The translations under genes and the position numbers were made by a program. A stretch of DNA of 60,583 bases from Candidatus Eiseniibacteriota bacterium (GTDB lineage Bacteria; Eisenbacteria; RBG-16-71-46; DASYSL01): the NCBI GenBank assembly GCA_031431875.1, contig JANPEF010000017.1, positions 1-60,583 of the forward strand. The letters are read 5' to 3'. The notes beneath the pieces were generated by a model. The model was not told the DNA's origin and did no database searches. It worked only from the letters and a program-made list of their open reading frames with translations. Shown here piece by piece: positions 1 through 60,583 of this stretch; the first letter of the stretch is position 1, and every line of letters begins with the position of its first letter.

Positions 1-70
1 CCAGCTTGCGCTCCTCGATCATGGACTTTGTTCGGTCGCCGTACAATGCCTCAATCGACGTGATCCGCAT
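1..70 (-). CDS. 5' fragment of an unknown CDS running off the window (MRITSIEALYGDRTKSMIEERKL...)
   Basis: ATG at 70 on the minus strand with a G-rich upstream tract; open frame to the window edge; divergent from the nuo promoter. Confidence 0.35.
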   Translation of the reverse strand, partial: MRITSIEALYGDRTKSMIEERKL

Positions 71-204
71 GTTGATTTCCCCCCGCGCCCGTCCGCGACC
101 CTGGAGCGGGTTGCTCTCGCCGGGAGCGGGATCGGACGACAAGAATACGAGTAAGACGATGGGAGTAGTACCACCCCTCAAGCACGCCAATCGGGACCCA
201 CGCC

Positions 205-233
205 TTGACCTAACCCCGCTCTGCCGCTACATT
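205..233 (+). promoter_or_regulatory. sigma70-type promoter of the nuo operon
   Basis: TTGACC-N17-TACATT about 90 bp upstream of nuoA. Confidence 0.6.
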
Positions 234-325
234 TCGGCCGCGCACCATCCCTCGCGCGGCGATCCGCCGGCCGACTCGAAACCGGCCCGCGGCCCGTCCT
301 CCTCCGTCCCGATCCGGAGCCAGGC

Positions 326-685
326 TTGCAGCTTCTTGACTACGCGCCGATCGCCGTCCTGACCGTTCTCGCCCTCGTCGTCGCGGGGGTGATCATCCTC
401 CTGTCGTACATCGCCGGCCGGCCCCGCCACAGCCAGACCTTGGTCACCCCGTACGAGTGCGGCGTGCCCACGTTCGGCAACGCGCGCGAGCGCTTCAGCG
501 TGAAGTTCTACCTCGTCGCCGTGCTGTTCATCCTGTTCGACATCGAAATCGTGTTCCTCTACCCGTGGGCGGTCGCCTTCGACCAGCTCGGGTTGCTGGC
601 CATCATCGAGATGTTCCTGTTCATCGCACTCCTGCTCGTGGGCTACGTCTACGTGTGGAAGAAGGGAGCCCTCGAGTGGGATTGA
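326..685 (+). CDS. nuoA: NADH-quinone oxidoreductase subunit A
   Basis: PYECG, FYLVAVLFILFDIE and WKKGALEW motifs; three TM segments. Confidence 0.96.
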   Translation: MQLLDYAPIAVLTVLALVVAGVIILLSYIAGRPRHSQTLVTPYECGVPTFGNARERFSVKFYLVAVLFILFDIEIVFLYPWAVAFDQLGLLAIIEMFLFIALLLVGYVYVWKKGALEWD

Positions 686-1206
686 ACGCGACCAAGGTCG
701 GGCTGGATTTGATCCGACTCGGGCATGAACTGTCGTTTACGCCCGAGGACAAGGCCAGAGTCCAGCAAATCCTCGCCCGCTATCCCGCCGACCGGCGCGC
801 CTCGGCGATCATGCCGGTGCTGTGGCTGGCGCAGGAGCGCTTCGAGTTCCTGTCGGAGGAGGCGATCGAGCTGACCGCGCGCTCGATCGACGTGCCGCTG
901 CCCGAGGTCGCCGCCGTCGCGTCGTTCTACACGATGTACCACCTCGAGCCGGTCGGGAAGTACGTGCTCCAGGTGTGCTGCACGCTGTCGTGCTCGATCA
1001 TGGGCGCCGAGCGCGTGTTCGCGCACATGGAACAAAAGCTAGGCATCAAGGCCGGCGAGACCACGCCCGACGGCAAGTTCACGCTCAAGAAGGTGGAGTG
1101 CCTCGCCTCGTGCGGCAGCGCACCCATGCTGCAGATCAACGAGCGCAAGTTCGACGAGAACCTCGATGAGGCCGCCGTCGATCGGCTGCTGGATGGTCTC
1201 AAGTGA
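682..1206 (+). CDS. nuoE: NADH-quinone oxidoreductase subunit E (2Fe-2S)
   Basis: VASFYTMY, VCCTLSC...ECLASC thioredoxin-like [2Fe-2S] ligands; TTG start overlapping the nuoA stop (start uncertain). Confidence 0.92.
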   Translation: MNATKVGLDLIRLGHELSFTPEDKARVQQILARYPADRRASAIMPVLWLAQERFEFLSEEAIELTARSIDVPLPEVAAVASFYTMYHLEPVGKYVLQVCCTLSCSIMGAERVFAHMEQKLGIKAGETTPDGKFTLKKVECLASCGSAPMLQINERKFDENLDEAAVDRLLDGLK

Positions 1207-2540
1207 GCCTCAACAAGAAGCTCCTTCTCTTCGCGCACATCGACGAGCCCGGCCTCGGCGGCATCGACGTGTACAAGCGCGCCTACGACGGCTACAAGGC
1301 GGTCGAGAGGGTCATCGGCGGCAAGGTCGCGCCAAACGACATCATCGACCTCGTCAAGGCCTCGGGCCTCAGGGGGCGTGGTGGCGCGGGTTTCTCGACC
1401 GGCATGAAGTGGTCGTTCGTCCCCAAGGATTCGCCGAAGCCGCGCTACCTCGTGGTCAACGCCGACGAATCCGAGCCGGGCACGTTCAAGGACCGCGAGC
1501 TGATGGCGAAGAATCCGCACCAGATGATTGAAGGCGTGATCCTCGCCAGCTACGCGATCAAGGCGCACGCGGCGTACATCTACCTGCGCGGCGAGTTCGC
1601 GTGGATGGTGCCGATCCTCGAGAACGCGATCGCCCAGGCGAAGGCTGCGGGCTATCTCGGTGCCAACATCCTGGGCACGGGCTACGACCTCGAGTGTCAT
1701 CTTCATCTGGGCGCCGGCGCGTACATCTGCGGCGAGGAAACTGCGTTGCTCAACTCGCTCGAGGGCCAGCGTGGCACCCCGCGCCTCAAGCCGCCCTTCC
1801 CCGCCGTCGAGGGCCTGTACGCCTGCCCCACGGTGGTGAACAACGTCGAGACGCTGTGCGCGGTGCCGCCGATCGTCTTGAACGGCGCCGACTGGTACAA
1901 GCAGTGGGGGACCGAGAAGAGCGCGGGCACCAAGCTGTTCTCCGTCTCGGGGCCGGTGAAGAAGCCCGGCAACTACGAGGTGCCGCTGGGCCTGCCGCTG
2001 CGCGCGCTGCTCGAGGAGTACGCCGGAGGTCTCAAGGACGGCTACACGCTCAAGGCGATCATCCCCGGCGGCTCGTCGGTGCCGGCGCTGCTGCCGTCGC
2101 AGCTCGACACGGCGCTCGACTACGAGTCGGTCGCCGCGGCGGGTTCGATGGTGGGCTCGGGCGGCTGCGTCTTCGTCGACGACCAGGTGTGCATGGTCGA
2201 CCTGGCGCTCAACGTGACCAAGTTCTACCGCCACGAATCGTGCGGCAAGTGCACGCCGTGCCGCGAAGGCACGCACTGGATGGAGAACATCCTCACCCAG
2301 ATCGAGCACGGCGAGGGCACGCTGTCGCAGATCGACGAGCTCTACGGCATCTGCGACATGATCCTCGGCAAGTCCTTCTGCGCGCTCGGCGACGCGGCGG
2401 CCATGCCGGTGATGTCGTACATCAAGCTGTTCCGCGACGAGTTCGAGTTCCACGTCCGCGAGAAGCGCTGCCAGATAAACCGCCGCAAGGCGGAACTCGC
2501 ACCATTCAGGGAGGCCGCAGCAGCGGCCTCCCAGGTTTGA
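1203..2540 (+). CDS. nuoF: NADH-quinone oxidoreductase subunit F
   Basis: GLRGRGGAGF, NADESEPGTFKDR, GAYICGEETAL and ESCGKCTPCREG motifs. Confidence 0.97.
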   Translation: MSLNKKLLLFAHIDEPGLGGIDVYKRAYDGYKAVERVIGGKVAPNDIIDLVKASGLRGRGGAGFSTGMKWSFVPKDSPKPRYLVVNADESEPGTFKDRELMAKNPHQMIEGVILASYAIKAHAAYIYLRGEFAWMVPILENAIAQAKAAGYLGANILGTGYDLECHLHLGAGAYICGEETALLNSLEGQRGTPRLKPPFPAVEGLYACPTVVNNVETLCAVPPIVLNGADWYKQWGTEKSAGTKLFSVSGPVKKPGNYEVPLGLPLRALLEEYAGGLKDGYTLKAIIPGGSSVPALLPSQLDTALDYESVAAAGSMVGSGGCVFVDDQVCMVDLALNVTKFYRHESCGKCTPCREGTHWMENILTQIEHGEGTLSQIDELYGICDMILGKSFCALGDAAAMPVMSYIKLFRDEFEFHVREKRCQINRRKAELAPFREAAAAASQV

Positions 2541-2542
2541 CG

Positions 2543-3553
2543 ATGAACTTCCTGGAATCACTCCCCCCGCTCGCCCAGCACTGGATCTGGACCTCGGTCG
2601 AGATGCTCGCCATCGTCGGCGGCATGCTCGGCGTGCTGCCGATCGTGATCTGGGGCGAGCGCAAGGTCGCCGCGCACATCCAGTTCCGCCCGGGACCCAA
2701 CCGCGTGGGCCCGTTCGGCCTGATCCAGCCCGCCGCCGACGTCTTGAAGCTGTTCTTCAAGGAAGACATCACGCCGATCGAGGCGCACAAGGTCCTGTAC
2801 CTGATGGCGCCGTTGATCTCGTTCATCCCGGCGTTCGTCACCTTCGCCGTGGTGCCGGTCGGGCCCAACGTGATCGTCGCCGACCTCAACGTCGGCATCC
2901 TCGTGTTCCTCGCCATGTCGTCGCTCGCGGTCTACTCGATCGTGCTCGCCGGCTGGGCCTCGAACAACAAGTTCAGCCTGATGGGTGGCCTGCGATCATC
3001 GGCCCAGATGATCAGCTACGAGCTGGCGATGGGCCTCGCGGTCGTGTCGATCGTGCTGACGACCGGCTCGCTGTCGACCGTCAAGATCGTCGAGGCTCAG
3101 CAGGGACTGTGGTTTGCGGTGCTCCAGCCGGTGGCGTTCCTCATCTTCGTCATCGCCATGCTGGCCGAGACCAACCGCGCGCCGTTCGACCTGCCCGAGG
3201 CCGAGGCCGAACTCGTCGCCGGGTACCACACCGAGTACTCGTCGATGAAGTTCGCCATCTTCTTCATGGGCGAGTACATGAACATGATGGCCATCTCGGC
3301 CATCGCGACGACGCTGTTCCTGGGCGGCTGGGCCGGCCCGGTGCTGCCGCTCGTCCCGCCGGTGCTCATGGGCATCGTGTGGTTCACCGCCAAGGTGACG
3401 GCGATCATGTTCTTCTTCCTGTGGGTGCGCTGGACGTTCCCGCGCCTGCGCTACGACCAGCTCATGTCGTTCGGCTGGAAGTTCCTGCTGCCGCTCGCGC
3501 TGGCCAACGTGATGGTCACCGCACTGGTGCGCTACTGGTGGCTCCACCGATGA
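2543..3553 (+). CDS. nuoH: NADH-quinone oxidoreductase subunit H
   Basis: [42 protein letters not shown] and PRLRYDQLM motifs; ATG at 2543. Confidence 0.96.
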
Positions 3554-4215
3554 CCCTGACCGTGCCGATGGTGTTCTTCGTCGTTCTCGCCGTCTCGGGC
3601 GTGATCGGCGCGCTCATGGTCGTGCTGCAGAGGAACCCGGTCGTGAGCGCCCTGTGGCTCGTGCTGTCGTTCATCGCGCTGGCCGGGATGTACGTGCTGC
3701 TCGCGGCACCGTTCCTCGCCGCGGTGCAGGTCGTCGTCTACGCGGGCGCGATCATGGTGCTGTTCACGTTCGTGATCATGCTGCTCAACATCCGCCACGA
3801 CATCGACGACGGGCTCCGCCATGTCGCGCGCCGCGTGCTGGGTTGGGCGTTCGCACTGGCGCTGGCATCCGTGCTCTACCAGATGGTGCGGCGGCCCTGG
3901 GCGCTGGGCCCCGCCGGCACGACGACGCTCGAGTCGCTTCAGAAGACCGGCCACGCCGAGTCGATCGGACTATCGCTCTACACGACGTACCTGTTCCCGT
4001 TCGAGGCGACCGGGCTGATCCTGCTCGTCGGCATCATCGGCGCGGTGGTGCTGGCCAAGCGCCGCAGCGACCTGATCGCCTCGCGCACCGTGCCCGCCGC
4101 GCCGCGCGCCACCGCCGGGATGACCGCCGGCGCGCGCCCCGCGCCCGTCAGCGGCGAGCCGATGAAGACGACCGCAGTCTCGCCCGAGACGCAGGAACCG
4201 GAGGCGACGGCGTGA
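3550..4215 (+). CDS. nuoJ: NADH-quinone oxidoreductase subunit J
   Basis: [20 protein letters not shown] and FPFEA motifs; ATGA overlap with nuoH. Confidence 0.94.
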
Positions 4216-4577
4216 ACCCCGAAGCCATGATCCCCGCGCTCGCGCCCGTCGCGCCCGTCTCGAACCTCCCCGGAGGCGTGCCGCTCGAGTGGTACCTGAT
4301 CTTCGCCGGCGCCCTGTTCGTCATCGGCGTGGCCGGGATGCTCGTGCGCCGCAACGCGCTCGTCATGTTCATGTGCATCGAGCTGATGCTCAACGCCGCG
4401 AACCTGACGCTGGTCGCGTTCTCGCGGGCGCTCAACAGCCTCGACGGGCAGGTATTCGTCTTCTTCGTCATGGTCGTGGCCGCGGCCGAAGTCGCCGTGG
4501 GCCTCGCGATCATCATCAACGTCTTCCGCGCGCGCGAGACCGTGTACGTGGACGAAGTCAACCTGCTCAAGGGCTGA
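4212..4577 (+). CDS. nuoK: NADH-quinone oxidoreductase subunit K
   Basis: [20 protein letters not shown] and [10 protein letters not shown] motifs; GTG at 4212 (ATG 4227 is an alternative start). Confidence 0.95.
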
Positions 4578-4584
4578 CCGACCC

Positions 4585-6531
4585 ATGCTCGATTCGATCT
4601 GGCTCGTCCCCGCGCTGCCGCTCGCCGGCTTCCTGTTCAACCTGGCGTTCAGCTCGCGGCTGCCCAGAAACGTCGTCGGCGCGATCGCCTGCGGCACGGT
4701 CGCCGCGGCGTTCCTCGTCTCGGTGTCGCTTTTCGTGAAGCTCCTCGGCGTGCCCGCCGAGGAGCGGCATATCCAGCAGACGGTGTGGACGTGGATGACC
4801 GCCGGGCCGTTCTCGATCGACGTGGGCTTCTACCTCGATCCGCTGTCGTCGCTGATGAGCCTCGTGGTCACCGGGGTGGGCTTCCTCATCCACGTCTACT
4901 CGACCGGCTACATGAGCCACGATCCCTCGTTCAAGCGCTACTTCCTCTACCTGAACCTGTTCACCTTCTCGATGCTGACGCTGGTGCTGGGCTCCAATTT
5001 CCTGGTCATGTTCGTCGGCTGGGAGGGCGTGGGGCTGTGCTCATACCTGCTGATCGGGTTCTGGTACGAGAAGCAGTCGGCCACCGACGCGGGCAAGAAG
5101 GCGTTCATCGTCAACCGGATCGGCGACTTCGGGTTCCTGCTCGGCATGATGCTGCTGTTCTGGACCGTCGGCTCACTCGACTTCCGCACGGTGTTCGAGC
5201 GCGCGCCCGAACTGCTGCCCGCCGGGGGCGCGGTCGTGACCGCGATCTGTCTCCTGTTTTTTGTCGGCGCGACCGGCAAGTCCGCACAGATCCCGCTCTA
5301 CACCTGGCTGCCCGACGCCATGGAAGGCCCCACCCCCGTCTCGGCGCTCATCCATGCCGCGACCATGGTCACCGCCGGCGTCTACATGGTCGCCCGCTGC
5401 CACGTGCTCTACGAGCTGTCCCCGACCGCGCTCGCCGTCGTTGCCGCCGTGGGTGCGGCGACCGCGATCTTCGCCGCCTCGATCGGCCTGGTGCAGACCG
5501 ACATCAAGCGCGTGCTGGCCTATTCCACGGTGAGCCAGCTTGGCTACATGTTCCTCGCCTGCGGCGTCGGTGCGTTCAGCGCCGGCGTGTTCCACCTGAT
5601 GACGCACGCGTTCTTCAAGGCGCTCTTGTTCCTCGGCGCGGGTTCGGTGATCCACGCGCTGTCGGGCGAGCAGGAGATGGGCCGCATGGGTGGGCTCCGG
5701 AAACACCTGCCGATCACGCACCTGACGATGCTCATCGCCTGCATCGCGATCGCCGGCATCCCGCCGTTCGCCGGGTTCTTCTCCAAGGACGAGATCCTGT
5801 TCGAGACCTTCGCCGGTGGCCACATGGTGCTGTGGATCGTGGGCTCGCTCACCGCCGCGATGACGGCGTTCTACATGTTCCGGCTCCTGTTCCTGACGTT
5901 CTACGGCAAGGAGCGCCTGACCGATCACGCGAAGCACCACCTGCACGAGTCGCCGCCATCGATGACGGTGCCGCTGGCCGTGCTCGCCGTCCTCTCGGTG
6001 ATCGGCGGCTGGATCGGCATCCCGATGATCCCCGGGATGAACCGGATCAAGGACTTCCTGGCGCCGTCTTTGACTACGGATGTCGCGCAGGCGGCGCAAG
6101 GCGCCGCCGAGCATGGTTCTGCCGTTCATCACGATCCGGCATTGGAACTCACGCTCATGGCTGTCTCCGTCGGCGTGGCACTCATCGGCATCGCCATCGC
6201 CTGGCTCATGTACGTGAAGAACCCGGGCCTGGCGACCACGCTGGGCGCCCGCGCACAGGGCCTGTATCGCACGCTGCTGCGCAAGTGGTACATCGACGAG
6301 GTCTACGACGCCCTGATCGTGCGCCCGCTGATGGCGCTGTCGACCTTCCTGTGGCGCATCTGGGACGTGCTCCTCATCGACGGCATCGTCAACGCGGTGG
6401 GGGCGGTGGTCGTCGGGACCGGCGCAGTGCTGCGCCTGTTCCAGAGCGGCTACGTCGGCACCTACGCGTTCTTCCTCGTCCTCGGCGTGCTGGTGCTGCT
6501 CGCCTCGGCCGTCGCGGCGGTGGCGCGATGA
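4585..6531 (+). CDS. nuoL: NADH-quinone oxidoreductase subunit L
   Basis: GWEGVGLCSYLLIGFW, KSAQIPLYTWLPDAMEGPTPVSALIHAATMV motifs. Confidence 0.97.
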   Translation: MLDSIWLVPALPLAGFLFNLAFSSRLPRNVVGAIACGTVAAAFLVSVSLFVKLLGVPAEERHIQQTVWTWMTAGPFSIDVGFYLDPLSSLMSLVVTGVGFLIHVYSTGYMSHDPSFKRYFLYLNLFTFSMLTLVLGSNFLVMFVGWEGVGLCSYLLIGFWYEKQSATDAGKKAFIVNRIGDFGFLLGMMLLFWTVGSLDFRTVFERAPELLPAGGAVVTAICLLFFVGATGKSAQIPLYTWLPDAMEGPTPVSALIHAATMVTAGVYMVARCHVLYELSPTALAVVAAVGAATAIFAASIGLVQTDIKRVLAYSTVSQLGYMFLACGVGAFSAGVFHLMTHAFFKALLFLGAGSVIHALSGEQEMGRMGGLRKHLPITHLTMLIACIAIAGIPPFAGFFSKDEILFETFAGGHMVLWIVGSLTAAMTAFYMFRLLFLTFYGKERLTDHAKHHLHESPPSMTVPLAVLAVLSVIGGWIGIPMIPGMNRIKDFLAPSLTTDVAQAAQGAAEHGSAVHHDPALELTLMAVSVGVALIGIAIAWLMYVKNPGLATTLGARAQGLYRTLLRKWYIDEVYDALIVRPLMALSTFLWRIWDVLLIDGIVNAVGAVVVGTGAVLRLFQSGYVGTYAFFLVLGVLVLLASAVAAVAR

Positions 6532-8147
6532 CGATCCTGGGAATGCCGATCCTGACGGTCTTGATCGTTCTCCCGATCCTCGGTGGATTGATCGTTGCCT
6601 TACTGCCCCGCTCCGCGGAATCTCAGGCGAAGCACGTCGCGTTTGCCGTCGCCCTGCTCGAGTTCGCCGCATCGCTGCCGCTGTGGTTCGCCTACCAGCC
6701 CGGCGGCCCGCCGTTCCAGTTCGTCGAGAAGGTGCCGTGGATCCCGGGCCTGGGCGCCTCGTGGCACCTGGGACTCGACGGGCTGTCGATCTTCCTCGTG
6801 CTTCTGACGACCGCGCTGTCGGCGCTGGCGATCCTCGGCTCGTTCTCGGCGATCCACGAGCGCACGCGCGCCTACTACATGCTGCTGCTGCTGCTCGAAG
6901 GCGCCATGATCGGCACGTTCCTGGCGCTCGACATGGTCGTCTTCTACTTCTTCTGGGAAGCGATGCTGGTCCCCATGTACCTGCTGATCGGCGTGTGGGG
7001 CGGCACCGAGCGGATCCGCGCGGCGGTGAAGTTCTTCCTCTACACGATGGCCGGCTCGGTGCTGATGCTGGTCGCCATCCTGTGGATCTACTTCCTGCAC
7101 TTCCACCAGACCGGCGTCTACACCACGGACCTGCTGCAGCTCTACCAGACGAACGTGCCGCTGGGCGCCCAGACGTGGCTGTTCCTCGCCTTCGCCGTGG
7201 CGTTCGCGATCAAGGTGCCGATGTGGCCGTTCCACACCTGGCTGCCGCTCGCCCACGTCGAGGCGCCGACCGCCGGCTCGGTCATCCTGGCCGCGGTCCT
7301 GCTGAAGATGGGCACCTACGGCTTCATGCGCTTCGCAATGCCGCTGTTCCCCAACGCCGCGTACGCGCTGGCGCCGGCGCTCAACCTGCTGGCGGTCATC
7401 GGTATCATCTACGGCGCACTGGTGGCGATGGTGCAGCCGGACCTCAAGAAGCTGGTCGCCTACTCGTCGGTCAGTCACCTGGGCTTCTGCATCCTCGGCA
7501 TGTTCGCGTTCAACAGCCCGGGCTGGGCCGGCTCGCTGATGCAGATGCTCAACCACGGCATCTCGACCGGCGCGCTGTTCCTCCTCGTCGGCGTGATCTA
7601 CGAGCGCCGCCACACGCGGATGATCGCGGAGTTCGGCGGGCTGTGGAAGATCATGCCCGTGTACTCGGTGATCTTCCTCGTCGTCATGCTGTCGTCGATC
7701 GGCCTGCCGGGCACCAATGGCTTCGTCGGCGAGTTCCTCGTCCTGCTCGGCGCGTTCCAGCACCCCGACAACCGCATCTGGGCGATCCTCGCCGCGACCG
7801 GCGTGATCCTCTCGGCCTGCTACATGCTGTGGATGTACCAGCGCGTCATCTTCGGCACCATCACCAACGCCGCGAACGAGGGGCTCAAGGACCTGACCCC
7901 GCGCGAGATCGCCGTGTTCGTCCCGTTGCTGGCGCTCATCTTCTGGATCGGGCTCTTCCCGAACCCGATTCTCACGCGCATGCAGCCGTCGATCGACCAC
8001 CAGCTCGAGTTGATCCGGACGCGGGCGCTGTACCAGAGGGAGATCGAGGTTCAACAAGCCATTGGCCGCCTCACGCCGCCCTCCGGCACTAGACCCACGA
8101 CGCCGACTTCGCCGGGCGTCGGACAGGGATCGGCGGTGGGCCAGTGA
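6528..8147 (+). CDS. nuoM: NADH-quinone oxidoreductase subunit M
   Basis: FWEAMLVPMY, KVPMWPFHTWLPLAHVEAP and AYSSVSHLG motifs; ATG at 6528. Confidence 0.96.
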   Translation: MTILGMPILTVLIVLPILGGLIVALLPRSAESQAKHVAFAVALLEFAASLPLWFAYQPGGPPFQFVEKVPWIPGLGASWHLGLDGLSIFLVLLTTALSALAILGSFSAIHERTRAYYMLLLLLEGAMIGTFLALDMVVFYFFWEAMLVPMYLLIGVWGGTERIRAAVKFFLYTMAGSVLMLVAILWIYFLHFHQTGVYTTDLLQLYQTNVPLGAQTWLFLAFAVAFAIKVPMWPFHTWLPLAHVEAPTAGSVILAAVLLKMGTYGFMRFAMPLFPNAAYALAPALNLLAVIGIIYGALVAMVQPDLKKLVAYSSVSHLGFCILGMFAFNSPGWAGSLMQMLNHGISTGALFLLVGVIYERRHTRMIAEFGGLWKIMPVYSVIFLVVMLSSIGLPGTNGFVGEFLVLLGAFQHPDNRIWAILAATGVILSACYMLWMYQRVIFGTITNAANEGLKDLTPREIAVFVPLLALIFWIGLFPNPILTRMQPSIDHQLELIRTRALYQREIEVQQAIGRLTPPSGTRPTTPTSPGVGQGSAVGQ

Positions 8148-9604
8148 ACGGGATCAGCTTCTCGCAGGCCGACTTCTTGGCGATGCTGCCCGTGTGGGCG
8201 CTGACCATCACCGGCTGCCTGCTGATGCTGGTGAACATGACGCCACGCAAGCCCGGCTCGAACGTCTCGGCGCTGCTCACGTTGATCGGACTCGCCGTCG
8301 CCGGCTGGGGCCTGTGGTCCCACCGCGACACGACCAAGGCGATGTTCAACGAGATGTACATCGTCGACCCGTTCTCGACGTTCTTCGCGCTGCTGTTCGT
8401 CGCCATCGCCTTCGTCGCGGTGCTCCTGTCGTGGGACTACCTCAAGCGCACCGCGCTCGAGCAGGGCGAGTACTACGCGCTGATCGCGTTCTCGACCCTG
8501 GGCATGATCTTCATGGCGGCGGCGAACGACCTGATGATGATCTTCCTCGGTCTCGAGCTGATGTCGATCGCGCTCTACATCCTCGCCGGCTTCCGCAAGA
8601 ACCGCTTCGAGTCGAACGAGGCCGCGCTCAAGTACTTCCTGCTGGGAGCCTTCGCCACCGGCTTCCTGCTCTACGGCATGGCCCTGATCTACGGCACGAC
8701 CGGCACGACCAATCTCAGCCAGATCGGCAACTACCTGAACGGCTCGCCGATCACCTCGACGCCGCTGTTCGTGATCGGCTCGCTGCTGCTGCTGGTCGGC
8801 TTCGCGTTCAAGGTGTCGCTGGTGCCCTTCCACATGTGGACGCCCGACGCCTACGAAGGCGCGCCCACGACCGCCACCGCGTTCATGTCGGCCGGCGCCA
8901 AGGCCGCGGGCTTCGCCGGCCTGCTGCGCGTCGGCATGGGTGCCCTGCCCGGCGTGATGCCCGACTGGACCCAGCTCCTGACCGGGCTCGCCATCCTGAC
9001 GATGACGATCGGCAACGTGACCGCAATCTTGCAGTCGAACCTCAAGCGCATGCTCGCCTACTCGTCGATCGCACACGCGGGCTACATCCTGCTGGGCGTG
9101 ATCGCCGGCGGCACCGACGGCTACGCGGCCGTGCTGTTCTACCTCGCGGTCTACTCGGTGATGAACCTGGGCGCCTTCGGCATCGTCTCGCTGATGGGCC
9201 AGGGTACCGATGAGCGCGTGCGGGTTGCCGACCTCGCCGGCATCGGCTTCCGCCGCCCGTGGATGGGCGTGGCGATGGCTGTGTTCATGCTGGGCCTCGC
9301 GGGCATTCCGCCGACCGCCGGCTTCCTCGGCAAGTTCTACCTGTTCCGCGCCGCGCTGGCCGAGGGCCACCTGACCTTGGTGATCGTCGCCGTGCTCAAT
9401 AGCGTAATCGCGGTCTACTACTACCTGCGCCCGGTCGTCGTCATGTACATGACCCAGCCCGAAGGCGAATCCCTCGAGATCTCCCCGGCGATCCCGGCCA
9501 CGATCGCACTGGTATCGCTCGTCGTCCTGACGTTCGCGCTAGGCGTCTCTCCGACCGCCCTGGCCGACGCAGCCATGCACTCGGTCCTCGCGGTGTTCCA
9601 CTAG
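8144..9604 (+). CDS. nuoN: NADH-quinone oxidoreductase subunit N
   Basis: EAALKYFLLGA, FKVSLVPFHMWTPDAYEGAP and KRMLAYSSIAHAGY motifs. Confidence 0.96.
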   Translation: MNGISFSQADFLAMLPVWALTITGCLLMLVNMTPRKPGSNVSALLTLIGLAVAGWGLWSHRDTTKAMFNEMYIVDPFSTFFALLFVAIAFVAVLLSWDYLKRTALEQGEYYALIAFSTLGMIFMAAANDLMMIFLGLELMSIALYILAGFRKNRFESNEAALKYFLLGAFATGFLLYGMALIYGTTGTTNLSQIGNYLNGSPITSTPLFVIGSLLLLVGFAFKVSLVPFHMWTPDAYEGAPTTATAFMSAGAKAAGFAGLLRVGMGALPGVMPDWTQLLTGLAILTMTIGNVTAILQSNLKRMLAYSSIAHAGYILLGVIAGGTDGYAAVLFYLAVYSVMNLGAFGIVSLMGQGTDERVRVADLAGIGFRRPWMGVAMAVFMLGLAGIPPTAGFLGKFYLFRAALAEGHLTLVIVAVLNSVIAVYYYLRPVVVMYMTQPEGESLEISPAIPATIALVSLVVLTFALGVSPTALADAAMHSVLAVFH

Positions 9605-9625
9605 GCTTCGGATCAACCCGTCGAC

Positions 9626-10645
9626 ATGACGACCGCTCCCGGATCACGGCGGAGGCCCCTGGCCTTCGCCTTCATCGTTCTCGGGATGGCACTGACCGCA
9701 ATCATCAGCACATCGACATGGGCCGTCTGGAAGGCGAAGCGCACCGCTGCCTCGATGGTCACGCACCGCGGACCCGCCCCCGGCAGCATGACCACCCCCC
9801 TCACAACGCCTGCCGACTCCGGCATGACCTACAGCGTGGTCCCCCTCGGCGCCCGCGACGGCACGAAACTCTCCGGCTGGTGGATCATCCCCGCCGACGG
9901 CCGCCGCCGCCCCGACCTCGCGGTGGTCGTCATGGCCCACGCGGCAACCCCGGAGGGGAAAGCTTCACTCCTCAACCTGGCGCCCGCGCTGAACGACGCC
10001 GGGTACATCCTCCTGCTCTTCGACTTCAGATCGTACGGAGCCTCGGAAGGCACGAGAACAACGCATGGCTACCTCGAACAACAGGACATGGAAGCCGCCC
10101 TGCGCCTCGCCCGCGAACGCGCCGTCGGCGCACCCATCGCGCTCTACGGAGCCGGCATGGGCGCCACCGCGGCGCTGATGTCGATCGCCGGCGATCCAAG
10201 CGTGACCTGCGCGATCCTCGACTCCCCCTGGGCAACCTGGGAAGCCGCCTTCTTCGCCCGCCCCGGCGCCATGGCCCGCGAACCCGGCGACCTGAGGCAC
10301 TGGCAAACCGCGGACCTCGTGCCCCGCGTCCTCACCCAGCAGGCGCTCAAGCAGGAGGTGAAGTTCGGCTTCGGCACCTCCTCCATGCGCGAACCCGCCG
10401 CAGTAGCCCCCCTGGCCGCCTCAAGACCAGTCATGGCCATCTACGGCGAAACCGACCCCTATATCCCATTCCGGGAACAGATCCGAGTCGTGGCCGCACT
10501 GGGAACGCCCAACGCCACCTGGGCCTGGCGGGCACCGGGAGCAGGGCACCTCGGGGCGTACGACTCAGCGCCGGACGAGTACCGCGGGCGGGTGGTGGAA
10601 TTTATGGATGCGGCGATGGTGGAGTGGGGAAGACGAGCTAAGTAG
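9626..10645 (+). CDS. membrane-anchored alpha/beta-hydrolase-fold protein (nucleophile Ser apparently absent)
   Basis: N-terminal TM; DGTKLSGW, FDFRSYGASEG, elbow YGAGMG, GETD and GAGH motifs. Confidence 0.8.
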   Translation: MTTAPGSRRRPLAFAFIVLGMALTAIISTSTWAVWKAKRTAASMVTHRGPAPGSMTTPLTTPADSGMTYSVVPLGARDGTKLSGWWIIPADGRRRPDLAVVVMAHAATPEGKASLLNLAPALNDAGYILLLFDFRSYGASEGTRTTHGYLEQQDMEAALRLARERAVGAPIALYGAGMGATAALMSIAGDPSVTCAILDSPWATWEAAFFARPGAMAREPGDLRHWQTADLVPRVLTQQALKQEVKFGFGTSSMREPAAVAPLAASRPVMAIYGETDPYIPFREQIRVVAALGTPNATWAWRAPGAGHLGAYDSAPDEYRGRVVEFMDAAMVEWGRRAK

Positions 10646-10859
10646 GGTCCCTCGAGAAACTGCGGATTCATCGTTGCCGCGCTCTCTACAGCACTGCGCG
10701 ATTCACCAGAGTGAACAAGTTCGCGGCTACTATGGTCTCATCGTGTTCGTCTCCTTGCCGCCGGACGGTCGCGCATGGCACAGTCGCCGGCAGCCGCGAC
10801 CTGGTGGGTCCGATCGGTGCCAGGCCTGGAGTCACGATTTCGATAGGGGAGAGGGTTTG

Positions 10860-11420
10860 ATGCGGCTGACACTTGGCGGGGTTCGCTCGGAAGTGGAGGG
10901 CCACTCGAAACCGGCCCCGGCCGGGCTGTGTAACGAGTGGCTTGAAGAGTGGGGGTCCATCTGGGGAGTACCTCAACTAGCTGCGGGTCTTCGTGTCGTA
11001 TTTAGTCCTCGGCTCACTCGCACACTTGGTCGGTGCACGCCGCATGCGGGCAGCATTCGCTTGAATCCGTGTCTTCAGATTGCCTCGATTGACGTCCTTC
11101 GCGAAGTGGTCTGCCATGAAGCTGCTCATGTTGCTGTTTGGATGCTCCGCCGAGCAGCAGAGCGGCCTCACGGGGATCACTGGCGAGCTCTCGTTCGATT
11201 GATCGGATACGAGCCGAGCGCACGATTGACAGTGGCTGTCGGCCCCAGTCCGCGTGGGCGCGCACGACGTGAGTCGCTCCGATACGTTCACGCGTGCACT
11301 GTGTGCGGTTCCTCTTGGATCGCAATGCGCAGGGTCTCAACCTGGCGATGCGGCACCTGCCTCGGTGCCGGGCTTGATGGCCGGCTAGAGGTCTCGACTC
11401 GTTCGGTGAAATCACGGTGA
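10860..11420 (+). CDS. SprT-like zinc metalloprotease
   Basis: RLTRTLGR, HEAAH, HGDHWR motifs and C-terminal CTVC...CGTC zinc ribbon; start uncertain. Confidence 0.8.
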   Translation: MRLTLGGVRSEVEGHSKPAPAGLCNEWLEEWGSIWGVPQLAAGLRVVFSPRLTRTLGRCTPHAGSIRLNPCLQIASIDVLREVVCHEAAHVAVWMLRRAAERPHGDHWRALVRLIGYEPSARLTVAVGPSPRGRARRESLRYVHACTVCGSSWIAMRRVSTWRCGTCLGAGLDGRLEVSTRSVKSR

Positions 11421-14400
11421 AGAGCCTGGTTTGCCCATATTGCGAAACGGCCCCGTCCGACATCATTTGGACAGGTCTCTCTTCCTTGGCGGTTTGGAGT
11501 GCCGTGCCCCTGGCGGATGGTCACGCGCTGGTCCACCCGAAGCGACATATTGGGTCGTGGTTTCATGCTACTGACGCGGAACGAGGCGAGCTGATCGCGG
11601 CGATCGAGCACATGCGGGCCGTGATCCAGGATAGATATCGTCCGAGTGGGTTCCGCGTTAGCTGGAGCGAGGGTCTCGCAGATAGCCAGGCCAGCGCGCA
11701 CTTCCGGATCCACGTGGTGCCCCAGTATCCAGGCGCCGACACCCCGTCCGCTAGTGCCTTCGATGCCGGTGGATCTTCCTGGGAAGACGAACAGGCCTTG
11801 ATTCAGGGCGGGTCCGACCCATTCCTACCTCACCTCTGGCGGCAGCTGGATCAGTGTAGGCACGTGGATATTGCTGTCGCCTTCGTCCAGTACAGCGGCC
11901 TGAAGCAGCTCATTCCTCAGCTTGAAGACCTCATCGAGCGAGGTGGAAACGTCCGAATCCTGACCGGTGACTACTTTGACGTCTCCGACCCGGACGCACT
12001 GCAGTGGCTACTAGATCTCTCACTCGCGACGGACACTGGCAAGCGGCTGTCTCTTCGAATCTTCGAAACCGGCGGGCGCGGAAGCTTCCACCCCAAAGCC
12101 TACATCTTCCGTGGGGATGGAGGATCCGCGACGGCATACGTTGGCAGTTCAAACATTTCCAGGACGGCATTCAACGAAGGGATCGAGTGGAACTACCGCA
12201 TTCTCCAAGCAAGAGACAGCAGTGGGATGCGAGAAGTGTCGAGTGCCTTCGAGCGCCTGTGGACGCACGTGCAAACCAGAGTCGTGGATCAGCCCTGGCT
12301 GGATACGTATCGGGCGCGCAGGCTACCAGTTGTGGCACCCCTCGAGGTATCGAAGGAGCTGCCGCCACCGCCACCGGAACCGCACGATGTGCAGCGCAGC
12401 GCACTGAGGCGTCTTGAGGCAACCCGGGCTCAGAGGAACGCGGCAGGACTCGTTGTCCTCGCGACGGGGCTGGGGAAGACCTGGCTGAGCGCCTTCGACT
12501 CGCATCGTCCCGAGTTTCCTCGTGTCTTGTTTGTCGCCCACCGCGAGGAGATTCTCTCGCAGGCATTGCATACCTTTCGGCGCATTCGCCCAAATGCTCA
12601 TCTGGGGCTCTACACCGGAGCGGAAAAGGTTCCAGATGCCGAAGTGCTCTTTGCGGCCGTCCAGACGCTCAGCAAGCGTGCGAACCTGCGCAACTTCGAC
12701 CGAGATCGTTTTGACTACATCATTGTGGACGAGTTTCATCATGCGGCCGCCGCGACGTATCGACGACTCATTGACCACTTCACGCCAAAGTTTCTGCTTG
12801 GCCTGACAGCGACGCCTGAGCGGACGGACGGAGGCGATCTCCTTGGCCTATGTCAGGAGAATCTCGTCTATCGATGCGACCTCTTCGAGGGCATTGCTAA
12901 AGGCTACTTGAGCGCGTTTCGCTACTTCGGTGTTCCGGATGACATCGACTATGCGCAGATCCCATGGCGAAGCAGCCGCTTTGACGAGTCGGCGCTGACC
13001 GAGGCAGCGGCGACACAGAGCCGCGCCGCGAATGCCTTCGAGCAGTGGGGCAAGCATGGAGGCAGCGGGACCAAGACCCTCGGCTTTTGCTGTTCGATGA
13101 GGCATGCGGACTTTATGGCTGAGTACTTTGCGGACCGCGGAGTTAGGGCAGTCGCTGTGCACTCAGGAAGCTCAAGCGCGCCACGGACCAGTTCGCTGGA
13201 GCGACTGCGGCAGGGGGATCTTGATGTCGTATTTGCGGTAGACATGTTTAATGAGGGAGTTGATCTGCCGGAGGTCGATACGATCCTGATGTTGCGGCCA
13301 ACAGAGTCGCGGGTGCTATGGCTGCAGCAGTTCGGGCGTGGGCTGCGCAAATCTGAGGGTAAGCGCAGCCTGACCGTCGTTGACTACATTGGAAACCATA
13401 GGATCTTCCTTCTCAAGCCCCAAGCGCTGCTTGGAATTGGCTCAGACCGCCGTGATCTAGCGCGCGCCCTGGATCAGTATGAAGTGGGACTGCTCGAACT
13501 TCCGCCCGGCTGCGAGGTCACCTACGAGCTCGAGGCTCTGGCTCTTCTCCGCTCGCAAGTCGGTCCAATGAGCAGTGCCCCGGAGGCACTGCGCACGTTC
13601 TACAGCGAGTTTAAGGAGCGAACTGGTCGGAGGCCGACGGCCAGCGAAGCGTTCCACGAGGGCTATTCGCCGCGTTCGGTTCGCCCTTCCGATGGCTCGT
13701 GGATCGGCTTCGTCGCCAACCAGGGTGATCTCGAGCCCTCGGGCCAGGGAGCCCGAGCAGCCGCAGGTGAATTCCTTTCCTGCCTTGAGACCACGCCAAT
13801 GGTCCGCAGCTACAAGATGACCCTGCCGCTTGCGATGCTGAACCGAGATGCGCTCCCGGGATCGGTCGCAATTGACGAGCTTACGGATGAGTTTGCCCGC
13901 ATATCTGCGAGATCCGCGCGGGTCAGGGAGGATGTGAGTGTCGAGCTCGAGGATCGCTCTGCCTTGCGCACTATGCTCGAGCAGGATCCAATTCGGGCAT
14001 GGGTGACAGGCGATGACACAGACGGTACCAAGTACTTCGCCTACAGCGATCGGATGCTGCGTTTCCTCACACCCGTGCCGGAGGCAAGCCGATCCGCATT
14101 TCAGGAACTCGTTCGCGAGCTGCTTGAGTGGCGGCTGGCCGAGTACCTGCGGAGCAATCCTCAGGACCTAGCGACCGCGGGATTTGAGTGTAGGGTCTCG
14201 CAGGCAGGCGATGAACCTCTGTTGCAGCTGCCGTCCCGCGATCAGGCGACCCCTATTCCCGTCGGCTGGACGCCCCTTGAGATCGATGCCACCCGAGTGC
14301 TCGCAAAGTTTGACCAAACGCAGCTTGATGAGCTTCGGGATGAGGCCGCTCCGGGGAATCGACTCCCAGAAATCCTACGAGACTGGTTTGGACCAGACGC

Positions 14401-14938
14401 AGGCATGCCCGGAACAGATCACCGAGTCGTGTTCCGAAAGCGCGAGAGCGGATGGTCTGCGACTCCTGCGTCAGAGGCAGGTTTCGCGCGCGCTCTTCGG
14501 GTTGGACGGAGCTACCGGCGCGAAGACGTCGCGGCCGCTTTTGGGACTACGTATAAGGGACAGACGTGGCAGAGCGGGATTGTGCCTGTCGCAGACGCGC
14601 TAGTTCTCTTTGTGACCTTAAACAAGAATCAGATGAGCGAGAAGTCCCAGTACAAGGATCACTTCATCTCGGGGGAAGTGTTCGAGTGGCAGAGCCAGAA
14701 CCAAACGGCCCAGCGCGGCAAGGTCGGCCAGAAGATCTCCAGGCATCGGGAGCTCGGTGTTGCGATTCACCTGTTTGTTCGAAAGGAAGGCAAGGAGCGA
14801 GGTAGAACGATGCCGTTCTATTATTGTGGCCTGCTTGACTTCCTGGAATGGGAGGGAGAGAAACCGATTACGGTCAAGTGGCGGCTGCGTGAGCCCCTCA
14901 GCGGAGGATTGCAGGCGCACCTCAGCGTGACTGGATAA
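11417..14938 (+). CDS. HIT-like + PLD nuclease + SF2 (ResIII-type) helicase + DUF3427 fusion (SauUSI-like architecture)
   Basis: HALVHPKRH/HFRIHVVP (HIT-like); FHPKAYIF..VGSSN..IEWN (PLD); ATGLGKT, DEFHH, TATPER, QQFGRGLR (SF2); LFVTLNK..FEWQSQN..LFVRK (DUF3427). Confidence 0.85.
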   Translation: MKSLVCPYCETAPSDIIWTGLSSLAVWSAVPLADGHALVHPKRHIGSWFHATDAERGELIAAIEHMRAVIQDRYRPSGFRVSWSEGLADSQASAHFRIHVVPQYPGADTPSASAFDAGGSSWEDEQALIQGGSDPFLPHLWRQLDQCRHVDIAVAFVQYSGLKQLIPQLEDLIERGGNVRILTGDYFDVSDPDALQWLLDLSLATDTGKRLSLRIFETGGRGSFHPKAYIFRGDGGSATAYVGSSNISRTAFNEGIEWNYRILQARDSSGMREVSSAFERLWTHVQTRVVDQPWLDTYRARRLPVVAPLEVSKELPPPPPEPHDVQRSALRRLEATRAQRNAAGLVVLATGLGKTWLSAFDSHRPEFPRVLFVAHREEILSQALHTFRRIRPNAHLGLYTGAEKVPDAEVLFAAVQTLSKRANLRNFDRDRFDYIIVDEFHHAAAATYRRLIDHFTPKFLLGLTATPERTDGGDLLGLCQENLVYRCDLFEGIAKGYLSAFRYFGVPDDIDYAQIPWRSSRFDESALTEAAATQSRAANAFEQWGKHGGSGTKTLGFCCSMRHADFMAEYFADRGVRAVAVHSGSSSAPRTSSLERLRQGDLDVVFAVDMFNEGVDLPEVDTILMLRPTESRVLWLQQFGRGLRKSEGKRSLTVVDYIGNHRIFLLKPQALLGIGSDRRDLARALDQYEVGLLELPPGCEVTYELEALALLRSQVGPMSSAPEALRTFYSEFKERTGRRPTASEAFHEGYSPRSVRPSDGSWIGFVANQGDLEPSGQGARAAAGEFLSCLETTPMVRSYKMTLPLAMLNRDALPGSVAIDELTDEFARISARSARVREDVSVELEDRSALRTMLEQDPIRAWVTGDDTDGTKYFAYSDRMLRFLTPVPEASRSAFQELVRELLEWRLAEYLRSNPQDLATAGFECRVSQAGDEPLLQLPSRDQATPIPVGWTPLEIDATRVLAKFDQTQLDELRDEAAPGNRLPEILRDWFGPDAGMPGTDHRVVFRKRESGWSATPASEAGFARALRVGRSYRREDVAAAFGTTYKGQTWQSGIVPVADALVLFVTLNKNQMSEKSQYKDHFISGEVFEWQSQNQTAQRGKVGQKISRHRELGVAIHLFVRKEGKERGRTMPFYYCGLLDFLEWEGEKPITVKWRLREPLSGGLQAHLSVTG

Positions 14939-15142
14939 GCCGAGGATGGCGGTGCAATGCTCTGCGCTTCGCGAGGCGAATTGCTGGCCCGCCTGCTAAA
15001 CGTCGTCACTGCCCAAACAGAGGGGCGAACCGGGAACTCCGTCCAAATCTTGCCACCCCCTCCTCCCAGCCCCATCTGCTACAGTCGCCGCCCTCGTTCA
15101 ATCCTCCCCCTTGATTCGAGGCCCTACTCGGAGACCTCCGCC

Positions 15143-17704
15143 ATGCGACCGCGACCGCTCTTGCCGCGCCTGCTGTTCCTTGCCATCGCGGCCTTTGCGG
15201 CCGCTCTCGCTGTTCCTGCAAGTTCTGCCGAGTACCGGTGGGCGCCGACGGGGCCGCCCAACTGGAATGCTCCGGGTAGCTGGTCGCCGGCGCGCATTGC
15301 TCCGGCGGCGACGGATCGGCTGGTGTTCGACAGCGGGACGATCGTCTCGGCGACGAACGTGTCCACCCAGACGATCGGGCAGCTCGTCGTCAGCAACAGC
15401 ACGCAGGTCACGTTCTTCGGCAACCTCGCTCTCAACACACTCACCATCGCCGGCGACACGGGGGCGGATCTCGAGATCACCGCGGGCTCGTCGGTGCTCG
15501 TCGCGGGGGCGAACGCGCTCGTGATCAATCTCGGGACGGGAGCGACCGGGTCGATCGCGGGGGACTACCGTGTGACCGCCGCCGCCCATCGCCTCCAGGC
15601 GCTCGACGTCGATGCGATCGTGTTCGCGGCAGGGGGGCGCGCCTCGGCCGAAGTGAACTTCAGTGGCAATCTCTTCGGGAATGGAAGCGGGCCCAGTGCG
15701 CTCAACTCGGTGCGTTTCCAGGCCGGGTCCACGTATGCGCAATTCGCGGGGGCGAATCCGTTCGGGGCGGGACAGCCCAGCTCGGTCGTGACCTTCGCAC
15801 CGGGAAGCAAGTACCAGCTGAACGGCACGATGGCGCCGGCGACCTCGGGGCGGACGTTCGCGAACTTCGAGTACAACGGTCCGGGCCTCGCGGTGGGAGC
15901 CGGCTCCGCAGCCTGTTCGATCGACAGCATCGTCGTCAACGCGGGCACCCTCTCGCTCGAGTTGACCGGACCCCTCAGCCTGCGCGGCTCGATGCGCGTC
16001 CGCCCGGGCGCGCTCCTGAACATCGGCCCGAACACCGGGACCGCGAACTACCGCCTCAACGGCACCGCGACGCAGGCCCTGATCGACTCGAGCGGGAACC
16101 CCTCCAGCAACCCGGGAATCAACTTCCGGCGGTCCGTGACCGTCACGCTCGACAATCCCGCGGGAATCGTCTCCGACGGGGGAACCGGGATCATCACGAT
16201 CCCGGGGACGCTTGAGTTCGTCCAGGGAATCGCCACGCTGAGCCTGAGCCAGGCGCTCACCGGAACGACGAGCGGGGCCTCGGCGGCGACAGGTTGGGTC
16301 AACGGCCGAATCGTCAGCTACAACATGATCCCGTCCGCGCCGACGCATACGTTCCCCGTCGGGACGGCCACGTCGTATCTGCCGGTCGACCTCACCGTGA
16401 ACGGAATGACCGACTCGATCAGCACGGGCGCCCTGGTCCACTCGGACGTCGCGTTCAATCCGGCGTACTTCTTCGGCAGCCAGCTCGACACGGCGCAGAT
16501 TGTCACGCAGAGCTGGCTGATCGGGATCCTCGACACGCTCGCGTGGAGCAGCTTCGACGCCGTGATGCACTTTGGCCCGGGCGACTACGGCGCCGGCGCC
16601 GATCCGGCGACGTTCGTCGCCCGCAAGCAATCCTACCGGGTCGGGCCGACCACTCCCGCGGACTTCCAGTGGCGCACCGCGCCGACCGGGGTGCGCACGG
16701 CGACGAGCCACCAGGTCGTGGGCGTGACGCGCCGTATCCCCAGCAACACGAACTTCAACTTCGCGGTGGGCGAGCCGACCGTCGTACGGGTGTCTGCACT
16801 CGACGGGGAGAAGCTCGAGGGCGTCGGCACCCTGGACATCCGCGTGGTCCTCTCCGAGGGGGCGACCGAGCCGGTGGGCGTGAGTTACGAGACCGTCAGC
16901 GGGTCGGCGGAGGAAGCCGTCGACTTCGCGCCGAGGAGCGGAACCTTCTCGTTCGCCGAAGGCGACACTGTGCGCGTGGTGCACGTGCCGACCAGTCCCG
17001 ACAGCGACCCGGAGAACCACGAGACCTTCACGGTCGTGCTGTCGAACCCGTTCGCCGGCATCGTGCTCGATCGGGACGTGGCGACGGGAACGATCCTCGA
17101 CGACGACGACGTCACGCCGCCAAGCGTGACCGTGCTCGCGCCCAACGGCGGGGAGTCGATCCTCGAGGGCGCGAGCGTGGACCTCGAGTGGCTCGCGACC
17201 GACGACGTGGTCGTCAACGCGGTCGATCTCTACGTGTCGCGTGATGACGGCGGAACGTACGAACCGATCGCGACGGGGCTCGCCAACTCGGGGAGCTTCA
17301 GCTGGGCCGCGACGGGACCGCTGACGCAGCTCGCCCGTTTCAAGGCGATCGCGGCGGATCATCACCTGCAACTCGGGGAAGACGCCAGCGACGCCGCGTG
17401 GGCGATCACGGACGCGACCGGAGTCGAGCCGGCGCTGCCGATCGCGTTCGCGCTCGACCTCGCTTCGGCAAATCCGTCGCGCGGGACGTGCCGCATTCGC
17501 TACGCGCTGCCGCGCGACCAGCACGTGCGCCTCGCCATCCTCGACGTGCGCGGTCGCATCGTGGCGGCACTGCGCAACGTGGACGAGGCCGCGGGTGTGC
17601 ATGAAGTCGCGTGGGAGGGGGGCGATGTCCCGGTGGGCATCTACTTCGTGCGGATCCAGACCGAGGAGTGGACGGCGCAGCGGAAGATCGCGCGCTTGCC
17701 TTGA
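15143..17704 (+). CDS. large secreted beta-rich protein with Calx-beta domain, Ig-like domain and C-terminal FlgD/T9SS-like Ig domain
   Basis: signal peptide; GSAEEAVDF..G..F..D...E..ETFTVVLSNP..GTILDDD (Calx-beta); VLAPNGGE; NPSR..IRYALP..ILDVRGR..GIYFVR C-terminal domain. Confidence 0.8.
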   Translation: MRPRPLLPRLLFLAIAAFAAALAVPASSAEYRWAPTGPPNWNAPGSWSPARIAPAATDRLVFDSGTIVSATNVSTQTIGQLVVSNSTQVTFFGNLALNTLTIAGDTGADLEITAGSSVLVAGANALVINLGTGATGSIAGDYRVTAAAHRLQALDVDAIVFAAGGRASAEVNFSGNLFGNGSGPSALNSVRFQAGSTYAQFAGANPFGAGQPSSVVTFAPGSKYQLNGTMAPATSGRTFANFEYNGPGLAVGAGSAACSIDSIVVNAGTLSLELTGPLSLRGSMRVRPGALLNIGPNTGTANYRLNGTATQALIDSSGNPSSNPGINFRRSVTVTLDNPAGIVSDGGTGIITIPGTLEFVQGIATLSLSQALTGTTSGASAATGWVNGRIVSYNMIPSAPTHTFPVGTATSYLPVDLTVNGMTDSISTGALVHSDVAFNPAYFFGSQLDTAQIVTQSWLIGILDTLAWSSFDAVMHFGPGDYGAGADPATFVARKQSYRVGPTTPADFQWRTAPTGVRTATSHQVVGVTRRIPSNTNFNFAVGEPTVVRVSALDGEKLEGVGTLDIRVVLSEGATEPVGVSYETVSGSAEEAVDFAPRSGTFSFAEGDTVRVVHVPTSPDSDPENHETFTVVLSNPFAGIVLDRDVATGTILDDDDVTPPSVTVLAPNGGESILEGASVDLEWLATDDVVVNAVDLYVSRDDGGTYEPIATGLANSGSFSWAATGPLTQLARFKAIAADHHLQLGEDASDAAWAITDATGVEPALPIAFALDLASANPSRGTCRIRYALPRDQHVRLAILDVRGRIVAALRNVDEAAGVHEVAWEGGDVPVGIYFVRIQTEEWTAQRKIARLP

Positions 17705-17708
17705 GGAG

Positions 17709-19046
17709 CTAGCGCGCGATCGGCGCGCCGCTGGACGTCAACAGGACTTCTGTGTGCGCGCCGGTCGCGAGCTGCGCGGACTCCGGCTCCACGATCGCGA
17801 AGCCCGTCGCCTTCATCACCGAACTCACCGCCCCGCTCGACTGCGTTCCGGTCAGCCAGGCCCGGTAGGGCGCTCCGACGTGTGTGGTCTCCTCGGCGGA
17901 GAGCGCCTCCAGCCGCACGCGCAGGAAGTCGCGCCGGCCGACCTTCGACGTCACCGCCTCGGCCATGATGGCCCGCACGACTGGCCGATCGAGCGTCGAG
18001 CGGCCCATCATCCGCCAGAGCGCGGGGCGCACGAGCATCTCGAAGACGACGGCCGAGGAGACCGGGTTTCCTGGCAGGCCGAAGAACAGCTTGCCGCCTT
18101 CGAGGACGCCGAAGGCCTGGGGCTGGCCGGGGCGCATGCCGACGCGCCAGAGTTCCACTGCCGGCATGTCGACGAGGGCCTGTTTTACCGGATCGAAGTC
18201 GCCGGCGGAGACGCCGCCGATCGAGACGATGACGTCGCAGTGGTCCTTGACGCGGGCGATGGCGTCGCCGATCGCGGTGGGATCGTCGGCGAGGTGCCAG
18301 CAGGGGCCGGGCTCGCCGCCGGCCTCGCGGATCATCGCGCGGATCATGTGCAGGTTCGAGTCGCGGACCTGGCCGGGCTCGACGGGTTTGCCGAGCCCGA
18401 TGAGTTCGTTGCCGGTCGAGAGGATGGCCACTCGCGGGCGGATCGACACGTCGGCCTCGGCGTGACCGAGCGTGGCCATGACCGCGATCACCGCGGCATC
18501 GACGACGGTGCCCGACTCGACGAGGCGCTCGCCGATTCCGAAGTCCTCGCCGACGGGGCGGACGTTCTCACCCGGGCGGACCGCGGAGTGGATGTCGACG
18601 GTGTCCCCGGGGTCCGGGACGGGACCGCCGAGAACGCCTTCGGGATCGCCCACCGCGGCCTGCCAGGCGGAGGTCCGTTCGATCGCGACCACGGCATCGG
18701 CCCCTGCGGGCAGGACCGCGCCGGTCATGATGCGGATCGCCTCGCCGGGGCCGACGGGGCGGGATGCGACCCGACCGGCGCCGATCGTCTCGAGGACGCG
18801 CAGGATTGTCGGAGCTGCTGTGGTGGCGCTCGCGACCGACTTCGCCTGGACCGCGAATCCATCCATTGCCGAGTTCGCGTACGGCGGGAACGCTTCGTCG
18901 GCGACGATGGCTTCGCGCAGCGTGCGGCCGAGGGCGTCATCGAGGGGGATGCGTTCGGTCGGGAGTTCCTGCTGACGCGCGGCGCGGAGGATGGTCGCGA
19001 GCGCCTCGTCGAACGAGATGGCGCGACGGCTCACGGCCGTCGCCAT
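17709..19046 (-). CDS. moeA: molybdopterin molybdotransferase
   Basis: PPYANSAMDGFA, IMTGAVLP, STGNEL and GLPGNPVS motifs. Confidence 0.95.
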   Translation of the reverse strand: MATAVSRRAISFDEALATILRAARQQELPTERIPLDDALGRTLREAIVADEAFPPYANSAMDGFAVQAKSVASATTAAPTILRVLETIGAGRVASRPVGPGEAIRIMTGAVLPAGADAVVAIERTSAWQAAVGDPEGVLGGPVPDPGDTVDIHSAVRPGENVRPVGEDFGIGERLVESGTVVDAAVIAVMATLGHAEADVSIRPRVAILSTGNELIGLGKPVEPGQVRDSNLHMIRAMIREAGGEPGPCWHLADDPTAIGDAIARVKDHCDVIVSIGGVSAGDFDPVKQALVDMPAVELWRVGMRPGQPQAFGVLEGGKLFFGLPGNPVSSAVVFEMLVRPALWRMMGRSTLDRPVVRAIMAEAVTSKVGRRDFLRVRLEALSAEETTHVGAPYRAWLTGTQSSGAVSSVMKATGFAIVEPESAQLATGAHTEVLLTSSGAPIAR

Positions 19047-19600
19047 GTTCCGCTGCGGCCGCCCTTCTTCTCCCACAGGGCGATCTCGCCGATGACCATG
19101 CCGCGGTCGACGGCCTTCAGCATGTCGTAGACCGTGAGTGCGCAGACGGCGACGGCGGTGAGCGCTTCCATCTCGACGCCGGTGCGGCCGTTGGTGGCGA
19201 CGCGGACCTCGATCGCCAGCGACGGGCCGGCGTCGTCGAAGTCGTAGCGCACGTCGATGCCCTCGAGCGGAATCGAGTGCGCCAGCGGGATGAGCTCGGC
19301 GCAGCGCTTGGCGGCCTGGATCGCGGCGACTTGCGCCACGGTCAGCACGTCGCCTTTGGCGGCGGCGTGCGAGCGCAGCAGGGCGAGTGTGGCGGCGTGC
19401 ATGAAGACCCGGCCGCGGGCGGTGGCTTCGCGCTGGGTGACGTCCTTGGTGCCGACGTCGACCATGCGCGCCTTGCCGTGCTCGTCGAGGTGGGAGGGCT
19501 GCGCTTTCGCCGCGGCCCGCGCGCCGTGCGCGACTTTGCCTGCGGCCGCGCGGGGCGCGGCTTTCTTCGGCTTCGGGCTGGGGCGGCGGGAGGTGGGCAT
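19031..19600 (-). CDS. moaC: cyclic pyranopterin monophosphate synthase
   Basis: SHLD..G.ARMVDV, LIPLAH, TGVEMEAL and YDMLKAVD motifs; basic N-terminal extension. Confidence 0.95.
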   Translation of the reverse strand: MPTSRRPSPKPKKAAPRAAAGKVAHGARAAAKAQPSHLDEHGKARMVDVGTKDVTQREATARGRVFMHAATLALLRSHAAAKGDVLTVAQVAAIQAAKRCAELIPLAHSIPLEGIDVRYDFDDAGPSLAIEVRVATNGRTGVEMEALTAVAVCALTVYDMLKAVDRGMVIGEIALWEKKGGRSGTWRRP

Positions 19601-19764
19601 CGCGGCGAGACTAGGGGAGCGCCCAGAAGGTGTCAAACGCGCGGGGCGGTTGTGTCTTGGTCGTGCCCAAGCGGAATGGGCGATGAGGTCGACATCTCGA
19701 AGTCCCCAGAACGCATTGAAACAAAAGCTGATAGGAGACTCACTACGGAGAACTCTTTTGCCTC

Positions 19765-19793
19765 TTGAACCGGAGAGCCAGCTTGCCGATACT
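19765..19793 (+). promoter_or_regulatory. sigma70-type promoter for the leader RNA/NYN gene
   Basis: TTGAAC-N17-GATACT ending 7 bp before the first hairpin. Confidence 0.55.
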
Positions 19794-19800
19794 TTCACTT

Positions 19801-19868
19801 CAAGCCCTTACGGGGGCTTGGCTCTAATCCCCCCGGCGCCCCTCGGGTCGCCGGGGTTTTCCTTTTCT
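19801..19868 (+). ncRNA. putative structured leader RNA: UACG-loop hairpin followed by an intrinsic terminator
   Basis: CAAGCCCT-TACG-GGGGCTTG (19801-19820); CCCCGGCG...CGCCGGGG (19831-19856) followed by TTTTCCTTTTCT. Confidence 0.5.
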
Positions 19869-19879
19869 CGGGGGAGTCA

Positions 19880-20524
19880 ATGGCCGGTCCGACACGGGCA
19901 ATCCTCTTCGTCGACGGCAGCAACTGGTATCACGGTTGCAAGGCCATTGGTCTGAGGGGCATCGGCCACACGAACTTCTTCAAGGTCGCCCACAAGCTGC
20001 TCGGGCCTCGGGACCGGATCGCGACTCGCTACTATGTCGGACGCGTTCCAAGCACGGGGAACCTGGATCTGGCACGACAGCAGCAGGCTTTCCTCGGCTA
20101 CCAGCAGTCCCTGGACCGGCGATTCAGCATTCACTTCGGCAGAATCGAGACCCGCCCGCTCGAGAACTTCGCCGCCAAGGAGCTCCGCCGCTACCTCGCT
20201 GAGTTGCCCGTCCGAATCGATCCGGTCGTCTACGCGAAGCTGAGCGATATCGCCAATCGATACGCAGTCGTCGACGTGATGGTCGAAAAGGCGGTCGACG
20301 TTCAAATCGCAACCGACATGGTCCTCATGGCCGAACGAGACGAGTACGACTGCGCTTACCTGCTCTCGGCCGACGGTGACCTTACGCCTGCCGTCGAGTT
20401 CGTTCGCAAGAAAGGAAAAAAGGTCTATGTGGTCAGTGCCTCGAGCGGCGCGAGGCTCGCCGCGGCCTGTGACTCGTTCATTCGCCTCAACCTCGCCTGG
20501 TTCGACGACGTCATGGGCGGGTAG
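19880..20524 (+). CDS. NYN-domain (LabA/DUF88, PIN-like) putative RNase
   Basis: FVDGSN, EKAVDVQIATDM and LSADGDLTPA acidic active-site motifs. Confidence 0.9.
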   Translation: MAGPTRAILFVDGSNWYHGCKAIGLRGIGHTNFFKVAHKLLGPRDRIATRYYVGRVPSTGNLDLARQQQAFLGYQQSLDRRFSIHFGRIETRPLENFAAKELRRYLAELPVRIDPVVYAKLSDIANRYAVVDVMVEKAVDVQIATDMVLMAERDEYDCAYLLSADGDLTPAVEFVRKKGKKVYVVSASSGARLAAACDSFIRLNLAWFDDVMGG

Positions 20525-20563
20525 GCGGGCCGTGGCGCAGGGGGCACGGAGGTCGGCGCCTCC

Positions 20564-20593
20564 TTGACACCCGGGAATGGCCCCCCGTAGTGT
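20564..20593 (+). promoter_or_regulatory. sigma70-type promoter of the membrane protein-SBP-HK-RR operon
   Basis: TTGACA-N18-TAGTGT. Confidence 0.5.
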
Positions 20594-20673
20594 CAAACGC
20601 GCTGCGGCGCTTGGATGCGCCGCGTGTCCCGCGCCGGGGCCCGTCCGGCGTGCACGAGAGGAGCGACCTTCCC

Positions 20674-21513
20674 TTGTCGAACACACCCGCTGCGCCGGTG
20701 CCCTTCCCGGTCGGTTCGGTGCAGGGGGTTGCGAGCCGCGCCTGGGACCTGTGCCTGCGCCGCGATCCCATCGGACTCCTCGTCATCCCGTTCATCATCT
20801 TCTTCCCGGTGTACGTGTTCCTCACGTTGCTCGCCGAAGTCGTGCGTGACATCGAGCGCATCTCGCAGGAAGGGGTGCTGCTCGGCGCGGTGCTCGGCGT
20901 GCTGCCGCTGGTCGTCTTCGCGCGCGTCTTCGGCGAGGCGTGGATCCTGCTGCGCGCCGACGCGATCGCCCACGGCCGCACGATCGGCTACGGCGAGACG
21001 TTCTCCCACGCGCTGGCGCGCTCGTGGCACCTCGTCGTCGTCATGCTCGTGGTCTACGCGCTGGTGCAGGTCGGGATCTTCTTCTTCGTCATCCCGGGCA
21101 TCATCGTCTGGGTGCTGTGCTCGTTCGCCAACCAGGCCGCCGTGCTCGGACCCGGCCGGCTGTTCGCCTCGATCCGCCAGAGCCGGGACCTGGTCGAGCA
21201 CCAGGCCGGCGCGTGGCTCGGCATGGTGCTCTACTGGGTGATCGTCTTCGTCGGGCTCGGCATTCTCTCCGGCATCGTGCGCCAGACCATCGAAGGCCGC
21301 TGGCTCGGCCCCGACGGCGCGTTTCTCGCCGACCTTGCACTCGGCCTGCCGCTCCAGCTCTGCCTGCTGGTGTTCACCACGAGCTGGACGCTGTTCTACC
21401 GCGAGATCGAGGCGCGACGGGCGGTCCAGATCGAGGCGCATGCGGCGAAGGCGGCGGAGCACGCGGCATCCGAGACCGCGTCGCAGTCGGTGACCTCCTC
21501 GCACGGGCGATGA
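20674..21513 (+). CDS. polytopic membrane protein of unknown function
   Basis: about six TM segments with FFVIPGI and SIRQSRDLV motifs; TTG start after a GAGGAG RBS. Confidence 0.7.
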   Translation: MSNTPAAPVPFPVGSVQGVASRAWDLCLRRDPIGLLVIPFIIFFPVYVFLTLLAEVVRDIERISQEGVLLGAVLGVLPLVVFARVFGEAWILLRADAIAHGRTIGYGETFSHALARSWHLVVVMLVVYALVQVGIFFFVIPGIIVWVLCSFANQAAVLGPGRLFASIRQSRDLVEHQAGAWLGMVLYWVIVFVGLGILSGIVRQTIEGRWLGPDGAFLADLALGLPLQLCLLVFTTSWTLFYREIEARRAVQIEAHAAKAAEHAASETASQSVTSSHGR

Positions 21514-23321
21514 GCCGCACGCGCTCGGTCTTCCTCGTCGGCGCCCTCGTGGGCGCTCTCCTCGTTGCACGGGGCGTTGCCGCCGTTGAAGGTCCGCCGG
21601 CCGAAGGTCTTCTCGTGGTCTGGAGCACCGACAGCCTCGCCTTCGTCACGTGGCCGGAGCGCGGGGGAGCCAGTGCCGGCGCGCTCGTGTTCACCCGCGG
21701 CACCGGGCGTACCCCGCTCGACACGCTCGAGGTCGTCTGGGTGCGCGACGCCATCGCTGCGATCCGGCCCCTGCGCGGCGCGCAGCCGCCCGCGCGAGGC
21801 CAGACGGTGGCGCTCGTCGGCGCGATCGCCGAGCCGCGCGATCCCGCCCGCGGCCTCCTGCGCATCCCCATCAGCGGCAGCCCCGACGTGCTCGATCCGC
21901 TCTACGCGACCACCCTGGCCGAGAAGCAGATCGTCACGCAGCTCTTCGCGGGGCTCGTGCGGCTCGACGCGTCGCTCGCCCCGATGCCCGGCCTCGCCGC
22001 ACGCTGGAGCGTCGACGGTGCGGGCTACACCTTTTCGTTGAGCGATGACGCCCGCTTTCACGACCACCGCCCCGTCACCGCTGCCGACGTCCGTGCCACG
22101 CTCCTGCGCGCCCTCTCGCCGAAGGCACACGCTCCGCGCGTCGAGGGCCTCGCCGAAGTGATCCTGGGCGGCCGCGCGTACCACTCCGGCACGGTCGACA
22201 CTCTGGAGGGCGTCCGCATCATCGATCCGCGCACTCTCGAGATCACCGCGAGCAGCCCGCGTGCGCCGTTGCTCGGCGAGCTGGCCGCACCGGCCGCGAT
22301 GATCGTCCCCGCCGGCACGCCGCCATCGCCGATGGACGAACGCACGCTGCTTGCCGCACAATCCGGCCCCTTCTACATCACCGGCACGACCGCGCGCGCG
22401 CTCAGCCTCGCGGCCGCACCGGGCCGCAGCGGCGGCCCTGCCGGGCTCGACCTGGTGCGTGTCGACGGCCCCTCGGACGCCGCGGTCGAGTTCGAGCTCG
22501 GTCGCCTCGACCTGGTCGCGCCGCCGCAGGCGATCGCCGGCCGGTTGCAGGCCGCCGGCGGGGTGCGCGCGAACGAGCTCACCTGCGACGAGGTCGCCAC
22601 CTACTACCTGGGCTTCGACACGCGCCGGCCGTTCCTCGCCGACCGCGAGCATCGCCGCGTGCTCGCCGGCCTGATCGATCGCGCGCTCGCCGTGCGCGTG
22701 CTCGTTCCCGGGCGGGGTCGCCTCGCCGGTGGGCTCCTGCCGCCGTTGTTTGGCGTGCCCGCCCCGCCCGAGAGCGCGTGGATGATGCCGCGGGCGCTGG
22801 CCGAGACGCGGGCGCGCGGCGGCTTCGGCGGCAAGGCGCCCGAGCTGTCGTTGTGGATCCCGGTTGGCAGCGAGGTCGGCATGCGCCTGGCCGAGTACGT
22901 GACCGCTGCGTGGCGGCGCTCGGGCCTGCGCGTCACCATCGTCGAGCGCGCATGGCCGGAGTTCCGCCGCGGCGTCGCCGCGGGCGAGGCCGACGTCTTC
23001 TACTGGTCGTGGTTCGCCGACGGTCCGGATCCGGTCGCCTTCCTCGCGTCGATGACCGCCAGCGATCGTCGCGGCGACGGCGGCAACCGCACGCAGTACG
23101 CGAACGCAAGTGTCGATCGCGAACTCGCGGCCGCGCGTGGCGCGCCAAGCGACATCGCGGCAACGCAGGCGCTGCGCCGCGCCGAGCTCCTGGCGCTGGC
23201 CGACGCGCCGCTCGTTCCGCTGTTCCATCCGGTCAACGTGACGCTCGTGCGACCGGGCGTGTCGGGCCTCGTGCTCGATCCGCTGGGTGCGCCGCGCTAC
23301 GACACCGTCGAGGTGCGCTGA
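21510..23321 (+). CDS. ABC-type peptide/nickel (family 5) substrate-binding protein with an N-terminal extension
   Basis: LDP..., LFAGLV, PGLA..W, A.FHD.RPVTAADV and GPF motifs; signal peptide. Confidence 0.85.
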   Translation: MSRTRSVFLVGALVGALLVARGVAAVEGPPAEGLLVVWSTDSLAFVTWPERGGASAGALVFTRGTGRTPLDTLEVVWVRDAIAAIRPLRGAQPPARGQTVALVGAIAEPRDPARGLLRIPISGSPDVLDPLYATTLAEKQIVTQLFAGLVRLDASLAPMPGLAARWSVDGAGYTFSLSDDARFHDHRPVTAADVRATLLRALSPKAHAPRVEGLAEVILGGRAYHSGTVDTLEGVRIIDPRTLEITASSPRAPLLGELAAPAAMIVPAGTPPSPMDERTLLAAQSGPFYITGTTARALSLAAAPGRSGGPAGLDLVRVDGPSDAAVEFELGRLDLVAPPQAIAGRLQAAGGVRANELTCDEVATYYLGFDTRRPFLADREHRRVLAGLIDRALAVRVLVPGRGRLAGGLLPPLFGVPAPPESAWMMPRALAETRARGGFGGKAPELSLWIPVGSEVGMRLAEYVTAAWRRSGLRVTIVERAWPEFRRGVAAGEADVFYWSWFADGPDPVAFLASMTASDRRGDGGNRTQYANASVDRELAAARGAPSDIAATQALRRAELLALADAPLVPLFHPVNVTLVRPGVSGLVLDPLGAPRYDTVEVR

Positions 23322-25147
23322 TGCTGCGCGGCGGGCGGCTGACGCGCCGACTGGTGCTGGCGTTCCTGTTCGTGGCGCTGGTGCCGCTCGGGCTGCTGGC
23401 CGTGTTCGGACCGCGCATCGTGCGGCGGCAGTTCGAGACCCTGTCGCACCAGCGGATCGCCGGCGTGCACCAGGCGGTGCTGCACGACCTCGAGACGCGC
23501 CGCGAGACCGCGCGCCTGCGCATCGAGGCGCTGGCCGCGTCGCCCGACCTCGCGCGGCAGTTGCAGTTGGCCGCGGTGGGGGGCGCGCCGCCGCTCGAGC
23601 TGATTGACGCCACCGTCGAGCGCCGCACCGCCTCGGGGATCGCCTGGCTCGAGGTGACCGATGCCGAGGGCATGGTGCTGGCGCGTGGCCACGATCGCGG
23701 CGCGTTCGGTTTCTCGGTCGCGGACGATCCCCTGGTTGCCGCCGCGCGCACCGGACTGAGCCTCGCGGCCGTCGTGCCGCTGGCCGCGCCCGACAGCGGG
23801 CTCGCTCTGCTGGCCGCCGCACCCGTGACCGTGCAGGGCACGATCGTCGGCGTGGTCCGTGGCGGCGACCTGCTCGATCGCTCGTTCGTCGGCCACGTGC
23901 ACACGCTCGCGGGGGCCCAGATCGCGGTGCTCGACTCGGCGGGGCGCTCGCTCGCGGCGTCGTTGCCCGAAGGCGCGCTTGCGTTCGCCGCAGCGACGGC
24001 GCCGCGTCCGCCGGCCGCTGCGAAAGCCGACGAGGCCGCCGAGGAGGACTCGACGACGCGCATCGTCTTCGACGGGGTGCCGTATCGCGTCGCCGCAGTG
24101 CCGTTGGAAGGCGCGGCCGGCCGCCCCGTGGGACGGCTTGCTGTCGGTGTCTCCGAGGCCGACCTCGAGCGCACGCTCGAGTCTCTGCTGCGCCTGCTCG
24201 CCGGGGCCACGCTGATCGGGCTGTTCGTCGCCATCGGCGTCGCGCTTGTCATCGCCGAGCGCGTGACACGCCCGGTGAGGGCACTCGCCCACGCCGCCCA
24301 GCGCGTCGCGCGCGGCGACCTGGGCGTGCGCCTGCCGCCCGGCCCCAACGACGAGGTGGGGGACCTGATGGGCGCGTTCAACGCGATGACCGTGGACCTG
24401 GCCGCCAATCGCGAGCGGCTGGTGCGTGGCGAGCGCCAGTCGGCGTGGGCGCAGGTGGCGCGCCGACTCGCGCACGAGATCAAGAATCCGCTCACGCCGA
24501 TCGTGCTCGCCGTCGAGGAGGTGGAGCGCGCCTACGCCCGTGGCGACACCGACCTCGGCCCGGTGATCGCCCGCGCCGCACGCACGACCCGCAGCGAGAC
24601 GCACGTCATCCGCCAGCTCGTCGACGAGTTCGGCGATTTCGCGCGCAGCCCCGCGCCGCGACCCGAGTCCGTCGACGCGCACGAGCTGCTCGACCAGGCG
24701 GCCGACCTGTACGCCCCTTCGACGGTGACCGTCGATCGCGACTACGATCCGGATGGCGGCACGATCACCGCCGACCCCGCGCTGCTGGCGCGCGCGTTCG
24801 GCAACCTGGTCAAGAACGCGTGTGAGGCGATGGACGGCCGCGGCACGCTCACGCTGCGCACGCGCCACGGCGCCGACGACCTGACCGTGACCTGCGGCGA
24901 CGAGGGGCCTGGCGTGGCGGCCGAGGATGCCGAGAAGATCTTCACGCCTTACTTCACGACCAAGGCCGACGGAACCGGGCTGGGCCTGGCCATCGTGCGT
25001 CGCATCGTCGAGGATCATGGCGGAACGCTCTCGCTCGCGCCGCCGCCGGCGGGCGCGGCCTCGGATGCAGGCGGCGCGCGCTTCGTCGTGAAGCTGCCCC
25101 TGCGGCCGCCGGCCGCTTCAACCGAGCCCGCAACGGAGACCGCCTGA
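23321..25147 (+). CDS. HAMP-containing sensor histidine kinase (NtrY-like)
   Basis: two TM segments, HAMP, H-box RRLAHEIKNPLTPI, NLVKNA and FTTKADGTGLGL. Confidence 0.92.
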   Translation: MLRGGRLTRRLVLAFLFVALVPLGLLAVFGPRIVRRQFETLSHQRIAGVHQAVLHDLETRRETARLRIEALAASPDLARQLQLAAVGGAPPLELIDATVERRTASGIAWLEVTDAEGMVLARGHDRGAFGFSVADDPLVAAARTGLSLAAVVPLAAPDSGLALLAAAPVTVQGTIVGVVRGGDLLDRSFVGHVHTLAGAQIAVLDSAGRSLAASLPEGALAFAAATAPRPPAAAKADEAAEEDSTTRIVFDGVPYRVAAVPLEGAAGRPVGRLAVGVSEADLERTLESLLRLLAGATLIGLFVAIGVALVIAERVTRPVRALAHAAQRVARGDLGVRLPPGPNDEVGDLMGAFNAMTVDLAANRERLVRGERQSAWAQVARRLAHEIKNPLTPIVLAVEEVERAYARGDTDLGPVIARAARTTRSETHVIRQLVDEFGDFARSPAPRPESVDAHELLDQAADLYAPSTVTVDRDYDPDGGTITADPALLARAFGNLVKNACEAMDGRGTLTLRTRHGADDLTVTCGDEGPGVAAEDAEKIFTPYFTTKADGTGLGLAIVRRIVEDHGGTLSLAPPPAGAASDAGGARFVVKLPLRPPAASTEPATETA

Positions 25148-25148
25148 C

Positions 25149-26585
<1,437 letters not shown>

Positions 26586-26601
26586 TCCGGGAGCGAGACG
26601 A

Positions 26602-26761
26602 CCAGCGGGCCGCGGCTCACGTGCAGTTGTGAAGTCCGGAGGGGACGACTCTCCCGCGGGAGTGCGTACGACTCGTACGATTCGTACACAACGTACAAAC
26701 CGTACGCAGCTCTCGGGAGGACCCCACGATCCGTGGGCTTTACAACCCTGGTGCGGCCTGG
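26602..26761. repeat. long imperfect inverted repeat containing five CGTAC units at exact 9-bp spacing
   Basis: nested arms GTTGTGAAGTCC/GGGCTTTACAAC, CTCCCG/CGGGAG, TGCGTACG/CGTACGCA; CGTAC at 26665, 26674, 26683, 26692 and 26701. Confidence 0.7.
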
Positions 26762-26772
26762 CGGCCGCACCG

Positions 26773-27600
26773 TCATCGCGAGAACGTGTACGACGCCCAC
26801 GTGCTTTCCCAGTCGGCCATCTGCAGATCGGCCGAGGGGACCATGTGCACCGTGCTCACCAGCCACTCGCCCGGGCCCGCCAGCAGCAGCACGCCGTAGC
26901 CCTTGCCGTCGGTGCGCACCTCCGACGAACGACCCACGGAATCGCGCGGTGCGCCCGCCGGGTGATGCCACGCGCGGACCAGCACGGCGGGCAGCGGCTT
27001 CCCCAGGTAGCTCACGGTGAACGCGAAGCGATCGGTCGAGCCGGGCACCTGCTGCGGCAGGATCTCGAGCGGCATGCCGACCGGCTTGACCGCCCGGCCG
27101 CGGTCCGACTTCGTCCCCGCGATCCACGTCTTGCAGGCGCGGCGATAGCGCTCGCGCCCGGGCTCGAGCGTCTCGATCCTGGCGGCGCGCACGCGGCGCA
27201 CCTCCTCGAGCCCTTCGAGCTTGAGGTAGGCGTCGAACTCCGGGCCCGGCAGCTCGATCGGCGCGAAGTTCGACTGGTAGGCGATCAGCGCGCCGCCCGT
27301 GCCCTGCAGCGTTCCCGTCGCCCACGTCGAGTCACCCTCGCGGGCCTGCGGACGCAGGTCGGTGATCGGCCCCTGCTTCCCCTGTGCCCCGCCGCGCAGT
27401 TCGAAGCGCACCACGCGGGTGGCCACGTACGGCCGCACCTCGCCGTGGAATCCGGTGCCCACGGAGCCGGCGACGGACCACTTCGCTCCGGCAGGGCCGC
27501 CGCTGATCGAAGGTGCAAGCCAGTACTCGTGCGCGGCGGCGGGGGAACCCGGCGCAAGCAGGGAGACGAGAGCGGTGAGCAGGGCCAACGGACGGAGCAT
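26773..27600 (-). CDS. DUF4198-family periplasmic protein
   Basis: signal peptide then AHEYWL; RERYRRACKT, GMPLEILP, TDGKG and WESTWASYTF motifs. Confidence 0.8.
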   Translation of the reverse strand: MLRPLALLTALVSLLAPGSPAAAHEYWLAPSISGGPAGAKWSVAGSVGTGFHGEVRPYVATRVVRFELRGGAQGKQGPITDLRPQAREGDSTWATGTLQGTGGALIAYQSNFAPIELPGPEFDAYLKLEGLEEVRRVRAARIETLEPGRERYRRACKTWIAGTKSDRGRAVKPVGMPLEILPQQVPGSTDRFAFTVSYLGKPLPAVLVRAWHHPAGAPRDSVGRSSEVRTDGKGYGVLLLAGPGEWLVSTVHMVPSADLQMADWESTWASYTFSR

Positions 27601-27662
27601 GGGCGAGATCCTTTCGCGCGGAGTACGGCGGTCGTGGGGCGGTGGTTGGCGGGGACAGCGTA

Positions 27663-27701
27663 ACAGGAAATGAAAGAGGGGCGGAGCTTGCGCCCCGCCC
27701 C
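27663..27701 (-). terminator. intrinsic terminator of the P-domain gene
   Basis: GC stem with GCAA loop followed by a U-rich tract on the minus strand. Confidence 0.65.
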
Positions 27702-27733
27702 CCAAACTGCCCTGCGTCGCTGTGCTCCGCAGT

Positions 27734-28462
27734 TTAGCGATAGATGTTCTTCACCTGGCCCCACGACGCATCCGTCGCCGACACCGGGCGCTGGTTGCGC
27801 ACGTAGATCGCCCAGCCCAGGATCGAGCCGAGGTCCGCCGCGGCGTTGTCGGAGGCGTGGATGTACCAGCAGCCGCCCTTGGGCAGGCCGCGCCAGATCG
27901 AAAACGGCGAACCGCCCTGGTCCGACTGCTTGTAGCAGCCGCCGGCCAGCGCCGCCAGGCAGTTGGCGCCGACACCCAGCGGATTCACGGCGTCATCGCT
28001 GAACATGTAGACGTTCGCAGCGGCGAGGTCGCCCGAGCAGCCGAAGCCGGTTCCCGTACCGCACGGGATCGGAGCCGCCGCCGAGCTCCCACGCGGACGG
28101 CACACCACGCGCGCGGTGGTCGGCGCGCCGGGGCCCGAGCAATCCGGGTCGTACGAGAGGTCGAGGATGATGTCGCCGATCCACGTGTGCGTCCAGTTCA
28201 TCTCGAGGATCACGTCGTTGACGATGTCGCCGTCCGGCGGCATGAAGATCGGTCCGAGCGTGACACCGGCATCGTCATTGTCGGGAATCGCGACGGGCGC
28301 GGGATAGACGATGCGCTCGGTCTTGTAGCCGCCGATGTCGCAGTTCGGGCCGATATCGGTCCCGGGAAGAGCGTCCTCGTCCTTGGTCTGCGCGAACGAG
28401 AGCGTCGAGCCGAGCATGAGCCCGGCGCAGGCGAGAACCATCGTGGTACGCAATGCTTTCAT
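27734..28462 (-). CDS. secreted proprotein-convertase P-domain-like protein with C-terminal SWGQVKNIYR tail
   Basis: signal peptide; AIPDN, HTWIGD..L.L and G.W....D.A..D.G....W P-domain pattern; Cys-rich. Confidence 0.75.
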   Translation of the reverse strand: MKALRTTMVLACAGLMLGSTLSFAQTKDEDALPGTDIGPNCDIGGYKTERIVYPAPVAIPDNDDAGVTLGPIFMPPDGDIVNDVILEMNWTHTWIGDIILDLSYDPDCSGPGAPTTARVVCRPRGSSAAAPIPCGTGTGFGCSGDLAAANVYMFSDDAVNPLGVGANCLAALAGGCYKQSDQGGSPFSIWRGLPKGGCWYIHASDNAAADLGSILGWAIYVRNQRPVSATDASWGQVKNIYR

Positions 28463-28800
28463 GACTACCTCCAGAGGATCCTTCAGGCGGAGGGACAGCA
28501 AATGGACGCGGGGGGGTGGCCCTGAGGGTTCAAAATCGAAGGGTGCGAGGGCAGGGGGGCCGGATACCGCATCTGGGTTGTGGCAGCCAACTATGGGCCC
28601 GGAGTGCACTCCTGCCAACGAATTTCTTGCATGGACTAACACGATGCAGGTCCTCCGAGGATCGTGAGGGCGCGTGGGCGTGGCCCGTCAGACACACGGC
28701 CCGCGGTGGTCGGTCGGGAAAGAGGCCTAACCCTGCTTCGCTACATGGCTTCGCCGGGATGGCACGGTTCGTGGACTTCTCTGCGGCGGAGGGAATGACC

Positions 28801-29409
28801 ATGTGGACCGACCGACGCACCATTGCCCGCAGCCTTGGAGTCGCACTCAGCCCCGTCGCCTTGCTCGCCGCGTCCGCGCCGGCGGCGCTCGCCTTCACCT
28901 TCGAGACGTTCGACTTCGACGGCGCGGTGATCGCGCTGCCGGTGGCGCCACCCGAGACCCTGCACATCGTGATCAACGTTCCGGCCCGGCGGTTGTTCCT
29001 GATCGAGGGGTCGACCCTGGTCGCCAGTTGGCCCGTCGCGGTCGGGCGTCCGGCGACCCCGACGCCCGTCGGCCGCTTCCAGATTCTGCAGATGACGAAG
29101 GACCCGACGTGGGCGCCCAGGGGCCGCCCGTCCGTCCCTCCGGGCCCCAGGAATCCGCTGGGAAATCGCTGGATGCGGATCTCGAAAGACGGCTACGGAA
29201 TCCATGCGACGAACGACCCCGGATCGATCGGATTTGCCCGGTCGCACGGCTGCATCCGCATGCAGGTGGCGGACGCGGAGGCGCTCTACGCGCGGGTTCT
29301 GGTCGGGACGCCCGTCGAAATCGTGTACCAGCTACATGGCTGGGAGGACGAGGTGGGCCCGGTGACCTATCCCGATCTGTACGCTCTTGCTGTACAAACT
29401 CTCCCTTGA
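28801..29409 (+). CDS. L,D-transpeptidase (YkuD family)
   Basis: PVAVGR..TPTP.G, NPLG.RW and [16 protein letters not shown] catalytic motif; GGAGG RBS. Confidence 0.9.
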
Positions 29410-29467
29410 CGCACAAGAGAGGCTGTGGCACTTTGGAACGTGGGGAGAGGAAGGCAGGGCCGCACTG

Positions 29468-30466
29468 TTGTCCACCATCGAGACGTCACCATGGCAGGCG
29501 TCGTCGCCGGCCTATGGGGATATCCTTGGCGCGACCGGGAAGATGCAGCGCATCTTCCGGCTCGTTGGCAAGGTAGCCCCGACCGAGAGCACCGTTCTCA
29601 TCCTCGGAGAGAGCGGCACGGGCAAGGAACTCATCGCCCGGGCACTGCATCTCCAGAGCAAGCGTGCGCAGGGCGCCTTCGTGCCCGTCAACTGCGCGTC
29701 GCTCCCTGAAAACCTGATCGAAAGCGAACTCTTCGGCTACGTGCGCGGCGCCTTCACGGGTGCGGCGGCGGGCCGGCGTGGCCTGATCGAAGAAGCCGAC
29801 GGCGGAACGTTGTTCCTCGACGAGATCGGGGACATGCCGCTGGCGACCCAGGTCAAGCTGCTGCGCTTCCTCGAGAACTCCGAGGTCCGCCGCCTCGGCG
29901 ACAACGAGACCCGCATCGTCGACGTTCGCGTCGTCGCCGCGACCAACGTCGACATCAAGCGCCTGCTCTCCGAGGGTCGCTTTCGCGAGGACCTGTACTA
30001 CCGCCTCAACGTCGTCATGATCGAGTTGCCGTCGTTGCGCGAGCGTCGCGAGGACATTCCGCTGCTGGCGGGATACTTCCTCGAGAAGTACGCGCGTCGC
30101 TCGGGCCGAGTGATCGAGGGCTTCGCCGAGGACGCGAAGGCGGCGCTGCTGCGCTACGACTACCCGGGCAACGTCCGCGAACTGGAGAACGCCATCCAGC
30201 GCGCAGTCACGCTCGTCGAGGGCAAGGAGATCGCGAAATCCGACCTCCCACCACAGTTCTCGCAGGCGGCGACGCTGCCCGCGGGCAACAACAATGAGGA
30301 TGCACGGGATGCCTGGTCGCTCGAGGACCTCGAGCGCGAGCACATCACGCGGGTCCTGCAGCGCCAGAAGGGCAACCTGACGAACACGGCACGCCAGCTC
30401 GGCATCTCGCGCACGACGCTGTGGCGCAAGATGCACAAGTACCACATGGTGCGGCCGGCGAGCTGA
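29468..30466 (+). CDS. sigma54 enhancer-binding protein lacking an N-terminal regulatory domain
   Basis: [24 protein letters not shown] and Fis-type HTH; start uncertain (TTG 29468). Confidence 0.85.
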
Positions 30467-30485
30467 ACCCAACGTTTCGGTCGAC

Positions 30486-30534
30486 AGGGGCGTTCCCCGC
30501 GCGGCACCATGCGGGGGAGCGCCCCTCTTTTTTT
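30486..30534 (+). terminator. intrinsic terminator
   Basis: AGGGGCGTTCCCCGC...GCGGGGGAGCGCCCCT followed by a T7 tract. Confidence 0.8.
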
Positions 30535-30561
30535 CCGGCGCACGGAAAGGAGATCCATCCG

Positions 30562-31809
30562 ATGGGCAATGATGGCGCGACCTCCACCCTCCGCCCGTAC
30601 TTCGACGATCCCTACACCACCGTGTTCGAGGCCACGGTCGCCGCCGAGCGCATCGACGCGCGCGGCCGCTGGGTCGAGCTCGAGCGCTCGTGGTTCTACC
30701 CGACCGGGGGCGGCCAGGAGTGCGACCTGGGCACGCTCGGCGCGGCCGCGGTGATCGACGTCGAGGAGGACGAGGCGGGCACCGTGTGGCATCTGCTGGC
30801 GCCGGACGTGGCGGGCCCCGCGGTTGGCGCGAGTGCGCCTGCGACGATCAACGCGATCCGCCGGCAGGGCAACCGCCAGCAGCACACCGGGCAGCACGTG
30901 TTGTCGCAGGCGTTCGAGCGCGTGCTCGGCGCGGAAACGAAGTCATCGCGCCTTGGCGAGTTCGAGGGCTCGATCGACCTCGATCGCGCCGACCTGACCT
31001 GGGACGACGTCGCGCGCGTCGAGGACGCGGCGAACGCGATCGTGTTCGACGATCGCCCCGTGACGTCGATCGTCGTCCAGCCCGTCGACCTGGCCGCATA
31101 TCCGCTGCGCAAGACGCCCAGGGTCGCCGGCCCCGTGCGCCTGATCGTCGTGCCCGACTGGGACGCCTCGCCGTGCGGCGGCACGCACGTGACGCGCACC
31201 GGCGAGATCGGCCCGATCAAGGTCCGCCGCTGGGAGAAGTGGAAGGGCGGCGTGCGCGTCGAGTTCGTCTGCGGCCTGCGCGCAATCGCCGACTACCAGG
31301 ACCGCGTGCGCGCCATGGTCGAGGCGGCACAACGTCGCGGCACGGGCGACCGCGACGTGATCGCGGTGCTCGAGCGCGCGGCCGACGAGCGCGTGGCGCT
31401 GGGCAAGCAACTGAAGCGCATGGGCGAGGAGCTGGCGCGCGCCGAGGCTGCGGCGTGGGCGGCGCGGCGGGCTGCTTCTGTTGCCGTTGGCGCGGGCGAT
31501 GCGTCGGCCGGCTGGGCGGATCTCGTGTCCGATCGCGACTCGGCCGCGCTCAAGGCGCTCGCCGTTCGCGCGATCGAAGCCGGTGCGCCGCTCGTCGTCG
31601 TCGCCACGCGCGCACCCGAGCCGGTGCTCGTCGTCGCCCGCCGCCGCGACCTGCCCGGGCTCGACCTGCGAACCATCGCGCCGGATCTCATCGCGGCGTC
31701 CGAGGGCAAGGGCGGCGGTGGTCCGGATCTCCTGACGGTGGTCGCGGCGCATGCGACGGGGCTCGAGGTGGCGTATGCGCTGGCTTGTGGGAAGACGGGG
31801 GCGGGTTGA
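30562..31809 (+). CDS. AlaX-type alanyl-tRNA editing protein with DHHA1 domain
   Basis: FYPTGGGQ..D.G, HTGQH, CGGTHV..TGEIG and GKGGG motifs; GGAG RBS. Confidence 0.88.
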   Translation: MGNDGATSTLRPYFDDPYTTVFEATVAAERIDARGRWVELERSWFYPTGGGQECDLGTLGAAAVIDVEEDEAGTVWHLLAPDVAGPAVGASAPATINAIRRQGNRQQHTGQHVLSQAFERVLGAETKSSRLGEFEGSIDLDRADLTWDDVARVEDAANAIVFDDRPVTSIVVQPVDLAAYPLRKTPRVAGPVRLIVVPDWDASPCGGTHVTRTGEIGPIKVRRWEKWKGGVRVEFVCGLRAIADYQDRVRAMVEAAQRRGTGDRDVIAVLERAADERVALGKQLKRMGEELARAEAAAWAARRAASVAVGAGDASAGWADLVSDRDSAALKALAVRAIEAGAPLVVVATRAPEPVLVVARRRDLPGLDLRTIAPDLIAASEGKGGGGPDLLTVVAAHATGLEVAYALACGKTGAG

Positions 31810-32669
31810 GGGTTGCCCGTCGATGGATAGCCGCTACGGCCGTGATCCTCGGCACTCTCGTGACCGTGGCGACCGGGCATGGGGAGCTGCGACACGTTGT
31901 GTATCCCACACGCCCACTCGACGGCATCGAGGCCTACGAAGCTCTGGTCGACGATTCACAACTCCTGTTGATCGCGCGTGTCATTCGCGTCGACTCCACG
32001 ACCGTGCCGGTCCCGGAGTTTCCAGAACTCACTCGGCGACGGTGCCTGCTCGAGCCCGTCGAGTGGCTCCACGGCGGACTCGATGGCGACGAAGTCGAGG
32101 TGTTTTTCGTGGATAAAGGGATTTCCGATGTCCGCCACTTCAGATCGTGGCCCTCGCTTGCGGGCATCGACTCGCTGGGAGTGCTCGTTCGGCTGCATCG
32201 AATCGGCAGCGATTGGACCGTCATGCCGTGGTTTCGGATTCTCCCCCAGCGTTCCATCAAGGCCGTGCGGGATTCGATCGTCCACGCCCGTGAACGCACC
32301 GGGATCGACTCACTCGCCGCGCGCGCCGATTTGATCGTCGTCGTGGCGGATTCCACGCACATCGTGAAACGAGCGAAGCTGGACAGCGGCGTCGTTCGAG
32401 TGGTCCGTCGGCTCAAGGGCGAGGATTCTTCTCCCCAGATCTCCATCCGGCCTTGGCAGCAGTTTCGTTGCGCTGCGAGGGAGGTCGTCTTCCTGAAACG
32501 CATCGGCCCCGCGCTCTACGAGCCACTGCCATTCCACTCTTCGTCGCCACCCGAGTTCAACGATGGGGACTCGGAGTGGGAGCGCCAGCCGTTCGCCACG
32601 GAGACCGCGGTTCGCCGGGCGCTCAAGCGGATTGGCACGGCCCGCGCCGGAAAGCCCGAACAGCACTGA
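31806..32669 (+). CDS. hypothetical secreted protein with an apparent internal duplication
   Basis: signal-like N-terminus; two similar segments LVDDSQLLLIARV and LAARADLIVVVA; TTG overlapping the alaX stop. Confidence 0.5.
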   Translation: MRVARRWIAATAVILGTLVTVATGHGELRHVVYPTRPLDGIEAYEALVDDSQLLLIARVIRVDSTTVPVPEFPELTRRRCLLEPVEWLHGGLDGDEVEVFFVDKGISDVRHFRSWPSLAGIDSLGVLVRLHRIGSDWTVMPWFRILPQRSIKAVRDSIVHARERTGIDSLAARADLIVVVADSTHIVKRAKLDSGVVRVVRRLKGEDSSPQISIRPWQQFRCAAREVVFLKRIGPALYEPLPFHSSSPPEFNDGDSEWERQPFATETAVRRALKRIGTARAGKPEQH

Positions 32670-32683
32670 TCCCGCCGGACCGG

Positions 32684-32725
32684 ATGTGCAGAATCACATG
32701 CCCCAGGGCATGTCGATTTGCACAT
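32684..32725. terminator. hairpin between convergent genes (possible bidirectional terminator)
   Basis: ATGTGCA-G-AATC-ACATGCC/CCAG/GGCATGT-C-GATT-TGCACAT. Confidence 0.5.
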
Positions 32726-32739
32726 TCGTGAACGACCGG

Positions 32740-33609
32740 TCACCGCGCTGCGCGCGCGTAGCCCTTCGTCTGGCACTTTCCGCAGTAAAACGTCGATCGC
32801 CCGCCCTGCACGATCCGCTTCACCGTCGCACCGCAGCGTACGCACGCCTTGCCCTCGCGGTCGTAGACCGTGAGCTCGCTGCCGTACGAGCCCGGGCGCT
32901 CGTCGAGGTCGCGGAAGTCCGAGAACGTCGTACCGCGGTGCTCGACGGCGCGATCGAGCACGGCGTGGATCTCGTCGGCCAGACGTGTGCGCTCGGCGGC
33001 GTCGAGCGTGTGCATGCCGCGACGCGGGCCGATGCCGGCGCGGAACAGCGCCTCGGAGGCGTAGATGTTGCCGATGCCGGCGATCCGCTTCTGGTCGAGC
33101 AGCAGCGTCTTCACGGGGCCGCGACAGCGCGCGAACAGCGCCTTCATGCGCGTGGCGTCGAGCCTCTCGACCATCGGGTCGAGGCCCGCTCCGGTGGGGC
33201 CGAGGCCGTCGTCGGTCGCGCCGGCGGCCACCCAGTCGAGCAGGCCGAAGCGCCGCGCGTCCTCGTACCAGAGCTGCGCGCCGTCTTCGAACGTGAACAC
33301 GACGTGCACGTGCGCGGGGCGGGCCGATCTGGTGGCGGTCGCGGCCGCCGCCTCCGCGCTGCGCAACAGGAACGCGCCGGTCATCCCCAGGTGCCCGACG
33401 ATGCGCGCACCGCCGTCCAGGTCGAGGATCAGGAACTTGCCGTGGCGGCGCACGCCCGCGATGGTGCGGCCCGCCGCGCCGCGCACGAGCGCACGCGGGA
33501 CCGGACGGCGCAGCGACTTCCCCGAGGTCCACACGGTGGCGACGGTGCGGCCCACGACGTGGCGCTCGAGGTGGCGGCGGACGGTCTCGACTTCGGGGAG
33601 TTCGGGCAT
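32740..33609 (-). CDS. mutM: formamidopyrimidine-DNA glycosylase
   Basis: MPELPEVET, RHGKFL, HLGMTG, GIGNIYASE and C-terminal zinc finger. Confidence 0.96.
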   Translation of the reverse strand: MPELPEVETVRRHLERHVVGRTVATVWTSGKSLRRPVPRALVRGAAGRTIAGVRRHGKFLILDLDGGARIVGHLGMTGAFLLRSAEAAAATATRSARPAHVHVVFTFEDGAQLWYEDARRFGLLDWVAAGATDDGLGPTGAGLDPMVERLDATRMKALFARCRGPVKTLLLDQKRIAGIGNIYASEALFRAGIGPRRGMHTLDAAERTRLADEIHAVLDRAVEHRGTTFSDFRDLDERPGSYGSELTVYDREGKACVRCGATVKRIVQGGRSTFYCGKCQTKGYARAAR

Positions 33610-33686
33610 GGCGCGACGCTAGGGGGCGGGCCGCGGCTTGTAAAGACGCGTTGCGGGCAGGGGGTGTCGGTGCTGTACTCGTCGCC

Positions 33687-34385
33687 ATGACGGCGCACGG
33701 GGTATTTGCGGGGTTGGCGGTGCTCGCGGCCTGGTTGGTCGCCCCGTCGTTTGCAGGGGCGCTTTCCTCGTCGCACTCGCCTCTCGACCCCGTTCGTCTC
33801 GCCGCCGATTTCGCGCCGGAAGCCCCGGGCCCGCTCGACGTCATCCCGTTCGAGGTCGAGGCCGCCGAGGCGACGGCCGATTCCGCGAGCAGCCCCACCG
33901 ACTCGATTCCGTCCGCGACGGCACCCGGGGATGGCGAGGCGAACCCACCCCTCGCGCCGAAGCCGCCCGCCGCCGACCCCCAGCCGCCGGTCGTGGGTCC
34001 CATCGTTGGCGCGATCGTCGGCGGTGCCGTCGGGTTGTACGGCGGGGCCGGTCTCTCGCTCGCGCTCTTCGGCGGGGACGAGTACAGCAGCAACGACTAC
34101 GAGGACATCGCCGCCGTCGTCCTCGGCGCGACCGTCGGCGAGGTCTTCCTCATGCCGGCCGGGGCGCACCTCGGCAACGGGGGCAGGGGGTCGTACTGGT
34201 CGGCGCTGGGCGGCTCCGCCCTCGGATTCCTGGCGACGCTGGGTCTCAGCTACCTCGGACCCGCGGGAGCGATCGCGGGCGTCGGACTCCAGGTGGTGCT
34301 CACGGTCTCCGGCGAGCGGCGCAGCGCAAACCGGAAGGCAGCCGAGCGCGCCGCGCTCGAGCGAGGAGCGTCGCCGTCGCCCTGA
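33687..34385 (+). CDS. hypothetical membrane protein with glycine-zipper helices
   Basis: signal-like N-terminus, Pro-rich linker, GAIVGGAVG and GGSALG helices. Confidence 0.55.
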   Translation: MTAHGVFAGLAVLAAWLVAPSFAGALSSSHSPLDPVRLAADFAPEAPGPLDVIPFEVEAAEATADSASSPTDSIPSATAPGDGEANPPLAPKPPAADPQPPVVGPIVGAIVGGAVGLYGGAGLSLALFGGDEYSSNDYEDIAAVVLGATVGEVFLMPAGAHLGNGGRGSYWSALGGSALGFLATLGLSYLGPAGAIAGVGLQVVLTVSGERRSANRKAAERAALERGASPSP

Positions 34386-34446
34386 TCGCGGGCCGCGCCT
34401 GCCCCGGGCCTTGCCCGGGTGCGCCTCGTCTGTCACATTGCGGGCG

Positions 34447-35421
34447 ATGAGCGCGACGGATCGCACTTCCTCTTCCGAGCCGCACAAGACCGCGCCCGAC
34501 CGCGCGACGTTCGACGAGATCGCGCGTCTGGCGACCGAGCAGCGCAATCCCCGCACCATGGACCTGGATCGCCTCTCCACGCTCGACGTGCTCACCCGCA
34601 TCAACGACGAGGATCGCACCGTCGCGGACGTCGTCCGCGGCGAGATCGCGCACATCGCCGCGGCCGTCGAGATCGCCGTCGCCACGTTGACCGCGGGCGG
34701 GCGCATCCTCTACGTCGGTGCGGGCACGAGCGGGCGCCTGGGCGTGCTCGACGCGTCGGAATGCCCGCCCACGTTCGGCACGCCGCCCGAGTGGGTGCAG
34801 GGGATCATCGCCGGCGGCTACGGTGCGCTGCTGCAGGCCGTCGAGGGTGCCGAGGACAGGGCCGACGACGGGGCCGAGCAGATGCGCCGCGCCCGCGTCG
34901 AGCCGCGCGACTTCGTCGTGGGGATCGCCGCCTCGCGGCGCACGCCGTTCGTCGTCGGCGCGCTGACCGAAGCGAAGGCGCTCGGCGCGCGCACCGCGCT
35001 CGTCACGTGCACGCCGCGCGCGGAGGTGACGCAGCCGGTCGACGTCGCGATCTGCCCCGTCGTCGGGCCCGAGGCGGTCATGGGCTCGACGCGCATGAAG
35101 GCGGGCACCGCGCAGAAGCTGGTGCTCAACATGCTGACCACCGCGACGATGGTGCGCCTGGGCAAGCTCTACGAGAACATGATGGTCGACCTCAAGGCGA
35201 CCAGCAAGAAGCTGGTCGAGCGGGGCCGTCGCACGCTGATGACAGTGACCGGGCTCGACTACGACGCGGCGTGCGTGCGCCTCGACGAGGCCGAGGGCAG
35301 CGTCAAGGTCGCCGTCGTCATGACGCTCGCGAACGTGCCGGCCGACGAGGCCCGCGCGCGCATCGAGCTAGCCGGAGGCTTCGTTCGCGCAGCGATTCAG
35401 AACGAGGGAGGCACATCGTGA
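34447..35421 (+). CDS. murQ: N-acetylmuramic acid 6-phosphate etherase
   Basis: TEQRNP, GAGTSGRLGVLDASECPPTF and GSTRMKAGTAQKLVLNM motifs. Confidence 0.96.
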   Translation: MSATDRTSSSEPHKTAPDRATFDEIARLATEQRNPRTMDLDRLSTLDVLTRINDEDRTVADVVRGEIAHIAAAVEIAVATLTAGGRILYVGAGTSGRLGVLDASECPPTFGTPPEWVQGIIAGGYGALLQAVEGAEDRADDGAEQMRRARVEPRDFVVGIAASRRTPFVVGALTEAKALGARTALVTCTPRAEVTQPVDVAICPVVGPEAVMGSTRMKAGTAQKLVLNMLTTATMVRLGKLYENMMVDLKATSKKLVERGRRTLMTVTGLDYDAACVRLDEAEGSVKVAVVMTLANVPADEARARIELAGGFVRAAIQNEGGTS

Positions 35422-36677
35422 TTCTCGCGCGTCGTGTCGCGCTGCTTGGGCTTGTGCTGGTGTGCTCCGTGCTCGCTTCAGTCGGATGCGGTTCGGGCGG
35501 TTCGGCCGGTCAGGCTGGCCGAACCGTAGTCATCTTCTGGCAGTTCTTCCCGACCGAGCAGGTACAGCCCGTCCTCGACGAGTTCATGAAGCAGAATCCC
35601 GACATCGAAGTCCGCATGGAGCAGCTCACCTGGCAGAGCGGCCTCGAGAAGATCACCGCCGCCGTCGCGGCCGGCAACGCGCCCGACCTGTGCGAGTTGG
35701 GCTCGACGTGGTTCCCGGGCTTCGCGCACGGGGGCGCACTGGCCGACTGGAGCGACTCGGCCGCGGCGCTCGAGACTTCGCTCACCGGCTGGGACATGGC
35801 GCGCGTGAAGGGGAAGACCTACGGCCTGCCGTGGCTCGTCGGCACGCGCGCGCTGTTCTGGAACAAGGAGCTGTTCGCCCGCGCCGGCATCGACACGACG
35901 CGCGGTCCCTCGACGTGGGCCGAACTCACCGACGCCGCACGCAAGGTCAACGCGCTGGGGGATGGCGTCGCCGGCTGGGGCGCGAACGCCGGCGAGCGCT
36001 ACGTGCTGTTCAAGAAGGTGATGCCGTTCGCGTGGGGCGCCGGTGGCTCGCTCCTGAGCGCCGACGGAACCGCGAGTGCGTTCGACTCGCCGGCGAACGT
36101 CGAAGGCGTGACGCAGTACCTGGCATTGGCGAAGCTCGGGCGCGTCGACCGGCAGGAGCAGATTGACGACGCGTTCCTTGCCGGCAAGGTGGGGGCGACA
36201 ATCTCGGGTTCGTGGATCCTGCGCAAGGCGCCCAAGCAGGAGCCGGCGCTGCGCTTCGGCGTGTCGCTCGTGCCGCCGCCTGAGCTTGATCGCGGGACGT
36301 CGGCGTCGTTCCTCGGCGGCGAGCTGCTGGTGTCGTTCGCGAAGTCGAAGAACCAGGCGGGCGCATGGCGGCTGGCGAAGTTCCTGGTCTCGAAAGAACC
36401 CTCTCTCGCTGTCGCTCGAGTGAATCAAGCCGTCCAGCCCGCGGCGGTGGGCGCGATCGACGATCCGTTCTACGCGAGTGACCCCAACCAGCGCGTGCTC
36501 CTCGAGCAACTCGCGACCGCGGTGCCCACGCCGAACCACCCGAAGTGGCTCGATATGGAGGCCGCGATCGAGGACGAGGTCGAGAAGGCGCTCTACGGCA
36601 AGGTGACCGCGGCGGCGGCCGTGACCGCGGCAAGTGCGAAGATCGACGCGTTGGCGAAGGCGGCACAGGCGAAGTGA
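35418..36677 (+). CDS. carbohydrate ABC transporter substrate-binding lipoprotein
   Basis: lipobox-like SVGC; GNAPDL, YGLPW..GTRALFWNKELF. Confidence 0.88.
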   Translation: MILARRVALLGLVLVCSVLASVGCGSGGSAGQAGRTVVIFWQFFPTEQVQPVLDEFMKQNPDIEVRMEQLTWQSGLEKITAAVAAGNAPDLCELGSTWFPGFAHGGALADWSDSAAALETSLTGWDMARVKGKTYGLPWLVGTRALFWNKELFARAGIDTTRGPSTWAELTDAARKVNALGDGVAGWGANAGERYVLFKKVMPFAWGAGGSLLSADGTASAFDSPANVEGVTQYLALAKLGRVDRQEQIDDAFLAGKVGATISGSWILRKAPKQEPALRFGVSLVPPPELDRGTSASFLGGELLVSFAKSKNQAGAWRLAKFLVSKEPSLAVARVNQAVQPAAVGAIDDPFYASDPNQRVLLEQLATAVPTPNHPKWLDMEAAIEDEVEKALYGKVTAAAAVTAASAKIDALAKAAQAK

Positions 36678-37573
36678 GCGCGCCGGCGGCCGTGCGGCGC
36701 AAGCCTCGGAAAGTCGAGGCGTCGACCTGGATCCTGCTCGCGCCGTGGATCGTGGCGCTGTTGTTCTTCGGCGTCTACCCGTTCGGGTTCTCGTTCGTCC
36801 TCTCGTTCTTCGACTACTCGCCGCTGTCGCCCGACTCGGCGCGCTTCCTCGGCCTCGCCAACTATGCCGAGGCGCTGCGCGACCCCTTGTTCTGGAAGGC
36901 GCTCGGCAACACGCTCCTCTTCGTCTTCGGCACGATCCCGTTCACGACCGGCCTCGCGCTCCTGCTCGCGCTCGCGCTCGATGGCGCGTTCCGCGGCCGC
37001 GACCTGTACCGCGCCGGGTTCTTCCTGCCGACGGTGGTCTCGGTCGTCGTGATCAGCCTGGTCTGGAAGGGGCTGTACTCGCCCGAGGGGCCGCTGTCGT
37101 GGCTCGTGCGCGCGTTTGGCGGCACGCCGCCATCGTGGCTGCTCGACGAACGGACCGCGCTGCCGGCGATCATGGCGATGGACGTGTGGGCGGCATCGGG
37201 CTACTACATGATCATCTTCCTCGCGGGCCTCAAGGGCATCCCAGTCGAGCTGCACGAGGCCGCAGCACTGGAGGGCGCCAGCCGCAGCGACCGCTTCTGG
37301 CACATCACGCTGCCGTTGCTCGCGCCGACATTCCTGTTCGTGCTGGTGGTCAACAGCATCCGCAGCCTCCAGATCTTCACCGAGGTGTTCGTCATGACGC
37401 GCGGCGGGCCGCTGCAATCGACGCTCACGTCGGTGTTCTATCTCTACGAGCAGGCGTTCTACAAGTTCCGGCTCGGCTACGCGTCGTCGATCGCGTACCT
37501 GTTGTTCGCGCTGACGCTGGTGCTGGCGTGGCTGCAGGTGAAGTGGCTGAAGCTCGAAGGGCCGAAGTCATGA
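36674..37573 (+). CDS. carbohydrate ABC transporter permease
   Basis: GLANY, FWKAL.NT and EAA motif (EAAALEGA..FWHITLPLL). Confidence 0.92.
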   Translation: MSAPAAVRRKPRKVEASTWILLAPWIVALLFFGVYPFGFSFVLSFFDYSPLSPDSARFLGLANYAEALRDPLFWKALGNTLLFVFGTIPFTTGLALLLALALDGAFRGRDLYRAGFFLPTVVSVVVISLVWKGLYSPEGPLSWLVRAFGGTPPSWLLDERTALPAIMAMDVWAASGYYMIIFLAGLKGIPVELHEAAALEGASRSDRFWHITLPLLAPTFLFVLVVNSIRSLQIFTEVFVMTRGGPLQSTLTSVFYLYEQAFYKFRLGYASSIAYLLFALTLVLAWLQVKWLKLEGPKS

Positions 37574-38424
37574 GCGCGCACGCGACCGGCCGGCGCCACG
37601 ATGCGATCGGGGGCGTTCCCGGCTTCGTGCCGTGGCTGCTCCTCCCCGCGCTGGCGACGATGCTCGTCCCGTTCGCGTGGATGGTGTTCCTGTCGCTGCA
37701 GCCGGGCGCGGGCGGGCAGCTCGATGCTTCGCGGATTGCCGACGCGAAGTTCGACCTCGTGCATTACCGCGAGCTATTGGCCGCCGGTGCATTCCCGCGC
37801 TACCTGCTCAACTCGATCGTCGTCGCGCTGGCGGTCGTGTTCGGCAACGTGCTGACCGGCGCCATGGTGGGCTACGCCCTGGCGCGCAAGCGCTTCCCTG
37901 GCAACCGCGCGCTCACGTGGGGCGTCATCGCCACGCTGATGGTGCCCAAGCAGGTGCTCATGATCCCGCTGTACCTTGTGCTGGCCAGGCTGGGCTGGCT
38001 CGACACGTACGCGGCGCTCATCCTGCCGTTCTTCGTCGACGCGTTCTCGATCTTCCTCGTCCGCCAGTACGTGCTCGCGCTGCCGGCCGAGCTCGAGGAC
38101 GCCGCACGCGTCGACGGCGCATCGGAACTGCGCATCTTCGCCACGATCGTGCTGCCGCTCCTGCGTCCGGCGCTCGCGGTGGTCGCCATCAACGGCTTCC
38201 TGCTCAACTGGAACTCGTTCCTGTTCCCCCTCATCTTCACCAACTCCGACGCGTTGCGCACGCTCCCGGTGGGCCTGGCGCTGTTCGCGCAGGGCGAGCA
38301 CGCGACCGACTGGGGGCTTCTCATGGCCGGCTCGACCGTGTCGGTGCTGCCGATGCTCGCGGCGTTCCTGCTGTTCCAGCGCCAGATCCTCGAGGGCATG
38401 ACCGCCGGGGCGGAGAAGGGATGA
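37570..38424 (+). CDS. carbohydrate ABC transporter permease
   Basis: LLNS, GYALAR..FPG and ELEDAARVDGA motif. Confidence 0.92.
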   Translation: MSAHATGRRHDAIGGVPGFVPWLLLPALATMLVPFAWMVFLSLQPGAGGQLDASRIADAKFDLVHYRELLAAGAFPRYLLNSIVVALAVVFGNVLTGAMVGYALARKRFPGNRALTWGVIATLMVPKQVLMIPLYLVLARLGWLDTYAALILPFFVDAFSIFLVRQYVLALPAELEDAARVDGASELRIFATIVLPLLRPALAVVAINGFLLNWNSFLFPLIFTNSDALRTLPVGLALFAQGEHATDWGLLMAGSTVSVLPMLAAFLLFQRQILEGMTAGAEKG

Positions 38425-39644
38425 GCCCGCGCGTGCCCGGCGCCCGGGCGTCCCGCGAGGGTCGGAGCGAGTTCGTCGTCGGCCTCATGTGCGGCACGTC
38501 GGCCGACGGCATCGAGGCGGCACTCCTGTCGCTGCGCGGTGCGCCGCCCGAGCTCGCGTGGAAGCTGCGCGCGCACCGCTCGTTCCCGCTCGAGCGTGCG
38601 CTGCGCGAGCGCATCCTCGCAGCGGCCGGTGGCGCCGCGTGGCCCGCGGCCGAGTTCGCCGCACTCGATGCGGCGATCGCCGAGGTGCACGCTGCCGCCG
38701 TGCTCGACCTGCTGGCCGACGCCGAAGTCGCGCCCCAGCAGGTCTCGGCGATCGGCTTCCACGGGCAGACGATCTTCCACCGCGGGCCGCGCGACGCCTC
38801 CGCGCGGGGTGCGGGCCTCACGTGGCAGATCGGCTCGGCGGCGATCCTGGCCGAGCGCACGCGCATCCGCGTCGTCCACGACTTCCGGAGCGCCGACGTC
38901 GCCGCCGGCGGCGAGGGTGCGCCACTGGTGCCGCTCGTCGACTGGCTCATGTTCGTGAGCGCGCACGTGCCGCGCGCCCTGCTGAACCTGGGCGGCATCG
39001 CGAACCTGACCGCCATGCCGGCCGGCGCGGAGCCGAAGGAAGTGATCGCGTTCGACACCGGCCCGGCGAACATGCTGCTCGATGGAATCGTGCGCCGCTC
39101 GACCGGCGGCAAGCTGGCCTACGACGAGGACGGCGCGCGCGCCGAAGGTGGCGCGATCGACGAGGCGCTCCTGGCCGAGGCGCTGGCCGATCCGTTCTTC
39201 CGCCAGGCCCCGCCGCGCTCGACCGGACGCGAGCGCTTCGGCGCTGTGTTCCTCGATCGCTGGTTCGCCGAGGCCGAGACCCGCAATCTCCGCGAGGCCG
39301 ACCTGCTGGTGACTGCCGCGGTGCTGTCGGCGGCCGCGGTCGCGCAATCGATCGATGCGTTCGTCACCCCTGCCATGGAATTGACGCACGTGTATGCCAG
39401 CGGCGGGGGCACGCTCAACCCGGTGCTCATGGCCGCGCTCGCCGCCGCGCTCGATCCGATCGAGCTCAAGACGACCGACGAGCTGGGCCTCGACGTCGCG
39501 GCCAAGGAGGCCGCCGCGTTCGCGGTGCTCGCCTACGAATCGTTGCACGGACGCCCCGGCAGCCTGCCCGACGTGACCGGGGCGAGCGTCCCGGTCGTCC
39601 TCGGTTCGGTCACGCTGGGGCCCGTGGCCCGGGAGTATGAGTGA
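38421..39644 (+). CDS. anmK: anhydro-N-acetylmuramic acid kinase
   Basis: GLMCGTSADG, HGQTIFH, DFR.AD.AAGGEGAPLVP, NLGGIAN, FDTGPAN and KEAAAFA motifs. Confidence 0.93.
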   Translation: MSPRVPGARASREGRSEFVVGLMCGTSADGIEAALLSLRGAPPELAWKLRAHRSFPLERALRERILAAAGGAAWPAAEFAALDAAIAEVHAAAVLDLLADAEVAPQQVSAIGFHGQTIFHRGPRDASARGAGLTWQIGSAAILAERTRIRVVHDFRSADVAAGGEGAPLVPLVDWLMFVSAHVPRALLNLGGIANLTAMPAGAEPKEVIAFDTGPANMLLDGIVRRSTGGKLAYDEDGARAEGGAIDEALLAEALADPFFRQAPPRSTGRERFGAVFLDRWFAEAETRNLREADLLVTAAVLSAAAVAQSIDAFVTPAMELTHVYASGGGTLNPVLMAALAAALDPIELKTTDELGLDVAAKEAAAFAVLAYESLHGRPGSLPDVTGASVPVVLGSVTLGPVAREYE

Positions 39645-40966
39645 TGGGGTCGCGAAGCAGTGTCATGGCGAGCGTGCTCGTTGGGATCGTGGTGTTCCTG
39701 CTCGCGGGCTTGCGCCCGCTCGCGGCAGGCGCGGACGCTCCCGGGGAACCCCAATCGGCCGCAAGCGGCCGCTTTGAATGGTTGGATGTCGGCGTCGCGG
39801 TCGACGTCGAATCGGTCGTCGTGCGTGCCGAGCAGTCCGAGCCCGTGCGCACCGCCCCGGGCACGGTCGCCGACGATGCCCCGCGCGAGCTCGCCGCCGG
39901 CGATGCGCTCATCGTCTGGCGTGAGCGCGGAGCAGTGCGATTCGCGCCGGCTGACGGTGCCGGGCGCGCGCGCGGCGACGGCACGGTGCTGACCGCGGGC
40001 GACACGCTGTTCGTCGGCGGCCCGGGCAGCGAAGCGGTGATGATCGGCGGGAAGCGCTACCGCGGCGGAGCCAAGGTGTTCGCCGGCCCGCGCGGGAAGC
40101 TGATCGGCGTCAATCGCATCAGCGTGCAGTCGTACCTGCGCGGCGTGCTGCCGCACGAGATCGGCAAGCTCGAGGCGGCGACGCTCGAAGCCGGCAAGGC
40201 CCAGGCCGTCGCCGCGCGCACGTACACGTTGTCTTATATCGGCCGCAGAGCGGCCGAAGGATTTGACTTGTACGACTCCGTCGAAGACCAGGTGTATGGC
40301 GGCACCACCGAAGAAGGACCGATCACCGACCGCGCCGTGGGCGACACCGATGGGATCGTCGTACTCCACGCGGGCGCCTACATCCGCGCCAACTACCACT
40401 CCACCTGCGGCGGGGCGACCGTGAACGTCGAGGATGTGTGGCCCGACCCGCCGTTTCCGTGGTTGCGGCAGGTCGAGGACCGGGACGTGAACGACGCGTG
40501 GTGCAAGTCGTCGAAGCACTTCCGCTGGGTCGAGCGCTGGACCGGCGCCGCCGCGCTGTCCCTGCTCAACAAGTACGGACCCGAGCAGAGCGGCATCGCG
40601 CCGCCCGCGGGTGGCTGGAAGGAGCTGCGCGACGTGCGCGTCGCCTCGCGCACGCCGAGCGGGCGCGTGCGCGAGCTGACATTCGTCACCGACAGGGGGA
40701 CGATCGTGGTGTTCGCCGACCGCACCCGCTGGGTGCTGCGGCGGCCCGCGTCGGCGGGCGGCGGAATCCTGCGCTCGAGCCTGTTCAAGCTCGCGGTGAA
40801 GAAGGACAAGCGCGGTCGCGTCAGCGAGGTGATCGCCTCGGGCGGGGGCAACGGCCACGGCGCCGGCATGTGCCAGGTGGGCGCGCTGGCGCAGGCGCGC
40901 GCCGGGCGCGATTACCGCGCGATCCTGCGCTTCTATTACACCGGAGTCGAGCTCGTGCGGCTTTGA
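39641..40966 (+). CDS. SpoIID/LytB-domain lytic transglycosylase-like protein
   Basis: YLRGVLPHE, KAQAVAARTY, DQVYGG, YHSTCGG, GHGAGMCQ.GA and ILRFYY motifs. Confidence 0.9.
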   Translation: MMGSRSSVMASVLVGIVVFLLAGLRPLAAGADAPGEPQSAASGRFEWLDVGVAVDVESVVVRAEQSEPVRTAPGTVADDAPRELAAGDALIVWRERGAVRFAPADGAGRARGDGTVLTAGDTLFVGGPGSEAVMIGGKRYRGGAKVFAGPRGKLIGVNRISVQSYLRGVLPHEIGKLEAATLEAGKAQAVAARTYTLSYIGRRAAEGFDLYDSVEDQVYGGTTEEGPITDRAVGDTDGIVVLHAGAYIRANYHSTCGGATVNVEDVWPDPPFPWLRQVEDRDVNDAWCKSSKHFRWVERWTGAAALSLLNKYGPEQSGIAPPAGGWKELRDVRVASRTPSGRVRELTFVTDRGTIVVFADRTRWVLRRPASAGGGILRSSLFKLAVKKDKRGRVSEVIASGGGNGHGAGMCQVGALAQARAGRDYRAILRFYYTGVELVRL

Positions 40967-41556
40967 GCCTCGCCGGCCCCACGCCTCCGTTCGAGCTCCT
41001 TGCAGACCTCTCCCGCCGCCTGTCGGCGGCTCGAGTGCATCACGCGCTCGGCGCGAGCGGGCTCCTCTACGCGCACGGCCTCGTCGATCACGTGGGGGAC
41101 TGGGACCTCACCGTCGAGGGTTCGCGCGCCACGATCGAGCCGCTCGTCGTCGACCTCGCGCCGCGATTCGTCGGTTCCTCGGGCCTGCACGCGGACTCGA
41201 AGCTGGTGCTGCATGACGCGCTGGTGGAGCTGATCCTCGACTTCGCATTCGTCAGCGAAAACGGTGCGATTGCCCGCATGCCGACGATCGTGGCGGGGGA
41301 GTGGCGCGGCATTCCGCTCGGCGCGCTCGAGATGTGGGCTGCGGCCTACTCTCTGTTGGGTCGCTCGGCCAAGGCTGAGCTGGTGTTCGCGCGGCTCGCC
41401 ACGACCGGCGCGGATCCGGCCGTGCTCGCTCGCCTCGCGAAGGAACCACTGCCCGCCGCTCTCGCGGCGAGAGTCAGCTCGCTCCCGCTGCGCCGTCCGG
41501 TCGCCGGCACAGGACCATCCGGTTCGCCGGGCGGTTCGCAAACGCCCCGATCGTGA
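40963..41556 (+). CDS. hypothetical nucleotidyltransferase-fold protein
   Basis: ALGASGLL...VGDWDL (GS...DxD pattern); TTG overlapping the upstream stop. Confidence 0.55.
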   Translation: MSLAGPTPPFELLADLSRRLSAARVHHALGASGLLYAHGLVDHVGDWDLTVEGSRATIEPLVVDLAPRFVGSSGLHADSKLVLHDALVELILDFAFVSENGAIARMPTIVAGEWRGIPLGALEMWAAAYSLLGRSAKAELVFARLATTGADPAVLARLAKEPLPAALAARVSSLPLRRPVAGTGPSGSPGGSQTPRS

Positions 41557-42238
41557 GCAGCGCCAGATCCCAGCGGTAGAGCAGTTGCGGGAACCGATTC
41601 AGGAACCGGAACGGCCCCAGTTCGTTATTCATCAGGTGGTGCGTCGGCGCGTCGTCGAGCACGGAGAGGCCGCGCGCCATCAGTGCGGGGCCGTAGGCCT
41701 CCCAGCCGCGCACGACATTGTGCGCCGCATCGTGGCGCCTCCCCCGCAGGAAGATCTCGGTGAACACGAAGTAGCCTCCGGGCTTCACCGCGTCGGTCAG
41801 GTTGGTGAGCGCGCGATCCCAGCGCTCGTCATCGGTGATGTGGAACAGGACGTCGAAGCACGAGACGATGTCGTACGTCGTCTGCGGCCGCCACTCCGAA
41901 AGGTCGCCCACCTCGAAGCGCGCCGTGGGGAACTTCTTCGCCAGCTCGAGCGCCGACACGTCGGTCAGGTCCACGCCGGTGACGGCGCCCCCGCGTTCCA
42001 GGAAGTGCTCGACGAAGAACCCGCTGCCGCACCCGCCGTCGAGGACGTTTCTTCCGGCGACCCGGACATGGTGGGCGGCGCACAGGCGGTCGAGGACGCC
42101 GGCACGGAGGGCGTAGCACAGGCGGTTGTACTCGGCCGAGAGGCCCGGGTGCCCGGTGCCGCGCAGGTCGAAGTTCTCGGATAGCCGCTCCTGCCAGAAC
42201 TCGCGGGGGCGGTAATCCGATGACGTGGGGTCGCTCAT
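41474..42238 (-). CDS. class I SAM-dependent methyltransferase
   Basis: VLDGGCGSG, VTGVD, YDIVSCFDVLFH and KPGG motifs. Confidence 0.88.
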   Translation of the reverse strand: MSDPTSSDYRPREFWQERLSENFDLRGTGHPGLSAEYNRLCYALRAGVLDRLCAAHHVRVAGRNVLDGGCGSGFFVEHFLERGGAVTGVDLTDVSALELAKKFPTARFEVGDLSEWRPQTTYDIVSCFDVLFHITDDERWDRALTNLTDAVKPGGYFVFTEIFLRGRRHDAAHNVVRGWEAYGPALMARGLSVLDDAPTHHLMNNELGPFRFLNRFPQLLYRWDLALLTIGAFANRPANRMVLCRRPDGAAGAS

Positions 42239-42281
42239 GAGGGCAGGATAGGGGCCGATGCGGGACCCGTCCAGCGGACCC

Positions 42282-42311
42282 TTGACGGGGCGCAAAGGAC
42301 CCCGCTATTCT
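42282..42311 (+). promoter_or_regulatory. sigma70-type promoter of tRNA-Asp
   Basis: TTGACG-N18-TATTCT. Confidence 0.55.
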
Positions 42312-42353
42312 GCGCAGGCACCGCGGGGGCCCCTTGGCCCCCGTCATGCTGGA

Positions 42354-42430
42354 GGGGTTGTAGTTCAGTTGGTTAGAACGCCTGCCTGTCACGCAGGAGG
42401 TCGCGGGTTCGAGTCCCGTCAACCCCGCCA
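42354..42430 (+). tRNA. tRNA-Asp(GTC)
   Basis: acceptor GGGGTTG/CAACCCC, anticodon arm CCTGC-CTGTCAC-GCAGG, T-loop GTTCGAGTC, encoded CCA. Confidence 0.97.
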
Positions 42431-42486
42431 TTCCCGTCGTCTGGACGCCGTGCCTTCGGGCCGGCGTTTTCGTTTTGGAAAAGCCG

Positions 42487-42514
42487 TTGACCCGTTCGGA
42501 CCGGATCGTATACT
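42487..42514 (+). promoter_or_regulatory. sigma70-type promoter upstream of the acidic ORF/speB
   Basis: TTGACC-N16-TATACT. Confidence 0.55.
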
Positions 42515-42589
42515 GCCGCCGGTTTGCAGTGCCGTCCCGTCCGAACCCGTCCGGCGTCGCGCCGGACCACACCACAGGCAGGGTGCGCT

Positions 42590-42799
42590 ATGGAACTCCT
42601 CGAACTGTCCGCGGCAGACGAAGCCCTCGTCCTCATGATGGGGAGCGACAAAGACGACGCCGACGAAGAATTCATCGACGACCTCGACGAAGAAGAGGAT
42701 GACGATGACGATGATGACGACGACGCCGACGACTTCGACGAAGATGAAGATGACGACGACCTGGACGATGAGGAAGATCTCGAGGACGACGACGAGTAG
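42590..42799 (+). CDS. 69-aa extremely acidic small protein or leader peptide
   Basis: 45 of 69 residues are D/E; mixed GAC/GAT/GAA/GAG codons hold the frame. Confidence 0.65.
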   Translation: MELLELSAADEALVLMMGSDKDDADEEFIDDLDEEEDDDDDDDDDADDFDEDEDDDDLDDEEDLEDDDE

Positions 42800-42904
42800 T
42801 CGTCTCGCGAGGCACGATCGATCCCGCCGCGACCCGGCGCGGGGAGGCGCGTCCTCCTCGCGCCGTCGTCATTTCACGGGCCCCGTGTCGGAAGGAGAGA
42901 CGCC

Positions 42905-43831
42905 ATGATCCGCACCACGACGAACCGCCCACCGCACATGGTCGACTTCTGCTTCGGCGGCCTGCCCGGTGAGTTCACCAACCTCGAGACCGCGCACGCG
43001 GTCATCCTGCCCGTGCCCTACGACGGCACTGTCTCGTACATGAGTGGTAGCCGCCTGGGCCCGCGCGCGATCATCACCGCGTCGCAGTCGATGGAGCTGT
43101 ACGACGAGGAGCTGGGCGCGTTCTACGAGCACGGCATCCACACCTTGCCCGACCTCGAGGTCCAGTCCGACGCCAAGACCACGATCGACCGCGTCACCAC
43201 CGCCGTCGAGTGGGGCCTCGACCAGGACAAGTGCATGATCACGCTGGGCGGCGAGCACTCGCTCACCAGCGGCCCCGTGCGCGCCTACGCGAAGAAGTAC
43301 CCGAAGCTCTCGGTGCTGCAGTTCGACGCCCACGGCGACCTGCGGCAGGAACTCAACGGCACGCCGTGGAGCCACGGCTGCGTCATGCGCCGTGTGCGGG
43401 AGATGGTGCCGGCGACGCAGGTCGGCATCCGCTCGATCTCCGAGGAGGAGGCCGAGCTCATCGGCGCCAACAAGTGGCCCATGTTCAGCGCCCGGAGGAC
43501 CAAGGCGATGCGCGGCGACTACGCGCCCATCGTCGAGTCGCTCAGCGACGACGTCTACATCACGGTCGACCTCGATGCGTTCGACCCGGCGACGCTCCCC
43601 GGCGTCGGCACGCCCGAGCCCGGCGGCCTCGACTGGTACGAGCTGACCGAGATCGTCGCCCAGGTGGCGCGCAAGAAGCGTATCGTGGGCTTCGACATCA
43701 TGGAGCTCATGCCGATCGGCGGGCAGGTTCGCTCCGACTTCACCGCGGCGCGCCTGACGTACCGCATGTGGGGCTGGACGCTGGTCTCGCAGGGCAAGCT
43801 CGCCGCACCCGACCCGAATCGCCCGCTCTGA
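42905..43831 (+). CDS. speB: agmatinase
   Basis: GPRAI, GGEHS, FDAHGD, DLDAFDP and GTPEPGG ureohydrolase motifs. Confidence 0.9.
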   Translation: MIRTTTNRPPHMVDFCFGGLPGEFTNLETAHAVILPVPYDGTVSYMSGSRLGPRAIITASQSMELYDEELGAFYEHGIHTLPDLEVQSDAKTTIDRVTTAVEWGLDQDKCMITLGGEHSLTSGPVRAYAKKYPKLSVLQFDAHGDLRQELNGTPWSHGCVMRRVREMVPATQVGIRSISEEEAELIGANKWPMFSARRTKAMRGDYAPIVESLSDDVYITVDLDAFDPATLPGVGTPEPGGLDWYELTEIVAQVARKKRIVGFDIMELMPIGGQVRSDFTAARLTYRMWGWTLVSQGKLAAPDPNRPL

Positions 43832-43848
43832 GCAGGCACGAAGGCCCC

Positions 43849-45048
43849 GTGAGCGCGACCGACACCGCGACCGATTACCCGACGCTGCGCCTGAAGAAGA
43901 ACCAGGACCGCCGCATTCGCGGCGGACATCCGTGGATCTTCTCCAACGAGATCGACACCGTCGAAGGCGAGCCCGAAGGCGGCGCCACCGTCGACGTCGT
44001 CGACTCGCGGGGCGCCTACCTGGGCCGCGGTTATCTCAACCGGCACTCGTTGATCGCCGTGCGACTGCTCACGCGCAGCCGGGATCCCATCGACGCTTCG
44101 TTCTTCAAACGGCGCATCGCCCGGGCCGCGGCCTATCGCGAGGAACTGTTCCCGGGTGCGACGGCTTTGCGGGTCGTCTCGAGCGAGGGGGACTTCATCC
44201 CGGGTCTGACCGTCGATCGCTACGATGACGTGTTGGTCGTCCAGATCAGCACCCTTGGAATCGAAGCGCGCAAGGAGTGGGTTCTCGACGCCCTGCTCGA
44301 GACGTACAAGCCCCGCGCGATCCTCCTGAAGAACGACGTGCCGCTGCGCACGCTCGAGGGCCTGCCGCTGGAGACCTCGGTCTGGCACGGTACCTTCGAG
44401 CCGCCGGTCACGATCGATGTCGATGGCCTGCGCTACGCGGTCGACCCGCTCGCCGGCCAGAAGACGGGGTTCTTCTTCGACCAGCGCCTCAATCGCGGCA
44501 TGCTCGGCGGTCGGGTCGAGGGTGCCCGCGTGCTCGATGCGTTCTGCTACTCGGGCGCGTGGGGGCTGACGGCTCTGCGCCACGGCGCGGAGCACGTGAC
44601 GTTCCTCGACGAGTCGGCTGCGGCGATCGAGTCGGCCGCGGCGAATGCGACTCTCAACAACCTCAGCGAAGACGCCCACTTCGAGAAGGCCAACGCCTTC
44701 GACGCGCTGCCGCGGCTCGCCGAGGGGCGCGAGCGCTTCGACGTGGTCGTGCTCGACCCGCCTGCGATGGTCAAGTCACGCGGCAAGCTGGGCGCCGGGC
44801 TCAAGGGCTACCGCGAGCTCAACCGCCGCGCCATGTCGCTCCTGCCGTCGGGGGGCTGGCTGTTCACCAGCTCGTGCTCGTACCACGTCTCGCGCGAGGA
44901 CTTCCTGCGCGTGCTCGGCGAGGCGGCGCGCGACGCGCACCGGCCGTTCCGCGTGGTCGAGTGGGGGCGGCCCTCGCCCGACCACCCGGTGCTGCTGGCG
45001 GCGGCCGAGACGGATTACTTGAAGTGCGTCGTATTGCGCGCGATTTGA
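43849..45048 (+). CDS. rlmI: RlmI/RlmK-family 23S rRNA methyltransferase
   Basis: PUA domain GHPWIFSNEI, GQKTGFFFDQR.NR, LDPP and YLK motifs. Confidence 0.85.
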   Translation: MSATDTATDYPTLRLKKNQDRRIRGGHPWIFSNEIDTVEGEPEGGATVDVVDSRGAYLGRGYLNRHSLIAVRLLTRSRDPIDASFFKRRIARAAAYREELFPGATALRVVSSEGDFIPGLTVDRYDDVLVVQISTLGIEARKEWVLDALLETYKPRAILLKNDVPLRTLEGLPLETSVWHGTFEPPVTIDVDGLRYAVDPLAGQKTGFFFDQRLNRGMLGGRVEGARVLDAFCYSGAWGLTALRHGAEHVTFLDESAAAIESAAANATLNNLSEDAHFEKANAFDALPRLAEGRERFDVVVLDPPAMVKSRGKLGAGLKGYRELNRRAMSLLPSGGWLFTSSCSYHVSREDFLRVLGEAARDAHRPFRVVEWGRPSPDHPVLLAAAETDYLKCVVLRAI

Positions 45049-45893
45049 TCCAGGGGATTGCGGCGGCGAGCCTGCTCGTCACGCTTGCCGTGACGGTCGC
45101 GTCCGCAGCCGGCAGCATGACCTTCCAGAGTGCCTTCCGATCCCTTGACGGTGAACAGTTCCTCGAAGACGAGCCGATCTGGTTCTGCGTCGAGGATGAC
45201 GTCCTGGAACGAACCGGATCCCCCTGGCAGATTCGACTCGTTGGCATCGAGGATGCAGGCGTCGCATTTCGGGAGGACGCTCAAGCGCCAATGGACTTCA
45301 CGGCAGTGGCAATGCGGGACGCGCAGGGAAACCTGATTTCGCCGCCGCCACTGCGCGTGCGCCGCGCTGGCGAGTTCTCCTCGAAGTTCAACACGACCAC
45401 GCGTGGCGAACTCTTCCCCTTATTCTCGGTCCATCCGGGACTACGCGCGGGCCGCTACGAGGTCCGCAGGACCGATGCGGACACCGCAAGAGCGATCGCG
45501 ACGTTTCAGGTCGTCGCGCCCCGGGGCTCCGAGCTCTCGGTTCGCGCCGGGCTGGCCCGGGTCGGCCGCCTGCTCGCCGACGATGATCCCGCAAGTCTCG
45601 ACCAGGCCGCGATCCTCTCCAACGCCATCCTCGAGCGGTACCCCCGCAGCTCCTATCGGACGATCGTCTACATCTACGTGTGGGTCCTGAAGTCCGGGTT
45701 CTCGGAGAGTGGGGATTCGGGGACCTGGCTCGAGGAGGCTTTCGCCCACTTCCACGACTCCTGCTTCGGGGTTTGGGCTCTCGAACAGGCGGTACGGCGG
45801 GGGCCGTCGGAGGACTTCTACAAACGGCTGCGTCGGCTCGTCGGACTCTATCCGGACACGAAGCTCGCGCGTGCAGCCGTAGGGTTCCTTTAG
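45045..45893 (+). CDS. hypothetical secreted protein with a helical (TPR-like) C-terminus
   Basis: signal-like N-terminus; RYPRS and LYPDT repeats; TTG overlapping the rlmI stop. Confidence 0.55.
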   Translation: MIQGIAAASLLVTLAVTVASAAGSMTFQSAFRSLDGEQFLEDEPIWFCVEDDVLERTGSPWQIRLVGIEDAGVAFREDAQAPMDFTAVAMRDAQGNLISPPPLRVRRAGEFSSKFNTTTRGELFPLFSVHPGLRAGRYEVRRTDADTARAIATFQVVAPRGSELSVRAGLARVGRLLADDDPASLDQAAILSNAILERYPRSSYRTIVYIYVWVLKSGFSESGDSGTWLEEAFAHFHDSCFGVWALEQAVRRGPSEDFYKRLRRLVGLYPDTKLARAAVGFL

Positions 45894-45918
45894 GTTGGAG
45901 TCGTAGGACTCCCGACGC

Positions 45919-45948
45919 TTGATCCGTGTGCTGCCCTTGCACTACGAT
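45919..45948 (+). promoter_or_regulatory. sigma70-type promoter of the leader RNA/DUF3800 gene
   Basis: TTGATC-N18-TACGAT ending 7 bp before stem P1. Confidence 0.55.
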
Positions 45949-45955
45949 CAAGTCT

Positions 45956-46013
45956 GTCGGTTGAGAGGGCTGCCCTTGCGGCTCGCGCTCGGCTCGCCTG
46001 GGCCTCAGCCGAC
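45956..46013 (+). ncRNA. putative three-way-junction RNA upstream of DUF3800
   Basis: P1 GTCGGTTGAG/CTCAGCCGAC; P2 GGGCTGC/GCGGCTC; P3 GCTCGG/CTGGGC. Confidence 0.5.
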
Positions 46014-46061
46014 CTTCGTTCCAAACCCCTCGAGTTCCCGCCCCCGCCGGGTCCAGCGGCC

Positions 46062-46858
46062 TTGTATCTCTGCTACGTCGATGAATCGGGCGATCCCGGG
46101 CGATCCCGGGCGTCAGGGCTCGACGCACCTCGTGCTGACCGGCGCCGCACTCGCCGAAGGCAAGTGGGAGTCCGTCCGGTTCGAGTTCGACCGGATTCTC
46201 GCCGAAGTTCTGGACTGATCAACGGCGACCTCCAGAGCTCCACGCCAGCGATCTCAGGCGAGGAGTCGGGGTGTTCCGCGACCTGAGCGAGACCCGGAGA
46301 CGGGAGGTCGAGCAGCGCTGGTGTTCGGTCGTGGCGGGGCTCCATGAGACCGAACTGACGGTCTTCACCGTGATCGCGGACAAGCGATCGTGGTTTCAGC
46401 AGAACCCGACACGGACCGGCGATGAGCTCTACCTCGATCTCTTCGAGGATCTCTCGAGTCGATTCGACCTGTTTCTGCGGCGCAGGAATGCGCTCGGATC
46501 CCCGAGCAAGGGGATCATCATCGCGGATCCCCACAAGAAGGATCTCTCGAAGGCGCTTCGCAGGCAGCAGCGGTCGGCCCAGGACTCAGGAAACCGGTGG
46601 TCCCGCATCCACAACCTGATCGAGACGGTGTTCTTCCTCGACTCACAAGAGTCGCCCGGGTTGCAGGTCGCCGATCTCTGTTCCTACGCGGTCTGGCGGC
46701 TCATCGGGTCCGGGGACGCGTCACTCGCCCGCGCGATCCGCGAGTGCTTCGACCGGGAATCTCCCAGCTCATCCCGCAATCCGGGGAAGTGGCACGGGGT
46801 AAAGTATCTCGGGTCAGACCCGGTCATCCGGACGCGGCTCGCATCGCTTTGGTCCTGA
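46062..46858 (+). pseudogene. DUF3800-family gene with two frameshifts
   Basis: YVDESG in frame A; STHLVLTG..W in frame B; ELHASDL..DSQESPGLQVADL in frame C; 10-bp duplication at 46088-46107 and an extra base near 46200. Confidence 0.8.
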
Positions 46859-47059
46859 CTCGCCTGTCCGGCCCGACGTGCGCCAGTGGAAATCCCCGCG
46901 ACCAGTTCGAGCCGGTACATGCTGGGCAGCTGGTCCAACTAACCGCCTGTTCCAGAATGTGTTGAGGCGTCTCTCAAAGGTGCGTCCTCAACTGGTTCCG
47001 GAACCAGTTCATCGGGTGTGGCGCGAACATCCGATCCAACCGCCGCCCCCGAAGACTCT

Positions 47060-47413
47060 TCAGCCCGCCTGCGTCTCGGTCGCCGCGCCGCCCTCGGGCA
47101 GGGTCTCCGGCGCCGCCGCCGCCATCGCGCCGGCCGCCCGCTTCTTCACCTCGTCCACGTAGTTCATGCGCAGCTCGGTCAGGGCGCGCTCCATGACCTG
47201 GGTCTCCTCATCGCTGCGATTGCCGCGGGTGCGTTCCTCGAGTGCAGCGATCGTGTCGATCGTGATGCGGGCGGCGTCGAGCTGCGGCTCGTCGACCTTC
47301 GCGGTGGCCGGGTTGGCGATCTTGCCCAGTTGCTGGTAGGCGGCCTGGACCAGGCCCAGGACGAGCGAGATCACCAGGGCGGAGGTGCGGTCCTTCGGGG
47401 GCGTGACGTTCAT
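47060..47413 (-). CDS. DUF1844-family protein
   Basis: AYQQLGKIANP, AARITID...L.ERTRGN and L.ELRMNYV. Confidence 0.75.
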   Translation of the reverse strand: MNVTPPKDRTSALVISLVLGLVQAAYQQLGKIANPATAKVDEPQLDAARITIDTIAALEERTRGNRSDEETQVMERALTELRMNYVDEVKKRAAGAMAAAAPETLPEGGAATETQAG

Positions 47414-48258
47414 CGGTCCTTCTCCAGGGACTTCGCCTCGTCCCACAGCGCGTCCATCTCCTCGAGCGTGGCGCGCGTGGGGTGCGATCCCTTTTTCTCG
47501 AGTTCGTCCTCGATGTGCTGGAAGCGCGAACGGAAGCGCGACACGGTCGCCCGCAACTCGCGCTCGGGGTCGACGCGCACGAAGCGCGCCAGATTGGTGA
47601 CGGCGAACAGAAGGTCGCCGAGTTCCGACGCGAGGCGGGCGTGGCCGGGGCCGGTGTCCTTCCCGCGAAGCGCGAGTTCCTCCCGCACCTCCTCGAGTTC
47701 TTCCTCGACCTTGGCGACCACCTGCGCGACCTCGGGCCAGTCAAACCCGACCGACGCCGCTTTTTCTTGCGTCCTGAATGCGGCCGTCAGCGACGGCAAG
47801 GACGCGGGCATCTTCCCGAGCAATGAGCGCGAGTTCTGCTCCTCCTGCTTGATCTCCTGCCACTGGCGCTGCGATGCACTCGCGGTCTTCACCGTCGCGT
47901 CGCCGAAGACATGGGGATGCCGGCGGCGTAGCTTGGCCGCTGTCGCACGGCAGAGCGAGTCGAAGGAGTGGTGGCTGGTCTCGGCGAGCATGTCGGCGCA
48001 GCTGATCACCAGGAACAGCGTGTCGCCCAGCTCCTCGGCGGTCTCGTCGGCGTCGTTCTTGGCCACGGCGTCGAGGATCTCGTAGGCCTCCTCGATGAGG
48101 TAGGGCGTGAGCGTCGAGAGGGTCTGCTCGCGGTCCCACGGGCAGCCGTCGGGGCCGCGCAGCCGGCGCAGCACGTCGCGCAGTTCCTGGAATCCGGGAT
48201 CGGGGACGGCGGCGGGGGTGGCGGGGGTGACGGGCGCGGCTGGCAACTTGGGGTCCAT
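47410..48258 (-). CDS. mazG: nucleoside triphosphate pyrophosphohydrolase MazG
   Basis: LRGPDGCPWDREQT, EEAYE, EELGD, RRHPHVF, GFDW and ELGDLLF motifs. Confidence 0.94.
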   Translation of the reverse strand: MDPKLPAAPVTPATPAAVPDPGFQELRDVLRRLRGPDGCPWDREQTLSTLTPYLIEEAYEILDAVAKNDADETAEELGDTLFLVISCADMLAETSHHSFDSLCRATAAKLRRRHPHVFGDATVKTASASQRQWQEIKQEEQNSRSLLGKMPASLPSLTAAFRTQEKAASVGFDWPEVAQVVAKVEEELEEVREELALRGKDTGPGHARLASELGDLLFAVTNLARFVRVDPERELRATVSRFRSRFQHIEDELEKKGSHPTRATLEEMDALWDEAKSLEKDR

Positions 48259-48349
48259 GCCCGGAGGATAGCCGAGCCATGGCGCGAGCGGCAATCGGGG
48301 GCGCCTTGCCGCCGGGCCGACCCGCCCGTAGACTGCCGACGCGCGTGCC

Positions 48350-49594
48350 GTGCCGCCCGCCGGAGGTCCTGTGCCGTTCTCGACGTGGGTCGAAGTCGAC
48401 CTCGACATCCTCGATGCCAACCTCGATGCGATCCGCCGCGACATCGGCGCCGAGCGCGAGATCCTGCTCGTCGTCAAGGCCGATGCCTACGGGCACGGTG
48501 CCGTCGAGGTTGCCCGTGCGGCCGCCGCGCGCGGCGTGCGCCAGTTCGGCGTCGCCACGCTGCATGAGGGGATCCAGCTCCGCGATGCCGGCCTGACGGC
48601 CGATATCTGGGTGCTGTCGCCGCTGCTGCCGAGCGAGATCCGACAGGCGCTTGCGCACCATCTCGAGCCCACGCTGCCGTCGCTCGACTTCGCACGCGCA
48701 TTGTCGCAAGCCGCGCGGGACAGCGCGGCCGGACCGGTGCGCGTGCACGTCGAGGTGGACACGGGCATGGGACGCACCGGCGTCGACGCGACCGAGGCAG
48801 TGGAATTTCTCACGGCGGTGGATGCGTTGCCGGGGTTGCGGGTGGGATCTGTTTACACCCATTTCCCCGATGCGGATGCGAAGGACCTGGGCTTCGCCCG
48901 GCAACAGGTCTCGCGTTTCCACGAAGTGCTCGTCGCGCTCGAGGCTCGCGGCCTTCGGCCGCCGCATGTGCACGCGGCAAACTCGGCCGGCACGCTCCGA
49001 CTGCCCGAGGGGCGGTTTGACCTCGTGCGACCAGGGCTCGCCGCCTACGGCACGGTCCCCCCGAACGCCGACAGGACCGGAGCTGCCGCTCTGCTCAAAC
49101 CCGCCATGGCCTTCCGCTCGCGCCTGGTCCAGGTGCGGCGCATGCGCGCGGGGCGCTCCATCTCGTATGGCCGCACGTTCACCACGGCGCGCGAGAGCCT
49201 CATCGGAGTGGTGCCCGTGGGCTACGGGCACGGGTACTCGTGGCTGTGCTCGAATCGCGGCGCGATGCTGGTGGGCGGGCGGCGCGCGCCGATCGTGGGG
49301 CGCGTCACGATGGACCTGACGATGGTCGACCTCACGGACCTCGCCCTCGAGACCGGCCGCACGCCGCAGCCCGGGGACCCCGTGGTACTGTTCGGGACCG
49401 GCGACGGCGGCTCGATCCCGATCGAGGAACTGGCGGGGTGGAGCGAGACGTTGCCCTACGAAGTCCTGTGCACGATCGGCAAGCGCGTCACGCGCGTCTA
49501 CTTGCGCGGCGGCCGGCCGTGGCGCGTGGTCACGCTGGTCGGGTCGATGGATCCCGACGACGTGCCCGCGGCATTCCACCAGGAGAACGCATGA
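48350..49594 (+). CDS. alr: alanine racemase
   Basis: VVKADAYGHG, VDTGMGR, HAANSAG, VRPG, SYG and GRVTMD motifs. Confidence 0.95.
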   Translation: MPPAGGPVPFSTWVEVDLDILDANLDAIRRDIGAEREILLVVKADAYGHGAVEVARAAAARGVRQFGVATLHEGIQLRDAGLTADIWVLSPLLPSEIRQALAHHLEPTLPSLDFARALSQAARDSAAGPVRVHVEVDTGMGRTGVDATEAVEFLTAVDALPGLRVGSVYTHFPDADAKDLGFARQQVSRFHEVLVALEARGLRPPHVHAANSAGTLRLPEGRFDLVRPGLAAYGTVPPNADRTGAAALLKPAMAFRSRLVQVRRMRAGRSISYGRTFTTARESLIGVVPVGYGHGYSWLCSNRGAMLVGGRRAPIVGRVTMDLTMVDLTDLALETGRTPQPGDPVVLFGTGDGGSIPIEELAGWSETLPYEVLCTIGKRVTRVYLRGGRPWRVVTLVGSMDPDDVPAAFHQENA

Positions 49595-50022
49595 TCGAGC
49601 GCGGCGAGACGGCGGTTCCGGACGAGGTGTCGCTGGTCGCCGAGGCGACGAGCGCGCTGGCGCAGGCGTACGCGCCATACTCGCGCTTCCCGGTCGGCGC
49701 CGCGCTGCGCACGCCGGCCGGCCGCGTCTACCGCGGGGCCAACGTCGAGAACGCATCGCTCGGGTTGTCGATGTGCGCCGAGCGGAACGCGGTGTTCTCG
49801 GCAGTCGCCGCCGGCGAACGCGCGTTCGAGGCGATCGCGATCGTGAGCAAGGCGCCCGAGCCGACGCCGCCGTGCGGCGCGTGCCGCCAGGTGCTGCTCG
49901 AGTTCGGCGCCGACGAGCTGACGGTGCTCCTCGCCACGACGCAGAAGCCGGGGCGCATCGAGCGGCTCACGCTCGGCGCGCTCACGCCGTTCGCCTTCCG
50001 TCGCTTCGAACCGGGAGCCTGA
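49591..50022 (+). CDS. cdd: cytidine deaminase
   Basis: AYAPYSRFPVGAA, NVENAS, CAERNA and PCGACRQ motifs. Confidence 0.95.
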   Translation: MIERGETAVPDEVSLVAEATSALAQAYAPYSRFPVGAALRTPAGRVYRGANVENASLGLSMCAERNAVFSAVAAGERAFEAIAIVSKAPEPTPPCGACRQVLLEFGADELTVLLATTQKPGRIERLTLGALTPFAFRRFEPGA

Positions 50023-50026
50023 GCCG

Positions 50027-50958
50027 ATGAGCGACCTCGATCGCACCGCGCTCGTCGAGCGCATCACCCGCCTCGTCCTCGCCGAGATGTCGGGCGGTGC
50101 CACCCCTGGAGCGGCTGCCGCGGCGATGCACGCCTATGCGGCGGCCCCGCGCGGCGCCGCGGGCGCCCCGGGCTGCCCGCGCTGCGATGCGTGGGGCCCG
50201 TGTGCGGAGCACTGTGCGATCGAAGTCCGCAACGCGTTCGAGTCCGGCGCGACCCGCGTGTCGTCGTCCCCGGGCTTCTGTCCATCCGACGAAACAGGGA
50301 TCAGCGCGCGGATCGATCACACGTTGCTCAAGCCCGAGACCACGGTCGACGAGATCCGTGTCCTCTGCCGCGAAGCGGCAGAGAATTGCTTTGCCTCGGT
50401 TTGCGTGAACCCGACCTACGTGACTCTCTGCGCGGAACTGCTGCGCGATTCATCGGTGAAGGTGTGCACGGTGGTCGGATTCCCCCTCGGGGCACATCTC
50501 TCCGAGGTGAAGGCCTACGAGACCCGCCGCGCCATCCAGGACGGCGCGCGCGAGATCGACATGGTGATCGACATCGGCGCGCTCAAGTCGCACGACCACG
50601 CGAAGGTCGAGCGCGACATCCGTGCGGTCGTCGACGCGTGCGGGCCGCACGTCGTCTCCAAGGTCATCCTCGAGATGACGCTGCTCACGACCGAGGAGAA
50701 GATCGCCGGCTGCTCGCTGTCGAAGGCCGCGGGTGCGGACTTCGTGAAGACCTCGACCGGCTTCGCCGGCGGGGGCGCCACGCTCGAGGACGTGAAGCTG
50801 ATGCGCGCGGTCGTCGGCTCGGACATGGGTATCAAGGCCGCCGGCGGGATCCGCACGCAGGAGGACGCGAAGAAGATGATCGAGGCCGGCGCGACGCGCC
50901 TGGGCACCAGCGCCTCGATCAAGATCGTGCGCGGCGAGACGGTCACGGGCGGGTACTG

Positions 50959-50959
<1 letters not shown>
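50027..50959 (+). CDS. deoC: deoxyribose-phosphate aldolase with an N-terminal extension
   Basis: IDHTLLKP, VVGFPLG, EIDMV, FVKTSTGF and KAAGGIR motifs. Confidence 0.95.
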
Positions 50960-52287
<1,328 letters not shown>

Positions 52288-52348
52288 CGGGTCGAGTCCG
52301 GAGGGTGAAACTCGTCGGAGTGCCCCCACGACACCGCCCCTGCGGGTC

Positions 52349-52615
52349 ATGTCCGTGCCGATCGTCTCCGTGTTCTTCGGCATCGTCGTGCGGATGGACT
52401 CCGAGGATCATTCCCCGGCGCACTTTCACGCGGAGTTTGGCGGGGATCGAGCGAGCTTCAGTTTGCTGGGGGAAAGGCTCTCCGGCGAGATCCGGTCGTG
52501 TGTTGCCCGACGGCTCATTCGCGAGTGGGCGCAGGCTCACCGCGATGAGCTCGAGCTCAACTGGTCCAACTCAAGAGAGGCGCGGCCGATGCACTCCATC
52601 GAGCCCCCGGGGTGA
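52349..52615 (+). CDS. DUF4160-family putative toxin
   Basis: PIVSVFFGIVVRM...DHSPAHFH...EW...H..EL..NW. Confidence 0.8.
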   Translation: MSVPIVSVFFGIVVRMDSEDHSPAHFHAEFGGDRASFSLLGERLSGEIRSCVARRLIREWAQAHRDELELNWSNSREARPMHSIEPPG

Positions 52616-52621
52616 CTGGCG

Positions 52622-52873
52622 ATGAAACCCATTCCCTTCGTGACCGCCGCGGACTTTCGCGGCGACTTTCGCATCCATCTTCGTTTCGACGATGGTGTCG
52701 AGAAGACCGTTGATTTCAGGCCGTACCTGCACGGCCCTGTCTTTGTGCCCCTGATGGAGCCCGCGTTCTTTCAGGCGTTCCGGATCGAGGGCGGCACGGT
52801 GGCCTGGCCGAATGGTGCAGACGTCGCACCGGAGACGCTGCACGCAGCCCCGGCAATCGGCGAGGCGGCCTGA
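52622..52873 (+). CDS. DUF2442-family putative antitoxin
   Basis: L.FDDG...VD, GPVF.PL and W.NGADVAPE.L motifs. Confidence 0.82.
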   Translation: MKPIPFVTAADFRGDFRIHLRFDDGVEKTVDFRPYLHGPVFVPLMEPAFFQAFRIEGGTVAWPNGADVAPETLHAAPAIGEAA

Positions 52874-53005
52874 CGCGACAGGGCGCGCAAATCGTCCGAA
52901 CCCGGAGTTCCAATCCCTGCGGCACGCGACCGGACGCATGAGGGTCGCGTGCCTCATCCACTTCTGCACTCGACGAATCGCGCAACTATCCCCCGTGGAG
53001 GTCCC

Positions 53006-53839
53006 GTGGTCTCGAACTCGCTGCCCCGCACCGTCATCCTTCTCACCCTCGCACTCACCCTCGCAGCCATGCCGGCCTCCGCCCAGGAAGCCGGCGAGCT
53101 CGCAAAGAAGACGCAGAACCCGGTCGGCGACCTGACGTCCGTGCCCTTCCAGTTCAACTGGTCGAGCGGCGGCGACCTCGGAAACCGCGCGCTGTACAAC
53201 CTGAACTTCCAGCCGGTGTTTCCGCTCGGCATCAACACGAAGTGGAACCTGATCGCGCGCCCGGTCATTCCGATCCTCAACATTCCGGTGCCCGGAAGCG
53301 AGGGCCCCGATGGAATCAGCGACCGCGCGACCGGCATCGGCGACATCCAGACCCAGCTCTTCCTCACGCCGAAGAGCCCCGGCAGCATCATCTGGGGTGT
53401 GGGCCCGGTGCTCTCGCTGCCGACGGCGACGAATGACCTGGCGCGCACCGGCGTGTTCGGGATGGGACCGACGGCGGTGCTGCTCGCGATGCCGGGCAAG
53501 ATCGTGACCGGCGTTCTGGCGAACCAGGTCTGGAAGGTCGCGGGGACGGAGGACAGCGGCGACTACAGCCGCGCGTTCATCCAGCCGTTCTTCAACTACA
53601 ATCTGCCCAACGCGTGGACGATCGGGACGTCGCCCGGAATCACGGCGAACTGGGAGGCGGCGAGTGGCCAGGAGTGGACGGTGCCCGTCGGCGGGGGTGT
53701 CTCGAAGGTGACGGCGATCGGCAAGCAGCCGTTCCAGTTGGGCATGTTCTACTACCACAATGCGGTCAAGCCGGATGGAGCGCCCGAGGATACGTACCGG
53801 CTCAATGCCTCGTTCCTGTTCCCGATCGCCAAGCCGTAG
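53006..53839 (+). CDS. outer-membrane beta-barrel/transporter-like protein
   Basis: signal peptide; ELAKKTQNPV..L.SVPFQ, QPV.P, GIGD and WTVPVG; terminal FLFP. Confidence 0.7.
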   Translation: MVSNSLPRTVILLTLALTLAAMPASAQEAGELAKKTQNPVGDLTSVPFQFNWSSGGDLGNRALYNLNFQPVFPLGINTKWNLIARPVIPILNIPVPGSEGPDGISDRATGIGDIQTQLFLTPKSPGSIIWGVGPVLSLPTATNDLARTGVFGMGPTAVLLAMPGKIVTGVLANQVWKVAGTEDSGDYSRAFIQPFFNYNLPNAWTIGTSPGITANWEAASGQEWTVPVGGGVSKVTAIGKQPFQLGMFYYHNAVKPDGAPEDTYRLNASFLFPIAKP

Positions 53840-54049
53840 CGTTCGCCGCCGGGAGGGGGCGGGCGAGCCGATACGGGCTCGAACGCCCCCCTTGCCCACC
53901 CCGGTGGCCTCCCGTAGACTGCGGCCGACCTTTACGATGCCGCGCGGCAGCTTCCCCTCCGGATCTCCCTGCCGACCCGCACCGGGCCCCGGTCGCCCGG
54001 CCGCCTCCGCGCATCCTGATCCGACGCAGACCCACGAAAGGGGGCCTCG

Positions 54050-55075
54050 GTGAACACCCGTACCAAGTCGGCAACGAGCGGCCTGAGCCGTCTCGACCTG
54101 CCCGAGGATCGCATCCGCTTGCTCTATCGCCGCCTGTGGACCTCGCGCCTGATTGATGAGCGCGGGCGCAAGCTGTTCCGCCAGGGCCGCATGCTCGGCA
54201 ACATGTACACCGCGGTCGGCCAGGAGGCGATCACACTCGTCCCGGCGTTCCTGCTGCAGGAGCTCGACTTCATCGGGCCGTCGCACCGCGAGTTGCCCGC
54301 GTCGGTGGGCAAGGGCGTGCCGACGGACGTGATCTTCGCGCAGATCCTCGCGCGTGCCTCCTCGCCGGATCGCGGCAAGTCGCATCCGTGCCACTATGGC
54401 TACGCGCCGCTGCGCGTGCTCACGCCTGCGTCGACGGTCGCCGCGCAATACGTCGTCGCGACGGGCGTTGCGCTCGCCTACAAGATGCAGAAGAACGGCC
54501 TGATCGCGCTCGCCTACACCGGCGACGGCGGCACCGCCCGTGGCGACTTCCACGAGGCGCTCAACTTCGCGGCCGTGCAGAAGCTGCCGGCCGTCTACAT
54601 CATCCAGAACAACCTGTGGGCCGAGTCGGTGCCGCTGCACATGTCGACCGCGCTCACCGACCTGTCGGATCGCGCGAAGGCGTACGGCATGCCGGGCGTG
54701 ACGATCGACGGCAACGACGTGGTCGAGGTGTACGCCACGGCGTCGAAGGCGATCGAGCGTGCCCGCAACGGCGGCGGCCCGACGCTGATCGAAGGGAAGA
54801 CCTATCGCTGGTACGGCCACTCCGAGATCGATCCGGCGAACTACCGAACCGACGAGGAAGTGAACGCGTGGAAGGCGAAGGATCCGCTGCCGCGCTTCGA
54901 GAAGCTGCTCATTGAAGAGGGCGTTCTCGCCGCCGACGATCCGGCGAAGATCCAGGCCGATGTCGCCAGGGAGATCGAGGACGCGCTCACGTGGGCGGAG
55001 GCACAGCCGTACGCGACCGCCGAGGCCACCTACGAGGACGTCTTCGCGCCGGGCACCTTCGGCGGATACAAGTGA
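54050..55075 (+). CDS. 2-oxoacid (pyruvate/branched-chain) dehydrogenase E1 alpha
   Basis: GQEA, TPP motif GDGG...NN, DGND and TYRW.GHS..D. Confidence 0.92.
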   Translation: MNTRTKSATSGLSRLDLPEDRIRLLYRRLWTSRLIDERGRKLFRQGRMLGNMYTAVGQEAITLVPAFLLQELDFIGPSHRELPASVGKGVPTDVIFAQILARASSPDRGKSHPCHYGYAPLRVLTPASTVAAQYVVATGVALAYKMQKNGLIALAYTGDGGTARGDFHEALNFAAVQKLPAVYIIQNNLWAESVPLHMSTALTDLSDRAKAYGMPGVTIDGNDVVEVYATASKAIERARNGGGPTLIEGKTYRWYGHSEIDPANYRTDEEVNAWKAKDPLPRFEKLLIEEGVLAADDPAKIQADVAREIEDALTWAEAQPYATAEATYEDVFAPGTFGGYK

Positions 55076-55082
55076 TGGTCGG

Positions 55083-55571
55083 TTGACGCTCGCTGCGAAG
55101 TCCGCGCGGGATTCCGCGACCGACATGGTGCAGCTGGTGCTGCCGAACGACACCAACACGATCGGCAACGTGCTCGGCGGCACCGTGATGCACTGGATCG
55201 ACATCGTCGCTGCGATCGCCGCCCATCGCCACGCGGGCCGGCTGTGCGTCACGGCGTCGATGGACGATTTGTCGTTCGAGGCGCCGATCAAGATGGGCCA
55301 GCTCGCGCACCTGACCGCGCGGGTGACGTACACGTCGAACACCTCGGTCGAGGTGCAGGTGCACGTCGAAGCCGAGAACCTGAACACCGGCAATCGTCGC
55401 CGGACGAGCACTGCGTTCCTGACCTTCGTCGCCATCGACGAGGTGGGGCGCCCCGTTCCCGTGCCGCCGCTCCTGGTCGGCCCCGAGGACGAAGAGGAAC
55501 ACGCCCGCGCCGTCGTTCGCCGACGGGAACGCCTGAACCGCCGCGCCGTGCGCGGCCCTCGCCCCGCCTGA
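55083..55571 (+). CDS. hotdog-fold acyl-CoA thioesterase (YciA-like)
   Basis: VLPNDTN..G..LGG..M.WID, VTAS.D and FLTFVAID..GRP motifs. Confidence 0.88.
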   Translation: MTLAAKSARDSATDMVQLVLPNDTNTIGNVLGGTVMHWIDIVAAIAAHRHAGRLCVTASMDDLSFEAPIKMGQLAHLTARVTYTSNTSVEVQVHVEAENLNTGNRRRTSTAFLTFVAIDEVGRPVPVPPLLVGPEDEEEHARAVVRRRERLNRRAVRGPRPA

Positions 55572-55596
55572 ACGGGGCCCGGAGGAAAGAGGAACC

Positions 55597-56616
55597 ATGT
55601 CGACCCTGTTGAACGCAGTGAACCCCGGCACCGGCGCTCCGAAGACGATGATCGAAGCCATCACCGAGGCGATGTACGAGGAGATGGAAGCGGACGACCG
55701 CGTGTTCTGCATCGGCGAGGACATCGGCTTCTACGGCGGCGTGTTCAAGGCGACCAAGGGCCTGTTCGACAAGTTCGGCGGCGAGCGCGTGATCGATTCG
55801 CCACTGTCCGAGTCGATGATCATCGGCGCCGGCGTCGGCGCGGCACTGGTCGGCATGCGGCCGATCCCCGAGATTCAATTCGCGGACTTCATCACGTGTG
55901 GAATTGACCAGATCGTCGAGCAGGCCTCCAGAATCCGATACCGCACGGGTGGTTCCTGGACTTGCCCGGTGGTCATTCGCTGCCCTTACGGCGGAGATGT
56001 CTCCGGAGGCCTGTATCACTCTCAGTCCGTTGAAGCATGGTTTGTCCACACGCCGGGCATCAAGGTGTGCGTCCCGGCGTTCCCGTCCGACGCCAAGGGC
56101 ATGCTCAAGGCCGCGATCCGCGACCCGGATCCGGTGCTGTTCTTCGAGCACAAGCGCCTGTACCGCTCGGTCAAGGAAGTGATCCCCGACGGTGACTACA
56201 CGATCGAGATCGGCCCCGCCAAGGTCCGTCGCCAGGGCAAGCACGTCACCGCGATCTCCTATGGGCTCATGTTGATCCGCACGCTCGAGGCGGCGGAGCG
56301 CGTGGCCCAGGAGGGGATCGAGGTCGAGGTCGTCGACCTGCGCTGCCTGCAGCCGCTCGACCGCGACACGATCAACGAAGCGGCGAAGAAGACCGGCAAG
56401 GTCGTCATCATCCACGAGGACCAGAAGACGCTCGGCGTCGGCGCCGAGATCGCGGCGACGATCACCGAGACCGTGTTCGAGTACCTTGACGCGCCGATCT
56501 TCCGTGTCGCCGCGCCCGACGTGCCCGCCATGCCGTTCGCGCCCACGATGGAGCACGAGTTCATGCCCAACGTCGACAAGATCGCCGCCGCGCTGCGCCA
56601 GGCCGCGGCGTACTGA
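55597..56616 (+). CDS. 2-oxoacid dehydrogenase E1 beta
   Basis: GEDIG..GGVF, DSPLSE, EIQFADF, HSQS.E and FFEHK motifs. Confidence 0.93.
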   Translation: MSTLLNAVNPGTGAPKTMIEAITEAMYEEMEADDRVFCIGEDIGFYGGVFKATKGLFDKFGGERVIDSPLSESMIIGAGVGAALVGMRPIPEIQFADFITCGIDQIVEQASRIRYRTGGSWTCPVVIRCPYGGDVSGGLYHSQSVEAWFVHTPGIKVCVPAFPSDAKGMLKAAIRDPDPVLFFEHKRLYRSVKEVIPDGDYTIEIGPAKVRRQGKHVTAISYGLMLIRTLEAAERVAQEGIEVEVVDLRCLQPLDRDTINEAAKKTGKVVIIHEDQKTLGVGAEIAATITETVFEYLDAPIFRVAAPDVPAMPFAPTMEHEFMPNVDKIAAALRQAAAY

Positions 56617-56638
56617 CCCCGAGTCGAGGAGACCGACC

Positions 56639-57973
56639 GTGCCGATTTCGATCGTCGTCCCGCAGCTCGGCGAGTCCGTCGTCGAGGGCACCATCAGCAA
56701 GTGGTTGAAGAACGTCGGTGACTCCGTCAAGGAAGAGGAGCCGCTGGTCGAGATCATGACCGACAAGATCACGATCGAGGTGCCCTCGCCCGGCGCGGGC
56801 ACGCTGGGCAGGATCCTGGTCGAGTCGGGCACCGTGCCGATCGGCGAGAAGATCGCGATTCTGCTGAAGGCCGGCGAGACGCTGGCCGACGCCGATGCTG
56901 CGCCGAAGAGCGCCGCCGAGACGACCGCTGCCGCGAAGTATGGCTCGGGCGGTGCCACGGCAGGCGCAGCGACGGCGACGGCGCCGGCGCCCGTGGTGGC
57001 CCCGCAAGCAACGGCCCCTGCGCCTGCGGCGCAGGTATACGCACCTGCGGCGCAGGTCCATGGCAACGGCCGTGCCCGCTACTCGCCCGTCGTCCGCCGG
57101 CTGTCGAAGGAGCACCAGGTCGACCCGACGTGGGTCAAGGGCTCGGGCCTGGGCGGTCGCGTCACCCGCGACGACATGGTCGCCTACATCGCCGACTTGA
57201 AGGCCGGCAAGATTGCACCGCCGGCGGCGGCAGGCGGAGGGCGCACGGGCTCGGTCGGCCTGCCGATGGCCGGTCCGCTCGAGGAGACGATCGCCATCGC
57301 GGGCATCAGGAAGGCGATCGCCGACAACATGGTGCGCAGCAAGTTCACGGCCGTGCACACGACGACCTTCGAAGAGGTCGACATGTCGGCCATCGTGCGC
57401 CTGCGCAACGAGTGGAAGGAGAAGCTCTCGAAGCAGGGTGTGAAGCTCACGTTCACGCCGTTCTTCGTCAAGGCGGCGGTGGTCGCGCTGCGCGACTTCC
57501 CGACCATGAACGCGACGTGGAACGGCGCCGAGTCGGTCACCGTCAAGCGCTACTACAACGTCGGCGTGGCGGTGGGGCGTGACAAGGGGCTGATCGTCCC
57601 GGTGCTCAAGGACTGCGGTTCGAAGGCCCTGGTCGACATCGCCCGCGGCGTCGAGGATCTGGCGACCCGCGCGCATGGCGACAAGCTGACCATGGACGAC
57701 CTCACCGGCGGCACGTTCTCGATCACCAACGCCGGGCTATTCGGCTCGTTCGCCTCGACGCCGATCATCAACTTTCCCGAGGTCTGCATCCTCGGCGTGC
57801 ACAAGATCACCGACCAGCCGATGGCCGTCGACGGGCAGGTCGTGATCCGCCCGAAGATGAACCTGGCACTGACGTTCGATCACCGCTGGATCGACGGCCA
57901 CACCGCCGTCCAGTACATCGTCCGCGTCAAGGACCTGCTCGAGAAGCCCGAGCTGCTCTGGTTCGCGGTCTGA
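56639..57973 (+). CDS. 2-oxoacid dehydrogenase E2 dihydrolipoamide acyltransferase
   Basis: lipoyl domain (TDKI), E3-binding SPVVRRL..GSG.GGRVT and catalytic DHRWIDG. Confidence 0.93.
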   Translation: MPISIVVPQLGESVVEGTISKWLKNVGDSVKEEEPLVEIMTDKITIEVPSPGAGTLGRILVESGTVPIGEKIAILLKAGETLADADAAPKSAAETTAAAKYGSGGATAGAATATAPAPVVAPQATAPAPAAQVYAPAAQVHGNGRARYSPVVRRLSKEHQVDPTWVKGSGLGGRVTRDDMVAYIADLKAGKIAPPAAAGGGRTGSVGLPMAGPLEETIAIAGIRKAIADNMVRSKFTAVHTTTFEEVDMSAIVRLRNEWKEKLSKQGVKLTFTPFFVKAAVVALRDFPTMNATWNGAESVTVKRYYNVGVAVGRDKGLIVPVLKDCGSKALVDIARGVEDLATRAHGDKLTMDDLTGGTFSITNAGLFGSFASTPIINFPEVCILGVHKITDQPMAVDGQVVIRPKMNLALTFDHRWIDGHTAVQYIVRVKDLLEKPELLWFAV

Positions 57974-57989
57974 TGACGGGCGCGCATTC

Positions 57990-58505
57990 GTGAGCGCGCC
58001 GCTCGAGCCCTGGCTGCGCGGTCCGGTACCGGACGTGTCGCCGATGCTGCAACCCGCCGCGCACATCCTCCTGCAGGTCGGGGAGGAGGTGCGCGGAGTC
58101 GTATCCAGCCTGTCGCCGGCACAGCTCTGGGCGCATCCGGCGGACGCGGCGCCGATCGGCTTCCACGTCCTGCACCTGGCCGGCTCGCTCGATCGGCTGC
58201 TCACCTACGCGCGCGGCGCCACGCTGAGCGAGGCCCAGCACGAGGCGATCGCCGCCGAGAAGGCCGCCGCAGAGACGCAGCCCGCTGCCGCCCTCCTCCT
58301 CGCCAGGCTCGACGATGCGATCGCCGTGGCCGTGGCCCAGATCGCCGCCACGACCGAGGCCGACGCGCTGACCCCCCGCGTCCTCGGCCGGGCGCAGATC
58401 GCGACGAACGCCCTCGGACTCCTCATGCACGCCGTCGAGCACTCGGCGCGCCACGCGGGGCAGATCTCGACGCTCGCGCGGTTCGTCCGGGCTTCCTCTC
58501 CCTAG
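57990..58505 (+). CDS. DinB-family protein
   Basis: EPWLRG, GFHVLHLAGS.DRL and HAVEH..RH.GQ. Confidence 0.8.
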   Translation: MSAPLEPWLRGPVPDVSPMLQPAAHILLQVGEEVRGVVSSLSPAQLWAHPADAAPIGFHVLHLAGSLDRLLTYARGATLSEAQHEAIAAEKAAAETQPAAALLLARLDDAIAVAVAQIAATTEADALTPRVLGRAQIATNALGLLMHAVEHSARHAGQISTLARFVRASSP

Positions 58506-58515
58506 AGATTCCCGA

Positions 58516-59385
58516 TTGCGCTCGGCGACCCTGGCCTTCGGCGCCACCCTCGTTGCGCTTTTCGCCTTTGCCGCGAACTCGCTGCTCTGCCGCCTTGCAC
58601 TCGCCGAGCGCTCGATCGATCCGGCCTCGTTTACTGCCGTGCGCATCGCCAGCGGCGCGCTGGTCCTGGCAACCCTCGTCACGCTGCGCCGCAGCGACGC
58701 GAGCGTGGTGCGCGCCGGCGACCTGGGCTCCGCCTGCGCGTTGTTCGCCTATGCCATCCTGTTCGCCGGTGCCTACGTCGTGCTGCCTGCGGGCACGGGG
58801 GCGCTGCTGTTGTTCGGCGCCGTGCAGACGACCATGCTGGTGGCGGCCGTCGTGCGCGGCGAGCGGCCCGGTGCGCTGCAGGCGTTCGGGATCGTGCTCG
58901 CGCTCGGCGGGCTCGTTGCACTCGTCGCGCCGGGCCTCGGCGCGCCGCCGCTCTCGGGCGCGCTTGCCATGCTCGTCGCGGGCGCGGCGTGGGGCGCGTA
59001 CTCGCTACGCGGCCGCGCCGCCGCCGATCCGCTGGCGGTGACGGCCGGCAACTTCGCGCGGGCGTTGCCGCTGGCCCTGGTGCCGCTCGGGCTCGTCGCC
59101 GTGGCGGCCGGAACCGGCAGTCCCTTCGCCCCGCACGCGAGCGTGCGTGGCCTGGCGCTCGCGGCCGCCTCGGGCGGGATCGCTTCGGGCATCGGCTACG
59201 CGATCTGGTACGCCGCGCTGCCCCGGCTCACGGCGACGCGCGCCGCCGTCGTCCAGCTCACCGTCCCGGTCATCGCCGCCCTCGGTGGCGTGCTGTTGCT
59301 CGGCGAGATGGTGACGCCGCGGCTCGCGTTGTCCACTGTCGCGATCCTCGGCGGCGTGGCCCTCGGCCTGCGTCGCGGGCGCTGA
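58516..59385 (+). CDS. EamA/DMT-family transporter
   Basis: FAANSLLCRLAL, about ten TM segments, QLTVPVIAA. Confidence 0.85.
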   Translation: MRSATLAFGATLVALFAFAANSLLCRLALAERSIDPASFTAVRIASGALVLATLVTLRRSDASVVRAGDLGSACALFAYAILFAGAYVVLPAGTGALLLFGAVQTTMLVAAVVRGERPGALQAFGIVLALGGLVALVAPGLGAPPLSGALAMLVAGAAWGAYSLRGRAAADPLAVTAGNFARALPLALVPLGLVAVAAGTGSPFAPHASVRGLALAAASGGIASGIGYAIWYAALPRLTATRAAVVQLTVPVIAALGGVLLLGEMVTPRLALSTVAILGGVALGLRRGR

Positions 59386-59471
59386 ACGGGACGCGACCCG
59401 GGCACCACTCCTGTTCTACAATCCGTTCGTTCCTCCCTCGTCCCCATCAAGCCCCTGTCACGAGGTGTTCC

Positions 59472-60583
59472 ATGAGCTCCACCGCCACGCCCGCATTCGA
59501 TCCGCAGAAGGCCGAGGCCTTCGCCGGCCGCTTCGTCTCCGCCCTCAACGACGCGGCGCTCTGTCTCATGATCTCGATCGGCCATCGCCTCGGCCTGCTC
59601 GATGCGATGCGCGATCACGCGCCCGAGACCTCGGCCGAGCTCGCCGCGCGCATGGGCCTGAACGAGCGCTACGTGCGTGAGTGGCTCGGCGCGCTCACGA
59701 CGTCTCGCGTGGTCGAGGTGGATCCGGCCGACCCGAAAGCCCCGCGCTTCCGCCTGCCGGCCGAACATGCTGCGTTCCTGACGCGTCCGGCGGGGGCGGA
59801 CAATCTCGCGGTCTTCACGCAGTACATCCCGATCCTGGGCCAGGTCGAGGACGAGATCCTCGACTGCTTCCGCCACGGCGGCGGTGTGCCGTACGACAGG
59901 TTCCCGCGCTTCCACGACGTGATGGCCGAGGACAGTGGGCAGTCGGTGCTGTCCTCGCTCGAGGCGCACATCGTGCCGCTCGTGCCCGGCCTGGCCGATC
60001 GCCTCACTGCCGGGCTCGACATGCTCGACCTGGGCTGCGGCCGCGGGCTCGTGCTCATGCGCCTCGCGGAGATGTACCCGGCCAGCCGCTTCACCGGCAT
60101 CGACCTGTCGCCCGAAGCCACGGCGTGGGGTCGGGCCGAGGCAAGACGCCGCGGCGTCGCCGATCGGGTCACGTTCGTCGAGGCCGACCTGTCCGACTAC
60201 GACGTCAAGGCAGAGCCTTCGCGCTACGACTTCGTCACCACGTTCGACGCGGTCCACGACCAGGCGCAGCCGCTGGCGATGCTCAAGGGCATCCACCGCA
60301 CGCTTCGCCCCGATGGCGTCTACCTGATGCAGGACATCAAGGGCTCGAGCCACGTGCACGAGAACCTCGAGCATCCGATCGGCACCATGCTCTACGCCGT
60401 CTCGTGCCTGCACTGCATGACGGTGTCGCTGGCGCAGGGCGGCGAGGGGCTGGGCGCGATGTGGGGCGAGCAGAAGACCCGGGAGTACGTCGAGCGGGCC
60501 GGGTTCCGCTCGTTCGTGAAGCACGAGCTGGCGCACGACATCCAGAACAACTGGTACGTGATCCGCAAGGGCGGGGGAGCCGC
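59472..60583 (+). CDS. winged-HTH + class I SAM methyltransferase (Rv2258c-like), 3'-truncated by the window
   Basis: read manually because it has no stop in the window: SIGHRLGL, LNERYVREWL, MLDLGCGRG, FDAVHD and SCLHCMTVSLAQGG. Confidence 0.85.
   Translation, partial: MSSTATPAFDPQKAEAFAGRFVSALNDAALCLMISIGHRLGLLDAMRDHAPETSAELAARMGLNERYVREWLGALTTSRVVEVDPADPKAPRFRLPAEHAAFLTRPAGADNLAVFTQYIPILGQVEDEILDCFRHGGGVPYDRFPRFHDVMAEDSGQSVLSSLEAHIVPLVPGLADRLTAGLDMLDLGCGRGLVLMRLAEMYPASRFTGIDLSPEATAWGRAEARRRGVADRVTFVEADLSDYDVKAEPSRYDFVTTFDAVHDQAQPLAMLKGIHRTLRPDGVYLMQDIKGSSHVHENLEHPIGTMLYAVSCLHCMTVSLAQGGEGLGAMWGEQKTREYVERAGFRSFVKHELAHDIQNNWYVIRKGGGA

Follow-up and report, generated by a model that had tools for sequence, protein, structure and literature searches.

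Does the short structured RNA that appears to be encoded directly upstream of a solitary NYN-domain gene act as an antidote to the encoded protein, as the leader of its mRNA, or in some other capacity? This question arises from one locus in the window, by which we mean the whole 60,583-nt stretch of DNA that was analyzed. An earlier note on this DNA had described the locus as a promoter, a hairpin with a UACG loop, a GC hairpin with a U-tail, and a solo NYN open reading frame (ORF), and all of these were found in place when the letters were re-read. The features, with their coordinates in the window, are as follows.

19604..19642, no strand assigned: imperfect direct repeat on the left side, attL-like, diverged from the ancestral intergenic sequence
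19643..20589, + strand: low-GC inserted cassette of about 0.95 kb (promoter, small RNA, and NYN gene), from GC content and cross-genome comparison
19765..19793, + strand: sigma-70-type small-RNA promoter (TTGAAC at 19765-19770, a 17-nt spacer, GATACT at 19788-19793), from the letters and conservation
19797..19868, + strand: small RNA of about 66-72 nt; predicted start at about 19797-19800, 3' end within the U-tail
19801..19820, + strand: hairpin P1, 8 bp with loop UACG and closing pair U.G, from fold and covariation
19821..19830, + strand: single-stranded linker GCUCUAAUCC, from column frequencies in the family
19831..19856, + strand: hairpin P2, CCCCGGCG..CGCCGGGG, from fold, terminator scan, and covariation
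19857..19868, + strand: U-tail TTTTCCTTTTCT, 3' of P2 and forming with it an intrinsic terminator (19831..19868)
19871..19877, + strand: Shine-Dalgarno-like G-rich run GGGGGAG before the NYN start codon
19880..20524, + strand: gene for a NYN-domain predicted RNase of 214 aa, HEC-09-like, from Pfam, PADLOC, and AF2/Foldseek
20562..20602, + strand: right direct repeat; an intact ancestral intergenic copy that bears the promoter of the next gene

Small RNA, NYN protein, and cassette

P1 begins 7 nt past GATACT, and the distance from the end of the U-tail to the ATG of the NYN gene (19880) is 11 nt, GGGGGAG included. A generic scanner reported a terminator at 19841-19856 in the window but gave no report of the promoter at 19765-19793, because TTGAAC/GATACT scores 8/12 consensus positions and falls below the scanner cut-off of 9/12. 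With the scanner silent, the promoter call rests on conservation: among 48 distinct upstream regions of homologues, 44 have a TTGAC-like -35 element and a -10 element at an equal distance. The region 19790-19882 folded with -41.4 kcal/mol (z = -3.06; 1/200 shuffles as good), and the 72-nt RNA at 19797-19868 folded with -36.7 kcal/mol (z = -3.59; 0/200 shuffles as good). A covariance model built from eight loci, R1, matched the window at 19791-19864 with 72.4 bits (E = 5e-19). Neither TRF nor a repeat finder detected tandem or direct repeats in the window RNA, and P1 and P2 are dissimilar to each other.

Known RNA families and other elements were also considered. No Rfam 15 family was matched at its gathering score by the window RNA or by 17 related loci, and the best sub-threshold match of the window RNA was anti-hemB, with 17.4 bits against the 49.5 required. 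No tRNA or tmRNA lies near the site. A repetitive element was ruled out, the leader being single-copy in the window's own genome, and an integron attC-like site was dismissed by eye, as there is no R'/R'' consensus and the promoter and U-tail are conserved. Elsewhere in the window, R1 gave a weak match at 42799-42873 (20.5 bits), which is an ordinary GC-rich intergenic stem.

The NYN ORF matched PF01936 with E = 1.3e-18 and 68.3 bits (gathering cut-off, 24.2), and NYN was the only domain returned by the Pfam search of the window protein. The best Foldseek matches of its AF2 model (pLDDT 92) were 2qip and MARF1 NYN domains. Acidic motifs that had been judged intact by eye proved to be so on alignment, D12, E136, D140, D165, and D167 all lying in invariant columns among 32 sequences. 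From its modeled fold and these invariant acidic residues, the NYN protein is predicted to be an endoribonuclease. The best PADLOC family for the window protein was HEC-09 (E = 1.7e-19, 68 bits, in two stretches), as it was for 20/20 diverse relatives; compared with the HEC-09 profile, the window protein has an extra insert of approximately 50 aa. Plasmid members of HEC-09 matched the profile end to end (E = 6e-47 and 4e-46, 155-158 bits). Searches with the window protein turned up no close homologue in the plasmid (E <= 1e-10) and phage (E <= 1e-6) collections, and a more HEC-09-like relative used as the query retrieved 17 plasmid records and 1 phage record.

The GC content of the cassette is 0.57-0.66 versus 0.69-0.78 in the flanks, and its neighbors in the window are moaC/moeA and a UPF0259-like membrane protein. 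It is flanked by imperfect direct repeats of approximately 39 bp that share an identical 13-bp core, GTGTCAAACGCGC, at 19630-19642 and 20590-20602. The following operon was correctly said in the earlier note to have its own promoter, which reads TTGACA (20564-20569), N18, and TAGTGT (20588-20593), and the same TTGACA-N18-TAGTGT element also exists in another genome of the genus, at its empty site. One genome of the genus (G001) has an empty site with no cassette, another (G002) carries other cargo at the site of the cassette, and the distribution is patchy (4/40 relatives, 0/5 same-genus genomes). On these sequence comparisons, the cassette appears to move and to behave as a selfish, mobile unit, and the empty, NYN-RNA, and alternative-cargo states within one genus provide a natural example of cassette exchange. 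The alternative cargo had only a sub-threshold HicA_toxin match (E = 5e-4, 20.5 bits versus a cut-off of 27), by which a toxin-antitoxin identity is not established, and NCBIfam and PDB sequence searches with this cargo gave nothing useful.

Conservation of the RNA and its linkage to the NYN gene

A covariation check on the upstream regions of homologues had been proposed beforehand and was positive, revealing a conserved, covarying RNA of approximately 70-80 nt that has a promoter and a terminator of its own. In an alignment of 49 distinct sequences, 93.2% of cells were paired, and double (compensatory) changes occurred at 18 of the 22 base pairs, with 10/10 for the pairs of P1. The covariation score was 0.436 compared with 0.137 in shuffles, none of 500 shuffles reached 0.436, and the score fell to 0.10 or less when the pairing partners were slid. 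U.G pairs, such as the P1 closing pair in 21 of the 49 sequences, are compatible with the sense strand only. The U-run after P2 is likewise conserved among the 49. The family consensus is YACG for the P1 loop, YUU(A/G/U)A-YCC leading into a C-run for the linker, and CCCCGG-N-GUCUGG..CCACAC-G-CCGGGG for P2, the inner stem of which is shortened in the window copy. The motif recurs across phyla, and the P2 stem sequence is kept across phyla together with its C.C and N.G mismatches. This cross-phylum conservation of stem sequence indicates that P2 is more than a terminator.

These data bear on whether the locus encodes a functional RNA at all. A terminator and a chance stem in the promoter region, or DNA-level recombination sites of the cassette, might produce such a pattern, and repeats do flank a cassette that apparently moves. 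However, the covariation is strong and restricted to the sense strand, the promoter and U-tail are conserved, and the motif is found in several phyla. For practical purposes, covariation and promoter conservation refute the absence of a functional RNA, to which we give almost no weight. As far as sequences can tell, the RNA motif is a well-supported and new class of structured RNA that is missing from Rfam 15.

We then considered close loci, defined by a NYN protein identity of 38% or more, of which 57 were assessable. A full-length R1 match lay beside the NYN gene in 56 of these 57 (54 upstream in tandem and 2 convergent), and the single exception, L105, is a 5'-truncated NYN gene; no intact close NYN gene lacked the RNA (0/57). 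RNA-first genome scans yielded 15 genomes with strong matches, 12 with an adjacent NYN gene and 3 with an orphan RNA, and G008 has two RNA copies in tandem. In four loci (L027, L051, L079, and L082), the RNA is located downstream of the NYN gene in convergent orientation with its own TTGAC promoter, and the 3' end of the RNA adjoins the end of the NYN ORF or overlaps it. Because of this convergent arrangement, the RNA is probably a separate gene and not merely a leader. In the genomes compared, the linkage between the RNA and the NYN gene is tight and flexible in position, yet not absolute. The flanks of 22 related loci contain mostly housekeeping genes, and no conserved protein-coding neighbor was found among their 92 flanking ORFs, in line with the previous observation that the cassette has no protein antitoxin gene.

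The tandem loci can also be explained by a cis-acting autoregulatory leader or attenuator, in which the NYN mRNA would begin with the hairpins as its 5' leader, transcription would be throttled by the terminator, and the RNase would cut or bind its own leader for feedback, with no antidote role. E. coli has such feedback through the leaders of rne and rnc, and eukaryotic NYN/PIN-like RNases are known to recognize stem-loops. The 54/57 tandem loci, with a start codon at a median of 13 nt past the model end, are in keeping with this explanation, which the tandem leader-hairpin layout suits as well as it does an antidote. Such a leader would not account for the four loci in which the RNA is a gene apart, convergent and under a promoter of its own, the three orphan RNAs without any NYN gene, the two tandem copies in G008, or the two to three repeated units in relatives described below. 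Moreover, no conserved alternative antiterminator pairing was found, and the cassette behaves as a mobile unit. We consider a purely cis-acting leader unlikely. Of the two roles that had been suggested in the earlier note, RNA antitoxin or attenuator, the attenuator is weakened by the four convergent loci, and the antitoxin is a role that we infer.

Proposed function of the RNA-NYN pair

The explanation that we favor, with a probability of roughly one half, is that the pair consists of a type III-like RNA antitoxin and a NYN toxin outside toxIN, cptIN, and tenpIN. A strong sigma-70 promoter would give rise to a stable structured RNA of approximately 70 nt, composed of a 5'-terminal P1, a C-rich linker, and P2, and ended by its own intrinsic terminator. 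The NYN gene, which starts approximately 10-30 nt past the terminator, would be transcribed only by read-through, because the start codon is so near the model end (median 13 nt, range -3 to 45, n = 60) that there is no room for a separate NYN promoter; read-through alone would in turn keep the RNA in large excess over the enzyme. The small RNA would be both antidote and partner of the NYN RNase, with the protein binding the conserved P2/linker element and being held inactive. When the RNA supply stops, by transcription shut-off in phage infection or by loss of the element, the RNase would be freed and would cut cellular or phage RNA. RNA-protein binding, neutralization, toxicity, and the trigger are steps that we infer.

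The two-component explanation is supported by an asymmetry expected of a toxin-antitoxin pair, namely that RNA-less intact NYN genes were absent among the close loci (0/57) and orphan RNAs occurred in three cases. Also in its favor are the covariation, the promoter belonging to the RNA, the conserved P2 stem sequence, the repeated units in relatives, the mobile behavior of the cassette, and the kinship to HEC-09. Counted against it are the absence from the window RNA of tandem direct repeats, which type III antitoxins typically have, the lack of a close plasmid or phage homologue, the lack of protection by HEC-09 against the phages tested, the same three orphan RNAs, and three distant NYN genes with no recognizable array upstream.

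The C-rich linker raises another possibility, base-pairing control of a type I-like kind. The linker and the 5' arm of the abundant RNA would act as an anti-Shine-Dalgarno sequence that masks the G-rich ribosome-binding site of the NYN mRNA; where the RNA is convergent, it would instead pair with the 3' end of that mRNA. Of 38 start regions, 27 do have a G-run or GGAG-like word 4-20 nt ahead of the start codon, with complementarity to the invariant C-run, and the convergent RNA does reach or overlap the end of the NYN ORF with its 3' end. However, cognate RNA/start-region duplexes (-12.1 kcal/mol) were no better than non-cognate duplexes (-11.5 kcal/mol), and 4/6 C residues are tied up in P2, the stem of which is very stable. 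Nor would base pairing account for the P1 loop or for the conservation of the P2 stem sequence, and we see only a slim chance that base pairing is the function of the RNA.

Distant HEC-09-like NYN genes have two to three tandem units of 36-40 nt each at the place corresponding to the window RNA. Each unit consists of a single-stranded A/U-C-rich motif and a hairpin, and the last unit doubles as the terminator. L087 has two units that are 29/36 identical with a period of 37 nt, and in L095 and L099 three hairpins recur every 38 nt. For L087 and L095, the arrays are based on our own alignment and on hairpin spacing, and TRF called no array in either locus. Hairpin arrays are also located upstream of full-length HEC-09 genes on a 3461-bp E. 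coli/Serratia plasmid and a Leptospira plasmid; three distant NYN genes (L100, L107, and L089) have no recognizable upstream array. A survey of repeat units by regex and MFE gave a count of 10/16, which is unreliable because the regex missed 6/14 RNAs and MFE merged some hairpins. The single-stranded motif in the relatives reads A-U-C-A-C-C-(U)-C-C, which we take to resemble the 3' tail of 16S rRNA.

This conserved motif, its likeness to the 16S rRNA tail, and the tight linkage could alternatively reflect an RNA cofactor, guide, or sensor that the NYN protein needs for its activity or targeting, for example as a scaffold or substrate-like decoy, and that activates rather than inhibits it. That HEC-09 alone had no defense phenotype, according to the available part of the source cited below, would fit such a requirement. 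The layout that provides excess RNA by read-through and the orphan RNAs suit an antidote better, and no variable guide segment is present, the variable part being the base-paired P1 stem. An activating RNA is, in our estimation, quite unlikely.

The antitoxin explanation can be carried further. HEC-09-like NYN RNases and hairpin-array RNAs might make up a fourth family of type III toxin-antitoxin/abortive-infection systems, one that has no structural relation to the three known families and is found in several phyla and on small plasmids. The antitoxin element would then be the terminator hairpin itself, and the conserved C-rich motif would be a pseudo-substrate mimicking the anti-Shine-Dalgarno tail of 16S rRNA, pointing to the 3' end of the ribosomal RNA within the ribosome as the target. 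We offer this extended scheme as speculation with little prospect of being right in full.

Comparison with known systems

The convergent type I pairs of B. subtilis, txpA/RatA and bsrG/SR4, have a small membrane peptide as the toxin. The four loci with a convergent RNA gene that adjoins the 3' end of the nuclease gene or overlaps it resemble these pairs, whereas most NYN loci are tandem without antisense overlap and the candidate toxin is a predicted RNase of approximately 200 aa.

In type III systems, a single promoter drives a non-coding RNA and, by read-through of the rho-independent terminator that follows, an endoribonuclease gene (PMC13682666). The window cassette has the same operon logic as ToxIN, CptIN, and TenpIN: the RNA is directly upstream under a shared promoter (54/57 tandem; promoter in 44/48), and the two genes are separated by a rho-independent terminator (P2 and U-tail, 19831-19868). 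Small, mobile, and patchily distributed modules are common to both. By contrast, the window RNA is not a tandem-direct-repeat antitoxin but two dissimilar hairpins, although its distant relatives have two to three units; for TenpI, the same source gives two non-identical repeats that were missed by TRF (PMC13682666). In addition, the terminator hairpin here is the conserved element itself and not an appendix, the RNA gene may sit convergent to the candidate toxin gene, and the toxin fold is NYN/PIN-like rather than ToxN-like. Homology to toxIN, cptIN, or tenpIN was not found, with NYN as the only Pfam match, NYN domains as the top Foldseek matches, and no Rfam match for the window and 17 loci. 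In the earlier note, the pairing had not been recognized as a described type III family, which agrees with these Pfam and Rfam 15 results and with the literature: among the main texts searched, none connects NYN proteins to type III systems or to RNA antitoxins.

The NYN.COG1432 group was listed as 'function unknown' with housekeeping operon contexts (PMC5499597). The window protein has the domain and acidic active-site residues in common with LabA-like NYN proteins (PF01936, NYN.COG1432, 2qip), but in its clade the gene stands alone, is mobile, and has a small RNA devoted to it. HEC-09 (PADLOC PDLC04163) is a NYN-domain candidate defense gene embedded in Hma systems, for which the accessible portion of the preprint reports no protection against the phages tested and mentions no RNA component (Payne et al., bioRxiv 10.1101/2024.01.29.577857). 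Plasmid members match the HEC-09 profile more strongly than the window protein does, and the window gene is outside any Hma or other defense system.

Type III families have so far numbered three and share one toxin fold. If a NYN family with its own RNA is real, RNA antidotes would have evolved independently for a second nuclease superfamily, and some of the LabA/NYN proteins, a very large group listed as 'function unknown', would gain a first concrete function. It would also supply a missing component for HEC-09, which had no phenotype when tested as far as the accessible portion of that preprint goes, and the RNA would need to be considered in tests of HEC-09.

The promoter-RNA-NYN layout and conservation of its RNA

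Sequence reading located in the window all of the elements that the earlier note had described, exactly as first described, namely, a promoter, a hairpin with a UACG loop (P1), a GC hairpin (P2) with its tail, and an NYN ORF. The observation of a promoter-RNA-terminator-NYN layout is confirmed as real.

Features of the RNA-NYN cassette (window positions, forward strand)
19765-19770, -35 element TTGAAC (sequence reading)
19788-19793, -10 element GATACT, after a 17-nt spacer and seven bases before P1
19801-19820, hairpin P1, 8 bp, loop UACG
ten bases, linker between P1 and P2, GCUCUAAUCC
19831-19856, GC hairpin P2 (sequence reading and fold)
ending at 19868, tail after P2, UUUUCCUUUUCU
eleven bases, gap from the tail to the ATG, containing GGGGGAG
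19880-20524 (+), NYN-domain ORF, 214 aa (Pfam PF01936, E = 1.3e-18)

The predicted fold of the 72-nt RNA consists of the two hairpins (-36.7 kcal/mol, z = -3.59, equaled by none of 200 shuffles), and the longer segment 19790-19882 gave z = -3.06. A generic scanner called the terminator; it did not call the promoter, whose hexamers match 8 of 12 consensus positions, one under the cut-off.

Close NYN homologues (46-62% identity) were found in only 4 of 40 related genomes and in none of five same-genus genomes. All four were preceded by a TTGAC-N17-GATACT-like promoter, a first hairpin whose stem sequence varied while its pairing was kept, a short linker, and CCCCCGG...CCGGGG with a U-run. The same layout was present at three loci from species-representative genomes (a Lysobacteraceae MAG, a Polyangia MAG, and an uncultured bacterium). 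R1, a covariance model of the RNA, was seeded with eight sequences (the window, the four related-genome loci, and these three) and run over 91 sources: the window, 80 metagenome loci picked by protein similarity, 3 viral, 3 genome-collection, and 4 related-genome loci. The tabulated set, which contains near-duplicate rows such as L034/L037, comprises L003 together with 83 loci from the metagenome, viral, and genome-collection sources; it omits four 3′-end fragments (L080, L081, L083, and L086), the window, and L004-L006, and the window and L004-L006 all have R1 matches. At the 60 loci whose protein identity was 38% or higher, a full R1 match lay directly upstream on the gene's strand in 54 and downstream in convergent orientation in 2, and 3 had no upstream DNA on the contig. 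The sole assessable locus lacking the RNA, L105, has a 5′-truncated NYN gene; none of the 57 assessable loci has an intact close NYN gene that lacks the RNA.

Pairing statistics were calculated on the 54 best R1 matches (49 distinct sequences). Cells were paired in 93.2% of cases versus 76.2% in shuffles, and 18 of 22 pairs had changes on both sides, as did 10 of 10 in P1. The covariation score, obtained on a model-fitted alignment that is biased toward structure, was 0.436 versus 0.137 in shuffles, was attained by 0 of 500 shuffles, and was at most 0.10 when partners were slid by 1-3 columns; when the eight seeds were simply aligned with MAFFT, RNAalifold gave the identical two helices. The check for covariation upstream of NYN homologues, as proposed in the earlier note, therefore revealed a conserved, covarying structure. 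U.G pairs are frequent (at the closing pair of P1, for example, in 21 of the 49 sequences) and suit the sense strand only, so the conserved element is an RNA and not a DNA palindrome. Elsewhere in the window, a weak R1 match at 42799-42873 (20.5 bits) was an ordinary GC-rich stem after a gene without the family signature and was attributed to chance.

The RNA as a separate gene linked to NYN

In 44 of the 48 distinct upstream regions, the position of the -35 and -10 elements was constant (TTGAC-like -35; -10 with at least 3/6 matches, 16-18 nt downstream), so that transcription would start no more than a few bases from the P1 foot. The U-run behind P2 is nearly invariant. From the end of the model to the estimated NYN start codon the median distance was 13 nt (range -3 to 45), leaving no room for a second promoter; in the tandem layout, NYN would thus be transcribed only by read-through. 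At L027, L051, L079, and L082, the RNA has a TTGAC promoter to itself and lies downstream of NYN in the opposite orientation; its terminator abuts or overlaps the NYN stop codon. At one locus (L005/L124, G008:C31 4669-4747 and 4810-4884), the RNA is duplicated in tandem ahead of a single NYN gene.

Genome scans with the RNA models (102 genomes from the order and 151 from the phylum, overlapping sets) gave strong matches (E ≤ 1e-9) in 15 genomes, one locus each, and an NYN gene adjoined the RNA in 12. The RNAs in the other three (G051, G060, and G098), at L127 1501-1580(-), L128 332-412(+), and L130 1501-1579(-), had no NYN gene within 1.5 kb: that of G051 adjoins a type I restriction-modification hsdM gene, that of G060 lies ~150 nt before a gene for a SocA/Panacea-domain protein, and one of the three is near rpe. 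Weak or partial matches in G045 and G086 from the order scan were also without an NYN gene. Orphan RNAs thus occur, and no intact close NYN gene lacking the RNA was seen (0 of 57); this is the asymmetry predicted by a toxin/antidote pair, although a decaying leader could also leave an orphan RNA behind. The earlier note had offered an RNA antitoxin or an attenuator; as a cis autoregulatory leader, the second of these is weakened by the orphans and the convergent loci, where the linkage persists although position and orientation differ, which favors a partner able to act in trans. The antitoxin part stands as plausible.

The P2 stem reads CCCCGG-N-GUCUGG ... CCACAC-G-CCGGGG across phyla, with a conserved C.C mismatch and N.G position; the P1 loop is YACG in most sequences, and the linker consensus, YUU(A/G/U)A-YCC, leads into an invariant C-run. 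Terminators usually conserve shape but not sequence, and P2 would therefore be more than a terminator: we infer an element that is specifically recognized, most simply by the NYN protein. Antisense control by the C-run of a G-rich NYN ribosome-binding site remains an alternative, as 27 of 38 NYN start regions contain a G-run or GGAG-like word, but cognate RNA/start-region pairs were not better than non-cognate ones. An RNA that serves NYN as a cofactor or decoy likewise remains.

The NYN protein and mobility of the cassette

The AlphaFold2 model of the window NYN protein (mean pLDDT 92.2, pTM 0.81) was nearest to VPA0982 (2qip, E = 4e-8) and MARF1 NYN domains among solved structures, and D12, E136, D140, D165, and D167 are invariant columns in a 32-sequence alignment. 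For every protein tested, the top PADLOC profile was HEC-09, a candidate defense family: E = 1.7e-19 for the window protein, 1e-14 to 1e-27 for diverse relatives (20/20), and 6e-47 and 4e-46, end to end, for the NYN genes carried by a 3461-bp E. coli/Serratia plasmid and by a Leptospira plasmid. In the available text of the sources, the LabA-like NYN group is of "function unknown" in a PIN-superfamily survey (PMC5499597), and HEC-09 is an NYN protein inside Hma systems, with no protection given and no RNA component mentioned (Payne et al., bioRxiv 10.1101/2024.01.29.577857). Of 5426 complete E. coli genomes, 4 contain the 3461-bp plasmid (L138, NZ_CP063347.1), which Serratia rubidaea also has; its only annotated features are a VbhA-family antitoxin gene and the HEC-09 NYN gene, which is full-length and preceded by an RNA of three hairpins. 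Other variants were an NYN frame open over 612 codons (L023 2986-4821), perhaps through fusion or loss of the stop codon, two tandem NYN genes (L068, 206-889 and 1073-1723), and a distant NYN paralogue adjoining a SAM-I/IV riboswitch match (L007 531-661(-), 48.9 bits; gathering score 41.1).

GC content is 57-66% at 19600-20600 versus 69-78% around it, and a 13-bp exact repeat (19630 and 20590) bounds the cassette. In the same-genus genome G001 (~89% identical flanks), the moaC/UPF0259 spacer is undisturbed, with one copy of CTTGACA...GTAGTGTCAAACGCGC; the window carries ~39 bp of this spacer in two copies, a diverged left one (19604-19642) and an intact right one (20562-20602) that forms the promoter of the next gene. 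Only 3 nt separate the moaC start codon (19598-19600(-)) from the left repeat, so each of the two divergent genes beside the cassette retains a copy of its former upstream sequence after the duplication. Exactly the same site in G002 (95-97% identical flanks; L108, G002:C228, locus 500-1500) holds other cargo of ~960 bp, with minus-strand ORFs of 142 aa (Zn-ribbon-like N-terminus) and 94 aa (sub-threshold HicA_toxin match, E = 5e-4). Cassette exchange thus seems to have a hotspot in this spacer. The genomes searched also included the unpublished G007, on which no conclusion here depends. Direct repeats also flank the cassette in L057 (37 bp; 2691 and 3586) and L077 (20 bp; 2860 and 3647), lengths unusual for transposon target duplications, and repeats of at least 11 bp were not found at 19 other loci. 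The flanking genes of 22 loci share no common family and are mostly housekeeping genes, a few being phage- or defense-related.

Distant relatives and comparison with type III systems

Of 23 loci below 38% identity, models found the RNA in 8 (6 tandem and 2 convergent). Inspected by eye, twelve of the other 15 have a TTGACA-type promoter, one to three hairpin units, and a U-run immediately ahead of the start codon, and inspection of the upstream sequence of L100 and L107 showed no hairpin array. L087/L088 carry two 36-nt units (29/36 identical, differences compensatory), and L095/L099 carry three successive 25-nt hairpins with a 38-nt period; in L089, another promoter with a two-unit array follows the NYN gene, at about 2240-2360. 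The E. coli/Serratia and Leptospira plasmid genes have similarly structured upstream RNAs (z = -4.8 and -4.4). Array units open with an A/U-C-rich single-stranded word (AUCACCCC, AACCUCC, or UUAACUCC) leading into the stem. The window clade appears to be derived, its final unit (linker plus P2) being conserved and its initial one (P1) diverged.

The conserved association of the RNA with NYN is genuine and, within the reach of our literature search, undescribed: nothing relevant turned up for NYN in combination with type III or an RNA antitoxin. The earlier note, which did not recognize the pairing as a described type III family, agrees with this result and with the available text of the October 2026 TenpIN paper, where the families, defined by toxin homology, are still three (PMC13682666). 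A type III-like model is best supported; the architecture and linkage are observed, and binding, inhibition, toxicity, and trigger would follow by analogy with ToxIN, CptIN, and TenpIN. The RNA, with its 5′ hairpin and terminator hairpin, would be abundant and stable and would keep inactive a nuclease produced from rare read-through transcripts only, and loss of the RNA supply would release it. We consider this RNA-antitoxin reading plausible, with a probability of roughly one half. TRF, run on the window, L087, and L095, called none of the arrays; in this they resemble TenpIN, since two non-identical TenpI repeats likewise escaped TRF according to the same portion of that paper (PMC13682666).
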